Positions 1 through 64,000 of a DNA stretch of 64,000 nucleotides are shown piece after piece. The notes under the pieces are model-generated. The model made no database searches. It was not told where the DNA came from and saw only the letters and a list, made by a program, of their open reading frames with translations. Numbering within the stretch: position 1 is the stretch's first letter; each line of letters opens with the position of its first letter. The position numbers were made by a program, and so were the translations under genes. This DNA is from Patescibacteria group bacterium (GTDB lineage: Bacteria; Patescibacteriota; Minisyncoccia; Phycocordibacterales; Phycocordibacteraceae): contig SCTS01000007.1 of NCBI GenBank assembly GCA_004322365.1, positions 18,266 to 82,265 of the forward strand, given 5' to 3'.

Positions 1-2745
1 CCCAGCTCGCGTACCACTTTAATTGGCGAACAGCCAAACCCTTGGAACCTTCTCCAGCTCCGGGATGTGGTGAGCCGACATCGAGGTGCCGAACTCCGCC
101 GTCGCTATGGACGCTTAGGCGGAACTAGCCTGTTATCCCCAGAGTAACTTTTATCCGTTGGGCTTCCCCTGCATCTAATGCATAAGGTCGGATCACTATG
201 CTCCACTTTCGTGTCTGCTCGACAAGTACGTCTCGCAGTTAAGCCAGCTTGTGCCATTACACGACCGGCACGGTTTCCATTCGCGCCTAGCTGACCTTTG
301 TAGGCTCCTCCGTTACTTTTTGGGAGGAGAGCGCCCCACTCAAACTGCCTGCCACGCACTGTCTCCCAGGTGTTTTGCCTGAGGTTAGAAATTGCAACAC
401 ATAAGAACGGTATTTCACTGATGAGTCCACGCCAACCAAGATCAGCGCTTCAACCTCTCCCGTCTATGCTACGCATATGCATCGCAATCCCAATACGAAG
501 CTACAGTAAAGCTTCTGGGGTCTTTTCGTCTAACTATGAGTAACCGGCATCTTCACCGGTATTGTATTTTCACCGAGCAAGTCCTCGAGACAGTTTCCAA
601 CTCGTTACACCATTCGTGCACGTCTGAACTTACCAGACAAGGAATTACGCTACCTTAGGACGATTATAGTTATCGCCGACATTGACCAGGGCTTATAAAG
701 TCCAGCACACAGTATTGCTACCATGCACCAACCTTAGTTGACCTTCTGGCATTGGTCAGGTGTCACCCCCTATACATCCTCTTGCGAGTTCGCAGGGAGC
801 TGTGTTTTTGATAAACAGTCGATTGGAAATCTTTCGCTGCGGCCTCCTAACTTAATAGGAGGCGGGCCTTATCCCGAAGTTACGGCCGCTGTTTTGCCGA
901 GTTCCTTGAGGACCTCTCACTCGTTCGCCTTGGTCTACTCGACCTGATCACCTGTGTTGGTTTGCGGTACGGTCTCTCGCTGGCTATAGCTTAGAAGATT
1001 TTCTTGGAAGCGTGCTCCATGGTATTCCTCCTGACGAATCAAGAAGTTTATGCTTCGCTTGGGGTAATGTATCCCGGATTTTCCTGAAGATACGCCCTCA
1101 CGCTACAAACACAAATCCAATTATGTGCACCATGTACAACCCTCCGTCTCTCCATCGCACCAGCGCGAGGTTAGGGAATATTAACCCTATGTCCATCGCG
1201 TTCGGCTTTCGCCATTTGCTTAGGCCCGACTAACCCTTGGCTGATTATCAGTGCCAAGGAAACCTCGATCTTTCGGCGTACGGGGTTCTCACCCGTATTG
1301 TGGTTACTTGTGCCGGCATTCTCACTTCCAAACGCTCCAGAATGGGTCACCCCTTATCCTTCATCGCGGTTTGGAACGCTCTCCTACCGCTCAATGCAAA
1401 CGGATTCGCATTAAGCCCTCAGTTTCGGTATCGTGCTTAGCCCCGATTATCTTCGGCGCAGAAGTTCTCGATGAGTGAGCTGTTACGCTTTCTTTAAATG
1501 GTGGCTGCTTCTAAGCCAACATCCTCACTGTCTTAGAACTTCCACTTCCTTGTGATGCACTCAGCACGAATTTAGGGACCTTAACTTGAGATCTAGGCTC
1601 TTCCCTTCTCGACATATGGAGCTTAGCCCCCATCGTCTAACTGCCTGACTGCGCTCGCCGGTATTCGGAGTTTGATAGGATCAACGAGATTGCTCCCTGT
1701 TTGATCCTTCCAGTGCTCTACCCCCGGGAGAAACATCAGACGCCAGCCCAAAAGCTGTTTCGGAGAGAACCAGCTATTACCAGGTTCGATAAGCTTTTCA
1801 CTCCTTGTCACAAGTCATCCCAAGACGTTATACGATCAACGGGTTCGGGCCTCCATCTGTCTTTCGACAAACTTCACCCTGCTCATGACAAGCTCACCTG
1901 GCTTCGGGTCTTACGCACGCGACTTTTCGCGCTATTCACACTCGGTTTCCCTTCGGCTCCGGGCTAACGCCCTTAGCCATGCCGTGTGCGTAAACTCGCC
2001 GGCTCATTCTTCAATAGGCACGCCGTCGAGGTGCATGCACCTCTTCGACTCCTTGTAGATGTGTGGTTTCAGAACTATTTCACTGTCCTCATCGGACTAC
2101 TTTTCACCTTTCCCTCACGGTACTGGTTCACTATCGATCTCTATAGATATTTAGCCTTGCCGGTTAGTCCCGGCAGATTCATCCAAGCTATTCATGTCTC
2201 GGATTACTCAAGAACGACAACAAGAAAGTGACTTTTGTTTCGCGTACGGGACCGTTACCCTCTAGGGTTCTGCTTCCCAGCAGATTCCGCTACAAAAATC
2301 ATTGATGACTTTCCTTCCATAAATGGAACGCTATCGCCTTACAACCCCCACGCATCACACTATGTACGATACTAAAACTTTTGAAGAATTTTATTTCTTC
2401 ATTTTTTTTGCATCACACACATTGTGATGCGTAGGTTTGGGCTTCTCCCGTTTCGCTCGCCGCTACTCGGGGAATTCCAGAATCCCGGTCCCTCGGCAAA
2501 AATAAATTTGCAGAGAGACCGAGATATCCTGTTGGTCTCTTTTCCTCTAGGTACTGAGATGTTTCACTTCCCTAGGTGCGCTTCTCGAACACGCGCTCGA
2601 GATATCTTCCGTAAGAAGATGGGTTTCCCCATTCGGACATTTTCGGATCAATGCTTGCTCGTCAGCTCCCCGAAACTTTTCGCAGACAGGCTACGTCCTT
2701 CATCGCTCTATAGAGTCTAGGCATCCACCACACACCCTTCAAACT
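1..2745 (-). rRNA. rrl: 23S ribosomal RNA, 3' part cut by the window edge; 5' end near 2735-2750
   Basis: The reverse complement of 1-160 matches conserved 23S domain V (GGGGATAACAGGCT ... GTTCGGCACCTCGATGTCGGCTC). The reverse complement of about 2420-2470 matches the 23S 5' region (CCCCGAGTAGCGGCGAGCGAAACGGGAGAAGCCCAAACC), and that of 2700-2735 matches the extreme 5' end (GGTGGATGCCTAG...GATGAAGGACG). ORFs predicted inside are antisense artefacts. No intron-sized insertion or internal ORF is present. Confidence 0.9.
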
Positions 2746-3043
2746 TCCACGAGGAAGCTTGAAAACCACATAACGATTCTGTTCAATTACGAACAGTGAT
2801 TTTTATTATGCTCGGTGTTCTCTTTGTGATGAGTTGTCAATGAACTGATTTCTGAGGGAACAAAAAAGGCCGCTTTTCGCGACCTCTGGTACAGGAGCTT
2901 AAAAGCTACTGTCTAGCGTCGCATTTCGCCTCTAGTGTTAGTACTCATAAACCTATGTAAGAGAATACGCCCCGAGCGAGCTTATGTCAAGGAAACGCGG
3001 GCTCGTTTGGCAAAATGAGCCCTCAGAAAGAGCTCTAAATAAA

Positions 3044-3066
3044 AAACCCTTTATTTAAAGGGTTTT
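3044..3066 (-). terminator. rho-independent terminator-like hairpin (AAAACCCTTTAAATAAAGGGTTTT followed by a T-run on the minus strand)
   Basis: Perfect 9-bp stem with a T-run on the minus strand. Confidence 0.4.
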
Positions 3067-3120
3067 ACGGCAGAGCTTCTTTGGGCTGATTACCCTATCC
3101 ACAGGATTTCCACTCCTAAT

Positions 3121-3152
3121 TAGGTGCTAGGTTTTAGGGACTAGGTTCTAGC
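3121..3152. repeat. modular intergenic repeat TAGGTGCTAGGTTTTAGGGACTAGGTTCTAGC
   Basis: Built from the same modules as 4366-4396, in permuted order (AGGTTCTAGGG, ACTAGGTTTTAGG, TGCTAG). Confidence 0.6.
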
Positions 3153-3159
3153 TTTGACA

Positions 3160-3198
3160 CAAAAATACCCCAAGGTTTTGCCTTAGGGTATTTAAATA
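3160..3198 (-). terminator. hairpin plus T-run on the minus strand, just downstream of the 3219..3434 ORF
   Basis: AAATACCC..GGGTATTT stem followed by TTTTTGTG on the minus strand. Confidence 0.4.
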
Positions 3199-3218
3199 TA
3201 AGTTACTGTTACAAAAAT

Positions 3219-3434
3219 CTAAGATTGTTGGGGCTGAGAAATACTTAGCAACATTCCAACTTCTGTCTCTACACGATTCTTGTCATCGGGTGTAAGCGGT
3301 GAAAACATTCCCACCATCTGTTCGACAAGCGCATGTAATGCTTCTGGTCGTGACTGTCGGTCATTACGAGCTGTACGTATTTTTCGCGTAAGTTGCGCGA
3401 CTGGTTTTGAAAGTGGATGCAATCCTCGTTCCAT
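3219..3434 (-). CDS. hypothetical small protein (71 aa)
   Basis: ORF lies between two minus-strand terminator-like hairpins (3160-3198 and 3471-3508). The protein is charged and non-repetitive. No clear RBS. Confidence 0.35.
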   Translation of the reverse strand: MERGLHPLSKPVAQLTRKIRTARNDRQSRPEALHALVEQMVGMFSPLTPDDKNRVETEVGMLLSISQPQQS

Positions 3435-3470
3435 ACATCAATGCTACTTTCCCATTACAAAAGAGTCAAG

Positions 3471-3508
3471 AATAAAAAAACACCCGCTCATTTCTGAGTG
3501 GGTGTTTT
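3471..3508 (-). terminator. bidirectional rho-independent terminator (A-run, 11-bp stem ACACCCGCTCA/TGAGTGGGTGT, T-run)
   Basis: Strong hairpin with flanking A- and T-runs, about 60 nt downstream of the stop of 3570..4259. Confidence 0.7.
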
Positions 3509-3510
3509 AA

Positions 3511-3568
3511 GCTGGAAGCTGTGATCCCTGCGGATCCGACGAGGCGTCGCCTGACAGCTGGAAGCTTT
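3511..3568. repeat. about 58-bp intergenic element 'A' (AGCTGGAAGCT GTGATCCCTGCGGATC CGACGAGGCGTCG CCTGACAGCTGGAAGCTTT), copy 1 of 2
   Basis: About 85% identical to 6301-6358. Contains two short hairpins (GATCC-CTGC-GGATC and CGACG-AGG-CGTCG) and an internal direct repeat GCTGGAAGCT. Confidence 0.7.
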
Positions 3569-3569
3569 C

Positions 3570-4259
3570 TTAGTTCTTGTGTCCAACTTCTGAACGAATT
3601 TTTTCGATGTAGCGAGCTGCTGCATCTTGACCACCGAGACCAAACGCAAGTCCGACTGCGAGTGATACCGCAATCACAATTCCTGTGAAGAGCGTCTGCA
3701 CAAAAGGAGTTGCGACTTGAAGTTGTGATAGAACAGCGAGGATTGTGAAAACCCAAATTGCCCACTTCGCAACATGTCCGGCAAGAGAAGCTGAGCGAAC
3801 GCCTGCTGCCTTTGCTGAACCAGTAACAATGTCTTTCGCAAATTGTGCGAGCATTGCACCAACAAGTACCATGAGTGCCGCAACAATTACTTGTGGCAAG
3901 TATGCGAGAACTACTGTCTGCAAGAAGACACTCACTTGTGTAAGTCCGAGAACTTCAAGTGCTGCCATCAAGAAGACGATAACGAAAAACCACTTCACTA
4001 AAGCACCGAGGAATGCTCCGGTATTCAATGTAAAACCAGCGCGCTCGACGAGATCGTTCAAGCCAGTCTTTTTGAGTGCTCCATCAATTTTGAGTGTACC
4101 CAAAACTTGTGAAATGACGCTACCAAGTGCTGCGCCCACAACCCATCCAAAAGCGAGAATAATAATCGCAACGAGTACATTTGGAACGAAGCTAACGAGC
4201 GTAAGCCAGAGATTCTGGAACGAATGCGTTAATACTTCTGCCCATGTTTGAATAATCAT
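3570..4259 (-). CDS. conserved TM-helix repeat membrane protein (MscS N-terminal-like, 2 repeats); ORF track extends to 4277 with a TTG start
   Basis: 229-aa polytopic protein with two copies of an amphipathic TM-helix repeat (…AFLGALVKWFFVIVFLMAALEVLGL… / …HVAKWAIWVFTILAVLSQLQV…). An in-frame ATG at 4259 gives MIIQTW. Confidence 0.75.
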   Translation of the reverse strand: MIIQTWAEVLTHSFQNLWLTLVSFVPNVLVAIIILAFGWVVGAALGSVISQVLGTLKIDGALKKTGLNDLVERAGFTLNTGAFLGALVKWFFVIVFLMAALEVLGLTQVSVFLQTVVLAYLPQVIVAALMVLVGAMLAQFAKDIVTGSAKAAGVRSASLAGHVAKWAIWVFTILAVLSQLQVATPFVQTLFTGIVIAVSLAVGLAFGLGGQDAAARYIEKIRSEVGHKN

Positions 4260-4365
4260 AGAGGTAACGTTATACAATAAATAAAATTAATAAACGGCTT
4301 TATTGCCTACTTAAAATGGTAGCACATTGTAGAGGTGCTGGAGGGTGGATGTGGATAGCAAAAGA

Positions 4366-4440
4366 AGGTTCTAGGGACTAGGTTTTAGGTGCTAGCTTTC
4401 GGATTTAAAGCTAGAAGCTAGCACCTGTAACCTGACCTCA
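4366..4440. repeat. modular intergenic repeat (AGGTTCTAGGGACTAGGTTTTAGGTGCTAGC ... AGCTAGAAGCTAGCACCTGTAACCTGACC)
   Basis: Same module vocabulary as 3121-3152 and 18504-18538. Flanks the membrane-protein gene on the side opposite 3121-3152. Confidence 0.6.
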
Positions 4441-5058
4441 ACGGCGGCCAATGATGGTACGGTGTTTGAATTCCAAGACATCGCGAAGCATTCGGTCGCG
4501 TGCCTCAAGACGCTCGGCATACTCTTCCTTTTCTAAAACAGCGTAGCGAAGTGGAAGTGCAGACATGCGCTCAACAGCTCGTACTGATGTCGCAATGCGT
4601 GGATTGTTTGGTTTTTTAGTTACAATCAAAATATCAACCACTCCTCTCTCCTCTCCAGTAAGTACACCCGCAACAACGAGGAGCGTAATACCAGAGACAC
4701 CTCTGAATGCTGACGCAATTGAAGAATCTTCAGGGAGAGTTACGGAATCAAGAAATGTACGAAAAGGAACAGCAAACGGATGCGTTGTATTCAAACTCCA
4801 CAGTATATTTTTACCCTGTGTTCGTGAAGTGAGAATCCGATAATTCTTAAGTGCGCGTAATTCACGCACTGTGACGGCTTTTGGGATGCCTGTGGTGTTT
4901 GAAGCAACAAGGGTAGTTATACGAGAATCTGGCTGAAATAAGAAAAACTTCAAAAGCTTCAAACGCGGAATCGATGAGCAGAGTTGGATGATATCTTTGA
5001 ACATGCAGAGTATTGTACCTGCACCTTTCCGAAAGACCAAAAATCGCAGAAATGACAA
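4438..5058 (-). CDS. hypothetical protein: ArsR-like winged helix followed by a degenerate Pol-beta-type nucleotidyltransferase-like segment
   Basis: 206-aa ORF. Residues about 55-90 (IPKAVTVRELRALKNYRILTSRTQGKNILWSLN) resemble a wHTH recognition helix and wing. Residues about 120-150 (ITLLVVAGVLTGEERGVVDILIV) resemble a minimal-NTase hG[GS]...D.D motif with the second Asp lost. The true start may be internal (MFKD...). Confidence 0.55.
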   Translation of the reverse strand: MSFLRFLVFRKGAGTILCMFKDIIQLCSSIPRLKLLKFFLFQPDSRITTLVASNTTGIPKAVTVRELRALKNYRILTSRTQGKNILWSLNTTHPFAVPFRTFLDSVTLPEDSSIASAFRGVSGITLLVVAGVLTGEERGVVDILIVTKKPNNPRIATSVRAVERMSALPLRYAVLEKEEYAERLEARDRMLRDVLEFKHRTIIGRR

Positions 5059-5082
5059 AAAACAGCAAAAATCTCCGTATAG

Positions 5083-5110
5083 GTATAATTTAACGGTCGT
5101 TAAATTATAC
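5083..5110. promoter_or_regulatory. 13-2-13 perfect palindrome GTATAATTTAACG-GT-CGTTAAATTATAC containing TATAAT on both arms; putative operator/promoter of 4438..5058
   Basis: Perfect inverted repeat 25 nt upstream of the ORF start. Near-identical to the palindrome at 53880-53915. Confidence 0.6.
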
Positions 5111-5198
5111 TATACAGTGCGGAGAACAACGGTGAGTGAATCGAAAAGAGGGAGTGAAAAGATCGGGAGAGCGGGTAAGAAAAAACTAATACATGAAA

Positions 5199-5230
5199 TA
5201 AAAAACGCCCCACTCGGGGCGTTTTTTATT
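5199..5230 (-). terminator. bidirectional terminator after rplL (AACGCCCC-ACTC-GGGGCGTT flanked by A- and T-runs)
   Basis: Hairpin 14 nt downstream of the rplL stop with TTTTTTATTT on the minus strand. Confidence 0.75.
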
Positions 5231-5247
5231 TCAGATTTTAGAAAAAA

Positions 5248-5610
5248 TTATGAGAGCTCAACCTTTCCGCCTGCTTCCTCAATTTTCTTCTTGAGAGCTT
5301 CAGCGTCTTCTTTCTTCACACCTTCCTTCAAGACTGAAGGAGCGGCATCAATAAGATCTTTCGCTTCTTTAAGTCCGAGGGCAAGAGCTTCCTTAACTAC
5401 TTTGATGACGGCAATCTTTGTTGCACCTGCGTCAGTAAGTTTAATGGTGAACATTGATTTCTCTTCAGCTGCTTCACCTGATACTGCAGGACCTGCGGCT
5501 GCAACTGCTGTTGCAGAAACACCCCACTTCTCTTCTATTGCCTTGACGAGTGTATTCAATTCAAGGACGGTCATCTTCTCTACTGCTTCAATAACTTGTT
5601 CTTGTGTCAT
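5248..5610 (-). CDS. rplL: 50S ribosomal protein L7/L12
   Basis: 120-aa protein with an N-terminal dimerisation helix, an Ala/Glu-rich hinge and a C-terminal domain (…[11 protein letters not shown]…KEEAEALKKKLEEAGAKVE-like). Confidence 0.95.
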
Positions 5611-5741
5611 GGTTAGATTTTGTTACGAACGGAGTGAGCTAGAAAATCTTCCACCCTGTTAAATCCCGCCTTGCGGGACGCTTGCGTACAAGCGTATTTA
5701 ACAGGGTTAACTAATTTATACTCGCTTCACTCGTTAAATTA

Positions 5742-6251
5742 CTAAACTTTGATCTTTCCTACTTCAGCAAGTGCTATCGCAAAACGCTGAATAGGAGAAT
5801 TAATAACATTGACGAACATACCTCGAAGTACCGAGACTGGAGGAATAGTAGCGACAGCAACAATTTCTGTTCCTGAGAGATACTTCCCTTCCAAGGCACC
5901 GCCGAGGAATACAAGCTTGCCCTTCAATTTCTTGACGAACGCTTGCAAACTTCTCGCTGGCGCTGTGATGTCGGACTCCACACCCTCTACTTCAGAGAGA
6001 TAGGCAAAAGCGACTTCACCAGTTAATTCTGGCATCTCACCAGAAAAACCTTTCGCATCGAGAGCCTTCTTCAAGAGCGTCTTCTTAACGACGGTGTACT
6101 TCACACCCTCGCCTTTGAGTGCATCTCGAAGTTCGTTTACTTCATGAACTGTCACTCCCCTAAAAGAAACAAAGACGATAGACACTGCTTTCGCGAGTGC
6201 GTCAGATGTTCCTTTCAAGAGTGACTCTTTTTTTGCTCGAGTAATGGCCAT
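5742..6251 (-). CDS. rplJ: 50S ribosomal protein L10
   Basis: 169-aa protein with L10 family features (…FRGVTVHEVNELRDAL…). Lies immediately upstream of rplL on the same strand. Confidence 0.9.
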   Translation of the reverse strand: MAITRAKKESLLKGTSDALAKAVSIVFVSFRGVTVHEVNELRDALKGEGVKYTVVKKTLLKKALDAKGFSGEMPELTGEVAFAYLSEVEGVESDITAPARSLQAFVKKLKGKLVFLGGALEGKYLSGTEIVAVATIPPVSVLRGMFVNVINSPIQRFAIALAEVGKIKV

Positions 6252-6300
6252 ATTGAATAGCTTTCAGCTGCCAGCTGTCGGCTTTCAGCTTTAACTTCCG

Positions 6301-6358
6301 AAAAGCTGAGTGATCCCTGCGGATCCGACGAAGCGTCGCCTAAAGACTGGGAGCTTTA
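6301..6358. repeat. about 58-bp intergenic element 'A', copy 2 (AAAAGCTGAGTGATCCCTGCGGATCCGACGAAGCGTCGCCTAAAGACTGGGAGCTTTA)
   Basis: About 85% identical to 3511-3568. Lies 50 nt upstream of rplJ and is preceded by AGCTTTCAGCT-type heptamer repeats (6253-6300). Confidence 0.7.
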
Positions 6359-6773
6359 TTGGTAATGCACAAATTTAGGAGTTTCGAGGCGGATCGACCG
6401 CACCCTCGACTTCGGTAGGTGGCTTGTGGCCATTGACCCTTTCGGGACCTACTGTCTCCAGTCGTGCTAGAAGCTAGACTACCACAAATCTAGCGATATA
6501 CGCAAACCACCCCCAGAGACAGCCCAATTCAAGCTGATTTTGCCGCTACCCCAAATACAGTAAGAAAGATGAAGCTAATTAAAATTATGACCGAAAAAGC
6601 GAGGAGGAACCGAAAGAATCCGGGGGTAAAAAACTTTTTCATCCCGTTAGAGGCAGGATGCCTCTGGCATCCGTAAATTATGCAAAGCGAGTAAAGATAG
6701 AACCGCAATCATCATTCTATTGTACGATATATTTTTCATAACGCTCAGGCCTCTAACGGGATTCATGTCCCCG

Positions 6774-7559
6774 CTACTGTGGAAGTCGTGCAATCTCTAC
6801 TCCAATCGACTCTACATGCGCAACATCATTTTGTTCTCGGGCTATTGCCAACGCTTTCGTGAATGCATCGCGCGCTTTTACCATGTCTCCAGTGTCGCGA
6901 TAATACCCTCCAAGCATTATGAGCGGATCAGGATTTGCGGGAAACTTTTTTGATGCTGAAAGTAGGATATCTACAACTAGAGTTGTATTTTGCTTGTAGA
7001 GATAGCGATAGAGTTCGTGAAGTTCGAAGTAGGGCGTAATTGAATTTGGATTTACTTGAATGGATTGCTTAAAATAACTCTCTGACTTTGGGAAATCCTT
7101 CAAATCAAACTTGTAGAGTTTGCCGAGATTGTCGTACGCCGTAGAAACTCCTGGAGCGGGGACTGCCTTCAAAAGAAATTCCCATACACCTTTTGCACCC
7201 TCGTAGTCGTTTGCACTGTGATACAAAACGCCGAGTGTAAACCAATCATCCGCCCGATTCATATCTTTCTTCAAACGAGCTATCACGCTGTCAGCATTCT
7301 TTTGAATCGCAACCCGAGCTACGGGTGGAACTGAAGCGCCAAATTGAATCCCCCGCTCAAGGCTTGGCGCCAAATCTTTTATTTGTACCTCCGATTCAAG
7401 TTCGATAGTGTAATTTGGTGTCGTCGTTGCTCCGTCAAAAGTTATCGTGCTGTCATTCGTTTCTGGACTTTTTTGTTTAGAAGCAACATAGGCAATACCA
7501 CCGAGGACAACAATAACAACAAGAACGCCTCCAATAAACAATAGTGTTTTTGATTTCAT
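6774..7559 (-). CDS. membrane-anchored tetratricopeptide-repeat protein
   Basis: 261 aa. N-terminal TM helix (LLFIGGVLVVIVVLGGIAYV) followed by TPR-like repeats (…WFTLGVLYHSANDYEGAKGVWEF…, …AHVESIGVEIARL). Confidence 0.75.
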   Translation of the reverse strand: MKSKTLLFIGGVLVVIVVLGGIAYVASKQKSPETNDSTITFDGATTTPNYTIELESEVQIKDLAPSLERGIQFGASVPPVARVAIQKNADSVIARLKKDMNRADDWFTLGVLYHSANDYEGAKGVWEFLLKAVPAPGVSTAYDNLGKLYKFDLKDFPKSESYFKQSIQVNPNSITPYFELHELYRYLYKQNTTLVVDILLSASKKFPANPDPLIMLGGYYRDTGDMVKARDAFTKALAIAREQNDVAHVESIGVEIARLPQ

Positions 7560-7630
7560 ACATTCATTCTAAACCAACGAATCCACTAATACAAAGAAAC
7601 GAAGACTGAAATCACCTTACTGAGATACGC

Positions 7631-7661
7631 AAAAACCCACCCCGTGAGGGGTGGGTTTTTG
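7631..7661 (-). terminator. bidirectional terminator (AAAAACCCACCCC-GTGA-GGGGTGGGTTTTT)
   Basis: 10-bp GC-rich stem with flanking A- and T-runs, 50 nt downstream of the 7711 stop. Confidence 0.8.
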
Positions 7662-7710
7662 TTGCTAACCCAAATGTGTTAGCTGGATTCCGAAGATTTC
7701 GGAATAAGGC

Positions 7711-10700
7711 TTAGTGCGAGCGAGTCGCAAACAAGCCACCTGCTGGAAGACCTGAGACACCGTAACCGTTTGTCCAGTCCTGATCTGCACGAACCGCTGT
7801 GGTTGTGGAGTTAGGAGACCAAACGAATACGTTATCCGATGAACTCACACCTGAAGCCGAAGCAATGAGGAGTGGGTTTGCGCCAACTGCAGCTGCAGTT
7901 GATGGGAACGCTGAAGATCCGAGAAGCTTCGTTGTTACCGACGCACCTGTAGCACTACCCGAGATCGAGCCACGGACCTCGAAGTATCGAGTACCGCCTG
8001 CAGGAATCTGGATAGATGTTGCTGTACCAGCTGATGTTGTAACACCAACTACTACATTGCCTGTACCTGGAACGGTTGCATCGTCAGTTGCCTGGAGGTC
8101 ACCGCTCGTGCTGATACCCGAAATTGCTTGCGAGTATGCAGAGTCGCTGAATCCGTAGATCGTGACGTTTGTAACCGAAGCAGTTGTTGTTGCGAGGTTA
8201 AGCGCAAACTGTGTGATGCCAAGGGGACCCTTTGCATCAGCAGTTACCTTGAATCGCATAAGGCGACCATCGGTAAGACCCGTTGTGCCGTTGATTGTTG
8301 AATCAAGAGCGAACGTTGGGAACGACTTCATGATGCGAACACCTGATGAAGCCGATGAACCTGATGGGTAGATAGTACTGCCTGAAGAAGCACCAGTACC
8401 TTCTGAGTTCAAGTAATCAACTGCCAAAAGGTGACCAGAGAATGCAACAGCTTCACCAGTGCCGACATTGTTGAGGTCAGCCTTGATGGTAAGAGTTACA
8501 TCTGTGTTCTTTTGAAGTGAGACTATTGAAGTCAATGTTGAAGTTGCCGAAGCGTTCGAACCTGAGAAGTATGCCTCGCCTACCTTTGTTGCACCATTCC
8601 AAATCGTTGCCTTTACGAGGTCAGACGATGAAGATGAAGCTGTGTTGGTAAGAGTAAGGCCGACTTTCGTCAAGTTGACTGCTTCGTTTGAAGCACGGAA
8701 CTTAAGTGCGCCGACAACTACATCAGTTGAGCCAGCTGAAACGAGCGCGAAGCTTGGGCTTGACGCATCGAGAGCAACTGTAGCAGAACCGGCAGCGACG
8801 GTCATCGTGACTCCAGAGTCAGATGTGTCAGTGCCTGTGATTGTTGTACCTGAAGTTGCACCTGTGAAGGTGTAGGCAGAAGCTGCACCTGCATCCCATG
8901 CCCATGTACCATTGTTCGTTGCCGAACCAGAGACATTACATTTGATACCGATAGTCTTAACTGTACCTTTTGCAACAGTAACAGGGTTATCAAGTGTGAA
9001 TGTCTGAGTTGCACCTGTTGAACCTGAAGGATTTACAACATTCGAACCTGTCGAAAGCTGTGTTGTACCGTCGTACGCTGCACAAGCTGTGAGTTCAGTC
9101 ACCGCTGCGCTACCACCGAAGGTGAGCGTAGTAGGAATTGAAGAGAATCGTACATCTTCACCTGACTGCGTTGCATCGTACTGGAAGTTTACAAACAAAG
9201 TTTGTGAGCCACCAGCAGTGATGTTCTGCGAAGCAGGAGATGTAGCGAGACCAACTGCAACTGCACCTGCCTTCACGGTCATGGTGTTCATAGTGAATGT
9301 ACCATTCGATGAAAGTGAGATTGTGTTGCCAGTTGTTTCACCCTTGACATTGGTCCATCCAGACGAAGGAACTGTGGTGACAATATATGTACCACCGTTT
9401 CCGATGTTTGAAGCAACCTTGCCACGGAGTGTGTAGACACCTCTTCCAACCTTGTAGGTGATTGAGTCAGTGAAGGTAGCTGTTTGAGTCGTTGCTGATG
9501 CATATACAGCATCAACAGGACCTGCAACTACTGCACCGTTCTGATCAACAATCGTAAGATTGGTGAGGAGGCCAGTACCTGAACCAGTTGTTGAAGCGAT
9601 TGTGAAGACAGTTGACTGAACAGTCATTGCCTCACCCTTCAAGTCAACTACATAACCGCCGAGAGGCTGATTAGGAAGGTTGATTGCGATGTTCTGCGCA
9701 GGAACTTCGTTTGCCTTGCCGATCGATGTAATCGATGCGCCAGAGACAGTTACCTGAGTAGCGTATACGAACGGAGTTCCGCTCGTAATGGTGATCGTAC
9801 CGCGTGATGAAGGAACAGCAGATGAACCTACTGCTGGCGAAACGCCGTAGCCGTAAGTCTCACCTGTTGCGTAGATATCTGTAGTCTTGTCAACATCGAA
9901 GACAACAGTGCGGTTAGCCGCACCTGCGCCAATGATGTCGTACTGAACATAGAGATCAACTTGATTTCCCTTTGGAATAACTACACCTGAACCGAGGTTC
10001 GTGTTGTAGTATTTTCCGTCTGAAGAAACAGTCGCTGGGTATGCTGTTCCGTTAACAACTGTCATTACATTTGCAATGTCAGTAGCTGATACGGAGCCAG
10101 TTTGATTCCAACGGATGCTCTTGAGGCGGAGATCCTCAGCAGATCCCGCTGTAAGGCGAAGACCTGTTGCCTTGAATGCGGTTGTACCAATTTCCTTCGT
10201 TTGGTTCGAGTTTGAAGCGAACGCATTTGAAGTATTCAAGGTAATTGAACCAACAGTCAAAGTTGCATTGTTTGTGTTATGAGCGCCGACGATTGGAAGT
10301 GAGCCAGAAACGGTTGCTGAAGTGTTAACTGCAACAAGCGCGAGTCCTGGAGCTTCACCTGTGTACGAAGTGAGTGACGAAGCCATGTTTCCTGCAATGA
10401 GGAAAGTCTTTGTCGTTCCCTTTGCAACAGTGAAGGTACCACCGACAACTGTCTGGTGATTTGAATTCAATGTCTTTGCGATACCAAGCTGCAAGCCAGT
10501 TGACTCATCGATGAGGACGATACCAGCAAAAGCTGCATCCTGACCGAGTCCGTCTTTCTGGACCGTAACTCCGTTCACCACTACATCGCCATCAGCGCCT
10601 GCAGTGAGTGTGAAGCGAGTAAACGGAACGCGCGATGCACCTTGTGGTGAAAGCGAGTTTGCTGGTTGTGTACCTGCTGCGACAGCAAGGCCAGTACCTG

Positions 10701-11208
10701 TTGGTGTTGTCACTACTGGAGTGGAACCACCTGAAGTCTTGCCGAATGCTGCGCGAGAGATCGCACCGAAGTAGCCAGCTGCAGGAGAAACTCCTGCTGC
10801 CTTCTGCCATGCGATAACTGCAGTCACAGTCTGGGAACCGAAGTAGCCAGTTGCGCCTGCTGGAACCGAGTAGCCAGCTGCAATGAGTGCCTTCTGAAGA
10901 CAAGTTACATCGTCACCTTTCGAGCCAACCGTGAGGTTTCTCGTGAAGGTACAACCGCCTGTCATTGAGCCGCCAGTCGAGCCCCCTGTTGGAGCTGTCC
11001 CATTGAGAGACGCACTAACGTTCGCGATAGTCGAAGCGTCAGCACCGAATGACTGCAAGAGAGAAACGATAGCTGAGATTTGCGAACTTGTGAGCGTTGC
11101 GGCTTCTGCCTTAGACGCTGTGAAAGTGAATGCAAATCCAGCTACCAACGAAACTGCAACGACGATCGCCGCAACTTTCGTGAGAGAACTGTTTACAATT
11201 GAAGTCAT
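7711..11208 (-). CDS. large secreted/cell-surface protein: N-terminal anchor, peptidoglycan-binding (PG_binding_1-like) domain, then a Thr/Ser/Gly/Val-rich beta-repeat region of about 1000 aa
   Basis: 1165-aa ORF. Signal/anchor AAIVVAVSLVAGFAF. PG-binding motif …DDVTCLQKALIAAGY…GYFGSQTVTAVIAWQKAAG. Long low-complexity T/S/G/A/V-rich stretch. Confidence 0.8.
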   Translation of the reverse strand: MTSIVNSSLTKVAAIVVAVSLVAGFAFTFTASKAEAATLTSSQISAIVSLLQSFGADASTIANVSASLNGTAPTGGSTGGSMTGGCTFTRNLTVGSKGDDVTCLQKALIAAGYSVPAGATGYFGSQTVTAVIAWQKAAGVSPAAGYFGAISRAAFGKTSGGSTPVVTTPTGTGLAVAAGTQPANSLSPQGASRVPFTRFTLTAGADGDVVVNGVTVQKDGLGQDAAFAGIVLIDESTGLQLGIAKTLNSNHQTVVGGTFTVAKGTTKTFLIAGNMASSLTSYTGEAPGLALVAVNTSATVSGSLPIVGAHNTNNATLTVGSITLNTSNAFASNSNQTKEIGTTAFKATGLRLTAGSAEDLRLKSIRWNQTGSVSATDIANVMTVVNGTAYPATVSSDGKYYNTNLGSGVVIPKGNQVDLYVQYDIIGAGAANRTVVFDVDKTTDIYATGETYGYGVSPAVGSSAVPSSRGTITITSGTPFVYATQVTVSGASITSIGKANEVPAQNIAINLPNQPLGGYVVDLKGEAMTVQSTVFTIASTTGSGTGLLTNLTIVDQNGAVVAGPVDAVYASATTQTATFTDSITYKVGRGVYTLRGKVASNIGNGGTYIVTTVPSSGWTNVKGETTGNTISLSSNGTFTMNTMTVKAGAVAVGLATSPASQNITAGGSQTLFVNFQYDATQSGEDVRFSSIPTTLTFGGSAAVTELTACAAYDGTTQLSTGSNVVNPSGSTGATQTFTLDNPVTVAKGTVKTIGIKCNVSGSATNNGTWAWDAGAASAYTFTGATSGTTITGTDTSDSGVTMTVAAGSATVALDASSPSFALVSAGSTDVVVGALKFRASNEAVNLTKVGLTLTNTASSSSSDLVKATIWNGATKVGEAYFSGSNASATSTLTSIVSLQKNTDVTLTIKADLNNVGTGEAVAFSGHLLAVDYLNSEGTGASSGSTIYPSGSSASSGVRIMKSFPTFALDSTINGTTGLTDGRLMRFKVTADAKGPLGITQFALNLATTTASVTNVTIYGFSDSAYSQAISGISTSGDLQATDDATVPGTGNVVVGVTTSAGTATSIQIPAGGTRYFEVRGSISGSATGASVTTKLLGSSAFPSTAAAVGANPLLIASASGVSSSDNVFVWSPNSTTTAVRADQDWTNGYGVSGLPAGGLFATRSH

Positions 11209-12013
11209 AGATACAATAATAATTTTCTAATTTTTGACGCCACACTCATTCACGCTTGAATTAAATAAAACGCGAGAATCAGTGGTGCGGGTGCGTGGAC
11301 GCAAATCATTCGTTCGACCGAATAATTCACGACCCGCCGCATACCTGTTAATAAGTACGACTAAGAGTCGTCCTTTCTACCGTCGCTCGTTCGGAAGAAA
11401 AATAAAATTTCTCTTCCCTCACTCGCTAGGTAGTAAGCATAACGAGATGTTATACCTCCTGTCATTTTCTGTTCGCGAAAGAAATAGAATTTCTTTCTAC
11501 TCACTTGAACGACAACAAAGAACAACTAATTTTCTGTCTTCCGTATTGAATCTAGAAAAATTTTCTAAACTTTTTTCAGAAGACAGCACAACTAAAGTCC
11601 ATCAACCCGTTCGCATTATTTCTAATGCGAACGGGACCAATGGTAAGAAGAAAAATGGTCGTGCGGGATATAGCCGTGGTGGGGTAGCGCTTCCTTACAG
11701 TGATGTACGCATGCTTCATCTATTACAACGAAACCAAGGCGCACGCTTGAGATGTATTCCGGATATGAAAGATGTCAAAGTTCTGTTCGACCGGAAGCGC
11801 GCCACACAGTGCGCAACCGAACACCCAGTATGGGAGTTCACCTATTATACGCGCCCATTCCGCTCTACATATTAGAACAGAGGGTTTATATATGTGGACA
11901 ACATAGACGACAAAAATCCCGTTTCCGGGTTTATTGCTGTCTATAGGATCGTGCCATCCACATGAGAGATACTATCTGAAATAAGGCTTAAAAGCAAGCC
12001 AAACATCTAGAGG

Positions 12014-12086
12014 CTTTCAGGTGTCAGGTTTCAGGTTTCAGGTTTCAGGTTCTAAGAAAGTTCTCTAAACGCTGACCACTAAATCC
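12014..12086. repeat. heptamer tandem repeat (CTTTCAGGTGTCAGG(TTTCAGG)x3 TTCTAAG) followed by the TTCTCTAAACGCTGACCACTAAATCC box
   Basis: Direct tandem TTTCAGG units. The box recurs at 37007-37042 and 63820-63846. Confidence 0.7.
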
Positions 12087-12089
12087 TCT

Positions 12090-12830
12090 CTATGCCTTCC
12101 TGTACGTACTCCATCTACGCTCCCCTTCCTTTATAAGGGCGCCTGACTGAACAAGAGACAGAAGCTCTCGTTGCACTGTCTTTTCGCTACAACCAACGAC
12201 TGATGCGGTAATGTCCTTTATAGAAAGTTTGTCTTTATTTTTGAAAACAGCCAGAACCAATTCCCTTCTATCGGACTGTCTTTTTTGAGGGGCGATTCTC
12301 AGAGTATTGTTTTTTATTCTGAGAGAATCTAAAGGACTTTTTGCAACATGTCCTATAGAAAAACTATTCGGAGTCTCTAGGTCAGAGAGAGCTTCTTCTA
12401 TCCGACCAACATGTTCAGAAATCTTCTCTTGATTGTCTCGGACAAAAGAAGCGAGCGAGGCATATTCATCTCCTATAAGTTTTGCATTCATCGCCGATAT
12501 CAACCCCCCAGCTTTTGCAGTCTCAAGTATTGCACCTATCTCCATGCAACGAGCACCAAAAGACTCTATGCTAGCTCCGTGAAGTTTTGCCTGATCTGTT
12601 GATCGATTAAGAAGGTCAAGTGCACATGAACGGAGACGCCCTCGTGCAGGTTCATCAGGAGACAGGAAACCAGTAATTACATATAGGGCCGAAGCGAGTC
12701 TCTCTGACTTTTTAACAACAAAAGCATGATGTCCGTTAGACAAAAGATGTCCCAAATGGAAAGAAGCGCTCACACTAAGAGGTTTCTTATTTGTCTGATT
12801 ACCTTGGTTGTCTTTTATACTATCGGACAT
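12090..12830 (-). CDS. hypothetical protein with a C-terminal winged-helix DNA-binding domain; ORF track extends to 12923
   Basis: C-terminus …SIKDITASVVGCSEKTVQRELLSLVQSGALIKEGERRWSTY resembles a wHTH. ATG at 12830 (MSDSIKD...) is the preferred start. Confidence 0.6.
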   Translation of the reverse strand: MSDSIKDNQGNQTNKKPLSVSASFHLGHLLSNGHHAFVVKKSERLASALYVITGFLSPDEPARGRLRSCALDLLNRSTDQAKLHGASIESFGARCMEIGAILETAKAGGLISAMNAKLIGDEYASLASFVRDNQEKISEHVGRIEEALSDLETPNSFSIGHVAKSPLDSLRIKNNTLRIAPQKRQSDRRELVLAVFKNKDKLSIKDITASVVGCSEKTVQRELLSLVQSGALIKEGERRWSTYRKA

Positions 12831-13130
12831 ATATAAAACGCTATCGGTCTTTAATTTCAAGGTCAGTTTACCTCTAAGACCTTGTCCTTTGCAAGGATCC
12901 GCCCATCTAAACCCCGGGACCATCTACGGAAGAAACCTCAAATTAATCGGGGCAGAAGCGAATTACATACAGAAATATAGACGCATATGTCTAGTGTAAA
13001 TATAGGAGGTTTGCATAATAAAATTTTTAAAAATAGTCTGAAGCGGTGAGTATTTAATCTCTTTATTATTCTTCGTTACTCCTGCATTTTTTTGCATAGA
13101 GTCCGTATGAGACCATGCTAAAATCCATCA

Positions 13131-15329
13131 ATGGCAAAGAAAAAAAGAGAGAAGAATGGTAAGAAAAAATCTGGTATTCCTACCCCCTCTCTTTCGCTCA
13201 ATCTGAAACCAGAAACCACGAAGAGCATCTACGGTATTCTTGCCATGGTTGCGGCGGCACTCTTTTTGTTAGGCCCTCTTGGCAAAGGTGGGCCTGCTGG
13301 CAATTTTATTTATGAAGCCCTGAGTTCTTTTTTTGGCATCGGATATTTCCTTATTCCGGTGTCATTACTTTTGTTAGGTATCGGATTATTTAGACAACGA
13401 GAGCATCCGGGCTTCGGTGGTACACGGGTCTTCGGCGCATCGATTCTTTTTCTTTCTGGCATTGCCATACTCTCACTTATTGATAACCATGGCGGACTTG
13501 CAGGACATTGGATTGCCCTCCCTTTCACTTCACTTTTTGATATCACTCTCGCCTCTATTATTCTTGGAGGTATCGCCGTTGTAGGGACTCTTCTTGCTCT
13601 TGATACACCGCTTGGTATCCCGCACTTTGCGATGCCACAATTTCAATTTCCTTGGTCAAAGAAAGTGCTTGGAGATACATCAGAAAATACGGGTGGTGGC
13701 GATGACGAAATAAAGATAGCAACCCCTGAAAATGAAGTGGAGGACGAGAAACCAATTCGAAAGGAAAAAATAAAAGAAAAGAAAATAGAAGCCGAGCCAG
13801 AGGCAAGCTTTGCCTTTGCTCCTATTGGGCAAGCATATAACCCTCCCCCACTTTCACTATTGGAACGAGATAAAGGGAAGCCCGACAATGGCGACATTAA
13901 AGCAAACGCCAATCTCATCAAACGAACACTCCAAAACTTCGGTATCACTGTAGAGATGGACGAGGTATCTATCGGCCCTACCGTGACCCGCTATGCACTC
14001 AAACCTGCGGAGGGCGTGCGTCTTCAAAAAATACTCGCTCTTCAAAATAACCTCGAACTTGCACTCGCTGCACACCCTGTCCGTATTGAAGCCCCAATAC
14101 CTGGAAAGTCTCTCGTGGGTATTGAAGTGCCTAACACTAAAAAATCAACAGTGGGCTTGGGGTCACTCCTTGGAGACACTAAGTTTGAAAGCGATAAACG
14201 ACCTCTGATGGTTGCTCTTGGGCGTGACATCGCGGGAGCATCACATTTTGCGAACATCGGTAAGATGCCTCACCTCCTCATTGCAGGTGCAACAGGTGCA
14301 GGAAAATCAGTGTCAATTCATGCACTCATTACTTCCCTACTCTACAGAAACGGCCCTTCGGCACTTCGCTTCATCATGATTGATCCAAAGCGCGTGGAAC
14401 TCACTCTCTACAACCCTATCCCCCATCTTCTTACGCCGGTCATTACCGACCCAAAGAAAGCAATCCTCTCTTTGAAGTGGGCAGCGAAAGAAATGGAACG
14501 ACGCTACACGATTCTTGAGACGCACGCAGTCCGCGATGTGCAGTCGTACCACGAAAACATCGCATCAAAATGGAAGCCTTCAGCGGGTTCGACAGCCTCA
14601 CCGCAGGCAGGAAACGAGATGCCGGATCAAATGCCCTACATCGTGATTGTTGTCGACGAGCTTGCTGACATCATGCAAACATACCCACGAGAGCTCGAAG
14701 CTGCTATTGTGCGCCTCGCTCAAATGAGCCGTGCTGTTGGTATCCACCTAATTCTTTCAACGCAACGCCCCTCAGTGAATGTCATTACAGGGCTCATTAA
14801 GGCAAACGTACCAGCGCGTATCGCCTTGCAGGTGGCTTCACAAATTGACTCACGCACCATTCTCGATGCAGCAGGCGCAGAAAAACTCCTTGGTGCTGGT
14901 GACATGCTCTTCCAATCTGCCGATATGTCAAAACCACACCGTATTCAAACTGCATTCATTTCTGAAAGCGAAGTAAAAACAGTTGTGGAATACATCAGGA
15001 AACACAACGAACCATCGCTCGACTCCATTACTCTCTCGAGCAATACACCAGATTCTCCGAATGCAATATTCTCAGCGTCGCTCGAAGACGATGATGTCGA
15101 TGACGACCTATTTGCTGAAGCAAAACAAATTGTAGAAGAAGCTGGGAAAGCTTCGACCTCATACCTGCAACGAAAACTCCGCATCGGCTATGCTCGCGCT
15201 GCGAGACTTATGGATATTCTTGAAGATAAAGGAATTATAGGAGCGGCAGATGGTGCGAGACCTCGCGATGTCCTCACTACATCGGAAGGAGAAACGACCA
15301 TGACTGAAGAAAACAATGGCACCGCGTAA
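13131..15329 (+). CDS. ftsK: DNA translocase FtsK
   Basis: 732 aa. N-terminal TM segments, Walker A GATGAGKS, Walker B VIVVDELAD, C-terminal gamma wHTH (…STSYLQRKLRIGYARAARLMDILEDKGII…). Confidence 0.9.
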   Translation: MAKKKREKNGKKKSGIPTPSLSLNLKPETTKSIYGILAMVAAALFLLGPLGKGGPAGNFIYEALSSFFGIGYFLIPVSLLLLGIGLFRQREHPGFGGTRVFGASILFLSGIAILSLIDNHGGLAGHWIALPFTSLFDITLASIILGGIAVVGTLLALDTPLGIPHFAMPQFQFPWSKKVLGDTSENTGGGDDEIKIATPENEVEDEKPIRKEKIKEKKIEAEPEASFAFAPIGQAYNPPPLSLLERDKGKPDNGDIKANANLIKRTLQNFGITVEMDEVSIGPTVTRYALKPAEGVRLQKILALQNNLELALAAHPVRIEAPIPGKSLVGIEVPNTKKSTVGLGSLLGDTKFESDKRPLMVALGRDIAGASHFANIGKMPHLLIAGATGAGKSVSIHALITSLLYRNGPSALRFIMIDPKRVELTLYNPIPHLLTPVITDPKKAILSLKWAAKEMERRYTILETHAVRDVQSYHENIASKWKPSAGSTASPQAGNEMPDQMPYIVIVVDELADIMQTYPRELEAAIVRLAQMSRAVGIHLILSTQRPSVNVITGLIKANVPARIALQVASQIDSRTILDAAGAEKLLGAGDMLFQSADMSKPHRIQTAFISESEVKTVVEYIRKHNEPSLDSITLSSNTPDSPNAIFSASLEDDDVDDDLFAEAKQIVEEAGKASTSYLQRKLRIGYARAARLMDILEDKGIIGAADGARPRDVLTTSEGETTMTEENNGTA

Positions 15330-15708
15330 ATTTATTGCATTCACTCCTAGACGCACCGTCCTCTTTATTGGCGGAGTCGCCCTTCTAATAATTCTGGGTT
15401 ATAGCGCGTACGCAGCACTTCCCCTCATTCAAGGACCCTCACTCACCGCCACGGCAACTGTAGATACAACTACAATCTTAGTAAGTGGTATGACACGCCG
15501 TGTCGCATTCTTGGAGGTAAACGGTGCACCTGTTCCTTTACAGGAAAATGGGAGTTTTTTGGCAAAGCGCGCATACCCTCCGGGGTATACTGCCATCACC
15601 GTAACGGCACGAGACCGTTTCGGGAAAGTTGTTACAAAAAAACTCTCGTTACTTAGTCCAAAGCAAGAGCATCCCTCCATTACAAAAGTAGAAGCGCCTA
15701 TTAATTAG
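15316..15708 (+). CDS. hypothetical membrane-anchored protein (130 aa)
   Basis: Overlaps the ftsK stop by 14 nt. One N-terminal TM helix followed by a beta-rich domain. Confidence 0.5.
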
Positions 15709-15727
15709 AATCAATAATCTGGTCACT

Positions 15728-16786
15728 ATGGCAATAAAAAAGAAAGCAGAAAAAGTATCCAAACCTCCCGTAACCTCAAATCAAACAGGTGGCCAGAGTA
15801 CCGTCGATAGAAAAGCTGCGATCAGTGAAGCAATCGCAAGTATAAAAACAAAATTCGGTGATGAATCAATTACAACGCTCGGTGCAAAACCAAAAGTTGG
15901 TGTTGATGCTATCCCCACAGGCTCTATTGGACTCGACTGGGCGCTCGGCATCGGCGGAGTCCCCCGAGGTCGCATCATAGAAATTTTTGGACCTGAATCA
16001 TCTGGAAAAACAACTCTTTCTTTACACATCATCGCAGAGGCTCAGAAAAAAGGTGGCATTTGCGCATTCATTGATGCAGAGCATGCGCTCGACCCAGAGT
16101 ATGCAAAAGTTCTTGGCGTTAAGATTGAAGACCTCCTCGTGTCGCAACCTGACACTGGTGAGCAATCGCTTGAAATTACTGAGAGTTTGGTACGCTCAGG
16201 AAAGATAGATGTGGTAGTCGTTGACTCTGTTGCAGCACTCACACCAAAAGATGAAATTGAAGGAGAGATGGGTCAACAACACATGGGCAAACAAGCACGA
16301 CTTATGTCGCAGGCACTTCGTAAACTCACTGCCATCGTTGCTAAATCAAAAACGACCGTTATCTTCATCAATCAGATACGCATGCAAATTGGCGTTATGT
16401 TTGGCAACCCAGAAACAACCCCGGGAGGAAAAGCCTTGAAGTTCTATACATCAGTACGTCTCGATATTCGTCGTATTGCACAAATAAAAAAAGGTGAAGA
16501 AATTGTTGGTGGGCGTGTACGAGTGAAAGTGGTAAAAAACAAAATTGCTGCGCCATTCAAAGTGACGGAGTTTGATCTCATGTACAACGAGGGTATCTCT
16601 CGTGAAGGAGAGTTAATAGCCTTGGGTGAGAAGTTTGGCCTCGTTACAAAATCTGGCGCCTCATACAAGTACGGCGAGGAGTCATTGGGTCGTGGCTATG
16701 ATGCAACACGAACCTTCCTCAAAGAAAATCCTAAAATAGCAGGAGAAATTCTTAAAGCCATTCGAGCAAAGTTCTTGGAAGCATAG
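15728..16786 (+). CDS. recA: recombinase RecA
   Basis: 352 aa with canonical RecA motifs ([10 protein letters not shown], …[23 protein letters not shown]…). Confidence 0.95.
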
Positions 16787-16816
16787 CCTCTCTAAGGAGG
16801 TACGGGAAAGTATTGA

Positions 16817-17143
16817 TTACTGCACTGAAAGCTGTGTATTCCCTGCTCGACGTACCACATCAACTCCAATCCATGCTGTGAGCAAAACGGCAACGAGAAC
16901 GCATAGTTGCACAACAAGCGTTGTTCCAACAATGGCAACAACTACAAAGTTTATAAGTCCAGAAATGCCCTCTACATTGAGGGCATTTTGTACGACATGC
17001 GGCAAAGATACCGATGAGGCAAGGGCAAAAAAGACAGTCGCAAGGGCAGCAAAGCGCACCATTGGGCTCGTAAGTTGACGCACTACATACAGGCCGTACA
17101 CACGGCGCATAATTCTTTTTCTCAATTCTTGATCTCTATCCAT
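16817..17143 (-). CDS. small membrane protein (2 TM) downstream of the ECF sigma gene; possible anti-sigma factor
   Basis: 108 aa. Starts 20 nt after the sigma-factor stop on the same strand. Two hydrophobic helices. Confidence 0.5.
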   Translation of the reverse strand: MDRDQELRKRIMRRVYGLYVVRQLTSPMVRFAALATVFFALASSVSLPHVVQNALNVEGISGLINFVVVAIVGTTLVVQLCVLVAVLLTAWIGVDVVRRAGNTQLSVQ

Positions 17144-17163
17144 ATATAAAAATAGTTACTAAA

Positions 17164-17793
17164 TTATTCTACCGAACCCATACTTTCTCGCAATACTGCT
17201 TTTGCACGATGCACCCTCGTTTTTACCGCAGGAACACTCGTGCCCAATTTCTCTGCTATCTCCGCATACGGCAAGCCTTCAATGAAAGCGAGTTTGAGTA
17301 TTTCAGCAACATGCTCTGGAACTTTAGAAAGCCCCTTCTCTATTACTTCCCTTGCGTACTCTTGGTGACCCTCTTTCGCGTGAATTGATGGATCGGCAAG
17401 AGATTCATAGTGTTCGGAAGTTAATTCGGCAAAACTTTCTCTACCACGAGCAATTTTACGATAGTGAGTTCGCGCAACATTCATAAGAATAGTAAGTGAC
17501 CATGCACGAAATGAACCCGACTCTCCCTTAAAGCGCGGAGCAAAACGGTACACACGAATGAACGCTTCTTGCACTACATCTTCAGCGGCATCCCGACTAC
17601 CAACGATTCCCTGAACTCTGCTCAAAAATTGCGACTGATAGCGAGCAACAAGAATTTCAAATGCGCTCGGGTTTGACAGCGAACGTGCAAGAAGTGCCTC
17701 ATCGGGCATACTCATAAGTTCATCCATACTGCGTATACTAAACCCTATAGGGAGAGTTTGAGCAATAGCTGTTGCTTTTGGTATAGTACTCAT
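17164..17793 (-). CDS. ECF (sigma-70 family, RpoE-like) sigma factor; probable real start at 17727 (MDELMSMPDEALLARS...)
   Basis: Region 2 (…VVQEAFIRVYR…) and region 4 HTH (…LPYAEIAEKLGTSVPAVKTRVHRAK…) motifs. Confidence 0.85.
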   Translation of the reverse strand: MSTIPKATAIAQTLPIGFSIRSMDELMSMPDEALLARSLSNPSAFEILVARYQSQFLSRVQGIVGSRDAAEDVVQEAFIRVYRFAPRFKGESGSFRAWSLTILMNVARTHYRKIARGRESFAELTSEHYESLADPSIHAKEGHQEYAREVIEKGLSKVPEHVAEILKLAFIEGLPYAEIAEKLGTSVPAVKTRVHRAKAVLRESMGSVE

Positions 17794-17832
17794 TGTTAGA
17801 CGCTTAGGCGCCTTTATTAATACTCATTAGGC

Positions 17833-17871
17833 AGGTTCTAGGTGACAGGTTCTAGGTTCTAGGTTCTAGGG
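17833..17871. repeat. heptamer tandem repeat AGGTTCTAGGTGACAGG(TTCTAGG)x3 G
   Basis: Lies in the divergent region between the ECF sigma gene and efp. Confidence 0.7.
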
Positions 17872-17924
17872 ACAGCAAACTACAATCTATACTTCTGCAT
17901 ACTACCCGCTATAATCTAACTCCC

Positions 17925-18500
17925 ATGTCTGTACTTTCATACAACGAAATCATTCCTAAGAAAATAATCGTCCACGAAGGACAGCCTTTTGAAGTGCTTT
18001 CTTCACACGTATTTCGTAAACAACAACGAAAGCCTGTAAACCAAACAAAACTCAGAAACTTGAAAACGGGGAAAGTGCTTGAAATATCATTTCATCAAGC
18101 GGAAACCGTATTGGAAGCGGACATGGAAAAACGCTCAGCAAAATTCATCTATAAAAATCGTGGCGAAGCGTGGTTTACCGATCCGGAAAATCCAAAAGAT
18201 CGTTTTGTGGTAACCGAGGGGATTCTTGGAGACAATGGACAGTATTTGAAACCTGATTTACTTGTAGAACTTTTGGTATGGAATGAAGAAATCATTGGTG
18301 CACGATTGCCAATAAAAATGGAATTCAAAGTGGTTGAGGCTCCCCCATCGGTCAAAGGTAATACAGCGCAGGGTGGTACGAAACTAGTTACACTCGAAGG
18401 TGGAGCAACGGTAAATGTGCCTATGTTCATCAACGAGGGTGACATTGTCAGAATAAATACTGAGACTGGAGAATATAACGAAAGAGTAGAGAAAGCTTAA
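17925..18500 (+). CDS. efp: translation elongation factor P
   Basis: 191 aa with three-domain EF-P similarity, including a KPGKG-type loop region (…LRNLKTGKVLE…). Confidence 0.9.
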   Translation: MSVLSYNEIIPKKIIVHEGQPFEVLSSHVFRKQQRKPVNQTKLRNLKTGKVLEISFHQAETVLEADMEKRSAKFIYKNRGEAWFTDPENPKDRFVVTEGILGDNGQYLKPDLLVELLVWNEEIIGARLPIKMEFKVVEAPPSVKGNTAQGGTKLVTLEGGATVNVPMFINEGDIVRINTETGEYNERVEKA

Positions 18501-18503
18501 GGA

Positions 18504-18538
18504 AGGTTCTAGGTGCTAGCTTCTAGGGACTAAATTTT
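18504..18538. repeat. modular repeat AGGTTCTAGGTGCTAGCTTCTAGGGACTAAATTTT
   Basis: Same modules as 4366-4396. Confidence 0.6.
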
Positions 18539-18598
18539 AATCCAAGAGATTAGCTATAAAAAAAATCCCTCTGACGAGGGATTTTTTAGTTTGGATGC

Positions 18599-18781
18599 TT
18601 ATTGTGCGATGTATGGGAGAAGTCCCATGAAGCGAGCGTGCTTGATAGCTTTCTCAATCTTGCGCTGATGGCTTGCTGGCATACTTGTTCGGCGAGCGCC
18701 TTGGATACGAGCATGTGGCGTAATAAACCCTTTAAGGTATTGGGTGTTCTTGTAATCAACGTATTTTGGAAGTGAACTCAT
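18599..18781 (-). CDS. rpsR: 30S ribosomal protein S18
   Basis: 60 aa: …YLKGFITPHARIQGARRTSMPASHQRKIEKAIKHARFMGLLPY matches the S18 core. Confidence 0.9.
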   Translation of the reverse strand: MSSLPKYVDYKNTQYLKGFITPHARIQGARRTSMPASHQRKIEKAIKHARFMGLLPYIAQ

Positions 18782-18796
18782 ATTTTTATTATTTTG

Positions 18797-18838
18797 GATT
18801 TAAAGCTGAAAGCTGGCACCTGAAACCTGAAAGCTATT
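18797..18838. repeat. AGCTGAA/ACCTGAA heptamer repeats (AAAGCTGAAAGCTGGCACCTGAAACCTGAAAGCT)
   Basis: Lies between the ssb stop and the rpsR start. Confidence 0.6.
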
Positions 18839-18840
18839 AA

Positions 18841-19293
18841 TTAAAATGGAATATCGTCAGGGCTTATTTCTTCGGCAGGATACTCGATATCGGGACCTTT
18901 GTCACTCCCCGCCTTACCAGGCTTCATTGGAGCACCATCACCGCGCACCTCGTCGCTTCCCCCACCACCAGTCTTTGAGCCAAACTGAACGCGCTCTGCA
19001 ACGATTTCTGTTCGGTACTGCTTTGCACCATCTTTGTCCCAAGAACGAGTCTGAAGTCGGCCTTCAACGAGAACCTGCTGACCCTTTTTCAAGTACTGAG
19101 CACAGGTTTCTGCCTGACGACCGAAAACAACGATGTTATGAAATTCTGTCGCCTCTTTCTTTTCACCATTCTGATCTTTCCATGTGCGATTTGTTGCAAC
19201 ACCGAATGAAGAAACATTCGCACCAGATGGGAGCGCCTTTAACTCTGGATCACGAGTGAGGTTTCCTGCGATGAAAACTTTATTGAGATACAT
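18841..19293 (-). CDS. ssb: single-stranded DNA-binding protein
   Basis: 150 aa. OB-fold N-terminus (…NKVFIAGNLTRDPELK…), Gly-rich linker and acidic tail …DDIPF. Confidence 0.95.
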   Translation of the reverse strand: MYLNKVFIAGNLTRDPELKALPSGANVSSFGVATNRTWKDQNGEKKEATEFHNIVVFGRQAETCAQYLKKGQQVLVEGRLQTRSWDKDGAKQYRTEIVAERVQFGSKTGGGGSDEVRGDGAPMKPGKAGSDKGPDIEYPAEEISPDDIPF

Positions 19294-19340
19294 GTGAGTT
19301 AGTTTCGGATGACAGGCTTCAGTTAAACATCTAACAAGAA

Positions 19341-19910
19341 CTATTCAGCAACCTTTGCGTCCTCTGTAGCAATACTTTCAAGAGCTTGATCGAGGGCAAC
19401 CTCAGACATTTCGCCTCCTACCTCAGCCTCTCGTTTTGGCTTATCAATAGAACCTGATGGACCTGCAACTGCACCACTCAAAGCTGCTGCTACTGCCTCT
19501 CTATCAGTTACTACGATGAGTGAGCGGAGAATTGATGGGTTTGCATCCAATGCTATTTTTACGCGAGCAATTGCCTCACGAGGAGCCTCAAAAGCCATCC
19601 AGCCAAAGTATGCCGCGTTAAAATTCGTCAATTTACCGTTTACACGCTTTGCGATGGTGTATGCGAGAGCAATGTTTGAAGGAAATCTGTCCCCGACAAA
19701 AGTAACACTCTCTCCCTTGAGAGTTTCCATAATTCCCTGAACCGCTACCGTAACTTCCTCCTCAGAGAGCGTTGGCAACAGGTGGTAGCCTACTTCATAG
19801 ACATTTGTGCGGACATCATCTCCTTCATCTGAAAGAGCTGGGACTCCAGCCAAATCTTCTTCCAATATCTTTGTTTCCATTGTCCGAAGAGCGTACCATG
19901 GCTCGCCCAT
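19341..19910 (-). CDS. rpsF: 30S ribosomal protein S6 with an N-terminal extension and an acidic C-terminal tail
   Basis: The core …VYEVGYHLLPTLSEEEV…FEAPREAIARVKIALDANPSILRSLIV aligns with S6. Conserved rpsF-ssb-rpsR order. Confidence 0.8.
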   Translation of the reverse strand: MGEPWYALRTMETKILEEDLAGVPALSDEGDDVRTNVYEVGYHLLPTLSEEEVTVAVQGIMETLKGESVTFVGDRFPSNIALAYTIAKRVNGKLTNFNAAYFGWMAFEAPREAIARVKIALDANPSILRSLIVVTDREAVAAALSGAVAGPSGSIDKPKREAEVGGEMSEVALDQALESIATEDAKVAE

Positions 19911-19953
19911 TGAGGCAACGGGCAGGTAGCTTACAGGTTCCAGCTGTCAGGTT

Positions 19954-20766
19954 TCAGCTTTTTGGAACAAACATCTTGAGGGCGTTTTGGACGGTAGCCT
20001 CTCTGGCCGTCTCCTCTGAAATGCCCCGAATCGAGGCAATAGCCCCAACTACGTACTTCACATATAAAGGCTCATTTCTTCTCCCCCTAAAAGGGTTCGG
20101 GGTAGCATACGGAGCATCAGTTTCAGTCATGAGCATCTCGAGTGGTGCAAATTTCACTACATCGTCGTATTCACGAGCAAAGGTAAGAACTCCGGTGAAC
20201 GATGTCGTGAAGCCTATGGTGTAAAAACGCCTCGCTATATCAACGGTGCCCACAAAAAAATGAATATTCCCTCGGAGTTTTTCACCTGCCTCTCTTTTTT
20301 TGGACTCCAACATTGCAAGCATGTCGATGTAGGTATCAACGGTACCTCGTGAAGGCCTGCCGTGAATCATTAATGGTTTGTCGTATTTAATTGCAAAATC
20401 CACGTGCTTCTCAAACTCACACATCTGACGCTTCTTCGCAATTGCTATATCGCCTGTAATTCTAAAATAATCTAAACCACACTCCCCTACCCCAACAACT
20501 TTCGGATTCAGAATAAGTGATTTATATTCAGCCTCTGAAAAAGTTTCTGACTCTGTGTCATTGGGATGAAGACCAATCGTTGAAAAGAATCCTTCTTTCC
20601 CTTCCCCAAACTTCACTGAATCTTCTGAAGTCGATTTATTAACTCCTACAGTAATAGTCCACACCGATTCATCCCGCATTCTCTGAAGGACTTCCTCAAG
20701 ATCTTGATCGTAGTCCTTAAAAGTTACGTGGGAGTGAATGTCAAAGTATTTTGGTTTCATATACAC
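19954..20766 (-). CDS. tatD: TatD-family metal-dependent DNase/hydrolase
   Basis: FDIHSH…, …GECGLDY…, MIHGR… motifs. Confidence 0.9.
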   Translation of the reverse strand: MYMKPKYFDIHSHVTFKDYDQDLEEVLQRMRDESVWTITVGVNKSTSEDSVKFGEGKEGFFSTIGLHPNDTESETFSEAEYKSLILNPKVVGVGECGLDYFRITGDIAIAKKRQMCEFEKHVDFAIKYDKPLMIHGRPSRGTVDTYIDMLAMLESKKREAGEKLRGNIHFFVGTVDIARRFYTIGFTTSFTGVLTFAREYDDVVKFAPLEMLMTETDAPYATPNPFRGRRNEPLYVKYVVGAIASIRGISEETAREATVQNALKMFVPKS

Positions 20767-20788
20767 CTACCCCGATTAATCGGGGTAC

Positions 20789-22234
20789 TTAAACGAGACG
20801 TGGAAATAGATTTTCCGGTTTTTTGTTTTCCTTGATTGCGTCGAGAATTTTTTTGCTCGTTTCGGGCATGAAGGGGCCGAGAAGATAGCCAATATTCCAT
20901 ACTTCTGCAGCAAGACCAGCAAGCATAACTCTGCCTTGAGTAGGATCGGATTTGACTACCTTGAAGGGTTCGTCCCGAGTAATACGTTCGTCAGCAATAG
21001 CTATAAGAGAGAAAACTAATTCGAGTGCCTGGTTGAAAGAAAATTCTTCGAGTGCTTTCTTGATTTCTTCTTTTCCCTGTGGCGCTTCGGGTTCAGCAAT
21101 AGGTGCGCTCAGATTATCTGCGCAGAGCTTCATTACACGTGCCACAAGGTTCCCAATCCCATTGGTGAGCCCTGCCGTATACCACTCATCTAATTTCTCC
21201 CATGTAACATCAGTGTCCTCAGTTGAATGCACATGACGGAGCAAGAGATACCGAGTTGCTTCGGTTCCGTATTTTTGAACGAGCTCATACGGGCTAATGA
21301 CATTGCCGATAGACTTCGACATCTTTTGACCACCGGAATTTATAAAGCCGTGATAGAACACTTGGTCAGTATTTTTAATATCTGCAGACATGAGCATCGC
21401 TTGCCACATGAGGGATTGGAAACGCACCTGATCCTTCCCTGCCATCTGGAGCGTGTACCCTTCTTCCCAGAACTTTTTAAAATTTCCACTCTCATCGTTA
21501 GGCCAACCAAGTGTTGAAATGTAACTTGTGAGCGCATCAAACCACACATACATCACTTGAGTATCATCTTCAGGAACAGATACACCCCATGTAAGTCTGC
21601 TTTTCTCTCTGGAAATACTAAAATCTTCTAATCCTTCTTTTACGAAATTAATGGCTTCAATCCTACGCCATTCAGGAACTATGACATTCGATTGATTTAA
21701 ATATTCAAGGAGCTTCTCTTGATACCTTGAGAATTTGAAAAAATAGTTTTCTTCTTTTAAAAGTTGTGGGGCTGTTTTATGAATGTGACAAAGATCATTA
21801 ATGATTTCTTTTTTGGTTAAAAACTTTTCACACCCTACGCAGTACAAACCCTCAAACGGTTTCTTATAAATGTCACCCTTTGCCATACATCGTTTCCACA
21901 TCTCTTCTGCTGCGAGTTTATGATGCGGGCTCGTGGTACGAATAAAATGTAAATCGTCTGATAGTCCCAATGTTCCTTTCAGTTTTTGAAATTCATTTGC
22001 GTAGTAATCAACATATTCTTGAGTACCCTTCCCTGCCTTTTGTGCAGCTTCGTATATTTTCTGTCCGTGCTCATCTGTGCCAGTGGTGAAAAATACCTCC
22101 TCGCCGAGAGACCGTCTAAAGCGAACAAGTGCATCAGCCTGCACGAGCTCTAGCGCAAATCCAATATGAGGATCGGAATTTACATAGGGCAGTGTGGTGG
22201 TGAGATAAAAAGTACGCATCGGACTATCAATCAT
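20789..22234 (-). CDS. metG: methionine--tRNA ligase (minimal form without a C-terminal tRNA-binding appendix)
   Basis: 481 aa. Zn knuckle CVGCEKF, KMSKSIGN motif. Confidence 0.9.
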   Translation of the reverse strand: MIDSPMRTFYLTTTLPYVNSDPHIGFALELVQADALVRFRRSLGEEVFFTTGTDEHGQKIYEAAQKAGKGTQEYVDYYANEFQKLKGTLGLSDDLHFIRTTSPHHKLAAEEMWKRCMAKGDIYKKPFEGLYCVGCEKFLTKKEIINDLCHIHKTAPQLLKEENYFFKFSRYQEKLLEYLNQSNVIVPEWRRIEAINFVKEGLEDFSISREKSRLTWGVSVPEDDTQVMYVWFDALTSYISTLGWPNDESGNFKKFWEEGYTLQMAGKDQVRFQSLMWQAMLMSADIKNTDQVFYHGFINSGGQKMSKSIGNVISPYELVQKYGTEATRYLLLRHVHSTEDTDVTWEKLDEWYTAGLTNGIGNLVARVMKLCADNLSAPIAEPEAPQGKEEIKKALEEFSFNQALELVFSLIAIADERITRDEPFKVVKSDPTQGRVMLAGLAAEVWNIGYLLGPFMPETSKKILDAIKENKKPENLFPRLV

Positions 22235-23289
22235 TTCAACTCAGCGAGTTCACGTGTTTTTGATTTTTCTATATCAGTTACAAATTCCTGAAGTGCAGCC
22301 GCAAGTGGCACAGCAAGAAGTATGCCGTAAAAACCGGCGAGCTGGCCTCCTGCAATCATTGCCAAAATAACCATGAGCGGAGGTACTCCCACTACTCGCT
22401 TCACTACCAAAGGATAAATAAGGTTTGACTGAAGGAGATTAATAACAAGAAAGCCTCCTGCAACAAAGAGTGCGAGCTGGGTTCCTCCTGTTGTTGCTCC
22501 TATGATAACCGCAAGTGTTCCTGAGACGAGCGAACCAAACATAGGGATAATTTCTACACAGGCTGCAAAAATAGCAATAAGAAATGCATACGGCACCTGA
22601 AGAATAGAGAGCCAAAGGTAGCCCAATACACCGATGATAAGGGAAAGAATGAGTTGTCCTTGCATCCAAAGACCAATCTTGTGACGTGATCGCTTCCATA
22701 AATCAAGTGCGTAGTGCTGATGCTTCACTGGTATAACAACCTTGAGAAAATCATCCACACCTGTTTCTTGAAATGCAAAGTAGATCGATAAAATGATTAT
22801 CAAAATAAAAGAGATGATACCGCCAAATATACTGTACACAGCTTGGAGTGCTCCTTGTCCAGTCGGGATAATGAAACTTTGCAATTGTGCTAGAAGTGCT
22901 GCAGAAAATTCGTGAGGAATAAACGGTTGCAACGCACTCACCGTAGAGCCTCCAAAAATACTCTCAATGCGGAGGGAACTCAAGAACTGCGGAAGATCAA
23001 CAATAAACCCTCGTGTCTCTTCAACAAGGGGTGGTAACAAAAGATAAATGATTCCTAAAAATACACCAACAATGAGAGCGTAGATTGATAGCACTGCAAA
23101 AGCTCGTGGGAGCTTCTTTTTCACAAACCAATGCACACCGGGCTCTACGGCTGAAGAGAGAACAATCGCTGTGAGGACAATAAGAACAAGGTCTCTGAGA
23201 AAGAAGAGCAACCATAAGAGTAGACCAATCCACACCACTGTCCAAAAAGAACCTGGGGTGATGTTAATAGTGAGAGGCCGAGTGTCCAT
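22231..23289 (-). CDS. AI-2E family (UPF0118) transporter/permease
   Basis: 352-aa polytopic protein with the AI-2E family topology. Overlaps the metG start by 4 nt. Confidence 0.8.
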   Translation of the reverse strand: MDTRPLTINITPGSFWTVVWIGLLLWLLFFLRDLVLIVLTAIVLSSAVEPGVHWFVKKKLPRAFAVLSIYALIVGVFLGIIYLLLPPLVEETRGFIVDLPQFLSSLRIESIFGGSTVSALQPFIPHEFSAALLAQLQSFIIPTGQGALQAVYSIFGGIISFILIIILSIYFAFQETGVDDFLKVVIPVKHQHYALDLWKRSRHKIGLWMQGQLILSLIIGVLGYLWLSILQVPYAFLIAIFAACVEIIPMFGSLVSGTLAVIIGATTGGTQLALFVAGGFLVINLLQSNLIYPLVVKRVVGVPPLMVILAMIAGGQLAGFYGILLAVPLAAALQEFVTDIEKSKTRELAELK

Positions 23290-23309
23290 GTGGCTATTCT
23301 AGCACCACT

Positions 23310-24647
23310 CTATTGTAGATACAGGGATACACCTCCTGCCACCATTTCTATTGCCGTATCGATAGGCATTCGCTCTTGTGAGCCAGTGTCTCTATTTCGC
23401 ACCGTAACAGTATCTTTTTGTTCAGGGTTTTCGCCGAGAGTATCGAAATCAATAGTAATACACCACGGTGTACCTATCTCATCTTGTCTACGATAGCGCT
23501 TACCAATGTTGCCATTATCGTCCCACATAACCTGAGGTACCTTCTTTTTAAGTGCCGTGTATACTTCTCGCGCTTTCTCTACAAGCTCTGGCTTATTCTT
23601 CAAAAGAGGAAACACCGCGGCTTTAATGGGAGCTATGTGAGATGGAAACGCAAGGTAAACACGCGTATCATCCCCCGTCACATCTTCCTTATACGCACTC
23701 GCGAGAATTGCGAGCACAGTACGGTCAACACCAAGCGATGGCTCAATTACATGAGGAGTAATTTTTGCGCCTTCTCCATCAGAATATTTCAACTCAACAG
23801 TTGAACCTTTTTCGTGCGCAGAAAGATCAAAGTCACCACGATACGCCAACCCCCAGAGCTCACCTCGCCCAAAAGGAAAATCAAATTCAAAATCGATTGT
23901 CTTTTTACTGTAGTGTGCCAAATCCCCTGCTTCTATATCTTTAGAATGAAAGGAATCCATTGATAAACCGCACGCTTCCGCAAAGTGCACCATATCTTTT
24001 CTCCATTCCTCAAAAGCACCCTCCCATGAATTTTCATTAACAAAGTATTCAAGTTCCATCTGCTCAAACTCTCTTGAACGAAATACAAAGTCGCGTGGTG
24101 CAATTTCATTCCTAAATGCCTTCCCAATTTGCGCTATACCAAACGGTAGCTTTGGATGAAATGTATCAATGATATTTTTAAAATTAACAAAAATTCCTCC
24201 CGCTGTTTCAGGCCGAAGATACACCACTGACGATTCATCTTCGGTGGCACCTGCGTGTGTCTTGAACATCATGTTGAACTGGCGCGCTTCGCCGAGCTCA
24301 CCCCCACACTCAGGACACTTCTTCCCACCTTCAAGATGATCGGCACGAAAACGTCGTTTACATTTTTTACATTCAACCAATGGGTCTGAGAAACCAGAAA
24401 CATGTCCTGACGCTTCCCACGCTTTTGAATTCATTAAAATTGCAGCATCAACTCCATACACATCATCACGACTATCAACAAACATCCTCCACCAAAGATT
24501 CTTTACATTATTCTTCAGCGCAACACCTAACGGGCCGTAGTCGTAGGTACCCGAAAGACCTCCATATATCTCCGAGCCTGGAAAAATAAAACCTCGTCGC
24601 TTTGCAAGCGATGTAATCTTCTCCATCAGTCCTTCTTCTTTTTGCAT
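23310..24647 (-). CDS. glyQS: glycine--tRNA ligase (dimeric class II, GlyQS type)
   Basis: 445 aa: …RRGFIFPGSEIYGG…GPLGVALKNN…. GGAGG box 13 nt upstream of the ATG. Confidence 0.92.
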   Translation of the reverse strand: MQKEEGLMEKITSLAKRRGFIFPGSEIYGGLSGTYDYGPLGVALKNNVKNLWWRMFVDSRDDVYGVDAAILMNSKAWEASGHVSGFSDPLVECKKCKRRFRADHLEGGKKCPECGGELGEARQFNMMFKTHAGATEDESSVVYLRPETAGGIFVNFKNIIDTFHPKLPFGIAQIGKAFRNEIAPRDFVFRSREFEQMELEYFVNENSWEGAFEEWRKDMVHFAEACGLSMDSFHSKDIEAGDLAHYSKKTIDFEFDFPFGRGELWGLAYRGDFDLSAHEKGSTVELKYSDGEGAKITPHVIEPSLGVDRTVLAILASAYKEDVTGDDTRVYLAFPSHIAPIKAAVFPLLKNKPELVEKAREVYTALKKKVPQVMWDDNGNIGKRYRRQDEIGTPWCITIDFDTLGENPEQKDTVTVRNRDTGSQERMPIDTAIEMVAGGVSLYLQ

Positions 24648-24685
24648 TGAATGATTGTATCCTCCCTGAAAGCTGAAAGCTATAT

Positions 24686-26539
24686 CTACGGCACCACAAC
24701 GCCTCCGCTCGGTACGCCTGAAGCTGAGCCTGTTGTTAGTGGTCCTGCTGTAGCCTCAATCTGACCTCTTACAAATCGATCATAGGCAGACACTCGCTGA
24801 CTACCGACTATCGTTGGTACATTTCCTACTTGAGTGAGAGACGGAGTCATTCCTACTTTGAATGAAGCATTTTTTGTTTGCCCCCCTGCCACATCTCCAA
24901 TAGTCCAAGTGACAATACGGCCAGAGGCATTGAAAGAGATATTTGACCCAGCTTCGGGCGCAATGAAACGCACATAACTTGGCAATATCGCGCTCACAGA
25001 AGTATTAGCTAATGCATTGGCCGAATTCAAAACGATCCAGGTGACAGTGTAGGTTGTCTCCTTATCGGCCTTTGGCGATACAGGTCCCGCCATATTCGTT
25101 ATTGATGGAGAAAGCTTCACATCCGTTGCAACAACGGCATTTGTTGTAGCGGATGACTTAACGATAACGGGAACATTTGATTCACTCTGTCGCTCTGCCT
25201 CCACGTTGACCGACAGACGCACCGTCGAATTTTTAAAGTCACCCTTATCTAAAGGAAGTGTCTTGAATGAAAACGAAAGTGTCTCCGAGTCCCCTGGAGC
25301 AACATTTGAAAGATTTGGATTAGTTGCCTTACTCCAAAGTATTGAGGAATTATTTGAACTATAGAATCCTTTTTCTGCTTGCACCGTACTTCGATCTAAA
25401 ATAGCTCCATCTAAGGTAAGTGTGATAGCAACATTTTGAACCTTCACTGGAAGGTTGTTTGTCCATGTCACCTGCCCTCGCACTTCTCGTCCACGAATAA
25501 TTGTATGTGTGTCAGAAGTAGAACCTTCAAGCGAAAGTGCAACGGAAACGAAAGGCTTTGTTACGGTAAGTGAAAGTTCAGATGCCGCGAGCGGAGCTAT
25601 GATTGCATCACTATTATCTATCTTCTGAGTTCCCGTATTAAAACGAAGTACCCTGCTCTCGCCATCTTCACCAACAAAAACACCTTTCACTTCCACGGTG
25701 CGTGTACCGCCTGCTTCTATGTCTCCAAGTGCCCACGATGCAGTACCTACCGTAGGCGCTGGCTTTGAAGATTCAAAAGAAAAGCCCGGAGGATAATTTG
25801 CGACAAGAAGCATGTCTTTCAAAACCCCTGGAGCATTCGATACTACCGACACGGAGAATGTGACAGGTTGTCCTGATACTGCCTCCTTGAGGGCATCAAT
25901 AGTAATAGATGCCGGTGACTGATTAACTTTTGTCACATACGTAGTTTCGCTCACGAAAATAGCATTCGAAGAAGGTACACGATATTCCGCCGAAGCTTTG
26001 ATGGAGAGATCCTGTCCTGACTCACCAAAAACAACAGCACGGATTGTACGATTAATACTCTCACCGGATTTAATAGTCCCTAGCGACTCTCGAATGCGTG
26101 GAAGTTCACGAGAAATATCTGTATCTGACCGCGTACCTGCGGGGAACTCTATAATTAAGTCAGTGAGTTCCATCGGCACAGCGTTTCTGTTTGTTATAAC
26201 AACCTGCAAAGAAAGTGTGCTCCCGGCACCAATTTCTGTCGGACCAGTCACCTGAACATCAACGTTCTTAGTTGAGATTGTGTTATTGCCAGCAAACAAA
26301 ATTACTCCTGCGACTGCAACAGCGAGAAAGAAAAAGATGACCGAGCCACCAAAAAGTATTTCAGGGATCTTCATACGTCGCCCCTTTGGCCTAGTCGATG
26401 CATCGCCCCCTTCCTGTTTCTGCCACCCCTTAGGAGCACGCGAACTGCGTGAGAAAAGAGTTGAGCGATGAATGCTTCCATCGACTAACCCGCTGTCTAG
26501 TTTTTTTGAAAGATTTTCGAGTGCACCGTTGTCAGACAT
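24686..26539 (-). CDS. membrane-anchored cell-surface protein with repeated beta-sandwich (DUF11/CARDB-like) domains
   Basis: 617 aa. A cytoplasmic N-terminus and one TM helix (VIFFFLAVAVAGVILFA) are followed by repeated T/S/V-rich domains. Confidence 0.7.
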   Translation of the reverse strand: MSDNGALENLSKKLDSGLVDGSIHRSTLFSRSSRAPKGWQKQEGGDASTRPKGRRMKIPEILFGGSVIFFFLAVAVAGVILFAGNNTISTKNVDVQVTGPTEIGAGSTLSLQVVITNRNAVPMELTDLIIEFPAGTRSDTDISRELPRIRESLGTIKSGESINRTIRAVVFGESGQDLSIKASAEYRVPSSNAIFVSETTYVTKVNQSPASITIDALKEAVSGQPVTFSVSVVSNAPGVLKDMLLVANYPPGFSFESSKPAPTVGTASWALGDIEAGGTRTVEVKGVFVGEDGESRVLRFNTGTQKIDNSDAIIAPLAASELSLTVTKPFVSVALSLEGSTSDTHTIIRGREVRGQVTWTNNLPVKVQNVAITLTLDGAILDRSTVQAEKGFYSSNNSSILWSKATNPNLSNVAPGDSETLSFSFKTLPLDKGDFKNSTVRLSVNVEAERQSESNVPVIVKSSATTNAVVATDVKLSPSITNMAGPVSPKADKETTYTVTWIVLNSANALANTSVSAILPSYVRFIAPEAGSNISFNASGRIVTWTIGDVAGGQTKNASFKVGMTPSLTQVGNVPTIVGSQRVSAYDRFVRGQIEATAGPLTTGSASGVPSGGVVVP

Positions 26540-26551
26540 ACTGAACAGCTT

Positions 26552-26654
26552 AGCAGGTTATAGGTTATAGGTTCCAGTTTTTAATAGGGACAAAAAGAGA
26601 TTTCTTCGCTTTTCTATTCCCTATAACCTAAAACCTCGCACCTAGAACCTGACC
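26552..26654. repeat. inverted array of heptamer repeats (AGGTTATAGGTTATAGGTTCC ... central TAGGGA/TCCCTA hairpin ... CCTATAACCTAAAACCTCGCACCTAGAACCTGACC)
   Basis: The left and right arms are reverse-complementary heptamer arrays. Lies between the recO stop and the surface-protein gene start. Confidence 0.65.
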
Positions 26655-27239
26655 TCAAAGTCCACTCTCAGAAATAGCTTCGTTAATAAGGCGAACAAGT
26701 GTATTGCGAGATTCACGCACTGCTTTCAAAGTCGGCATATCGTACGAAATATCTAAAAATAACTTCATTATGGGATCCTCCCGCACATACCCTAACGCTG
26801 CGAGTACCCGAAGCACCGCAACGCATTCCGCTTCAAGTACATACTCCTCATCGATGTTCGGAAGAATGCGAAAGAATCCAAACAGTGCACTAAAAAGATA
26901 TGGATCACTGCCTTCTCCCCGAATAAACTGCCTAACTATTGTGATAACACGGGCCGTAACTTCTTGAGCTTTTGTATTACCTGAAAGCGCAAAGTGAGAA
27001 TTCTCAGTTTTTGTAGCGCCGATAACACGCCACACATCACGACCTTTCACCAACACAAAAACGCCCGTTGTCCCAACCTGTAGGTGCGGGCGAAGCTTTG
27101 ATCGCTCTTCACGGGCACTTTTAGCGAGAGCAGAAACAAGTCCTAACGAGTCCGTATATATAGAAATACGCACACTACCCTCTCCGGCTGAGCGCCTAGC
27201 AACTATAATCCCTCGAGCTGTTACTTCACGAACGGACAT
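26655..27239 (-). CDS. recO: DNA repair protein RecO
   Basis: 194 aa: an N-terminal OB fold (…ARGIIVARRSAGEGSVRISIYT…) and a C-terminal helical domain. Confidence 0.75.
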   Translation of the reverse strand: MSVREVTARGIIVARRSAGEGSVRISIYTDSLGLVSALAKSAREERSKLRPHLQVGTTGVFVLVKGRDVWRVIGATKTENSHFALSGNTKAQEVTARVITIVRQFIRGEGSDPYLFSALFGFFRILPNIDEEYVLEAECVAVLRVLAALGYVREDPIMKLFLDISYDMPTLKAVRESRNTLVRLINEAISESGL

Positions 27240-30200
27240 TGAACCTAAATGTCATTCCATCAAACACCAATTCACTAGTGCCACCGCCAATCTCATACGC
27301 TGACAACTTAGCGGTGGTACTGAGTACCTCCCAGTGTTTCTCCAAAAACCTTTCAACTTCTGCATCAGAGGAAACAACGAGTATTGCGGGGTCGTGCGGT
27401 GTAAGACCCGCGCCCTTACGAAGTTCTTGTATAAAGCGTAGGACCTCTCGTACATTTCCCTCTTCCTTCAGAGCATCAGAAATACTTGTGTCGAGGAGTA
27501 CCTCTCCTTTCGCCACAGACTCATCAATCACCACCTCCTTCACATTTAACTCATCTTTAATAAGTTCTAAAAGTTCTCCCTTTCCTGAAAGCTCCGAGCT
27601 GAAAGCTGAAAGTTTCTGAAGTGGTTGTCTCACCTTTATATCCGCCCTCTGCCGAGCTTCTAATCCCAATGAAACAATGCGTCGCACCTCCTCCATGTCG
27701 TGAAGCAGTTTCTCATCAATCGAATCTATATGAGGCCAAACACACAAGTGCACACTTAGGGGTGCGCCACTCTTTTTAACTTTTTGATATGCGTACTCAG
27801 CAGTAAATGGAATGAATGGCGCCGACACTTTTGTAAATTCTTCGATAATCGTTCGGAATGTTCGAAGTGCGTCCCCTGTATTTGAACCACCCTCTTTTAA
27901 ACGATCCCGCGAACGCCTCAGATACCATGTTGAAAAATCTTCAACAAACGAAAGTAAGGGGCGTGTCGCCTTATCAAGCTCATACGATTCCATTCCTGCG
28001 GTGACCTCTACAACCGTTTGATTCAAGCACGCAACTATCCACCTATCAAGCACATGCTCAGATGAACGAGCCTTCAGGTCATTCACAGTGAGGTCAGCGT
28101 AGAGCTCGTAGAAAGAAAGCACATTGAGGAATCTGCCAATAAGTTTTGAGGCAATTTCCCCCACCCCTTTTTCAGAGAAGTTCAAATCTTCCGCACGCAT
28201 CAACGGCGAAGCTAGGAGGTAATAACGGATAGCATCAGCGCCATATTTCTCTAATACGGTGACTGGATCAGGGTAATTTTTCAAACGTTTCGACATCTTT
28301 TGCCCATCTTCTGCCAAAACAATACCGTTCACAATTACATTCTTATAGGTTGCTCTGCCAAAAAGTCCGACACCTAAAACGAGGAGCGAATAAAACCAAC
28401 CCCTTGTTTGGTCTAATCCCTCAGCAATAAAATCCGCTGGGTAGCCACGAGATTTCTTGAGCCACCCCGGCTTCGGGTCGAACCTGTCTTTGTTTTCGAA
28501 TGGATAATGATTCTGAGCATACGACATTGAGCCCGACTCAAACCAGCAATCAAAAACATCATGTACACGCTCCAACCTTGTACCATCGGTGTCTATAAGC
28601 ACCACGTCATCGATGTATGGACGGTGATAATCGAGTTCATAATTTTTATTATGAGGGAGAGGAATGAAAGGAAGACTAACTATCTCGGCTGGCTTGAGCA
28701 TCGCGTGGTCGGCAAGAACAGATAGTGCTTCTTTTGCAGTGCTTCCTTTTGAAACTGCCACGAGTGCAGCTACTGGCCAGCCATGAGAAACAAACAATAT
28801 ATTTTTTCCTGCATATTTGTGTTCACATTCATAGAGAAGCGCTCCAACGCGACGACGCATATCATTAATGCTTTCGCCTTCTTCAGGACCTTTTTCAAAA
28901 AGTGGTGCTATTTCCTTAAAATGCTCTGCCCACTCACTGTCGGGACGACCATTGAAGACACCGTGATTGTATTCATTCAAACGTGAATCAGTCGATACAG
29001 CCGACACTTCAAGACCAAGAGTTTCTCGTGCTATCTCAGCAGTTTGTGTTGCCCTCAGAAGCTCCGAATGGATAATGATATCTATGTGTACTCCTAAATT
29101 TTGAGTAGATTTTTTTGCCTCCGCCTTTCCTTTTTCAGTAAGAGAGACGCCATCATCAGGCTTATAACTTATGACTTTTTTAACATTCTTCTCTGACTCT
29201 CCGTGACGCATTGCAAAATATGTATTGCCTGATTTTTTCGTGTATGACTTTAGTTCATCCAGTGAGCCAATAAAAACATTCTCTTTAGCCTTGTGGTTAC
29301 GCCACACGGGAATTGGTGCACCCCAATACCGAGCACGTGAAATTGCCCAATCCCGGGCATTGAGAAGCCAATTTCCGAACCTCTTCTCCCCTACTTCTTT
29401 GGGCACCCAATTAATGTTTTTATTTTCCGCTACAAGTTTGTTTTTAAACTTCGTGACTTCCACAAACCACGACGACGAAGCGTAATTTAACAACGGAGTA
29501 TCACACCGCCAACAATGCGGATACGAGTGTATTATTTTTTCTTTAGCAAAGAGCAATCCTTTTCCTGCAAGATATTTAATGACCGCAACATCTGTGGATT
29601 GCGAATCGTCTTTCGGTTTCGCCTGAAGTCCTTTGAAATCTGAAACGACATCGACAAAAAACCCATCCTTATCGACGTGATGCACTATCGGAATCCCTTC
29701 TTTTTGTGCGAGCTCTAAGTCTTCTGCACCAAACGCAGGAGCAAGATGCACTAACCCTGTTCCACTATCCATCGTCACATACGGAGCGTGATACACCTTC
29801 CATGCTTTTTCTTTGCCTTTTATATTGTGATCAGCAAAATACGAAAACGGAGGCTTGTATGATTTACCAACAAGTTCACTCCCAAGAAATTCTTTTTCTA
29901 CTTCATAGTCAACTTTAATTACTTCCAATCTGTCTTTAGCGAGAATGTATTTTTCATTTCCTGAGACAATTTTTACATAGGTCATATCTTTATGAACTGC
30001 AGCAGCCATGTTGCCAGGCAAGGTCCACGGCGTTGTTGTCCACGCAAGAAGAAAAGTTCCGGGTTCATCAACAAGCTCAAGTTTTGCGGTGACAGAAATA
30101 TCGGTAATGTCTTTGTATCCTTGCGCTACTTCAAAGTTAGAGAGCGTGGTGCCACAACGAGGGCACAAATGCATCGCTTTAAATCCTTCATATACCAATC

Positions 30201-30714
30201 CCTTTTTATGAAGATCATTAAATGCCCACCATACGCTTTCGGTGTAGGTGGCATCCATCGTCCTATAGTCATTCTCCATATCTACCCATCTACCGAAACG
30301 AGGAATGATAGCTTTCCAGTCATCCGAATAACGGAGGACTGCTTTGCGAGCCGCTTCATTAAATGTCGCAACCCCTAGAGTTTCAATATCTCGTTTCGTT
30401 GCAAGTCCGAGCTCTTTCTCTATCTGATTCTCTAGAGGTAATCCATGGCAATCCCAACCCCAACGGCGTGGTACATGGTAGCCCTGCATCGTTTTGTAAC
30501 GCGGGATAGCATCTTTAATGGTGCCCGCGAGAATGTGACCGTAATGTGGCAAACCTGTGGCAAATGGAGGACCATCATAAAAAACAAACTCTCCCTTTGG
30601 AGCCTCTTTGGAAAGGGTTTTTTCAAAAATCTCGTTTTTTTGCCAAAAAGCTAGGATTTCTTCCTCACGCTTGGCAGGCTCGCTTTTAGTATCTGCATCC
30701 ATAAACTTCATCAC
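27226..30714 (-). CDS. ileS: isoleucine--tRNA ligase (type 2) with an embedded histidine-phosphatase (PGAM-like) domain
   Basis: 1162 aa. HIGH region (PHYGHILAG), WCISR-like AISRARYWGAPIP, KMSKRL. Residues about 496-683 (YFAMRHGESEKN … FVSHGWPV) form a complete RHG histidine-phosphatase domain inserted before DCWFESGS. Confidence 0.9.
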   Translation of the reverse strand: MMKFMDADTKSEPAKREEEILAFWQKNEIFEKTLSKEAPKGEFVFYDGPPFATGLPHYGHILAGTIKDAIPRYKTMQGYHVPRRWGWDCHGLPLENQIEKELGLATKRDIETLGVATFNEAARKAVLRYSDDWKAIIPRFGRWVDMENDYRTMDATYTESVWWAFNDLHKKGLVYEGFKAMHLCPRCGTTLSNFEVAQGYKDITDISVTAKLELVDEPGTFLLAWTTTPWTLPGNMAAAVHKDMTYVKIVSGNEKYILAKDRLEVIKVDYEVEKEFLGSELVGKSYKPPFSYFADHNIKGKEKAWKVYHAPYVTMDSGTGLVHLAPAFGAEDLELAQKEGIPIVHHVDKDGFFVDVVSDFKGLQAKPKDDSQSTDVAVIKYLAGKGLLFAKEKIIHSYPHCWRCDTPLLNYASSSWFVEVTKFKNKLVAENKNINWVPKEVGEKRFGNWLLNARDWAISRARYWGAPIPVWRNHKAKENVFIGSLDELKSYTKKSGNTYFAMRHGESEKNVKKVISYKPDDGVSLTEKGKAEAKKSTQNLGVHIDIIIHSELLRATQTAEIARETLGLEVSAVSTDSRLNEYNHGVFNGRPDSEWAEHFKEIAPLFEKGPEEGESINDMRRRVGALLYECEHKYAGKNILFVSHGWPVAALVAVSKGSTAKEALSVLADHAMLKPAEIVSLPFIPLPHNKNYELDYHRPYIDDVVLIDTDGTRLERVHDVFDCWFESGSMSYAQNHYPFENKDRFDPKPGWLKKSRGYPADFIAEGLDQTRGWFYSLLVLGVGLFGRATYKNVIVNGIVLAEDGQKMSKRLKNYPDPVTVLEKYGADAIRYYLLASPLMRAEDLNFSEKGVGEIASKLIGRFLNVLSFYELYADLTVNDLKARSSEHVLDRWIVACLNQTVVEVTAGMESYELDKATRPLLSFVEDFSTWYLRRSRDRLKEGGSNTGDALRTFRTIIEEFTKVSAPFIPFTAEYAYQKVKKSGAPLSVHLCVWPHIDSIDEKLLHDMEEVRRIVSLGLEARQRADIKVRQPLQKLSAFSSELSGKGELLELIKDELNVKEVVIDESVAKGEVLLDTSISDALKEEGNVREVLRFIQELRKGAGLTPHDPAILVVSSDAEVERFLEKHWEVLSTTAKLSAYEIGGGTSELVFDGMTFRFNVRS

Positions 30715-30756
30715 ATACTAACATTGTCACCCAACAGTAATTCAATAGGAGAATAT

Positions 30757-30936
30757 TTAGCCCTGTCTCACTCTCCCACTACCGTCACACCGTATGCAAG
30801 ATTTTTCTTCAAAAACATTGCGTAACCCAAGTGCAGCAAGGAGCTCTTTACCCATTCCACTACAAGAAGGACACGGCTGAGTTGTTTCACTATAATCTCT
30901 ATAATTAAATGATGTTGTTGGTTGGCTTTCGGACAT
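30757..30936 (-). CDS. hypothetical small protein (59 aa) with two DnaJ-type CxxCxGxG zinc-finger motifs
   Basis: MSESQ…PCPSCSGMGKELLAALGLRNVFEEKSCIRCDGSGRVRQG. Lies 42 nt upstream of ileS on the same strand and is not in the ORF track (<60 aa). Confidence 0.35.
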   Translation of the reverse strand: MSESQPTTSFNYRDYSETTQPCPSCSGMGKELLAALGLRNVFEEKSCIRCDGSGRVRQG

Positions 30937-30950
30937 ATATTTTAGTTAAA

Positions 30951-30990
30951 AGAAAACCCCTTCTTTCGAAGGGGTTTTGTATGTTTTTGT
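30951..30990 (-). terminator. bidirectional terminator hairpin AAAACCCCTTC-TTTC-GAAGGGGTTTT
   Basis: 11-bp stem with a T-rich tract on the minus strand. Confidence 0.6.
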
Positions 30991-31315
30991 AATTTGTTCT
31001 TATGCGTTCACTACAAAACCCCTTCGCTTGGAAAAGCGCTTTGTAATCTTAATGATGGTCGTACCTCGTGCCATGTGTTTAAGAATATTCTAAAAATGAA
31101 CACTGTCAAGCTGAAAATGGAATCTCTATGCCTGACTCTTTTAATCGAGCTTTTGCACCAGCTACTATTTTCCCCAAATTATTTTTAAGAACCTCAGATG
31201 AGCGATTTAAATTTATTCTTGCACCGGGATAACCGCGCCTCCCTAACCCATCTTCTCTTAACCCTTCGTTGTATGTCATACCAATACATACTACTGAGAC
31301 TATGAGCAGGTTTCA

Positions 31316-33091
31316 CTACATCGCCTCAGGGGCACGGATACCTAAAATAGTGAGGCCATTTTGCATCGTTAATGCAAAGACTCGCGTTAATGCGACCTTG
31401 TAAGGAGACAAGGTATCTGTAGAATCAACAATTTTCCCTGTTGCATACCAACTATTGAATGCGGAAGCCAGCTCTGTCAAAAATGTGGTTATGTGATGCG
31501 GTTCACGATCCACTTGTGCTCGCTCTACTATTTCAGGAAACCGATAGAGTGTTCGCTCTAGCTCGCTAACCTCAGGAATGAGTTCGCTGATTTGATATAT
31601 CAAATCACTTGCAAGCGCGGGTATTTTTTCTGCTCTCGCTTTTCGAAGGACTGCCCGCGCTCGCACATAGGAATATTGTAAATACGGACCTGAATCACCT
31701 TCAAATGAAAGCGAGGCCTCAGGATCGAAAATAATATTTTTTCCTGTCGACTGTTTCAAAATGGAATATTTAATTCCAGCAATAGCAACTGAATCAGCAA
31801 CATCTTGTTTTATTTCTTCAGACTCAAATACACGCCCCTCCATTTTTGCTAGTGCCTTAGCGCGCATGTCTTCTATCAATGACTCGCCCGTTATGATGTT
31901 GCCCTTTCTTGATGACATCTTTCCGCTCGTCAACTGCATCATGCCGAATGCCGTGTGCGTGTACTTCCCTGCCATATCAGGCCACAATTCTGCCATAGCA
32001 GCCTCCACCACTTTGAAATAACCATCCTGCTCCACTGCGATTGTCGTCACGTTGAGATCAAATGGGAACGATTGTTGTTTCATCTGGGCCAACCCCAACT
32101 CTTTTGCTTCATAGGTCGGCGTTCCTTTCGAAGTGACAAATACACGAGTGTGAAGCCCTACCTTTTCCCCCTTAAATACTGTGGCTCCGTCACTCTCTTC
32201 AAAAATTCCACGAGACTTTCCCTCTTCTACAATTTTGAGACCTACACGCCACGCATTACTTTCAAAGAAATATTCATCGAACTTCGTTCCAAGAACTCTA
32301 TACAAATCCTCAAAATGCGCGAGCGATGCTTTGCGACCTTTGTCATATATATCTTGAAGCGACGCATCGCCTTCGTAGAGTCTTTTGTTAATTGAATCAA
32401 TCTCAGCTTTCGAAGCGGGATCATCTTCATAGGCAGTATTTCCAATAACATATGCGTCACCGAGGTCCTGAATATTTGAGGGATTAAGGTTATTTTTCTG
32501 CAATCCCCAAATTCCTTTCGCCACATGCGGACCAATGTCTCCCTGATAGTTGGCTCGGTATATGTCAGCGCCCGACCATTCAACAAGACGAGAAATGGCT
32601 TCTCCAACGGTAGTCGACATTAAGTGCCCAATGTGGAATGGCTTAAAGGGATTTGGCTGTGAGTACTCAACAATTATCTTCTTTCCTTTCAGGGTTGCAT
32701 TACTACCCCACGACTCCCCGCTCTCAGTAATTGCTGAGATACTTTCAGAAAAGAACGAGCGTGTGAGATGAAAGTTAATGAATCCAGCCCCTGCTGTTTC
32801 TATTTTCTGAACTCCATCTATAGAACCAAGACTTTGCACAATCTCCTCGGCAAGCACACGGGGGTTCTTCCCAGCTTTTTTTGCAACAGCAAGCGCAATG
32901 TTCGTTGAATAATCCCCGTGAGATAAATCCCCTGGGTGCTCCAAAACAACCACACCTTCAAGACCGAGGGTCGTGAGTGCTCCCTGTATTGCTTCAATAA
33001 TTCGCTCAGAAATCATACTTTCGTCATCATACCTCGCCAAATACTGGTACAGAAAGACCCCATTCTCACCTCTGAAACCAATTAAGGACAC
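31316..33091 (-). CDS. argS: arginine--tRNA ligase
   Basis: HIGH motif PNPFKPFHIGH and KMSK-like region. An alternative start at 33016 (MISERIIEAIQ) fits the usual N-terminus. Confidence 0.9.
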   Translation of the reverse strand: MSLIGFRGENGVFLYQYLARYDDESMISERIIEAIQGALTTLGLEGVVVLEHPGDLSHGDYSTNIALAVAKKAGKNPRVLAEEIVQSLGSIDGVQKIETAGAGFINFHLTRSFFSESISAITESGESWGSNATLKGKKIIVEYSQPNPFKPFHIGHLMSTTVGEAISRLVEWSGADIYRANYQGDIGPHVAKGIWGLQKNNLNPSNIQDLGDAYVIGNTAYEDDPASKAEIDSINKRLYEGDASLQDIYDKGRKASLAHFEDLYRVLGTKFDEYFFESNAWRVGLKIVEEGKSRGIFEESDGATVFKGEKVGLHTRVFVTSKGTPTYEAKELGLAQMKQQSFPFDLNVTTIAVEQDGYFKVVEAAMAELWPDMAGKYTHTAFGMMQLTSGKMSSRKGNIITGESLIEDMRAKALAKMEGRVFESEEIKQDVADSVAIAGIKYSILKQSTGKNIIFDPEASLSFEGDSGPYLQYSYVRARAVLRKARAEKIPALASDLIYQISELIPEVSELERTLYRFPEIVERAQVDREPHHITTFLTELASAFNSWYATGKIVDSTDTLSPYKVALTRVFALTMQNGLTILGIRAPEAM

Positions 33092-33349
33092 ACGATGGCC
33101 TATCGTGACTTACAACTCCGGCAATATTTATTTTTGACTGATCTGGCAATAGTGGTTCCCCACACCCCCTACATACGGGATACTGCTCGACACGAACGCC
33201 TGTTGATTTTTCTTCTGAGGACCCAATCATTCCTAGGAGCATACTCAAATTCAATTTGGTAAGTGGCCACTCTACAATGACAGGGAATTGTTCATGATTT
33301 TTTTCTTTCATATTTTTTTATTCTTGTACGCAATAAGTTTGGAGATGTT

Positions 33350-33502
33350 TTATCTCACATCGAATTTCTCAACAGTTTCTTTAACCATCTTCTGCAATTT
33401 TTCAATTACCCCTTCTTTACCTATTTCCCTAATAAGCTTAGCTATTTCAACAGCATAGAAGGTGATTTCAAGTGGAGGATTTTCTTTGTTTTGTTGTTCC
33501 AT
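33350..33502 (-). CDS. hypothetical small helical protein (50 aa)
   Basis: MEQQNKENPPLEITFYAVEIAKLIREIGKEGVIEKLQKMVKETVEKFDVR. Not in the ORF track. No SD. Confidence 0.3.
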   Translation of the reverse strand: MEQQNKENPPLEITFYAVEIAKLIREIGKEGVIEKLQKMVKETVEKFDVR

Positions 33503-33694
33503 AGTTTTAGATTGAATGTGTACATAAGAAAAAACAGCCTCGTTTGAGACTGTTTGGGAAATTTCGTTATGTACAAAAACTCGCAGACAATCTCAAACAG
33601 AATGTCTACGGCGACGCACCTGAATTAATACAACGTGTGTATTCATAGAATTAATACTAACAATCATTTTAGTTAAGTCAATAGCCGTAGATAC

Positions 33695-33738
33695 CCCCCA
33701 CACATCCCTAATTCGCACGAATTAGGGATGTGTGGGGG
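33695..33738. promoter_or_regulatory. 21-bp perfect inverted repeat CCCCCACACATCCCTAATTCG-CA-CGAATTAGGGATGTGTGGGGG
   Basis: Perfect 21-bp arms with a 2-nt spacer. No U-tract follows on either strand. Confidence 0.5.
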
Positions 33739-33748
33739 CGAGAAAAAA

Positions 33749-34123
33749 TTAAAGGATTTTTAAGAGAGCAAACTTTTCATTGTTGAATGTTCCGAAGCCA
33801 TGTTTATCAAACAAAGCAGGTACACCAGTAACACTCAAAAGTTCATAAATATCTTTTTTCTTCGCGAAGGTTATGCATGCATCAATCAATGCCGTTGCAA
33901 TACCTCTGTGCTGAAAATCTTTAGAAACCGCAAGACTTCTAATTTCACCAAGACGCTTTGAATAAATCACCAGTGCGCAACACCCAACTATCTTCCCGTC
34001 CTCTATGGCAACAAAAAATTCGCTCGCTTTCGGCAAATGCTTTTGCAAAAGTGTATCGGGATATTCTTTGATGAGTTTCTTGATGCCAAGAAAATCCTTG
34101 AGCGATGCCCTTCTTATTTTCAC
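33749..34123 (-). CDS. GNAT-family N-acetyltransferase
   Basis: 124 aa with the acetyl-CoA binding motif …QHRGIATALIDACITFA…. Confidence 0.85.
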   Translation of the reverse strand: MKIRRASLKDFLGIKKLIKEYPDTLLQKHLPKASEFFVAIEDGKIVGCCALVIYSKRLGEIRSLAVSKDFQHRGIATALIDACITFAKKKDIYELLSVTGVPALFDKHGFGTFNNEKFALLKIL

Positions 34124-34137
34124 GATAGTACCAACGC

Positions 34138-35397
34138 TTACACAAAGGACTCAGGAATTGGGAACTGCCCCGCAAGCTCTTTGACTTCTTCATGCACCGC
34201 ACGCTTTGTATCCGCATTATCTTTATTTTTCAGTGTTTGAATCATAAGCTCAGCAACGCGCGCGCACTCCACCTCTTTAAATCCACGAGTCGTTATTGCG
34301 GGAGAACCAAAGCGTATACCAGATGGATCGAGAGGTTTCCGTGTATCCCCTGCAATCGAGTTCATGTTGAGTGTAATACCAACTTCATCCAAGACCGTCT
34401 GTGATTCTTTTCCTGTCACCCCTAAAGAGCCGAATACATCCGCAAGAATCAAATGGTTGTCCGTGCCCCCTCCAATCATACGCACCCCCTCTCGTCGAAG
34501 CACATGCTCCATTGCTTTAGCATTTTTCAAAATTTGTTGCGCATACTCTTGAAACGCAGGGGTTGATGCTTCGCCAAACGCAACTGCCTTCGCGGCGATA
34601 GTGTGCATGTGAGGCCCTCCTTGAATGCCTGGGAAAATTGCTTTATCTATCTTGGTTGCGATTTCCTCGTTTTCACGCGTGAGAATAATGCCACCACGAG
34701 GCCCTCGAAGTGTCTTGTGTGTCGTTGAAGTAATGATGTCGAAGCCGTCATCGAAAGGATTCCTCAGTGCCTTGCCAGCAATAAGGCCGGCAATGTGTGC
34801 CATGTCTGCCATCGTTATTGCCCCCACTTCATGCGCAATATCAACAAACTTTTTGTAGTCGAGTGTGCGTGAATATGCACTGAAGCCTGCAAGAATAATT
34901 TTAGGTTTCGTTTCAATTGCAACTCGGCGGAGTTCGTCATAATCTATCTCCCCTGTCTCAGGGTCTTTCATTTTGTAGGTAACGAACTTGTAGACTTTCG
35001 CAGGGAGTGTCATTGGGTGTCCGTGCGTAAGGTGCCCGCCGTGTGACAAATCCATACCAAGAACTGTGTCACCAGGATTCAAAAGCGCTGCGTACACCGC
35101 TAAGTTTGCAGGTGCTCCCGAGTGAGGCTGTACATTCGCAAATTTACAATTAAAAAGAGCCTTCACACGCTCAATAGCAAGACGCTCCACAATATCCGTA
35201 TACATCTGTCCGCCGTAGTAACGCTTACCTGGATACCCTTCTGAATATTTGTTTGTAAATACTGAGCCATTCGCTTCAAGAACCGCACGGGATACATAAT
35301 TTTCAGAAGGAATAAGCTCTAAGCCCTCTTCCTCTCGCTTTTGCTCGCCTGCAATCGCTGCCGCTACTTCTACATCCTGTTTTTCTATGTATGCCAT
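34138..35397 (-). CDS. glyA: serine hydroxymethyltransferase
   Basis: 419 aa: …LIPSENYVS…, PLP-lysine region …TTHKTLRGPRGG…. Confidence 0.95.
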   Translation of the reverse strand: MAYIEKQDVEVAAAIAGEQKREEEGLELIPSENYVSRAVLEANGSVFTNKYSEGYPGKRYYGGQMYTDIVERLAIERVKALFNCKFANVQPHSGAPANLAVYAALLNPGDTVLGMDLSHGGHLTHGHPMTLPAKVYKFVTYKMKDPETGEIDYDELRRVAIETKPKIILAGFSAYSRTLDYKKFVDIAHEVGAITMADMAHIAGLIAGKALRNPFDDGFDIITSTTHKTLRGPRGGIILTRENEEIATKIDKAIFPGIQGGPHMHTIAAKAVAFGEASTPAFQEYAQQILKNAKAMEHVLRREGVRMIGGGTDNHLILADVFGSLGVTGKESQTVLDEVGITLNMNSIAGDTRKPLDPSGIRFGSPAITTRGFKEVECARVAELMIQTLKNKDNADTKRAVHEEVKELAGQFPIPESFV

Positions 35398-35401
35398 TGT
35401 G

Positions 35402-36133
35402 TTATTTCTTACCCTTAATAACTTTTAAAACAGTGCCATAAATTTGCTCGTGTATCTCTTCTCTCGGAAGAATACCATTTTTGTTTCCGCACTCAATCTT
35501 CTTCCAATTTCCTTTTTGGCTAATAAGTTTTAAGGCGCTTTTCTGTGCTGCCTCAAGATACTTCGCATCCCCTTCTACAATATCCTTTCCTCTATGGGCA
35601 TAGCGTTTTTTATCCTCCCGATCCTTATTCTTCAAAAGCTTCAATACCTCTTTCATGGGGAGATGGAGGTACACAATCAAATCAGGTCGCGGGAGCCCAA
35701 ATACTCCATGCTCCATGGTGTCGAGCCACTTTAAAAATGCGCGACGCTTCTTCGCATCATTTATTTTTCCTCCCTGATGGAGCTGATTCGCCGACACATA
35801 ACGATCAAGAACAACTGTTTTCCCTTCTTTTAGCCAATCATCCAATTTTTCTTTGGATTCAAAACGGTCAGCTGCATACATAACTGAGGCGATGTAGGGG
35901 TCAATATGCAAAAAATCGCCATACTCCCCCGTGAGCATGGCACCTATGAAGTGACCGAAGAAATTCTTGTAGTACTGCGGAAAATCGAGCGTTTCAACCT
36001 TCACTCCTTCTCGTTTTAAGCGTGCAACCAAGAGCTTTGTTTGGGTTGCTTTACCTACCCCATCGGTACCATCTATTACTATGAGTCTTCCCTTTTTACT
36101 CCTCATTATCCCCAGTATATCGCGAGCTTTCAT
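35402..36133 (-). CDS. tmk: thymidylate (dTMP) kinase
   Basis: P-loop IVIDGTDGVGKATQ, DRY-like motif LDRYVSANQ. Confidence 0.85.
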   Translation of the reverse strand: MKARDILGIMRSKKGRLIVIDGTDGVGKATQTKLLVARLKREGVKVETLDFPQYYKNFFGHFIGAMLTGEYGDFLHIDPYIASVMYAADRFESKEKLDDWLKEGKTVVLDRYVSANQLHQGGKINDAKKRRAFLKWLDTMEHGVFGLPRPDLIVYLHLPMKEVLKLLKNKDREDKKRYAHRGKDIVEGDAKYLEAAQKSALKLISQKGNWKKIECGNKNGILPREEIHEQIYGTVLKVIKGKK

Positions 36134-36137
36134 TTTT

Positions 36138-36176
36138 CCCCTAAACGCTATACGCTATAGGCTATACGCTCTCTAT
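36138..36176. repeat. CTAAACGCTATACGCTATAGGCTATACGCT repeat in the tmk/thyA divergent region
   Basis: Tandem GCTATAC/CTAAACGCT units, related to 37007-37042. Confidence 0.6.
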
Positions 36177-37004
36177 ATGAAGCAATACAACAACCTCCTC
36201 AAGAAAGTTTTAGAAGAAGGCGCAGACCGTGAGACACGAAACGGAAAAACCCGTGCACTCTTTGGACTCCAAATGCGCTTCAACATGGCAGACGGATTTC
36301 CTGCCGTCACCACAAAAAAATTAGCATTCAAAGCAGTGAAGAGTGAACTTTTGTGGTTCATTGAAGGCTCAAACGACGACAACCGTTTGAAAGAATTAAA
36401 TAGTAGTGAGCGCACCATCTGGACCGACAATGCTGAAGCTCCGTACTGGGCACCAAAAGCAAAATTTCCTGGCGATTTAGGTCGCGTCTATGGAGTGCAG
36501 TGGAGAAAATGGCAAGGACCAAACGGTAAGGTCGTCGACCAACTTGCAGAAGTCATCGAGAAAATAAAAACGGATCCAACTAACCGCAGACTCATCGTCT
36601 CTGCATGGAATCCAGGGGAGCTCGATCAAATGGCATTACCTCCGTGCCACATGTTCTTCCAGTTTTTCGTGGCGGATGGAAAACTTTCGCTTCTCATGCA
36701 TCAACGCTCATGCGACATGTTTCTTGGCGTGCCATTCAACATCGCCTCGTACTCCTTACTCCTCGCAATGGTGGCGCAAGTAACAAACCTCGTTCCTCAC
36801 GAATTCGTACACTCACTTGGCGATGCGCACATCTATCACGATCACTTGGATGCAGTGAAAGAACAACTTTCGCGTGAGCCATTAGCTCTCTGCTCTTTGA
36901 AATTGAATCCATCTGTGAAAAATATTAACGACTTCAAAATGGAAGATATAGAGCTCGAAAATTACCAGTCCCACCCACCAATAAAAGCGAAGATGGCTGT
37001 GTAA
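36177..37004 (+). CDS. thyA: thymidylate synthase ThyA; the ORF track start at 36081 overlaps tmk, so the ATG at 36177 is preferred
   Basis: MKQYNNLLKKVLEEG…, active-site …PPCHMFFQF…. Confidence 0.93.
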   Translation: MKQYNNLLKKVLEEGADRETRNGKTRALFGLQMRFNMADGFPAVTTKKLAFKAVKSELLWFIEGSNDDNRLKELNSSERTIWTDNAEAPYWAPKAKFPGDLGRVYGVQWRKWQGPNGKVVDQLAEVIEKIKTDPTNRRLIVSAWNPGELDQMALPPCHMFFQFFVADGKLSLLMHQRSCDMFLGVPFNIASYSLLLAMVAQVTNLVPHEFVHSLGDAHIYHDHLDAVKEQLSREPLALCSLKLNPSVKNINDFKMEDIELENYQSHPPIKAKMAV

Positions 37005-37006
37005 TG

Positions 37007-37042
37007 TTGCTGGTTTTCTCTAAACGCTATACTCTAAACACT
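37007..37042. repeat. TTCTCTAAACGCTATACTCTAAACACTAACCACTAC box
   Basis: Shares TTCTCTAAAC…CCACTAA with 12061-12086 and 63820-63846. Confidence 0.6.
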
Positions 37043-37053
37043 AACCACTACTT

Positions 37054-37749
37054 ATGGCTTTATCTGACAAAAAAATCCTCGAGCACATGAAGGCAGGTAC
37101 TGTGGTTATTGAACCGTTTCAGCGTGAAAACCTCGCAACATCAAGCTACGACGTAACTTTGGGCGAATGGTACTTCAAAGAACAACCACCTCAAGGCCAC
37201 AAGAAAATCTACAATGTATACAGCAAGTCAGACACAGAAGTTGTCTGGGACACTAAGCCTCGCCGAGCAAAAACAGCCAAGGAGGAGCTTAAAAACTTCA
37301 ACTTTTCTTTTGACGGCATCCGCCCTGACGACAAGGTTATTTTGATGGAACCGGGCGAAACTATTCTTGCGCACACACAGGAGTTCATTGGCGGTAGAGA
37401 GTCCGTGACAACCATGATGAAGGCCCGCTCTTCAATGGGCAGAAATTTCATCAATGTCTGTAAATGTGCAGGTTGGGGAGATGTAGGGTACACCAACCGC
37501 TGGGTTATGGAAATTTCAAACGCCTCTCAGCACTACATAATCCCCCTCGTTGTTGGGCGTAGAATTGCGCAATTAGTATTTTTTGAAACTGGCCCTATTC
37601 TTGCAGGTGACTATACAAAAACTGGTAAATACCAAACGACCACCGATGTCGCGAAACTAAAGAAGACATGGAAACCGGAAACGATGTTGCCAAAACTTTG
37701 GGCTGATAGGGACATCAAAAAGCACCACCCATGGCACAAGCAAAAATAA
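37054..37749 (+). CDS. dcd: dCTP deaminase (Dcd/dUTPase-fold) family protein
   Basis: 231 aa, N-terminus MALSDKKILEHMKAGTVVIEPF…SYDVTLG…. Lies between thyA and folA. Confidence 0.8.
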   Translation: MALSDKKILEHMKAGTVVIEPFQRENLATSSYDVTLGEWYFKEQPPQGHKKIYNVYSKSDTEVVWDTKPRRAKTAKEELKNFNFSFDGIRPDDKVILMEPGETILAHTQEFIGGRESVTTMMKARSSMGRNFINVCKCAGWGDVGYTNRWVMEISNASQHYIIPLVVGRRIAQLVFFETGPILAGDYTKTGKYQTTTDVAKLKKTWKPETMLPKLWADRDIKKHHPWHKQK

Positions 37750-38216
37750 TTGCTATCGCTGCAATCGGCAGGAATCGAGGTTTGGGTAAGGACAATAATC
37801 TTATCTATAAGATTCCTGAGGATATGAAACACTTCCGTGATGCCACGATGGGGCATCCCATAGTCACTGGGCGCAAAAACTTTGAATCGATGGGCCGTGC
37901 CTTACCGGGGCGTCCCACCATTGTTGTAACGAGGGACACTACATATATGTCAGAGGGAGTTATCGTAGTGCACGCAATCGAAGATGCGCTAGCGAAAGCG
38001 CGCGAGTTAGACACTGAAAAAATCTTTATCATTGGTGGCGGTGAAATATATAAAGCGGCACTCCCCTATACAGACCAGCTTGACCTCACATTGATTGACG
38101 ACGAAAAAGAGGCTGACGTGTTTTTCCCTGAATACTCAGAATTTACTAAAGTGATTTCGGAAGAAAAAAAAGAGCACGAAGGAACTTCGTACTCTTTTGT
38201 CACTCTCACGCGCTGA
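37731..38216 (+). CDS. folA: dihydrofolate reductase
   Basis: …IIAIAAIGRNRGLGKDNNL…, …IIGGGEIY…. Confidence 0.93.
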   Translation: MAQAKIIAIAAIGRNRGLGKDNNLIYKIPEDMKHFRDATMGHPIVTGRKNFESMGRALPGRPTIVVTRDTTYMSEGVIVVHAIEDALAKARELDTEKIFIIGGGEIYKAALPYTDQLDLTLIDDEKEADVFFPEYSEFTKVISEEKKEHEGTSYSFVTLTR

Positions 38217-38228
38217 ACAACCTAAATT

Positions 38229-38438
38229 TTAGGACACCGGCGTATAGGTTAATTTCTTACACTTTCGATGTCTACAAACATTGGTGATTGCATGCCCCCC
38301 TCCTTCAACGTCAACTGTCGCAGTGGCCTTCCAATAATGATTTCCACCATCTGCACACTGCCCACGATATTCAGTCAACCCAACATCTACCTGCTCCAAA
38401 GGAACCATTTTCCTAAGTATGCGTACTTCTTTATTCAT
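38229..38438 (-). CDS. hypothetical small Cys-containing protein (69 aa)
   Basis: ORF only; no RBS or homolog recognised. Confidence 0.25.
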   Translation of the reverse strand: MNKEVRILRKMVPLEQVDVGLTEYRGQCADGGNHYWKATATVDVEGGGHAITNVCRHRKCKKLTYTPVS

Positions 38439-38790
38439 CTTTTAAGAATACAACACAAAAATATACAAGTCAATGCCCTGGGAAATTCACTGTATTTAGC
38501 AGAGCGAACCTAATCGTTATAGTCACCGAGCTCGTTACAGTGTATACATTGCTTCCTTGCCTTAAGACTCAATGCAGGATTCGCACCAAAATACCTCCAC
38601 TCGTGTTTACCATTCTCTGACCGTTTACTTGAACACTTTGATTCAGATTCTTTACCTCGACCCCTTCGAACACCTACCCCCGAGGCCTCATGTGCTGATA
38701 GATTCATATACATTAGTAGTAAATAATAAAGTCTACTAATTACTCTAATAACTACCCTATATACATAAGTACTCCTCAAAAGATGGCTCG

Positions 38791-39531
38791 TCAACTCTTT
38801 CTCTTTTCACCTTTCTGCCACCCTACATTTTTCAAAAAAGGCTCAAAAAGGTCTTCCTCTATAGCCGAGGAGAAAGAATCAGTACTTACATGCTCCTTGT
38901 TACCAATGAAAGGCGCATTCCGAATACGCACAATTGGTGTCTGCTCATTCGCCTCCCCCATCACAAATGACGCGGCGGCTGCTAACGAGTCTGGAATATT
39001 TGTTTGGCTTCCTCCTGATGGAGTGCCTAAAATATCAATACGATTTTTATTACTGAAGAGTGGTTCAAACCCCGCCCATGCGAGTGCGATACCCACGACA
39101 CCTTTTCGAAGAAATACACTCCGCGAGTCCGTCATGATGAGATACAAATTTTTGATCTTGTATGTTTCTTTAAACCAAGCCAAAAGTTCTTCGGCAGATT
39201 TTTGTGGATTTTCAGGCCATAGGACATAAAACTTTCCTAGTGGGTCAATACCAGCCGAGGGAATAAGAATCCCATTCGTGATGGTGTGCACTACGGCACC
39301 GTCTCGCATATCTTCTCGAGGGATGTACCAATCGGCTTCTTGCTTCACCAATTCATCTTTCTTCGTAAAGTCACGCTCTACACACCTGCCTTCAGATATA
39401 GAAACAACCTTGGATGAAATTGCCACAACATCGCCCTCTTCGAGCGTAAGTGTCGAAGCTTTTATTTTTGAAAATAAATCATCCTTTGGCGGATGGAGAA
39501 TATCAATAGAAAATGCGGTGACGTCCATCAC
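38791..39531 (-). CDS. CofE-like gamma-glutamyl ligase family protein (F420-0:gamma-glutamyl ligase fold), paralog 1
   Basis: 246 aa. …GDVVAISSKVVSISEGR…, …NLYLIMTDSR…GVVGIALAWAGF… match the CofE/F420-ligase fold. Paralogous to 53943..54650. Confidence 0.8.
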   Translation of the reverse strand: MMDVTAFSIDILHPPKDDLFSKIKASTLTLEEGDVVAISSKVVSISEGRCVERDFTKKDELVKQEADWYIPREDMRDGAVVHTITNGILIPSAGIDPLGKFYVLWPENPQKSAEELLAWFKETYKIKNLYLIMTDSRSVFLRKGVVGIALAWAGFEPLFSNKNRIDILGTPSGGSQTNIPDSLAAAASFVMGEANEQTPIVRIRNAPFIGNKEHVSTDSFSSAIEEDLFEPFLKNVGWQKGEKRKS

Positions 39532-39662
39532 CGCATTGTGCCCTGAAAAGTTCGAACCGAAAAGCTAAATACCGCTTCACATCAACTCACACATACTTTT
39601 CTGCTGAAAAGTTGCGCGAGCCCGCCTCGACGCCTTCGCGCCTCCGGCTGATCGACGTTGCA

Positions 39663-40082
39663 CTACTTCACGTCGATCCCCATGGAGCGAGCCGTACCGG
39701 CAATGATTTTCATTGCTTGCTCAGTATCTTTTGTATTCAAGTCAGGCATCTTCTTCTCAGCAATCTCTTTGAGTTGCGCCTTTGTGATTGAACCTGCTTT
39801 TACTGTTGGAACCTTTCCAGAACCCTTCTCCAAACCTGCCCATTTCAAAAGGAGACGTGATGCTGGAGACACCTTAACAATAAAGGTGAACGAACGATCG
39901 TCCATGACCGAAATCTCAACAGGAAGGATGTCGCCCATTCTGTCTTGGGTTGCGGCATTGAACTGCTGAACAAACTGGCCAATGTTTACACCGGCTGGAC
40001 CGAGAGCTGTTCCCACTGGAGGCGCAGGAGTTGCCTTACCGCCTGGAACCTGAAGCTTAATTTTCTTTACTACTTTTGCCAT
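39663..40082 (-). CDS. rplK: 50S ribosomal protein L11
   Basis: …[26 protein letters not shown]…. Confidence 0.95.
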
Positions 40083-40097
40083 ATGCGTTGATGATAC

Positions 40098-40640
40098 TTA
40101 TATTTTCTTAACTTGCAAAAAATCGAGCTCAACTGGTGTCTCACGACCGAACATAGACACTAACACTTTTACCTTACCCTTCTCCTCGTCAATCTCACCA
40201 ATGCGACCCTCCAAATCCTTGAAGGGACCATCCGCAACAATAACAGGCTCCCCGACAGCAAAGTCAATTTTATGCTTTGCAATATCGGTCGACATGCGCT
40301 TGAAGAGAATGTTCATTTCATCCTCCGTCAAAGGCACTGGAGTAACACCAGATCCCACGAAGCCCGTCACGCGAGGAGTGTTACGAACAATGTACCAACT
40401 CTCATCGTCAACAATCATGTCAACCAAGATGTAGCCTGGGTAAATTTTCTCTTCAACGGTATTTCGCTTACCACCCACTACCTTAATTTTCTTTTCAGTT
40501 GGGATAACCACATTAAAGATCTTGTCCTGCATGTTCAGGGAATCAATACGCTGTTTTAAGTTACGAAGAACAGCGTTCTCATATCCTGAGTATGTGTGTA
40601 CTGCGTACCAACCTCGTGTTCCTTCTGTTTGTTTTGCCAT
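40098..40640 (-). CDS. nusG: transcription antitermination factor NusG
   Basis: …[14 protein letters not shown]…, KOW …[18 protein letters not shown]…. Confidence 0.95.
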
Positions 40641-40645
40641 ACAAA

Positions 40646-40837
40646 TTATTTCTTAAGAAGGATAAGTTGCTCTAGTCCTAATGTGAAAATGAAATCAAAA
40701 GCGCCGAGCATAAGTGCGACACTGATAGAAATAACAATAACGAGCAATGTATAGAGAATTGCTTGATTTCGAGTTGGCCACGACACATGCGTGAGCTCAT
40801 TTCGTACTGCCTTGATGTATTCAATGAATTTTTTCAT
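40646..40837 (-). CDS. secE: preprotein translocase subunit SecE
   Basis: 63 aa. A …[15 protein letters not shown]… segment is followed by a single TM helix. Upstream of nusG. Confidence 0.9.
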
Positions 40838-40866
40838 AAAAAAAGCCCTGCTGGGGCTTTGATTAA
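40838..40866 (-). terminator. terminator hairpin AAAGCCC-TGCT-GGGGCTTT immediately upstream of the secE ATG
   Basis: Hairpin with a T-run on the minus strand that ends at the secE start codon. Confidence 0.55.
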
Positions 40867-40911
40867 GATATCAAATTGAGACTGCCGGGTCAAGGGTGGG
40901 CTAAAAGCCTA

Positions 40912-41391
40912 CTAGCGACGAGGCGTACAGCTCCGTACACGCTCATCAGCAATGTGGTATGCCATAGCCAAGCGAGATCGTGCGTCGTTCAATGCACTAA
41001 GTCTATTTGTCTGCACTCTGCGTTCCTCAATGTCTCGAGCTCGGGGTGTAAGATCAGTACGATGACTCAGCGATTCAAGGGCACTGTCAGCATTCTCATG
41101 TGCTCGCGCGGTGGCAGTCTCAAACTCATTTTCAGCATTAAAAACAAGCTCCTCAGCTGAGGGTATTTGTGTTTGAAGGCATCGCTCTTGACCTTCTCGC
41201 TCACGCTGACCTTGAACAAGGCCACCTACCAGACCTCGCCCAAACTGACCCCAGTTAAAATCTTGCGCGTCTGCAGAAGCGGGTGCTGTTCCAGCCAATG
41301 CGCCGGCAATACCCAAAGTAGCCCAAATAGAGCCTTTCTTTCGAGGTCTTCCTGAAACAGACGCTCCTTCAATTGATGATATTTCTCCCAT
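40912..41391 (-). CDS. hypothetical secreted protein (159 aa)
   Basis: Signal-peptide-like SIWATLGIAGALAGTAPASA, then a charged helical region. Confidence 0.45.
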   Translation of the reverse strand: MGEISSIEGASVSGRPRKKGSIWATLGIAGALAGTAPASADAQDFNWGQFGRGLVGGLVQGQREREGQERCLQTQIPSAEELVFNAENEFETATARAHENADSALESLSHRTDLTPRARDIEERRVQTNRLSALNDARSRLAMAYHIADERVRSCTPRR

Positions 41392-41445
41392 AATTTTTAT
41401 ATGATAACACTTCTGAGCTATCCTGTCAATGGCATATTCCCCCTA

Positions 41446-41476
41446 CAAAAAATCCCAGCTTTTGCTGGGATTTTTT
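41446..41476 (-). terminator. bidirectional terminator AAAAAATCCCAGC-TTTT-GCTGGGATTTTTT
   Basis: 9-bp stem with an A-run and a T-run. Followed by the (CCTAGAA)x3 repeat at 41477-41502. Confidence 0.8.
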
Positions 41477-41504
41477 CCTAAAACCTAGAACCTAGAACCT
41501 AGTC

Positions 41505-42329
41505 TTACCGTATTTCGTACGTCACCGAAACATTCACGATAATTTCATTCTGCCCTGTTGGTACAGAAACTTCTGGCCGTGCAGGTGCTGACGATGCGCC
41601 CATCGCCATGTCTTTTGAATAGTACATCGGAGGATACCCACCTCCTTCAGAGTAATTTACTACACGGACCAAACGAACACCGAGGTCCCCTGCAAGCCCT
41701 TTCGCCTGCGCGCGAGCCTTCTCTATTGCCTCTTTCCGAGCCTCTGCCTTCAAAGCATCGGGATCATCAACGGAAAAGTTAGGTCCGTAGAGATTGGTAA
41801 CTCCTGCTTCACCGAGAGCCGAAAGCACTTTGCCTGTGTCATCAATCTTGCGTACTTTTACTTCAACAGTCTCTGAGACGGTAAAGCCGATAATTTTTTG
41901 CTCCTGATTATAGACACAAGGAACTGCTCCGTAACATGGAGTTGGTTGTGAATAACGAGGTGAAATGTTGTATGAACTCGTCTTAATGTCCTTCTCGCTA
42001 ATTTTTAGGTCTTTCAATAGCGCGAGGGCAACATTGATTTTCTTTGCGGCAGCATCTTGTGCGTGCGCAGAAGTATCAGCGTCTTCAGAGATACCGAAAG
42101 AAACTGTGGCAATGTCTGGCGATGCAGAAACCTTTCCTTCCCCAGTGACAGTTATGACATTGGTCGGAGGTTGTGTGAGAGTGTCAAAATTAACAATGGC
42201 ATTAACTGCCTTTGCTCCAACAAAAATCGTTGCAACAACAAGGAACGCTGCAAATAATTTCATAACCAAACGGCTTTTCAAAAGTCCGTGGTGATGTAAG
42301 TGATCGTGAGTATCTTTAAGTTCATCCAT
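41505..42329 (-). CDS. SIMPL (DUF541) domain periplasmic protein
   Basis: 274 aa. N-terminal TM/signal, then …ITVTGEGKVSASPDIATVSFGI…. C-terminal …NEIIVNVSVTYEI is typical of the SIMPL family. Confidence 0.8.
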   Translation of the reverse strand: MDELKDTHDHLHHHGLLKSRLVMKLFAAFLVVATIFVGAKAVNAIVNFDTLTQPPTNVITVTGEGKVSASPDIATVSFGISEDADTSAHAQDAAAKKINVALALLKDLKISEKDIKTSSYNISPRYSQPTPCYGAVPCVYNQEQKIIGFTVSETVEVKVRKIDDTGKVLSALGEAGVTNLYGPNFSVDDPDALKAEARKEAIEKARAQAKGLAGDLGVRLVRVVNYSEGGGYPPMYYSKDMAMGASSAPARPEVSVPTGQNEIIVNVSVTYEIR

Positions 42330-42634
42330 AGAAACGAATATATTACTGCTATGAGCCTAGTATATCACTAGGCATATTTAATAAGATCGGCATGAAGCTC
42401 TTACTAAGACGAAGATCTGACCTTATCCTTACGGGCGCGAACAAGAAGGAAAGTGTCTGCGAAGTAGTGTTTTTGGGGCGAAGAGACGGAGGAAAGTTTT
42501 ACTTTCATTCTGGCTCGACGAAGCAAAAACAAGAGCGCTAGCGAACTTTCTTCGAGTGACCTGCCCGAAAGGTTTCCTTACGCGCACTGGTAACAAGTAC
42601 ATAAGTGGCAATCATGGTGGCGATGTCGTGTCCC

Positions 42635-42669
42635 CTATTCTACTTGCAAATAAATTGCAAGTAGAATAG
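42635..42669. promoter_or_regulatory. 35-bp perfect palindrome CTATTCTACTTGCAA-ATAAA-TTGCAAGTAGAATAG; putative Fur/Zur-box-like autoregulatory operator overlapping -35/-10-like hexamers
   Basis: 15-5-15 perfect inverted repeat that ends 5-10 nt before the start of the Fur-family gene. Confidence 0.6.
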
Positions 42670-42673
42670 TATA

Positions 42674-43093
42674 GTGACTATGATCGTCATCGCAGACGCC
42701 CTCAAAAAAAGAGGGTTCCGAGTAACCGCACCGCGCGTTAGCATCTTCAATGTCTTACAGAAGGCGTCGTATCCTATGAGTGTGCAGGAGGTAAAAATGG
42801 GAACGAAAGGTGTGGATACAGTGACGGTGTACCGGACACTCGAGGCGTTCAAGCAGGCAGGGCTAGTTGTACAAGTTGATCTCCAACGGGGACATGCCCT
42901 CTATGAACTTAAGGAGGGTAAAAGCGACCACCACCACATCGTGTGCATGAGTTGCAAAAAGATAGAAGATTTCACTGGATGCGATTACCAGCCGATCGCA
43001 CAGCAAGCCCTAAAAAAGTCAAAAGGATTCGCCAAGATTATCAGCCATTCACTAGAACTTTTTGGTCTCTGCGCACTATGCGCGACTAAATAA
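42674..43093 (+). CDS. zur: Fur-family metalloregulator (probably Zur)
   Basis: 139 aa: DNA-binding helix …TVYRTLEAFKQAGLV…, HHHIVCMSCKK…C..C metal sites. Lies immediately upstream of the ZIP transporter. Confidence 0.85.
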   Translation: MTMIVIADALKKRGFRVTAPRVSIFNVLQKASYPMSVQEVKMGTKGVDTVTVYRTLEAFKQAGLVVQVDLQRGHALYELKEGKSDHHHIVCMSCKKIEDFTGCDYQPIAQQALKKSKGFAKIISHSLELFGLCALCATK

Positions 43094-43101
43094 CTAACAC
43101 T

Positions 43102-43875
43102 ATGGGAACAATTGCCTACATATTTATAAGTATCAGTGCGGTGAGCTTAGTATCATTCGCCGGCATCGCCGCATTCTCGATGAGGGCAGAAATGATGAAA
43201 AAGATGCTCTTCGTTCTCGTAGGGCTCGCCGCTGGAACATTAATCGGAGACGCGGTGATACACCTAATACCTGAGGCGCTCGAAAAGATCGGTGATGAGC
43301 GAGCGTTCGGTCTTGCGCTTTTAGCAGGCGTCGTGGTCTTTTTCATCCTTGAAAAATATTTGCGCTGGCATCACGCTCATCACGGAGCCGAGGAAGATCA
43401 CGAAACGGAAGAAGCCCTTCACCACCCTAAACATCTTGCGCCGATGGTTTTATTCGCGGACGGCATCCACAATCTGCTTGACGGGGCAGTAATTGCCGCA
43501 GGGTTCCTCATCTCTCCAGTCGTCGGATTCGCAACTGTGGTCGCTGTATTCCTTCATGAGATCCCGCAGGAAATCGCTGACTACGCACTCCTCGTGCACA
43601 GCGGATTCTCACGCACGAAAGCTCTTTTCTTCAATTTTCTTTCAGCACTGACGGCATTTCTCGGAGCAGGACTCCTCCTTCTACTCCACTCCGCATTTGA
43701 GCTGGTCGGAGCATTTGCTGGAGCATTCACGGCAGGTGCATTCATCTACATCGCCGCGACAGATCTCATCCCCGAACTACATAAAACAAAAGGAGCGATG
43801 CGTGGCGCGATTGAACTTGGTGCATTCATCATCGGTATCGCACTGATGTTCTTGTTGACCTTCCTTGAAGCGTAA
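43102..43875 (+). CDS. zupT: ZIP-family (ZupT-like) divalent metal transporter
   Basis: His-rich loop HHAHHGAEEDHETEEALHH and the ZIP signature HEIPQEIADY. Confidence 0.9.
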   Translation: MGTIAYIFISISAVSLVSFAGIAAFSMRAEMMKKMLFVLVGLAAGTLIGDAVIHLIPEALEKIGDERAFGLALLAGVVVFFILEKYLRWHHAHHGAEEDHETEEALHHPKHLAPMVLFADGIHNLLDGAVIAAGFLISPVVGFATVVAVFLHEIPQEIADYALLVHSGFSRTKALFFNFLSALTAFLGAGLLLLLHSAFELVGAFAGAFTAGAFIYIAATDLIPELHKTKGAMRGAIELGAFIIGIALMFLLTFLEA

Positions 43876-43880
43876 GAATC

Positions 43881-44471
43881 TCATCCTGCAACCCGCTCGC
43901 GATACATTTGCCCTACAGAAACCCACCCTGATGCCTCACCTCGAAGTGGTATCGAGGTCATCACCTTCCATACCCCCTCTTCTTTTTTCAGGATTACTAT
44001 AGTATCGAGAGTTGATTCGAAACGAGGTCGTAGCACTCGAAGTTCGCGCCATATTCTGCGAAATTGTTTACGATTTAAAAAACGCGCCACGGACGCATGG
44101 AGCTTGTTCCCTTCAAGTGGATACGCTGGCATCCACGCAATGTTTGTGTTCAGTGCATGAATGAGACGACGCACTAAGGACACTGCTTCCGCACCCTTAT
44201 ATACATCCATATACACAGTACGAAAACCGAAGCGCCCAAATCCATCTATAACCAAAGGAGTGGATCGCTCATTCCCTGCAAACGATCGCAATACCCGCTC
44301 AACTTCCTTAATGCCTGATTCATCAGTCTCAAAAGGAGGCTTGATGGTGATGTGTGGCGGAATCCTGTCGTGGAGAGGGATGACGCGATACTTCAATGCA
44401 AGCTCGCGAGTTAATCCCGAATGATACTGTCTTGCATCCCCCGAAAGGAGGTGGGCAATGAAGTACTTCAC
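43881..44471 (-). CDS. 2H phosphoesterase (LigT / 2'-5' RNA ligase-like)
   Basis: Two H-x-T/S-x motifs (HITIK, HASVA). Confidence 0.75.
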   Translation of the reverse strand: MKYFIAHLLSGDARQYHSGLTRELALKYRVIPLHDRIPPHITIKPPFETDESGIKEVERVLRSFAGNERSTPLVIDGFGRFGFRTVYMDVYKGAEAVSLVRRLIHALNTNIAWMPAYPLEGNKLHASVARFLNRKQFRRIWRELRVLRPRFESTLDTIVILKKEEGVWKVMTSIPLRGEASGWVSVGQMYRERVAG

Positions 44472-44525
44472 TAACGACAGTATAGCAAATGCGAGACCGA
44501 GTCAGTTCTACCTCGGGGAATAAAT

Positions 44526-45524
44526 TTAAGACTTCGCTTTATTGAAACGGAGTGAGGAATAGTATGCAGCGAGAACAAACGCAAGACCAATGGTTCCAGT
44601 GATTATTTCCGGTACATCAGTAAGTAGGCTAACCCACATACTCACCGCAAGTCCAAATATTGCCCAATGAGCGCCGTGCTCCAAAAACACGAGAGTATCG
44701 AGAGTGCGTTCTCTCACCATAAAAATGGTCAGGGATCGTACAAAATAAGCGCCGATACCCAAACCTACCGCAATTACCGGCAACGCTGAGGTAAGCGCAA
44801 ACGCACCAACAACACCATCGAGTGAGAATGCGGTATCCAAAACTTCAAGATATAGGAACAGTGCAACACTGCCAGATGCCCCCACTTTTGTCTCGACAGA
44901 AAAAGCGCTCGTGATTCCTTCCATCACAATAAATACAATGACTCCAAAAACACCGGCCAATAGCACAGAGGTCTGTTCTGCGGCCGGAACAAAAAATGAA
45001 ACGGTAGCGACAGCGACGAGTGCAAGAAATATTTCTAATGCCTCAATTCTGCCCCAGCTCACCAAGTGTCTCTCAATAAACTGAATCCAGTGTTTTGTTT
45101 TATTGCTATCAAGAAAATATTTGAGAGCAACCAACATAAGAAACACTGCGCCGAACGAATGGATTGCAGGAGCAACACTTTCTAGCAACTCCCCATAGTG
45201 AGTAGGGTCAAACAAGGCCATGTGACCAATTAGCCATGGAGACATGCCTGCAATCGCTGAAACAATAATGACGGGGAGGAGGATGCGCGTACCAAATACT
45301 GCAATAAATATTCCCCATGTAAGGAAGCGTTTCTGCCACTTCTCATTCATCTTCGCAAGTACTCGCGCATTCACAACGGCATTATCAAAAGAAAGAGTTA
45401 CTTCAAGAAGTACCAACAGCACTGCGGTTATAAAAGCTGCAAGGCCGAGATAGTAATACACGAGGCCAAGGCCAATGAGAGAAATAAGAACTGAGACTCC
45501 GAAAAATTTGATTATGCTGTTCAT
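44526..45524 (-). CDS. TerC/DUF475-family integral membrane protein
   Basis: 332-aa polytopic protein with LSFDNAVVNA and …AFSLDGVVGAF… motifs. Confidence 0.75.
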   Translation of the reverse strand: MNSIIKFFGVSVLISLIGLGLVYYYLGLAAFITAVLLVLLEVTLSFDNAVVNARVLAKMNEKWQKRFLTWGIFIAVFGTRILLPVIIVSAIAGMSPWLIGHMALFDPTHYGELLESVAPAIHSFGAVFLMLVALKYFLDSNKTKHWIQFIERHLVSWGRIEALEIFLALVAVATVSFFVPAAEQTSVLLAGVFGVIVFIVMEGITSAFSVETKVGASGSVALFLYLEVLDTAFSLDGVVGAFALTSALPVIAVGLGIGAYFVRSLTIFMVRERTLDTLVFLEHGAHWAIFGLAVSMWVSLLTDVPEIITGTIGLAFVLAAYYSSLRFNKAKS

Positions 45525-45541
45525 ATATTAAAGATTTTTTA

Positions 45542-46561
45542 CTAAATCGCTTCTCTGCTTTCAGAAAAATAAACCTGTCGAGGAGGAATACCTAACATCT
45601 TTAGTCGTGTAGTGAGAAAATGCTTCATTTCTTTTTCTCCCTTGAATGCTCGAACTTTCCCTCCGATGAGCACAGCCCACTCACCAACGTCTCGCATTAC
45701 ATCTGTTTTATTAAAAACGAGATGCGTGACGCCATTCACACGAACTGCTTGCTCTATCAAATCAACATTCATCCAATTACACTGGCGTGGTCTCCCTGTC
45801 GTAGAACCATACTCTTCACCTACTCGCCGAAGCTCTTCGAATACAGGATTTTTTGGTTCAAACTTCTTGGTACCGACATAGGTCTCATACATTTTTGCGA
45901 CACCCCATACGTGGCGAACTGATTGTGGCGGCACACCATTCAAGAGGGCCCCAGCGGTGGTGCAGTGACTCGAGGTAACAAATGGGTAATCTCCCCAATC
46001 AATGTCGAGCCCGAAGCCTTGTGCTCCTTCACCTAATATGACGACCTTTTTTTTATTTTCATGAAACTCTTCGTAGAGATCGATGAGGTACGGCTTTAAT
46101 ACCTTTACATGCTCCGCACGCACACCAATGCGGGCGTACTTATCGCGATAGGCTGGACCGTTTCCTCGCTTTGTCGTGCCAATTGCCACATCAACAGAGT
46201 CTTCGTTTCTATGTGATGCAGTTATGACGTGGGTGTTTTTTGCAATAAAAATTTTACCCTTAGTCTTGATACCTCCATCCTCAAGCATCTTAATTTCTTT
46301 CAGAAATTGAATAGGGTCAACAACACATCCTGGCCCTATTATGGATTTAATGCCCCAAAAAACTCCCGCAGGGATGTGGTGCGTTATAAACTTCTTACCT
46401 TTATGAAAAATAGTATGCCCAGCGTTACATCCTCCGTTGTACCGAAGCACGTGTGTGTACTTCTTTGTCTTACACAAAAAATGAGCTACTTTGCCCTTTC
46501 CTGAATCTCCGTATTGTAAGTCAACAATTATATCAGTCTCCACTTTTGAAAATGATATCAC
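45542..46561 (-). CDS. purA: adenylosuccinate synthetase (short form, 339 aa)
   Basis: P-loop QYGDSGKGK, …GCNAGHT…, …TTGRPRQC…. Confidence 0.85.
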   Translation of the reverse strand: MISFSKVETDIIVDLQYGDSGKGKVAHFLCKTKKYTHVLRYNGGCNAGHTIFHKGKKFITHHIPAGVFWGIKSIIGPGCVVDPIQFLKEIKMLEDGGIKTKGKIFIAKNTHVITASHRNEDSVDVAIGTTKRGNGPAYRDKYARIGVRAEHVKVLKPYLIDLYEEFHENKKKVVILGEGAQGFGLDIDWGDYPFVTSSHCTTAGALLNGVPPQSVRHVWGVAKMYETYVGTKKFEPKNPVFEELRRVGEEYGSTTGRPRQCNWMNVDLIEQAVRVNGVTHLVFNKTDVMRDVGEWAVLIGGKVRAFKGEKEMKHFLTTRLKMLGIPPRQVYFSESREAI

Positions 46562-46582
46562 TGTTTTCCGAATGATGCGATG

Positions 46583-47665
46583 TTATTCAAGAATTTTCTC
46601 AACAGTCACCGGTGGGGTTTTGACCTGCTCCACGATAAGAGACATCCGTGAAATAACAGCTCCATCGGGGGTCTTAATAGAAATTCGCCAACGGCCGGAG
46701 GTAGGGTTATCCATAAATGAGTACCCTCGGTACCCTTCTGGTCGTCCCCCAAGAATTGGGAAACTCACTCTATTTTTAATCACCCACGTACCGAGCTCTG
46801 GCTCAAATAATTCCCATTGATGTACAACTCCCGCACCAAAATGCGCAGGGGCAAAAATAGAACTGAACACATATGCCGACTCCCCTGGTGAAAGATGAAG
46901 TGTCACTCCTTGGATATCAAAAAAGCGTTCGTACCACGAACGGACTTCGTCTGTTGCTACATATGTATCAGCTACCTTTACCACCGAATGGTACGCATCA
47001 ATACTTTTTGCAGAAAGTGGAATTGGAGGGATAAGGTGCGTTACATAGAGGAGTACTACAACGACGACGACACCAAGGACGCCTCCCGCTATCCGTGATG
47101 CGTTATGTAAAAATGCGCTCGGAGCCAAAAATCTGCCGAGGAGAAAAAACAAAATAAAAAATGCAATAGCAACCCCGACACTAGAGAGAAAAGTGAGGAG
47201 CCCAAGAGAGCCAAGAGCGATGGGCGTTGCGAGCGCAAAGAACAGCACGAGATTCAAGAAAAAAAGTGTTGTTTGAAATGGGAGACGGTATTTCTCAATA
47301 AAAAATGTCTCGTTACTAAACGCAGCAAGCGCTACGACAATAAGAAACGGCCAACTCTGGGAGAGCGAACCGCTTGAGAAGTACAGAACGAGAAAAGCAG
47401 ACAATAAATTACCAGCAACATACTGATGGATAATAGGAAGCCACGCACGCATTGATTTATCTATTTTTGAGGCTCCTACATGCAGAGGGCTCGCGAGCAC
47501 AAGTATCGAACCTCCAACGATAAGAAGGTACCCTGTAAGAATTATTTGACTGACTGTGAGGTTGATAGTCCTGAATGTGATGATGTCTACCAAGAAACCC
47601 ACCACAAAAGCTGTGGTGGCGAGATGATGTTTGTGACGACTAAAAAATTGGCTTAGTTTCTTCAT
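46583..47665 (-). CDS. polytopic membrane protein with a C-terminal DUF2914-like beta domain
   Basis: 360 aa. About 6 TM helices, then …WVIKNRVSFPILGGRPEGYRGYSFMDNPTSGRWRISIKTPDG…. Confidence 0.7.
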   Translation of the reverse strand: MKKLSQFFSRHKHHLATTAFVVGFLVDIITFRTINLTVSQIILTGYLLIVGGSILVLASPLHVGASKIDKSMRAWLPIIHQYVAGNLLSAFLVLYFSSGSLSQSWPFLIVVALAAFSNETFFIEKYRLPFQTTLFFLNLVLFFALATPIALGSLGLLTFLSSVGVAIAFFILFFLLGRFLAPSAFLHNASRIAGGVLGVVVVVVLLYVTHLIPPIPLSAKSIDAYHSVVKVADTYVATDEVRSWYERFFDIQGVTLHLSPGESAYVFSSIFAPAHFGAGVVHQWELFEPELGTWVIKNRVSFPILGGRPEGYRGYSFMDNPTSGRWRISIKTPDGAVISRMSLIVEQVKTPPVTVEKILE

Positions 47666-47906
47666 ATATAAAAGTAAGGAGACTCTCTACTCTACAATAT
47701 CAAAAAAAATAAACTATCCTCGCCTATACATTTTATACATACGATGCTTCACTCGAGCACTGTAAGCATCGCCTAGCTGATACGGCTTAGTTAGTGATGG
47801 CTGTAGCTGAATCTACGCACCTTTTATAAAGGTAGATTCTGGGTCGCCTCGTCATCACTACTTGCCAGATAAAAATATCTCTATAAAAATACTTAAAATA
47901 AAAAAT

Positions 47907-48602
47907 ATGACAAAAACATTGACCGTGCTCCAGCGCAATATTATTGCACTATCTGCACTATTTGCCCTTTCGCTTATCGGAATACTCTTCATGCTTCCTG
48001 CCTCAGTTCATGCAGCATCCATTGATAGCCAACTCTCCCCTGGAGATAACAATGCAAACGTAACAATTCTACAAACATACCTTGCGTTGGACACAAGCAT
48101 CTACCCACAAGGCTTAGTTACAGGATTCTATGGAACCCTTACTACATCTGCAGTACAGCGCTTCCAGTGTGCATACAGCATCATCTGCACAGGGAGTGTT
48201 GCAACAACTGGATACGGACGAGTGGGGCCTATGACCTTGGCTTCAATTAATTCAAAAATGGGCGGTGTATCTTCCCCAGATACACAGGTGCCACTTATCT
48301 CATCTGTTGGGGTAAGCACGGCAAGCAACACTGCAAACATTTCTTGGAATACCAACCAGATGACACAAGGAGTTGTTCGTTATAGCGTTTCTCCTATTGT
48401 CTTAAATGAAGGGAATGGAATTTCAGGTAGCGTTGGCGTGAGTGGAGATACGGCATTTACCGACTCATCATTCCGTGCATCACAGAATGTTCTCATCTCA
48501 AACCTACAGAAAAACACACAGTACTACTACGTAGTCTACACAACAAACGCCGCAGGACATGTGAGCATCACATGGCCAGCAACATTCACTACAAAGCCAT
48601 AA
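47907..48602 (+). CDS. secreted protein with a peptidoglycan-binding (PG_binding_1-like) domain and a C-terminal FN3-like domain; ORF track starts at a TTG at 47862
   Basis: The ATG at 47907 gives the signal peptide MTKTLTVLQRNIIALSALFALSLIGILFMLPASVHA. …ANVTILQTYLALDTSIYPQGLVTGFYGTLTTSAVQRFQ…. Confidence 0.75.
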   Translation: MTKTLTVLQRNIIALSALFALSLIGILFMLPASVHAASIDSQLSPGDNNANVTILQTYLALDTSIYPQGLVTGFYGTLTTSAVQRFQCAYSIICTGSVATTGYGRVGPMTLASINSKMGGVSSPDTQVPLISSVGVSTASNTANISWNTNQMTQGVVRYSVSPIVLNEGNGISGSVGVSGDTAFTDSSFRASQNVLISNLQKNTQYYYVVYTTNAAGHVSITWPATFTTKP

Positions 48603-48635
48603 GTAAAAGATTTACTAAAGCAAACTAGTGAAAAT

Positions 48636-48664
48636 AAAAATCCACCCATATGGGTGGATTTTTA
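48636..48664 (+). terminator. bidirectional terminator AAAAATCCACCC-ATAT-GGGTGGATTTTT
   Basis: 8-bp stem with a T-run, 34 nt after the stop. Confidence 0.8.
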
Positions 48665-48671
48665 TTTTTGG

Positions 48672-48880
48672 GTGGCTACAGGGAGTCGGTCACGAGTCAC
48701 TAAATATTTTGCTCCAAGTTTTCGCTTACACTCGACAGTGCGACGAGGCGTCGAACACTAAGTGCTCTCGACCCCAGCTCGTAGTCGCGAAGCGACATAC
48801 TCCGCTTTTCGATTCCCTGACGCAAGCAAAATCATTTGCTTGCTTAGCAACCCAACAATGACAAAACCCGCACAAGGCGG
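48672..48880 (-). mobile_element. tRNA-3'-end cassette (His copy): about 190-bp hairpin-rich module plus a 21-bp partial duplicate of the tRNA-His T-loop-to-3'-end segment (48672-48693, 20/21 identical)
   Basis: TTGGGTGGCTACAGGGAGTCG at 48672-48693 matches 48878-48898 inside tRNA-His. The interior is homologous to the Arg and Ser cassettes and ends in TTAGTGACTCGTGAC. Hairpin stems show compensatory changes between copies. Confidence 0.7.
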
Positions 48881-48953
48881 GTGTCATTGTTGGGTGGCTA
48901 CAGGGAATCGAACCCTGATCGAGAGCTCCACAAGCTCCAGTGTTAACCGTTAC
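48881..48953 (-). tRNA. tRNA-His (anticodon GTG) with an encoded G-1; no CCA encoded
   Basis: GGTGGCTATGGTGTAACGGTTAACACTGGAGCTTGTGGAGCTCTCGATCAGGGTTCGATTCCCTGTAGCCACCC. 7-bp acceptor plus G-1:C73, anticodon loop TTGTGGA, T-loop TTCGATT. Confidence 0.9.
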
Positions 48954-49025
48954 ACCATAGCCACCATATACTCCGTCCCGCTCGCTTTGTGCGCGCTTGC
49001 ACAAAGCGAGCCTGCGAATCGAAGT

Positions 49026-49109
49026 GTGCCCAGGAGAGGACTCGAACCTCCACGCCCTTGCGGGCTTCACCACCTCAAGGTGAAATGTCTACCAGTTTCA
49101 ACACCTGGG
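49026..49109 (-). tRNA. tRNA-Leu (anticodon GAG), class II with a long variable arm; no CCA encoded
   Basis: GCCCAGGTGTTGAAACTGGTAGACATTTCACCTTGAGGTGGTGAAGCCCGCAAGGGCGTGGAGGTTCGAGTCCTCTCCTGGGCA. Confidence 0.85.
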
Positions 49110-49119
49110 CAAATACTTT

Positions 49120-49779
49120 TTAAGTTCCCTGTGCAAAAAGAGCTTTGAAAATCTTAGTTCTTTTTCGCTTGAGGCAAGGAACCGTAGGAGAATAATACAT
49201 GTTTTTGATAATTTTTAAAGACTCTGCCTTAGCATATTTTAATTGATATACAGATGCAGTTCTGCCATGTGTAATATGTCCGTGCACATTTAGAAGGTGC
49301 CCTAATTTTGAACGAATCCAATCGATGTGCTCTTTACTTGCACTCACAAAGACTAAATAAAACATAAAGCTTGATTTCCAGCGTTTATCCCAATATGAAT
49401 GGAAGCTTCCATCTCCATCATGATGCCCGCGCAAAAAATCAAAGAAGTATTTATCGGGAATATTTAACAATCCAATAGTTCTCGTTTTGTTCGGAGTAAG
49501 TCCAATACTTAAAAGAAATTTATACAAAATAACATCTCCAAATTGAATACGACCTGTCATCGCATTAGTGGAGCCCGATTTTTTTGTTCCAATTTTCACC
49601 TTTATATCGAGACACTTCATAAAAGTCTCCCGCTGTGCACGGTCTTTTGAAGTTAACTCAATATGTCGGCCATCATTAGAAAGAGACCCGTCTGTAGCAA
49701 TAAGCCCAATGGCATAGCCCAAGTTAGAAGACCACACGATAGGTACTTTTCTTTTTGGTGGTGACCCTGGCTTGCCCAT
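49120..49779 (-). CDS. free-standing LAGLIDADG homing endonuclease (two-motif, single-chain)
   Basis: Motif 1 GYAIGLIATDGSL, motif 2 DFLRGHHDGDGSF. The gene ends 10 nt before the tRNA-Leu 5' end on the same strand. Confidence 0.85.
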   Translation of the reverse strand: MGKPGSPPKRKVPIVWSSNLGYAIGLIATDGSLSNDGRHIELTSKDRAQRETFMKCLDIKVKIGTKKSGSTNAMTGRIQFGDVILYKFLLSIGLTPNKTRTIGLLNIPDKYFFDFLRGHHDGDGSFHSYWDKRWKSSFMFYLVFVSASKEHIDWIRSKLGHLLNVHGHITHGRTASVYQLKYAKAESLKIIKNMYYSPTVPCLKRKRTKIFKALFAQGT

Positions 49780-49814
49780 ACCTCAAGTATATAGCGTCTA
49801 CCAATTTATTTTAA

Positions 49815-49845
49815 AGAAAAACTGTGCATTTTGCACAGTTTTTCT
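49815..49845 (-). terminator. terminator after rplS (ACTGTGC-ATTTT-GCACAGT plus T-run)
   Basis: 7-bp stem with TTTTTCT on the minus strand. Confidence 0.65.
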
Positions 49846-49864
49846 AACTTCTTGTCGTTAAAAT

Positions 49865-50428
49865 TTATGACGCCTCTTTTGCTGCTTCTATTTCTTCAGG
49901 AGTAACAGGTTCAGAAACTTCTATAGGAGCCTCATCAACTACTTCAGATGCTTTCGCTTGTTCTGCTCGGAGTGCCTCTTCTGCAGCGGCGTCTTCAGCT
50001 GCCTTTGCTTCAGCGAGAGATGCTGCCTCAGCCATTTCGCGATCACTGCCTGTCGTCAAAGACACGAGGCTCATCTTACGAAGCTGGCGACGCATTTCAC
50101 GAGAGACTTTATCGCGGATGTAATAGAGTTTTGCGCGTCGCACTTTTGAACGACGAACAATGTCTATTTTGTCGATCATCGGAGAATAGAGGGGGAAGAT
50201 TTTTTCAACACCAACGCCAGAAAGAGTAGCGCGGACAGTGAATGTCGCACCAGCTTCAGTGCCGTGTTTTCGTGCAAGCACAAGCCCTTCGTACATCTGA
50301 ATACGGGTTTTGCCTTTTTCCTGAATTTTCTGATGAACACGAACAACGTCTCCAGCTCGAATATCAAGCTTTTTACGCTCATCCACGTTCACTGAAGAAA
50401 TAGTTTTGAGGTCAATTGCTACTACCAT
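49865..50428 (-). CDS. rplS: 50S ribosomal protein L19 with an Ala/Glu-rich C-terminal extension; ORF track extends to a GTG at 50446
   Basis: …RAGDVVRVHQKIQEKGKTRIQMYEGLVLARKHG…FTVR…GVEKIFPLYSP…KLYYIR…. Confidence 0.88.
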   Translation of the reverse strand: MVVAIDLKTISSVNVDERKKLDIRAGDVVRVHQKIQEKGKTRIQMYEGLVLARKHGTEAGATFTVRATLSGVGVEKIFPLYSPMIDKIDIVRRSKVRRAKLYYIRDKVSREMRRQLRKMSLVSLTTGSDREMAEAASLAEAKAAEDAAAEEALRAEQAKASEVVDEAPIEVSEPVTPEEIEAAKEAS

Positions 50429-50474
50429 AGTGACGAAAAATAACACGGGGGCGCCATTTTAGCAACGGGGAGAG

Positions 50475-51197
50475 TTATTTTGGCTTTTCTAGCTCCTTTT
50501 CCGCATGTATGAAGTCAGCGGGTAGTGTGGCCTCGAAAGTACGCAGTTCCCCACTTGGAAGCGTAAGAGTTAGGGAGAGTGCGTGCAGTGCCAATCTCTC
50601 AAAACCAAGTGCCTTGTCTCGCCTAGGAGCATACAAGGAGTCGGATACTAATGGATATTGAAGTGCTTTAAAATGAACACGAATTTGATGCATCCTTCCT
50701 GTTTTTGGCTTTACTTCAACATAGGTAAATCCCCCACCCACCTTTAACCGTGTCCATGCGGTTATTGCATCTCGAAGAGGTTCTTTAGCGCCTCGTTCAG
50801 CAGAGCGACGCCTGAAATCAGTTTTCGATCGTCCGATAGGAAGCGTAATAATTCCAGTGGGTTCTTTTAATTCTCCCCACAAAAACGCACGGTACGTTTT
50901 TTCTGTTTCTCGTTCTTTAAATTGTTCCTTCAAAAAAAGAAATGCTTCCTGGTTTTTTGCGAGGATAATCACCCCTGAAGTTTCTTTATCTAGACGATGA
51001 ACAATGCCTGGACGATTGATGACCACACCATTGGTAAGGACTAACGGCTCACCCACTTCTTTTGCGCTCGGCACATGCAGGACAAACCAATCTGCAAGTG
51101 TCTCTTCCTCTCGCCTTCCATCTTTATGCACAGACATACCGGCAGGTTTGTTTGCCACCAGCACATCATCATCTTCAAAAATTATTTCGGGCATCAT
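50475..51197 (-). CDS. RluA-family pseudouridine synthase
   Basis: Catalytic motif HRLDKETSG. 240 aa. Confidence 0.88.
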   Translation of the reverse strand: MMPEIIFEDDDVLVANKPAGMSVHKDGRREEETLADWFVLHVPSAKEVGEPLVLTNGVVINRPGIVHRLDKETSGVIILAKNQEAFLFLKEQFKERETEKTYRAFLWGELKEPTGIITLPIGRSKTDFRRRSAERGAKEPLRDAITAWTRLKVGGGFTYVEVKPKTGRMHQIRVHFKALQYPLVSDSLYAPRRDKALGFERLALHALSLTLTLPSGELRTFEATLPADFIHAEKELEKPK

Positions 51198-51203
51198 GGA
51201 TAC

Positions 51204-51881
51204 TCAAACGCCGCGTCGCTGTTCTCGTAGAGCATATTCTGCAAGAATTGAGTCAAATTCAGCCTTCTCAAAAGCAGGCCACTTAGTGTCAGTGAAGAAA
51301 AGTTCGCTATACACTGACTGCCACGTGAGAAAATTAGAAAGACGTTTATCTCCTCCTGTTCTGATGATCAGATTGGGATCACTAAACTCGCCACCCCAAA
51401 GCGCTTTGCGAAATGAAGCCTCATCCACCCGCTCAACCTTCTCTGATAACAGTGTATTCACTCCCTGAAGAATCTCCGCTCGCCCTCCGTAGGACAACGC
51501 AATGATGAGTGTCCCGCTCACTCCTCCTTTTGTTCGCTCCTCAACTTCATTCATTTTTTTCTGCAAACTCAAAGGTAAGCGCTCGCGTTGTCCTATAAAT
51601 TTTACGCGTACATTTTTCTGTACGATGTCATCTACATCCTTACCAAAAGTCATTTCAAAAAGATTCATCAGGTAATTAACCTCTTCTGGACTGCGGTTCC
51701 AATTCTCTGTAGAGAATGCATATAAAATTAACTCTTTAATTCCTGCATCCTGCACCCACGAAACTAAATCTTTCACTTTGTCTAAGCCTCGTCGATGCCC
51801 CTCAAGGCTTGGCAGTCCCTGTTCTTTGGCGAAGCGGCGATTGCCGTCCATGATAACTCCAACTGATTGAATAGATTTCAT
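51204..51881 (-). CDS. uppS: undecaprenyl diphosphate synthase (cis-isoprenyl transferase)
   Basis: IMDGNRRFAKE, …ALSYGGRAEI…, …IRTGGDKRLSNFL…. Confidence 0.9.
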   Translation of the reverse strand: MKSIQSVGVIMDGNRRFAKEQGLPSLEGHRRGLDKVKDLVSWVQDAGIKELILYAFSTENWNRSPEEVNYLMNLFEMTFGKDVDDIVQKNVRVKFIGQRERLPLSLQKKMNEVEERTKGGVSGTLIIALSYGGRAEILQGVNTLLSEKVERVDEASFRKALWGGEFSDPNLIIRTGGDKRLSNFLTWQSVYSELFFTDTKWPAFEKAEFDSILAEYALREQRRGV

Positions 51882-52004
51882 GAAATGTTAGTGATGGTAG
51901 CAAATAGAGAAACTCCTATGCGTGGCAGTTAGTTTCATGCACTCTACTAGAATAGTGCCGACCGGAGCAAGGAGTAAGCCTGCATTGCAAATTGTATCGC
52001 GGTA

Positions 52005-52349
52005 TCATTTTTTATCTTTAAAACGAGAGAGGCACTCGTACGAATAGGTGATAACAATAGAAGCGGCACCCCACAGAAAAGGAAGCCAGAGAGGAAGGCC
52101 GAAAAAATCTGGCGATTCGTAATGCCATACTCCTTTCCCAATTGCGATAGCCTCCGTGAGAGGGCCCCACAGCGCTACAAACACATAGACCGCTGTGATT
52201 TTTTTACTCCTGAGAACCACAAGCATCAGTGCTGAAATCACAAAAAGCGTGAGCGTGAGTATAAAAGACTCACGCCATAGCAGTACCACAGCACTTACAG
52301 ATCCTATGTATCCTAGGACAACGCTCGCTGTTTTAAGGCTCAGTTTCAT
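52005..52349 (-). CDS. hypothetical small membrane protein (114 aa, 3-4 TM)
   Basis: Hydrophobic ORF with no recognisable family. Confidence 0.5.
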   Translation of the reverse strand: MKLSLKTASVVLGYIGSVSAVVLLWRESFILTLTLFVISALMLVVLRSKKITAVYVFVALWGPLTEAIAIGKGVWHYESPDFFGLPLWLPFLWGAASIVITYSYECLSRFKDKK

Positions 52350-52439
52350 AACAAAACGGTATCATAAAAAAATAGAGGGGGAAGAATATCTTAGGTGTGA
52401 TTGGAATAAAAAAAACTTTTAGTGTACTCTGAGCAATTC

Positions 52440-52515
52440 GGGCGATTAGCTCAGTTGGTAGAGCGCTTCATTTACACTGAAGATGTCGCAGGTTCAAGTC
52501 CTGCATCGCCCACCA
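52440..52515 (+). tRNA. tRNA-Val (anticodon TAC) with an encoded CCA
   Basis: GGGCGATTAGCTCAGTTGGTAGAGCGCTTCATTTACACTGAAGATGTCGCAGGTTCAAGTCCTGCATCGCCCACCA. Confidence 0.9.
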
Positions 52516-52674
52516 CAATATAATTTCTTGTTATTATGAGAACCATGCGTTTTATAAAAACACTATGATTCACAGTCGCCACAAAAAAAGTTGGTCTGGG
52601 TTTAACTAAAGTCTTTCATTTGAGGCAGTTGGAATACTGCTAATTTTTATTTTTTAACTAACCACTAACGAACC

Positions 52675-53337
52675 ATGCTCCAATTTACTGAATCATCACT
52701 TAAAAAACTTCTCTTAGCTCTTGCCATTTATCTTGCATCTCTTTTCGCCGCAAACACTCTCGGACTTAAAATCATGCCGTTTCTTTTCGGTACCGGTCTT
52801 TCTGTGGCTGTTTTCTCTTTCCCTATTGTATTTCTCATGACCGATGTCATTGGCGAAGTGTATGGAAAGCGAGTTGCAAAACTCTTCGTACTTGCAGGAT
52901 TCATTGCAACAGCACTCTTCATCCTGTACTCATTCATTTCAATTGCAATGCCGTGGTCTCCAAGAGGCTTGTGGGTAAGCGAAGGATATAACCAAGTCTT
53001 CGGTATTTCCGTCAGAATGGCAATCGCATCTCTAGTCGCATTCGCTATTGCTCAATACCAGGATGTTATTTCATTCTTCTTCTTCAAAAAGATCTTAGGA
53101 AAATCTGGATTCTGGCTTCGTTCAACACTCTCAAATATGTGGTCACAATTTCTCGACACAGTAATTTTTATGGTAATCGCATTTGCAGGCGTGTACTCAA
53201 CATCAACACTTATAGGCATCATGTTTAGTTGGTGGCTCTACAAGGTTGCTATGGGCTTCCTCTATACTCCACTCTCCTACATCGCAATACGCCTACTCAA
53301 AGACAAGAATGAAACCAAAGACCCAGCCTCTGCCTAA
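52675..53337 (+). CDS. queuosine-precursor transporter family (YhhQ/VUT, DUF165) membrane protein
   Basis: 220-aa polytopic protein with the characteristic N-terminal region …LFAANTLGLKIMPF…SFPIVFLMTDVIGEVYGK…. Confidence 0.75.
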   Translation: MLQFTESSLKKLLLALAIYLASLFAANTLGLKIMPFLFGTGLSVAVFSFPIVFLMTDVIGEVYGKRVAKLFVLAGFIATALFILYSFISIAMPWSPRGLWVSEGYNQVFGISVRMAIASLVAFAIAQYQDVISFFFFKKILGKSGFWLRSTLSNMWSQFLDTVIFMVIAFAGVYSTSTLIGIMFSWWLYKVAMGFLYTPLSYIAIRLLKDKNETKDPASA

Positions 53338-53842
53338 AACACGCTTCGTTGCCTATGTAGCAACATCCATCGATGGACGCATCTCACTTGAAAAAAGGAA
53401 GCTTCCTGATTGGACTAGCAAGGAAGATTGGAAGTTCTTCCAGAGCGAACTCGCGCATGCTGATGCAGTTGTTGTAGGAAGAAATACATACCTATCTGCT
53501 CAAAGTCGTCTCCAGAAACGCACAACTTTCGTGCTATCGAGTAGAGTAAAAAATAAGCTCAAAAAAGGTACAGTCACCTTCATCAATCCAGCATGCAACG
53601 ATCTTAAGAAGCTCTTCTCAGTGTATAAGACAGTCGCCATAGTTGGTGGTGTACGGGTCTACCAAACAATGCTCGACAGCAATCTCCTCCACGAGCTCTA
53701 TGTAACTATTGAACCTCTAGTGTTTGGACGAGGAGTTCCAATGTTTTCCGGTGGTTCAAAAACAAAGCAGTTCGAACTCGTCTCCGTAAAAAAACTTAAT
53801 ACAACGAGCACACTTCTTCTTCACTACAAGGTAAAGAAGTAA
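53309..53842 (+). CDS. RibD C-terminal/DHFR-fold reductase family protein; ORF track starts at 53246
   Basis: MKPKTQ…FVAYVATSIDGRISL…WTSKEDWKFF…ADAVVVGRNTY… typical of RibD_C. Overlaps the previous gene by 29 nt. Confidence 0.8.
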   Translation: MKPKTQPLPKTRFVAYVATSIDGRISLEKRKLPDWTSKEDWKFFQSELAHADAVVVGRNTYLSAQSRLQKRTTFVLSSRVKNKLKKGTVTFINPACNDLKKLFSVYKTVAIVGGVRVYQTMLDSNLLHELYVTIEPLVFGRGVPMFSGGSKTKQFELVSVKKLNTTSTLLLHYKVKK

Positions 53843-53879
53843 CCCTCACTCAATTATTAAATGTGTAAAAAATAATCGA

Positions 53880-53915
53880 TATAGTATAATCTAACGATCG
53901 TTAGATTATACTATA
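53880..53915. promoter_or_regulatory. 17-2-17 perfect palindrome TATAGTATAATCTAACG-AT-CGTTAGATTATACTATA; putative operator/promoter of the CofE-like gene 53943..54650
   Basis: Perfect 36-bp palindrome 28 nt upstream of the ATG. The core GTATAAT[T/C]TAACG..CGTTA[A/G]ATTATAC is shared with 5083-5110. Confidence 0.6.
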
Positions 53916-53942
53916 CAGCTATCCTTAACCTACCTAGGGCAT

Positions 53943-54650
53943 ATGCATGTGCAAGCAATCAAAACACGGGTGTTCAAAAAAGACGAGGATCTTTCTCTGT
54001 TCATTTTTGAATATCTAAAAAAAATCCCGGAGCGTTCAGTACTTGTAATTGCCTCAAAAATTGTCGCGCTCTCCGAAGGACGCACTGCACAGATATCTGA
54101 AAAAAATAAACTAATAAAAAGAGAGAGTTCGTGGGCACTTAAGACGGGAAAAGTTTGGCTCACTGAAAAGAGTGGAATGATTATGGCGAATGCTGGCATT
54201 GATGAATCAAATGCCCAAGGAGAATTGGTACTTCTACCAAAAGACAGTTTTGCTTCAGCGGAGCGTTTGCGAAAAATGTTGCAAAAAAAATACCGAGTGA
54301 AAAACCTCGGCATCGTAATTACCGATAGCGCGCTCATGCCCCTCAGAGCTGGTGTAGTGGGTGCCGCGCTTGGATATGCAGGCTTTAAGGGGGTGCGAGA
54401 TTACCGAGGAAAGAAAGACGTCTTTGGAAGAAAAATGGAAATGTCGCGTACCAATGTTACTGATAGCCTAGCTACCGCCGGCACGCTCGTTATGGGTGAG
54501 GGAGCAGAACAACAACCACTGGCGCTTATTACTGAAGCTCCTGTTGAGTTTGTAGAAAAAACAAATAAGAAAGAACTAAAGATTGCAGCGAAGGAGGATA
54601 TTTTTTGGCCGTTGTTGAAACGGTACATTCAAAAAACGGGTCGAGACTGA
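53943..54650 (+). CDS. CofE-like gamma-glutamyl ligase family protein, paralog 2
   Basis: 235 aa: …SVLVIASKIVALSEGR…, …NLGIVITDSALMPLRAGVVGAALGYAGF…. Same fold as 38791..39531. Confidence 0.8.
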   Translation: MHVQAIKTRVFKKDEDLSLFIFEYLKKIPERSVLVIASKIVALSEGRTAQISEKNKLIKRESSWALKTGKVWLTEKSGMIMANAGIDESNAQGELVLLPKDSFASAERLRKMLQKKYRVKNLGIVITDSALMPLRAGVVGAALGYAGFKGVRDYRGKKDVFGRKMEMSRTNVTDSLATAGTLVMGEGAEQQPLALITEAPVEFVEKTNKKELKIAAKEDIFWPLLKRYIQKTGRD

Positions 54651-62854: not shown

Positions 62855-63778
62855 ATGAACTTCTTTAAAAAATACGCGCCATTCCTCGTTCTTTTTGCAG
62901 CAATGTTATGGGCAACAGATGCCCCCTTTCGCCTCCACTTAACAGAAGGGCTTTCCAGTAACTTTATTGTTCTTGGAGAGCATTTCATTGCAATCCTATT
63001 TGTCTTGCCAATATTACTTCTCAACTGGAGAGAACTAAAAAAACTGAAACTAAAGGAATGGCTCGCTGTTCTTTTCATTGCTATCGGCGGAAGTGCTCTT
63101 GCTTCAGTTGCCTTTACGCAAGCATTTCATTACCTCAACCCATCAGTAGCTATTCTTCTACAGAAACTTCAACCATTTATGGTAATCGGCTTAGCGGCAG
63201 TTGTCCTTAAAGAAACTCTTGGTCGCAGGTTTTGGCTTTTCGCCGTTGTATCGATTATAGGAGCGTACCTAATCTCATTCCCAAACTTCATTCCTCAAAC
63301 CTATCCAGGGGAGACATTTAATGCAAACCTGCTTGGTGTAGGACTTGCACTCATCGCTGCATTCTTCTGGGGTGCATCGACGGTGTTTGGAAAATTGGTA
63401 CTCAACAAAACAAACTTCAAGGTAATGACGGGATTACGATTTTCCGTTGCGTTTATCTTTCTTATTTTCTTGAACCTATTTCAGCAATCATTCCCCGATT
63501 GGAGCACCGTCACCTCTACTGACTACCTCTTCATCGGTATCATCGGTATCACCTCAGGTGTAGTATCTCTCTTCATTTACTACAAAGGTCTCGAAAACAC
63601 GAGTGCATCTGTCGCAACAATGGCAGAGCTCGGATTCCCTCTTGGAGCGGTCGTTGTGAATTGGATATTTTTGGGCGCCATATTACTCCCTATGCAAATT
63701 TTTGGCATGGCAATTCTGCTCTTGGGTGTATACGGGCTCGCAAAATATAACGGCGAGGTTAAAGGGGTTAGCGTTTAG
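62855..63778 (+). CDS. EamA/DMT-family transporter (10 TM)
   Basis: Two EamA-like halves. 307 aa. Confidence 0.8.
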   Translation: MNFFKKYAPFLVLFAAMLWATDAPFRLHLTEGLSSNFIVLGEHFIAILFVLPILLLNWRELKKLKLKEWLAVLFIAIGGSALASVAFTQAFHYLNPSVAILLQKLQPFMVIGLAAVVLKETLGRRFWLFAVVSIIGAYLISFPNFIPQTYPGETFNANLLGVGLALIAAFFWGASTVFGKLVLNKTNFKVMTGLRFSVAFIFLIFLNLFQQSFPDWSTVTSTDYLFIGIIGITSGVVSLFIYYKGLENTSASVATMAELGFPLGAVVVNWIFLGAILLPMQIFGMAILLLGVYGLAKYNGEVKGVSV

Positions 63779-63780
63779 GA

Positions 63781-63853
63781 TTTAGGGAGCTCGAAGCTAG
63801 GGGGCTTCTGAATTTATTTCTCTAAACACTGGCCACTAACCCCTCGCCCCTAG
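63781..63853. repeat. modular repeat block TTTAGGGAGCTCGAAGCTAGGGGGCTTCTG … TTCTCTAAACACTGGCCACTAACC
   Basis: Shares the CTAGGG and TTCTCTAAAC…CCACTAAC modules with other intergenic sites. Confidence 0.6.
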
Positions 63854-64000
63854 TTTTTCTATTTCCTCAATTGATTTATTGCGGTGTATGATTTCGTCAT
63901 TTCTCACTGACCTGAAAAAATCATATTGGTTCGAAGCTTCCCTGCCGTACCATTCAAGATATTTGCTTGCCATCGGTTTCTTTTTCAATTCTTCCGCATT
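63850..64000 (-). CDS. possible 3' end of a minus-strand gene continuing beyond the window (…SIEEIEKLGARG*), or a short ORF starting at 63973
   Basis: Open reading frame to the window edge. Charged helical sequence. Confidence 0.25.

Follow-up and report, generated by a model that had tools for sequence, protein, structure and literature searches.

Comparison across Patescibacteria genomes indicates that the palindrome at positions 53880-53915 of the window (the whole 64,000-nt stretch of DNA analysed) belongs to a family of long and perfect palindromes, extragenic and lineage-specific, that is found in Paceibacterota. Its membership of this family, its conservation, the constraint on its symmetry, the history of its insertion, and the linkage of the family to the gene of a small protein that we call mini-PaaX are shown below. 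We give roughly even odds (a probability of about 0.5) to the reading that the palindrome is a REP-like, protein-recognised element, with mini-PaaX as the candidate partner, that is under a hairpin or cruciform constraint and controls the CofE-like gene from an intercistronic position.

The palindrome (copy 2; no strand assigned) reads TATAGTATAATCTAACGATCGTTAGATTATACTATA and is perfect over 36 nt, its two 18-nt arms (TATAGTATAATCTAACGA|TCGTTAGATTATACTATA) being 100% complementary and joined without a spacer. Inspection of the window at this position confirmed that the perfect 17-2-17 palindrome described in an earlier, sequence-only reading of this DNA is the same thing as the 18 + 18 arrangement given here. 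Folded as a hairpin, copy 2 forms 16 pairs and a GAUC loop, and its centre, CGATCG (53895-53900, no strand assigned), is one instance of the CG-RY-CG centre that recurs in the family. Copy 2 occupies the 100-nt gap (53843-53942) between a DHFR-fold gene and the CofE-like gene, as that reading had placed it, and ends 27 nt before the CofE-like start codon. An A6 tract (53867-53872, plus strand), which reads as a T-run on the minus strand, lies 7 nt upstream of copy 2, and no T-run follows copy 2 on the sense strand. Chance is excluded as the origin of copy 2: across the whole window, 3 matches to the 18-nt half-site were found with up to 3 mismatches (0.02 expected) and 2 matches to the 26-nt gapped core (0.00 expected), and when the window was shuffled 30 times with its composition preserved, perfect arms reached no more than 7-11 nt, versus 18 nt in copy 2. 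Rfam 15 returned no match at either copy of the palindrome at the gathering threshold over the whole window, nor any at E ≤ 1 in 52300-54100.

The other copy in the window (copy 1; 5078-5114, no strand assigned) lies 48.8 kb away and is an imperfect palindrome, TATAGGTATAATTTAACG GT CGTTAAATTATACTATA, with a perfect 13-2-13 core and a left arm bulged by 1 nt; as had been noted, copy 2 exceeds it in both length and perfection. The chance tests and the gene map also bear out the view that a non-random, intergenic motif is common to both sites. Copy 1 lies between the rplL intrinsic terminator (5194-5233, minus strand), a canonical GC-rich structure that exemplifies the ordinary terminators of this genome, and the promoter of an ArsR/SmtB-like wHTH gene of 188 aa (4438-5004, minus strand; a weak family match), which is downstream of copy 1. 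The ArsR-like gene has its own conserved GGTACAAT-N7-ATG promoter in all homolog loci, ~75-110 nt downstream of copy 1, an arrangement (5002-5075, minus strand) suggestive of a transcript without a leader. Five T5-6 tracts recur with a spacing of ~9-10 nt in the stretch from copy 1 to this promoter (5002-5075), potentially marking bent DNA. Because the neighbour of copy 1 is this ArsR-like wHTH gene and no homologue of CofE, the idea of an operator shared by CofE paralogs does not hold.

Orthologues of copy 1 are present at four of the fetched loci (designated by L numbers; L011, L028, L029, and L044), the one in L044 being a mirrored variant (..GGATAATATGACG AC CGTCATATTATCC..), and L133 (CAYNOO) carries a palindrome of different sequence, CCCCATAACTAATAAATGTCCGACCGGACATTTATTAGTTATGGGG, in the same place. 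At the more distant ArsR-like loci L042 and L045 the palindrome is absent, and the rplL terminator abuts the GGTACAAT-N7-ATG promoter; the absence of any palindrome from these loci weakens the candidacy of the ArsR-like protein as the cognate regulator. Separately, the rplL to ArsR-like spacer of L044 (9520-9800; JAWVGZ01) contains a ~60-nt direct duplication, gtgcgagtactcaacttttccagccgtgtccgtcatgagaacatgcgg.ccaaaggtg, whose copies lie ~200 nt apart.

We scanned one genome per species with ATAATNTAACGNNCGTTANATTAT, a core pattern that specifies 20 bases, and recovered 41 loci, ~38 of which are in Patescibacteria and 3 of which look like chance matches. The Paceibacterota MAG JBBAAE01 contributed 13 matches, JAGOSG01 10, and VMHB01 8, with further matches in JBBTXB01, JBDRJU01, and Saccharibacteria-labelled bins. 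These strict counts (8-13 per related genome) are a lower bound, and a relaxed scan of the fetched DNA yielded additional variant copies that the strict pattern had missed; the density of the family is roughly one copy per 30-50 kb. With ~8-13 strict copies per related genome plus variants, the palindrome is not an operator private to two genes, and the sequence-only reading of it as a shared operator is too narrow. The family consensus is CTGTATAGTATAATYTAACG-RY-CGTTARATTATACTATACAG. All real copies are intergenic, lying between tandem, divergent (L004/L038, L037), and convergent genes (the L023/L031/L033 group and the L026/L035 pair), the last a setting in which a promoter would not be expected. 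Their neighbours, identified by inspection of N-terminal sequences, are functionally unrelated (GltX, PheS, GlmS, YchF, PolA/HolA-like, RecR, ParB, AhcY, Fmt, and RNase R), and Pfam searches confirmed an acyltransferase, a NUDIX protein, and an exonuclease. Thirteen family sites are orthologous among two to three genomes.

The repeated unit is the palindrome alone, except in the L001, L002, and L013 groups, in which extra flanking sequence is shared; a larger repeat unit was rejected, as the extra flanks are limited to these groups. In L002 (900-1170), L013, L017, and L001, the palindrome lies within a ~150-nt imperfect inverted repeat that carries the motif CTGGCACC, and this subgroup sits upstream of GltX, HolA-like, and RecR genes. 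No target-site duplications were detected at family copies, whose flanks are complementary and not direct repeats, and no clear insertion polymorphism was found between close genomes, empty sites occurring only in distant relatives. A phage origin was likewise rejected, with 0 matches in viral contigs and no match of the mini-PaaX protein in phage genomes. A LexA/SOS box was considered because several neighbours looked repair-related (RecR, exonucleases, and a glycosylase) and was set aside, since others are unrelated (GltX, PheS, GlmS, YchF, and ParB); a passage of PMC7739468 that cites a Patescibacteria LexA motif among direct-repeat LexA motifs also counts against it. Two short contigs, L005 (JAGXTH01, labelled 'Simkania sp.') and L001 (CAYGDK01, labelled 'Saccharibacteria'), bear the Paceibacterota-type palindrome; L005 is near-identical to the VMHB01 locus L025, and both contigs are probably mis-binned.

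A single protein gene recurs beside these palindromes. In L036 (JBBAAE01) and L018 (JBDRJU01), homologous ~190-aa genes that are 46% identical have a palindrome on both sides, in each case that genome's own variant, and the homologous gene in L134 is flanked on both sides likewise. The encoded protein, mini-PaaX, matches Pfam PaaX_M (E 1e-20) and NCBIfam PaaX (1e-12), and scores 30 bits against cas2 (cut-off 24.5); PaaX_M and Cas2 were the only matches, with none to Y1_Tnp. Its PDB match by sequence is PaaX (8a39), and an AlphaFold model (built from 30 homologs, with a mean pLDDT of 61 and low confidence over the N-terminal 56 residues) matched the same structure by fold (E 7e-5), followed by many Cas2 structures. 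Mini-PaaX is thus a PaaX-type winged helix (wHTH) joined to a Cas2-fold domain; in public sources it is named either 'PaaX' or 'CRISPR-associated endonuclease Cas2'. The Cas2-type FDI and QxSVW motifs are conserved, as are the YPYDCED and KWDxKW motifs, the latter two by construction, as they served to fetch the loci.

We surveyed 80 metagenomic loci (L046-L125) encoding relatives of mini-PaaX that are 40-56% identical. Long, near-perfect, AT-rich palindromes lie upstream of the gene, downstream of it, or both at 33 of the 80 loci, and by the criteria used a detectable palindrome is absent from about half. The upstream palindromes end ~5-50 nt before the start codon, and the downstream ones begin ~3-75 nt after the stop codon. 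Under strict criteria, 38 palindromes fall within 250 nt of the gene ends at 28 of the 80 loci, giving a density of 0.91 per kb in these regions versus 0.023 elsewhere (~39-fold enrichment). Within one locus the upstream and downstream palindromes are near-identical, and between lineages their sequences differ; their centre is CGRYCG at 22 loci and GCTATAGC at 11. About half of the downstream palindromes face a convergent gene and are therefore not operators for the next gene. Extra dispersed copies were found in L062 and L082. From this co-localisation and co-variation, mini-PaaX is the most likely candidate for a partner of the palindrome family. No mini-PaaX gene lies within the 64-kb window, and we therefore presume its presence in this genome from the close relatives L036 and L134. 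An incomplete literature search found nothing on a pairing of mini-PaaX with repeats, on PaaX together with Cas2, on PaaX in Patescibacteria, or on regulon motifs in the CPR.

Several further observations concern these loci. The proteins of the CGRYCG- and GCTATAGC-centre classes are least alike at residues 70/71 (in the putative recognition helix) and 155 (in LQ[N/D]SVW, a motif of the Cas2-like domain); identity within and between the two classes is equal (~48%), and as discriminating residues these were set aside as a weak signal confounded by phylogeny. A 103-aa gene also has palindromes on both sides in two genomes (L027, 7081-7128 and 7561-7616; L037, 568-623 and 1041-1096), an arrangement like that of the mini-PaaX gene. 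The window itself holds a second long palindrome at 33695-33738, CCCCCACACATCCCTAATTCGCACGAATTAGGGATGTGTGGGGG, with 21 pairs and the centre CG-CA-CG, located 10 nt after the stop codon of a minus-strand ORF of 124 aa (33749-34123) that we take, from its sequence alone, to encode a GNAT acetyltransferase. This palindrome resembles those beside the mini-PaaX genes of other lineages (e.g., L053) and may belong to another family within this genome. At 59517-59563, a perfect palindrome of 47 nt (TCCGCAAATACAAAATGGCGCC-T-AAGGCGCCATTTTGTATTTGCGGA) overlaps the 3' end of tRNA-Ser (59434-59521).

What constrains the palindromes can be read from an alignment of 51 family copies, in which 26 pairs were tested for covariation. 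Changes on both sides were found in 20 of the 26 pairs. The covariation score was 0.264 versus 0.103 in shuffles (0 of 500 reached 0.264) and at most 0.08 with slid partners; in this test the inner columns are biased, the copies having been picked by similarity to the palindromic consensus, and the outer columns 6-13, which were unused in copy selection, also covary strongly. More specifically, the stems reach 38-56 nt through copy-specific complementary sequence, and substitutions are mirrored between the arms: TTAACG..CGTTAA in one of the orthologues L037 and L027 corresponds to TTCACG..CGTGAA in the other, TATAAT → TTTAAT is paired with ATTATA → ATTAAA in four copies, and AGT changes to AGG or AGC in a further mirrored arm change. 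Alignment columns 18-19, 25-27, 30-32, 34, and 37-39 are invariant; in each arm, the few invariant positions fall in TAAT-N-TAACG. The centre dinucleotide (AT in 17, GT in 17, AC in 15, and GC in 2 of the 51 copies) is invariably a purine followed by a pyrimidine and is mostly non-complementary, so that the two centre bases appear to need no pairing and to behave like a hairpin loop or a dyad centre. The predicted hairpin has a stability of -23 kcal/mol as RNA (z -4.6) and -11.6 kcal/mol as DNA (z -6.1).

At an operator bound by a homodimer, a mirrored mutation would not restore binding. Because mirrored changes dominate and a homodimer would not benefit from them, we infer intrastrand pairing with a few base-specific contacts, and the symmetry points to a hairpin or cruciform constraint, in DNA or RNA, and not to a plain dimer operator. 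Perfect symmetry could also come from template-switch (quasipalindrome) mutation, an alternative that needs no selection. Neither the loop dinucleotide nor G-T mismatches showed an evident strand bias relative to transcription, and by inspection the mismatches of imperfect copies do not favour G-U on the sense strand; thus, an RNA-level role is without specific support.

These findings bear directly on the possibility, which we consider unlikely, that the palindrome is a classical duplex-DNA operator, bound by a homodimeric repressor whose regulon is small. This repressor could be the ArsR-like wHTH protein; copy 1 would then serve autoregulation, and copy 2 the repression of an internal promoter for the CofE-like gene. 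Such a role would suit the location of copy 2, which lies 27 nt upstream of the CofE-like ATG, includes the hexamers TATACT and TATAAT, has an A-tract upstream, and is conserved at its site in six genomes; copy 1 is found upstream of the ArsR-like gene in the window, L011, L028, L029, and L044 (with a different palindrome in L133), and each half-site has invariant positions around two centre bases that vary independently. In contrast, there are tens of copies per genome, some of them between convergent genes (L023/L031/L033, L026/L035, and about half of those downstream of mini-PaaX), and the stems are longer than any plausible footprint. Mirrored changes dominate, although a mirror mutation repairs nothing in a homodimer model, and neither independent half-sites nor restriction to promoter-bearing regions is seen in the family. 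Moreover, L042 and L045 have the ArsR-like gene without a palindrome, copy 1 lies ~75-110 nt upstream of that gene's own promoter, and the promoter scan was empty at copy 2.

The earlier proposal of an internal promoter or operator at copy 2 therefore stands in part: the site is conserved, it breaks up a tight operon, and a regulatory role is plausible, but the promoter scan found no promoter, and the mirrored changes and convergent copies are unlike what a dimer operator would predict. Of all the readings we assign the lowest probability to that of a promoter element, in which the arms would supply -10 boxes (TATAAT, 53885-53890; TATACT, 53907-53912) and the A6 tract, at approximately -47 to -52 from a start near 53919, would act as an UP element. 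Most arm variants do keep a TAnnnT hexamer, but the scan called no sigma-70 promoter at 53860-53942, and inspection found no -35-like hexamer there, at 16-18 nt spacing or otherwise. In four copies, the mirrored TTTAAT variant has lost the A that is critical to a -10 box; the copies between convergent genes would drive antisense transcription; and the conserved GGTACAAT-N7-ATG promoter that serves the ArsR-like gene lies apart from the palindrome.

A stable fold is also what would be expected of an RNA hairpin that works without a dedicated protein, i.e., one that acts as an intrinsic terminator or attenuator, stabilises 3' ends, or forms an intercistronic stem for RNase III processing, a reading to which we attach little probability. 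Many copies have A- and T-runs next to a GC-richer stem base and lie after the 3' ends of genes or between convergent genes (L015, L026, L033, and L035); in these four loci the runs abut the stem, giving the look of a bidirectional terminator. The terminator scan flagged copy 2 on the minus strand, and REP doublets flanked by A and T runs have been proposed to attenuate transcription (PMC3337134). However, copy 2 has no T-run on the sense strand, and the same is true by inspection of about half of the copies in tandem contexts. Whereas some family copies have the makeup of an intrinsic terminator, copy 2 has only 3 GC pairs in 17, and its only T-run is antisense and 7 nt away. Ordinary terminators here are GC-rich and variable in sequence, and one of them already precedes copy 1; a plain hairpin would need neither a conserved arm sequence nor a link to one protein family, and copies occur between divergent genes as well (L004/L038, L037).

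The surroundings of copy 2 record how it came to be there. The cluster begins with a Vut_1 (YhhQ-type) transporter gene (52675-53337, plus strand) and continues with a RibD_C/DHFR_1-fold gene of 177 aa (53309-53842, plus strand), the 100-nt spacer that carries copy 2 (53843-53942, plus strand), and the CofE-like F420_ligase gene (53943-54650, plus strand). The best NCBIfam match of the CofE-like gene is TIGR04132, 'putative folate metabolism gamma-glutamate ligase', and a conserved, Shine-Dalgarno-like AGGG motif lies 3 nt before its ATG. Orthologues of copy 2 occupy the same site in six genomes (those of the window, L008, L126, L127, L128, and L129), among which CofE identity falls to 74%; across this set the upstream flank of the palindrome diverges until it can no longer be aligned, yet the arms stay nearly intact. 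In L127 and L129, TATAAAGTAACG..CGTTACTTTATA replaces TATAATCTAACG..CGTTAGATTATA, with two changes per arm that are all mirrored, and the orthologues in L126 and L128 have 1-2 unmirrored changes. The spacer with its palindrome is absent from more distant relatives: in L130 (CofE identity 70%) the gap is 6 nt, in L131 (68%) it is 45 nt and the DHFR gene is missing, and in L132 (62%) the genes overlap, with no palindrome in any of the three. Since these relatives have a tight operon without the palindrome, comparison indicates that the spacer and palindrome are a derived insertion that has been retained since, which agrees with the earlier suggestion that copy 2 breaks up an otherwise operon-like cluster. 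The empty-site comparison inside the window covered two orthologous regions, the only ones that overlapped the fetched loci. The Vut_1/DHFR-fold/TIGR04132 cluster (52675-54650) is syntenic across relatives and in L132 runs on into dCMP deaminase, MazG-like, DHFR, and thymidylate synthase genes; together with this extension, its gene content suggests a folate/thymidylate salvage module.

Insertion into a once-tight operon, lineage-specific families, and the decaying orthologues in L126 and L128 (1-2 unmirrored changes) are also what would be left by a selfish miniature element, and copy 2 could be a neutral relic of one, with no function here and with its perfection kept by template-switch mutation. 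We nevertheless find a relic very improbable: the palindrome has been retained while the surrounding intergenic DNA has diverged beyond alignment, target-site duplications are absent and the flanks are complementary, and the family has a low copy number with stable positions in 13 ortholog groups.

Among known systems, the REP/REPIN-RAYT pairs (REPtrons) are the closest described analogue of the REP-like, protein-recognised element favoured here; the family lacks defining features of these systems and hence is no member. REP/REPIN-RAYT systems comprise extragenic hairpin repeats that are vertically inherited and lineage-specific, with one protein gene flanked by the repeats, and protein binding has been proposed to tune neighbouring genes (PMC3337134, PMC3733652). 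Similarly, the present family is extragenic, palindromic, hairpin-forming, lineage-specific, and vertically inherited at fixed positions, its copies being dispersed at ~8-13 strict sites per related genome plus variants; some copies have A and T runs, and a single protein gene is flanked by the repeat. REPs are defined by a GTAG or CGTC tag at one end and by an imperfect palindrome (PMC3733652). In contrast, the consensus of this family, CTGTATAGTATAAT...ATTATACTATACAG, has no GTAG or CGTC tag and is centred on CGRYCG, its palindromes are perfect, 36-56 nt long, and AT-rich, and it probably numbers tens of copies as opposed to hundreds. The flanked gene also differs: RAYT is an HUH/Y1 tyrosine transposase, whereas the protein here combines a PaaX-type wHTH with a Cas2 fold.

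Comparisons with other inverted repeats give a similarly mixed result. PaaX binds inverted-repeat operators near promoters, and mini-PaaX shares the winged helix and the middle Cas2-like domain of the PaaX of the E. coli and Pseudomonas phenylacetate regulon. Unlike PaaX, it is only ~190 aa long, has no C-terminal domain, keeps the Cas2-type FDI and QxSVW motifs, and has no paa genes nearby; and the palindromes far exceed PaaX operators in length, are dispersed, and occur between convergent genes as well. CIRCE, the target of HrcA, is a conserved inverted repeat that acts both as a DNA operator and as an mRNA element, has the form 9-N9-9, keeps one sequence across phyla, and is found in chaperone operons only. 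The family resembles it as a conserved inverted repeat that is found upstream of genes and could work in DNA as well as in RNA, but its arms are lineage-specific and its neighbouring genes are functionally unrelated. Like CRISPR repeats with Cas1-Cas2, the copies are palindromic, lineage-specific, and linked to a Cas2-fold protein; unlike them, they occur singly at distances of tens of kb, form no arrays and have no spacers, and the Cas2 fold is fused to a wHTH. No cas1 was found near the inspected loci.

Taken together, the design of the element, in which AT-rich arms are apparently kept self-complementary around an unpaired CG-RY-CG centre with a few invariant positions, is the pattern expected of a hairpin or cruciform that would be recognised by a protein. 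Mini-PaaX would recognise its lineage's own version of the palindrome, which flanks the mini-PaaX gene on one or both sides. At the site studied here, the element arrived with ~95 nt of spacer in an ancestrally tight Vut_1-DHFR-CofE operon and has been retained since; copy 2 is a putative control point between cistrons, 27 nt ahead of the CofE-like start codon. A protein bound there would act as a roadblock or repressor, and/or the polycistronic mRNA would form a 16-bp stem by which expression of the CofE-like gene is uncoupled from that of Vut_1 and DHFR. We infer from sequence comparison the binding of mini-PaaX, an active form that is either DNA or RNA, and an effect on how strongly the CofE-like gene is expressed. 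That copy 2 regulates or insulates is plausible, because the motif is shared, lies 27 nt upstream of the CofE-like start, interrupts an operon, and is kept in six genomes.

A wider and more tentative possibility is that Patescibacteria harbour an undescribed partnership, in which a wHTH + Cas2-fold protein recognises, and perhaps cuts or propagates, hairpin palindromes centred on CGRYCG or GCTATAGC that flank its own gene and have spread to tens of intergenic sites, copy 2 having been domesticated so that it controls the CofE-like gene. If this is true, protein and palindromes would together make up a replicator of the REPIN/RAYT kind, though with a non-HUH enzyme, or else a network that serves genome structure and regulation throughout the genome. 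The findings also advise caution in annotation: a single copy of the palindrome should not be taken for a gene-specific operator, and mini-PaaX proteins should not be named 'CRISPR-associated Cas2' or 'phenylacetate repressor'. Recognisable regulators are very few in Patescibacteria, whose gene control is almost unexplored. If tied to one small DNA-binding protein, the palindrome family would offer a concrete handle on regulation or genome structure in these organisms, and would carry the REP/RAYT idea, in which a family of repeats co-evolves with the single-copy gene of a protein, to a different, Cas2-related fold.
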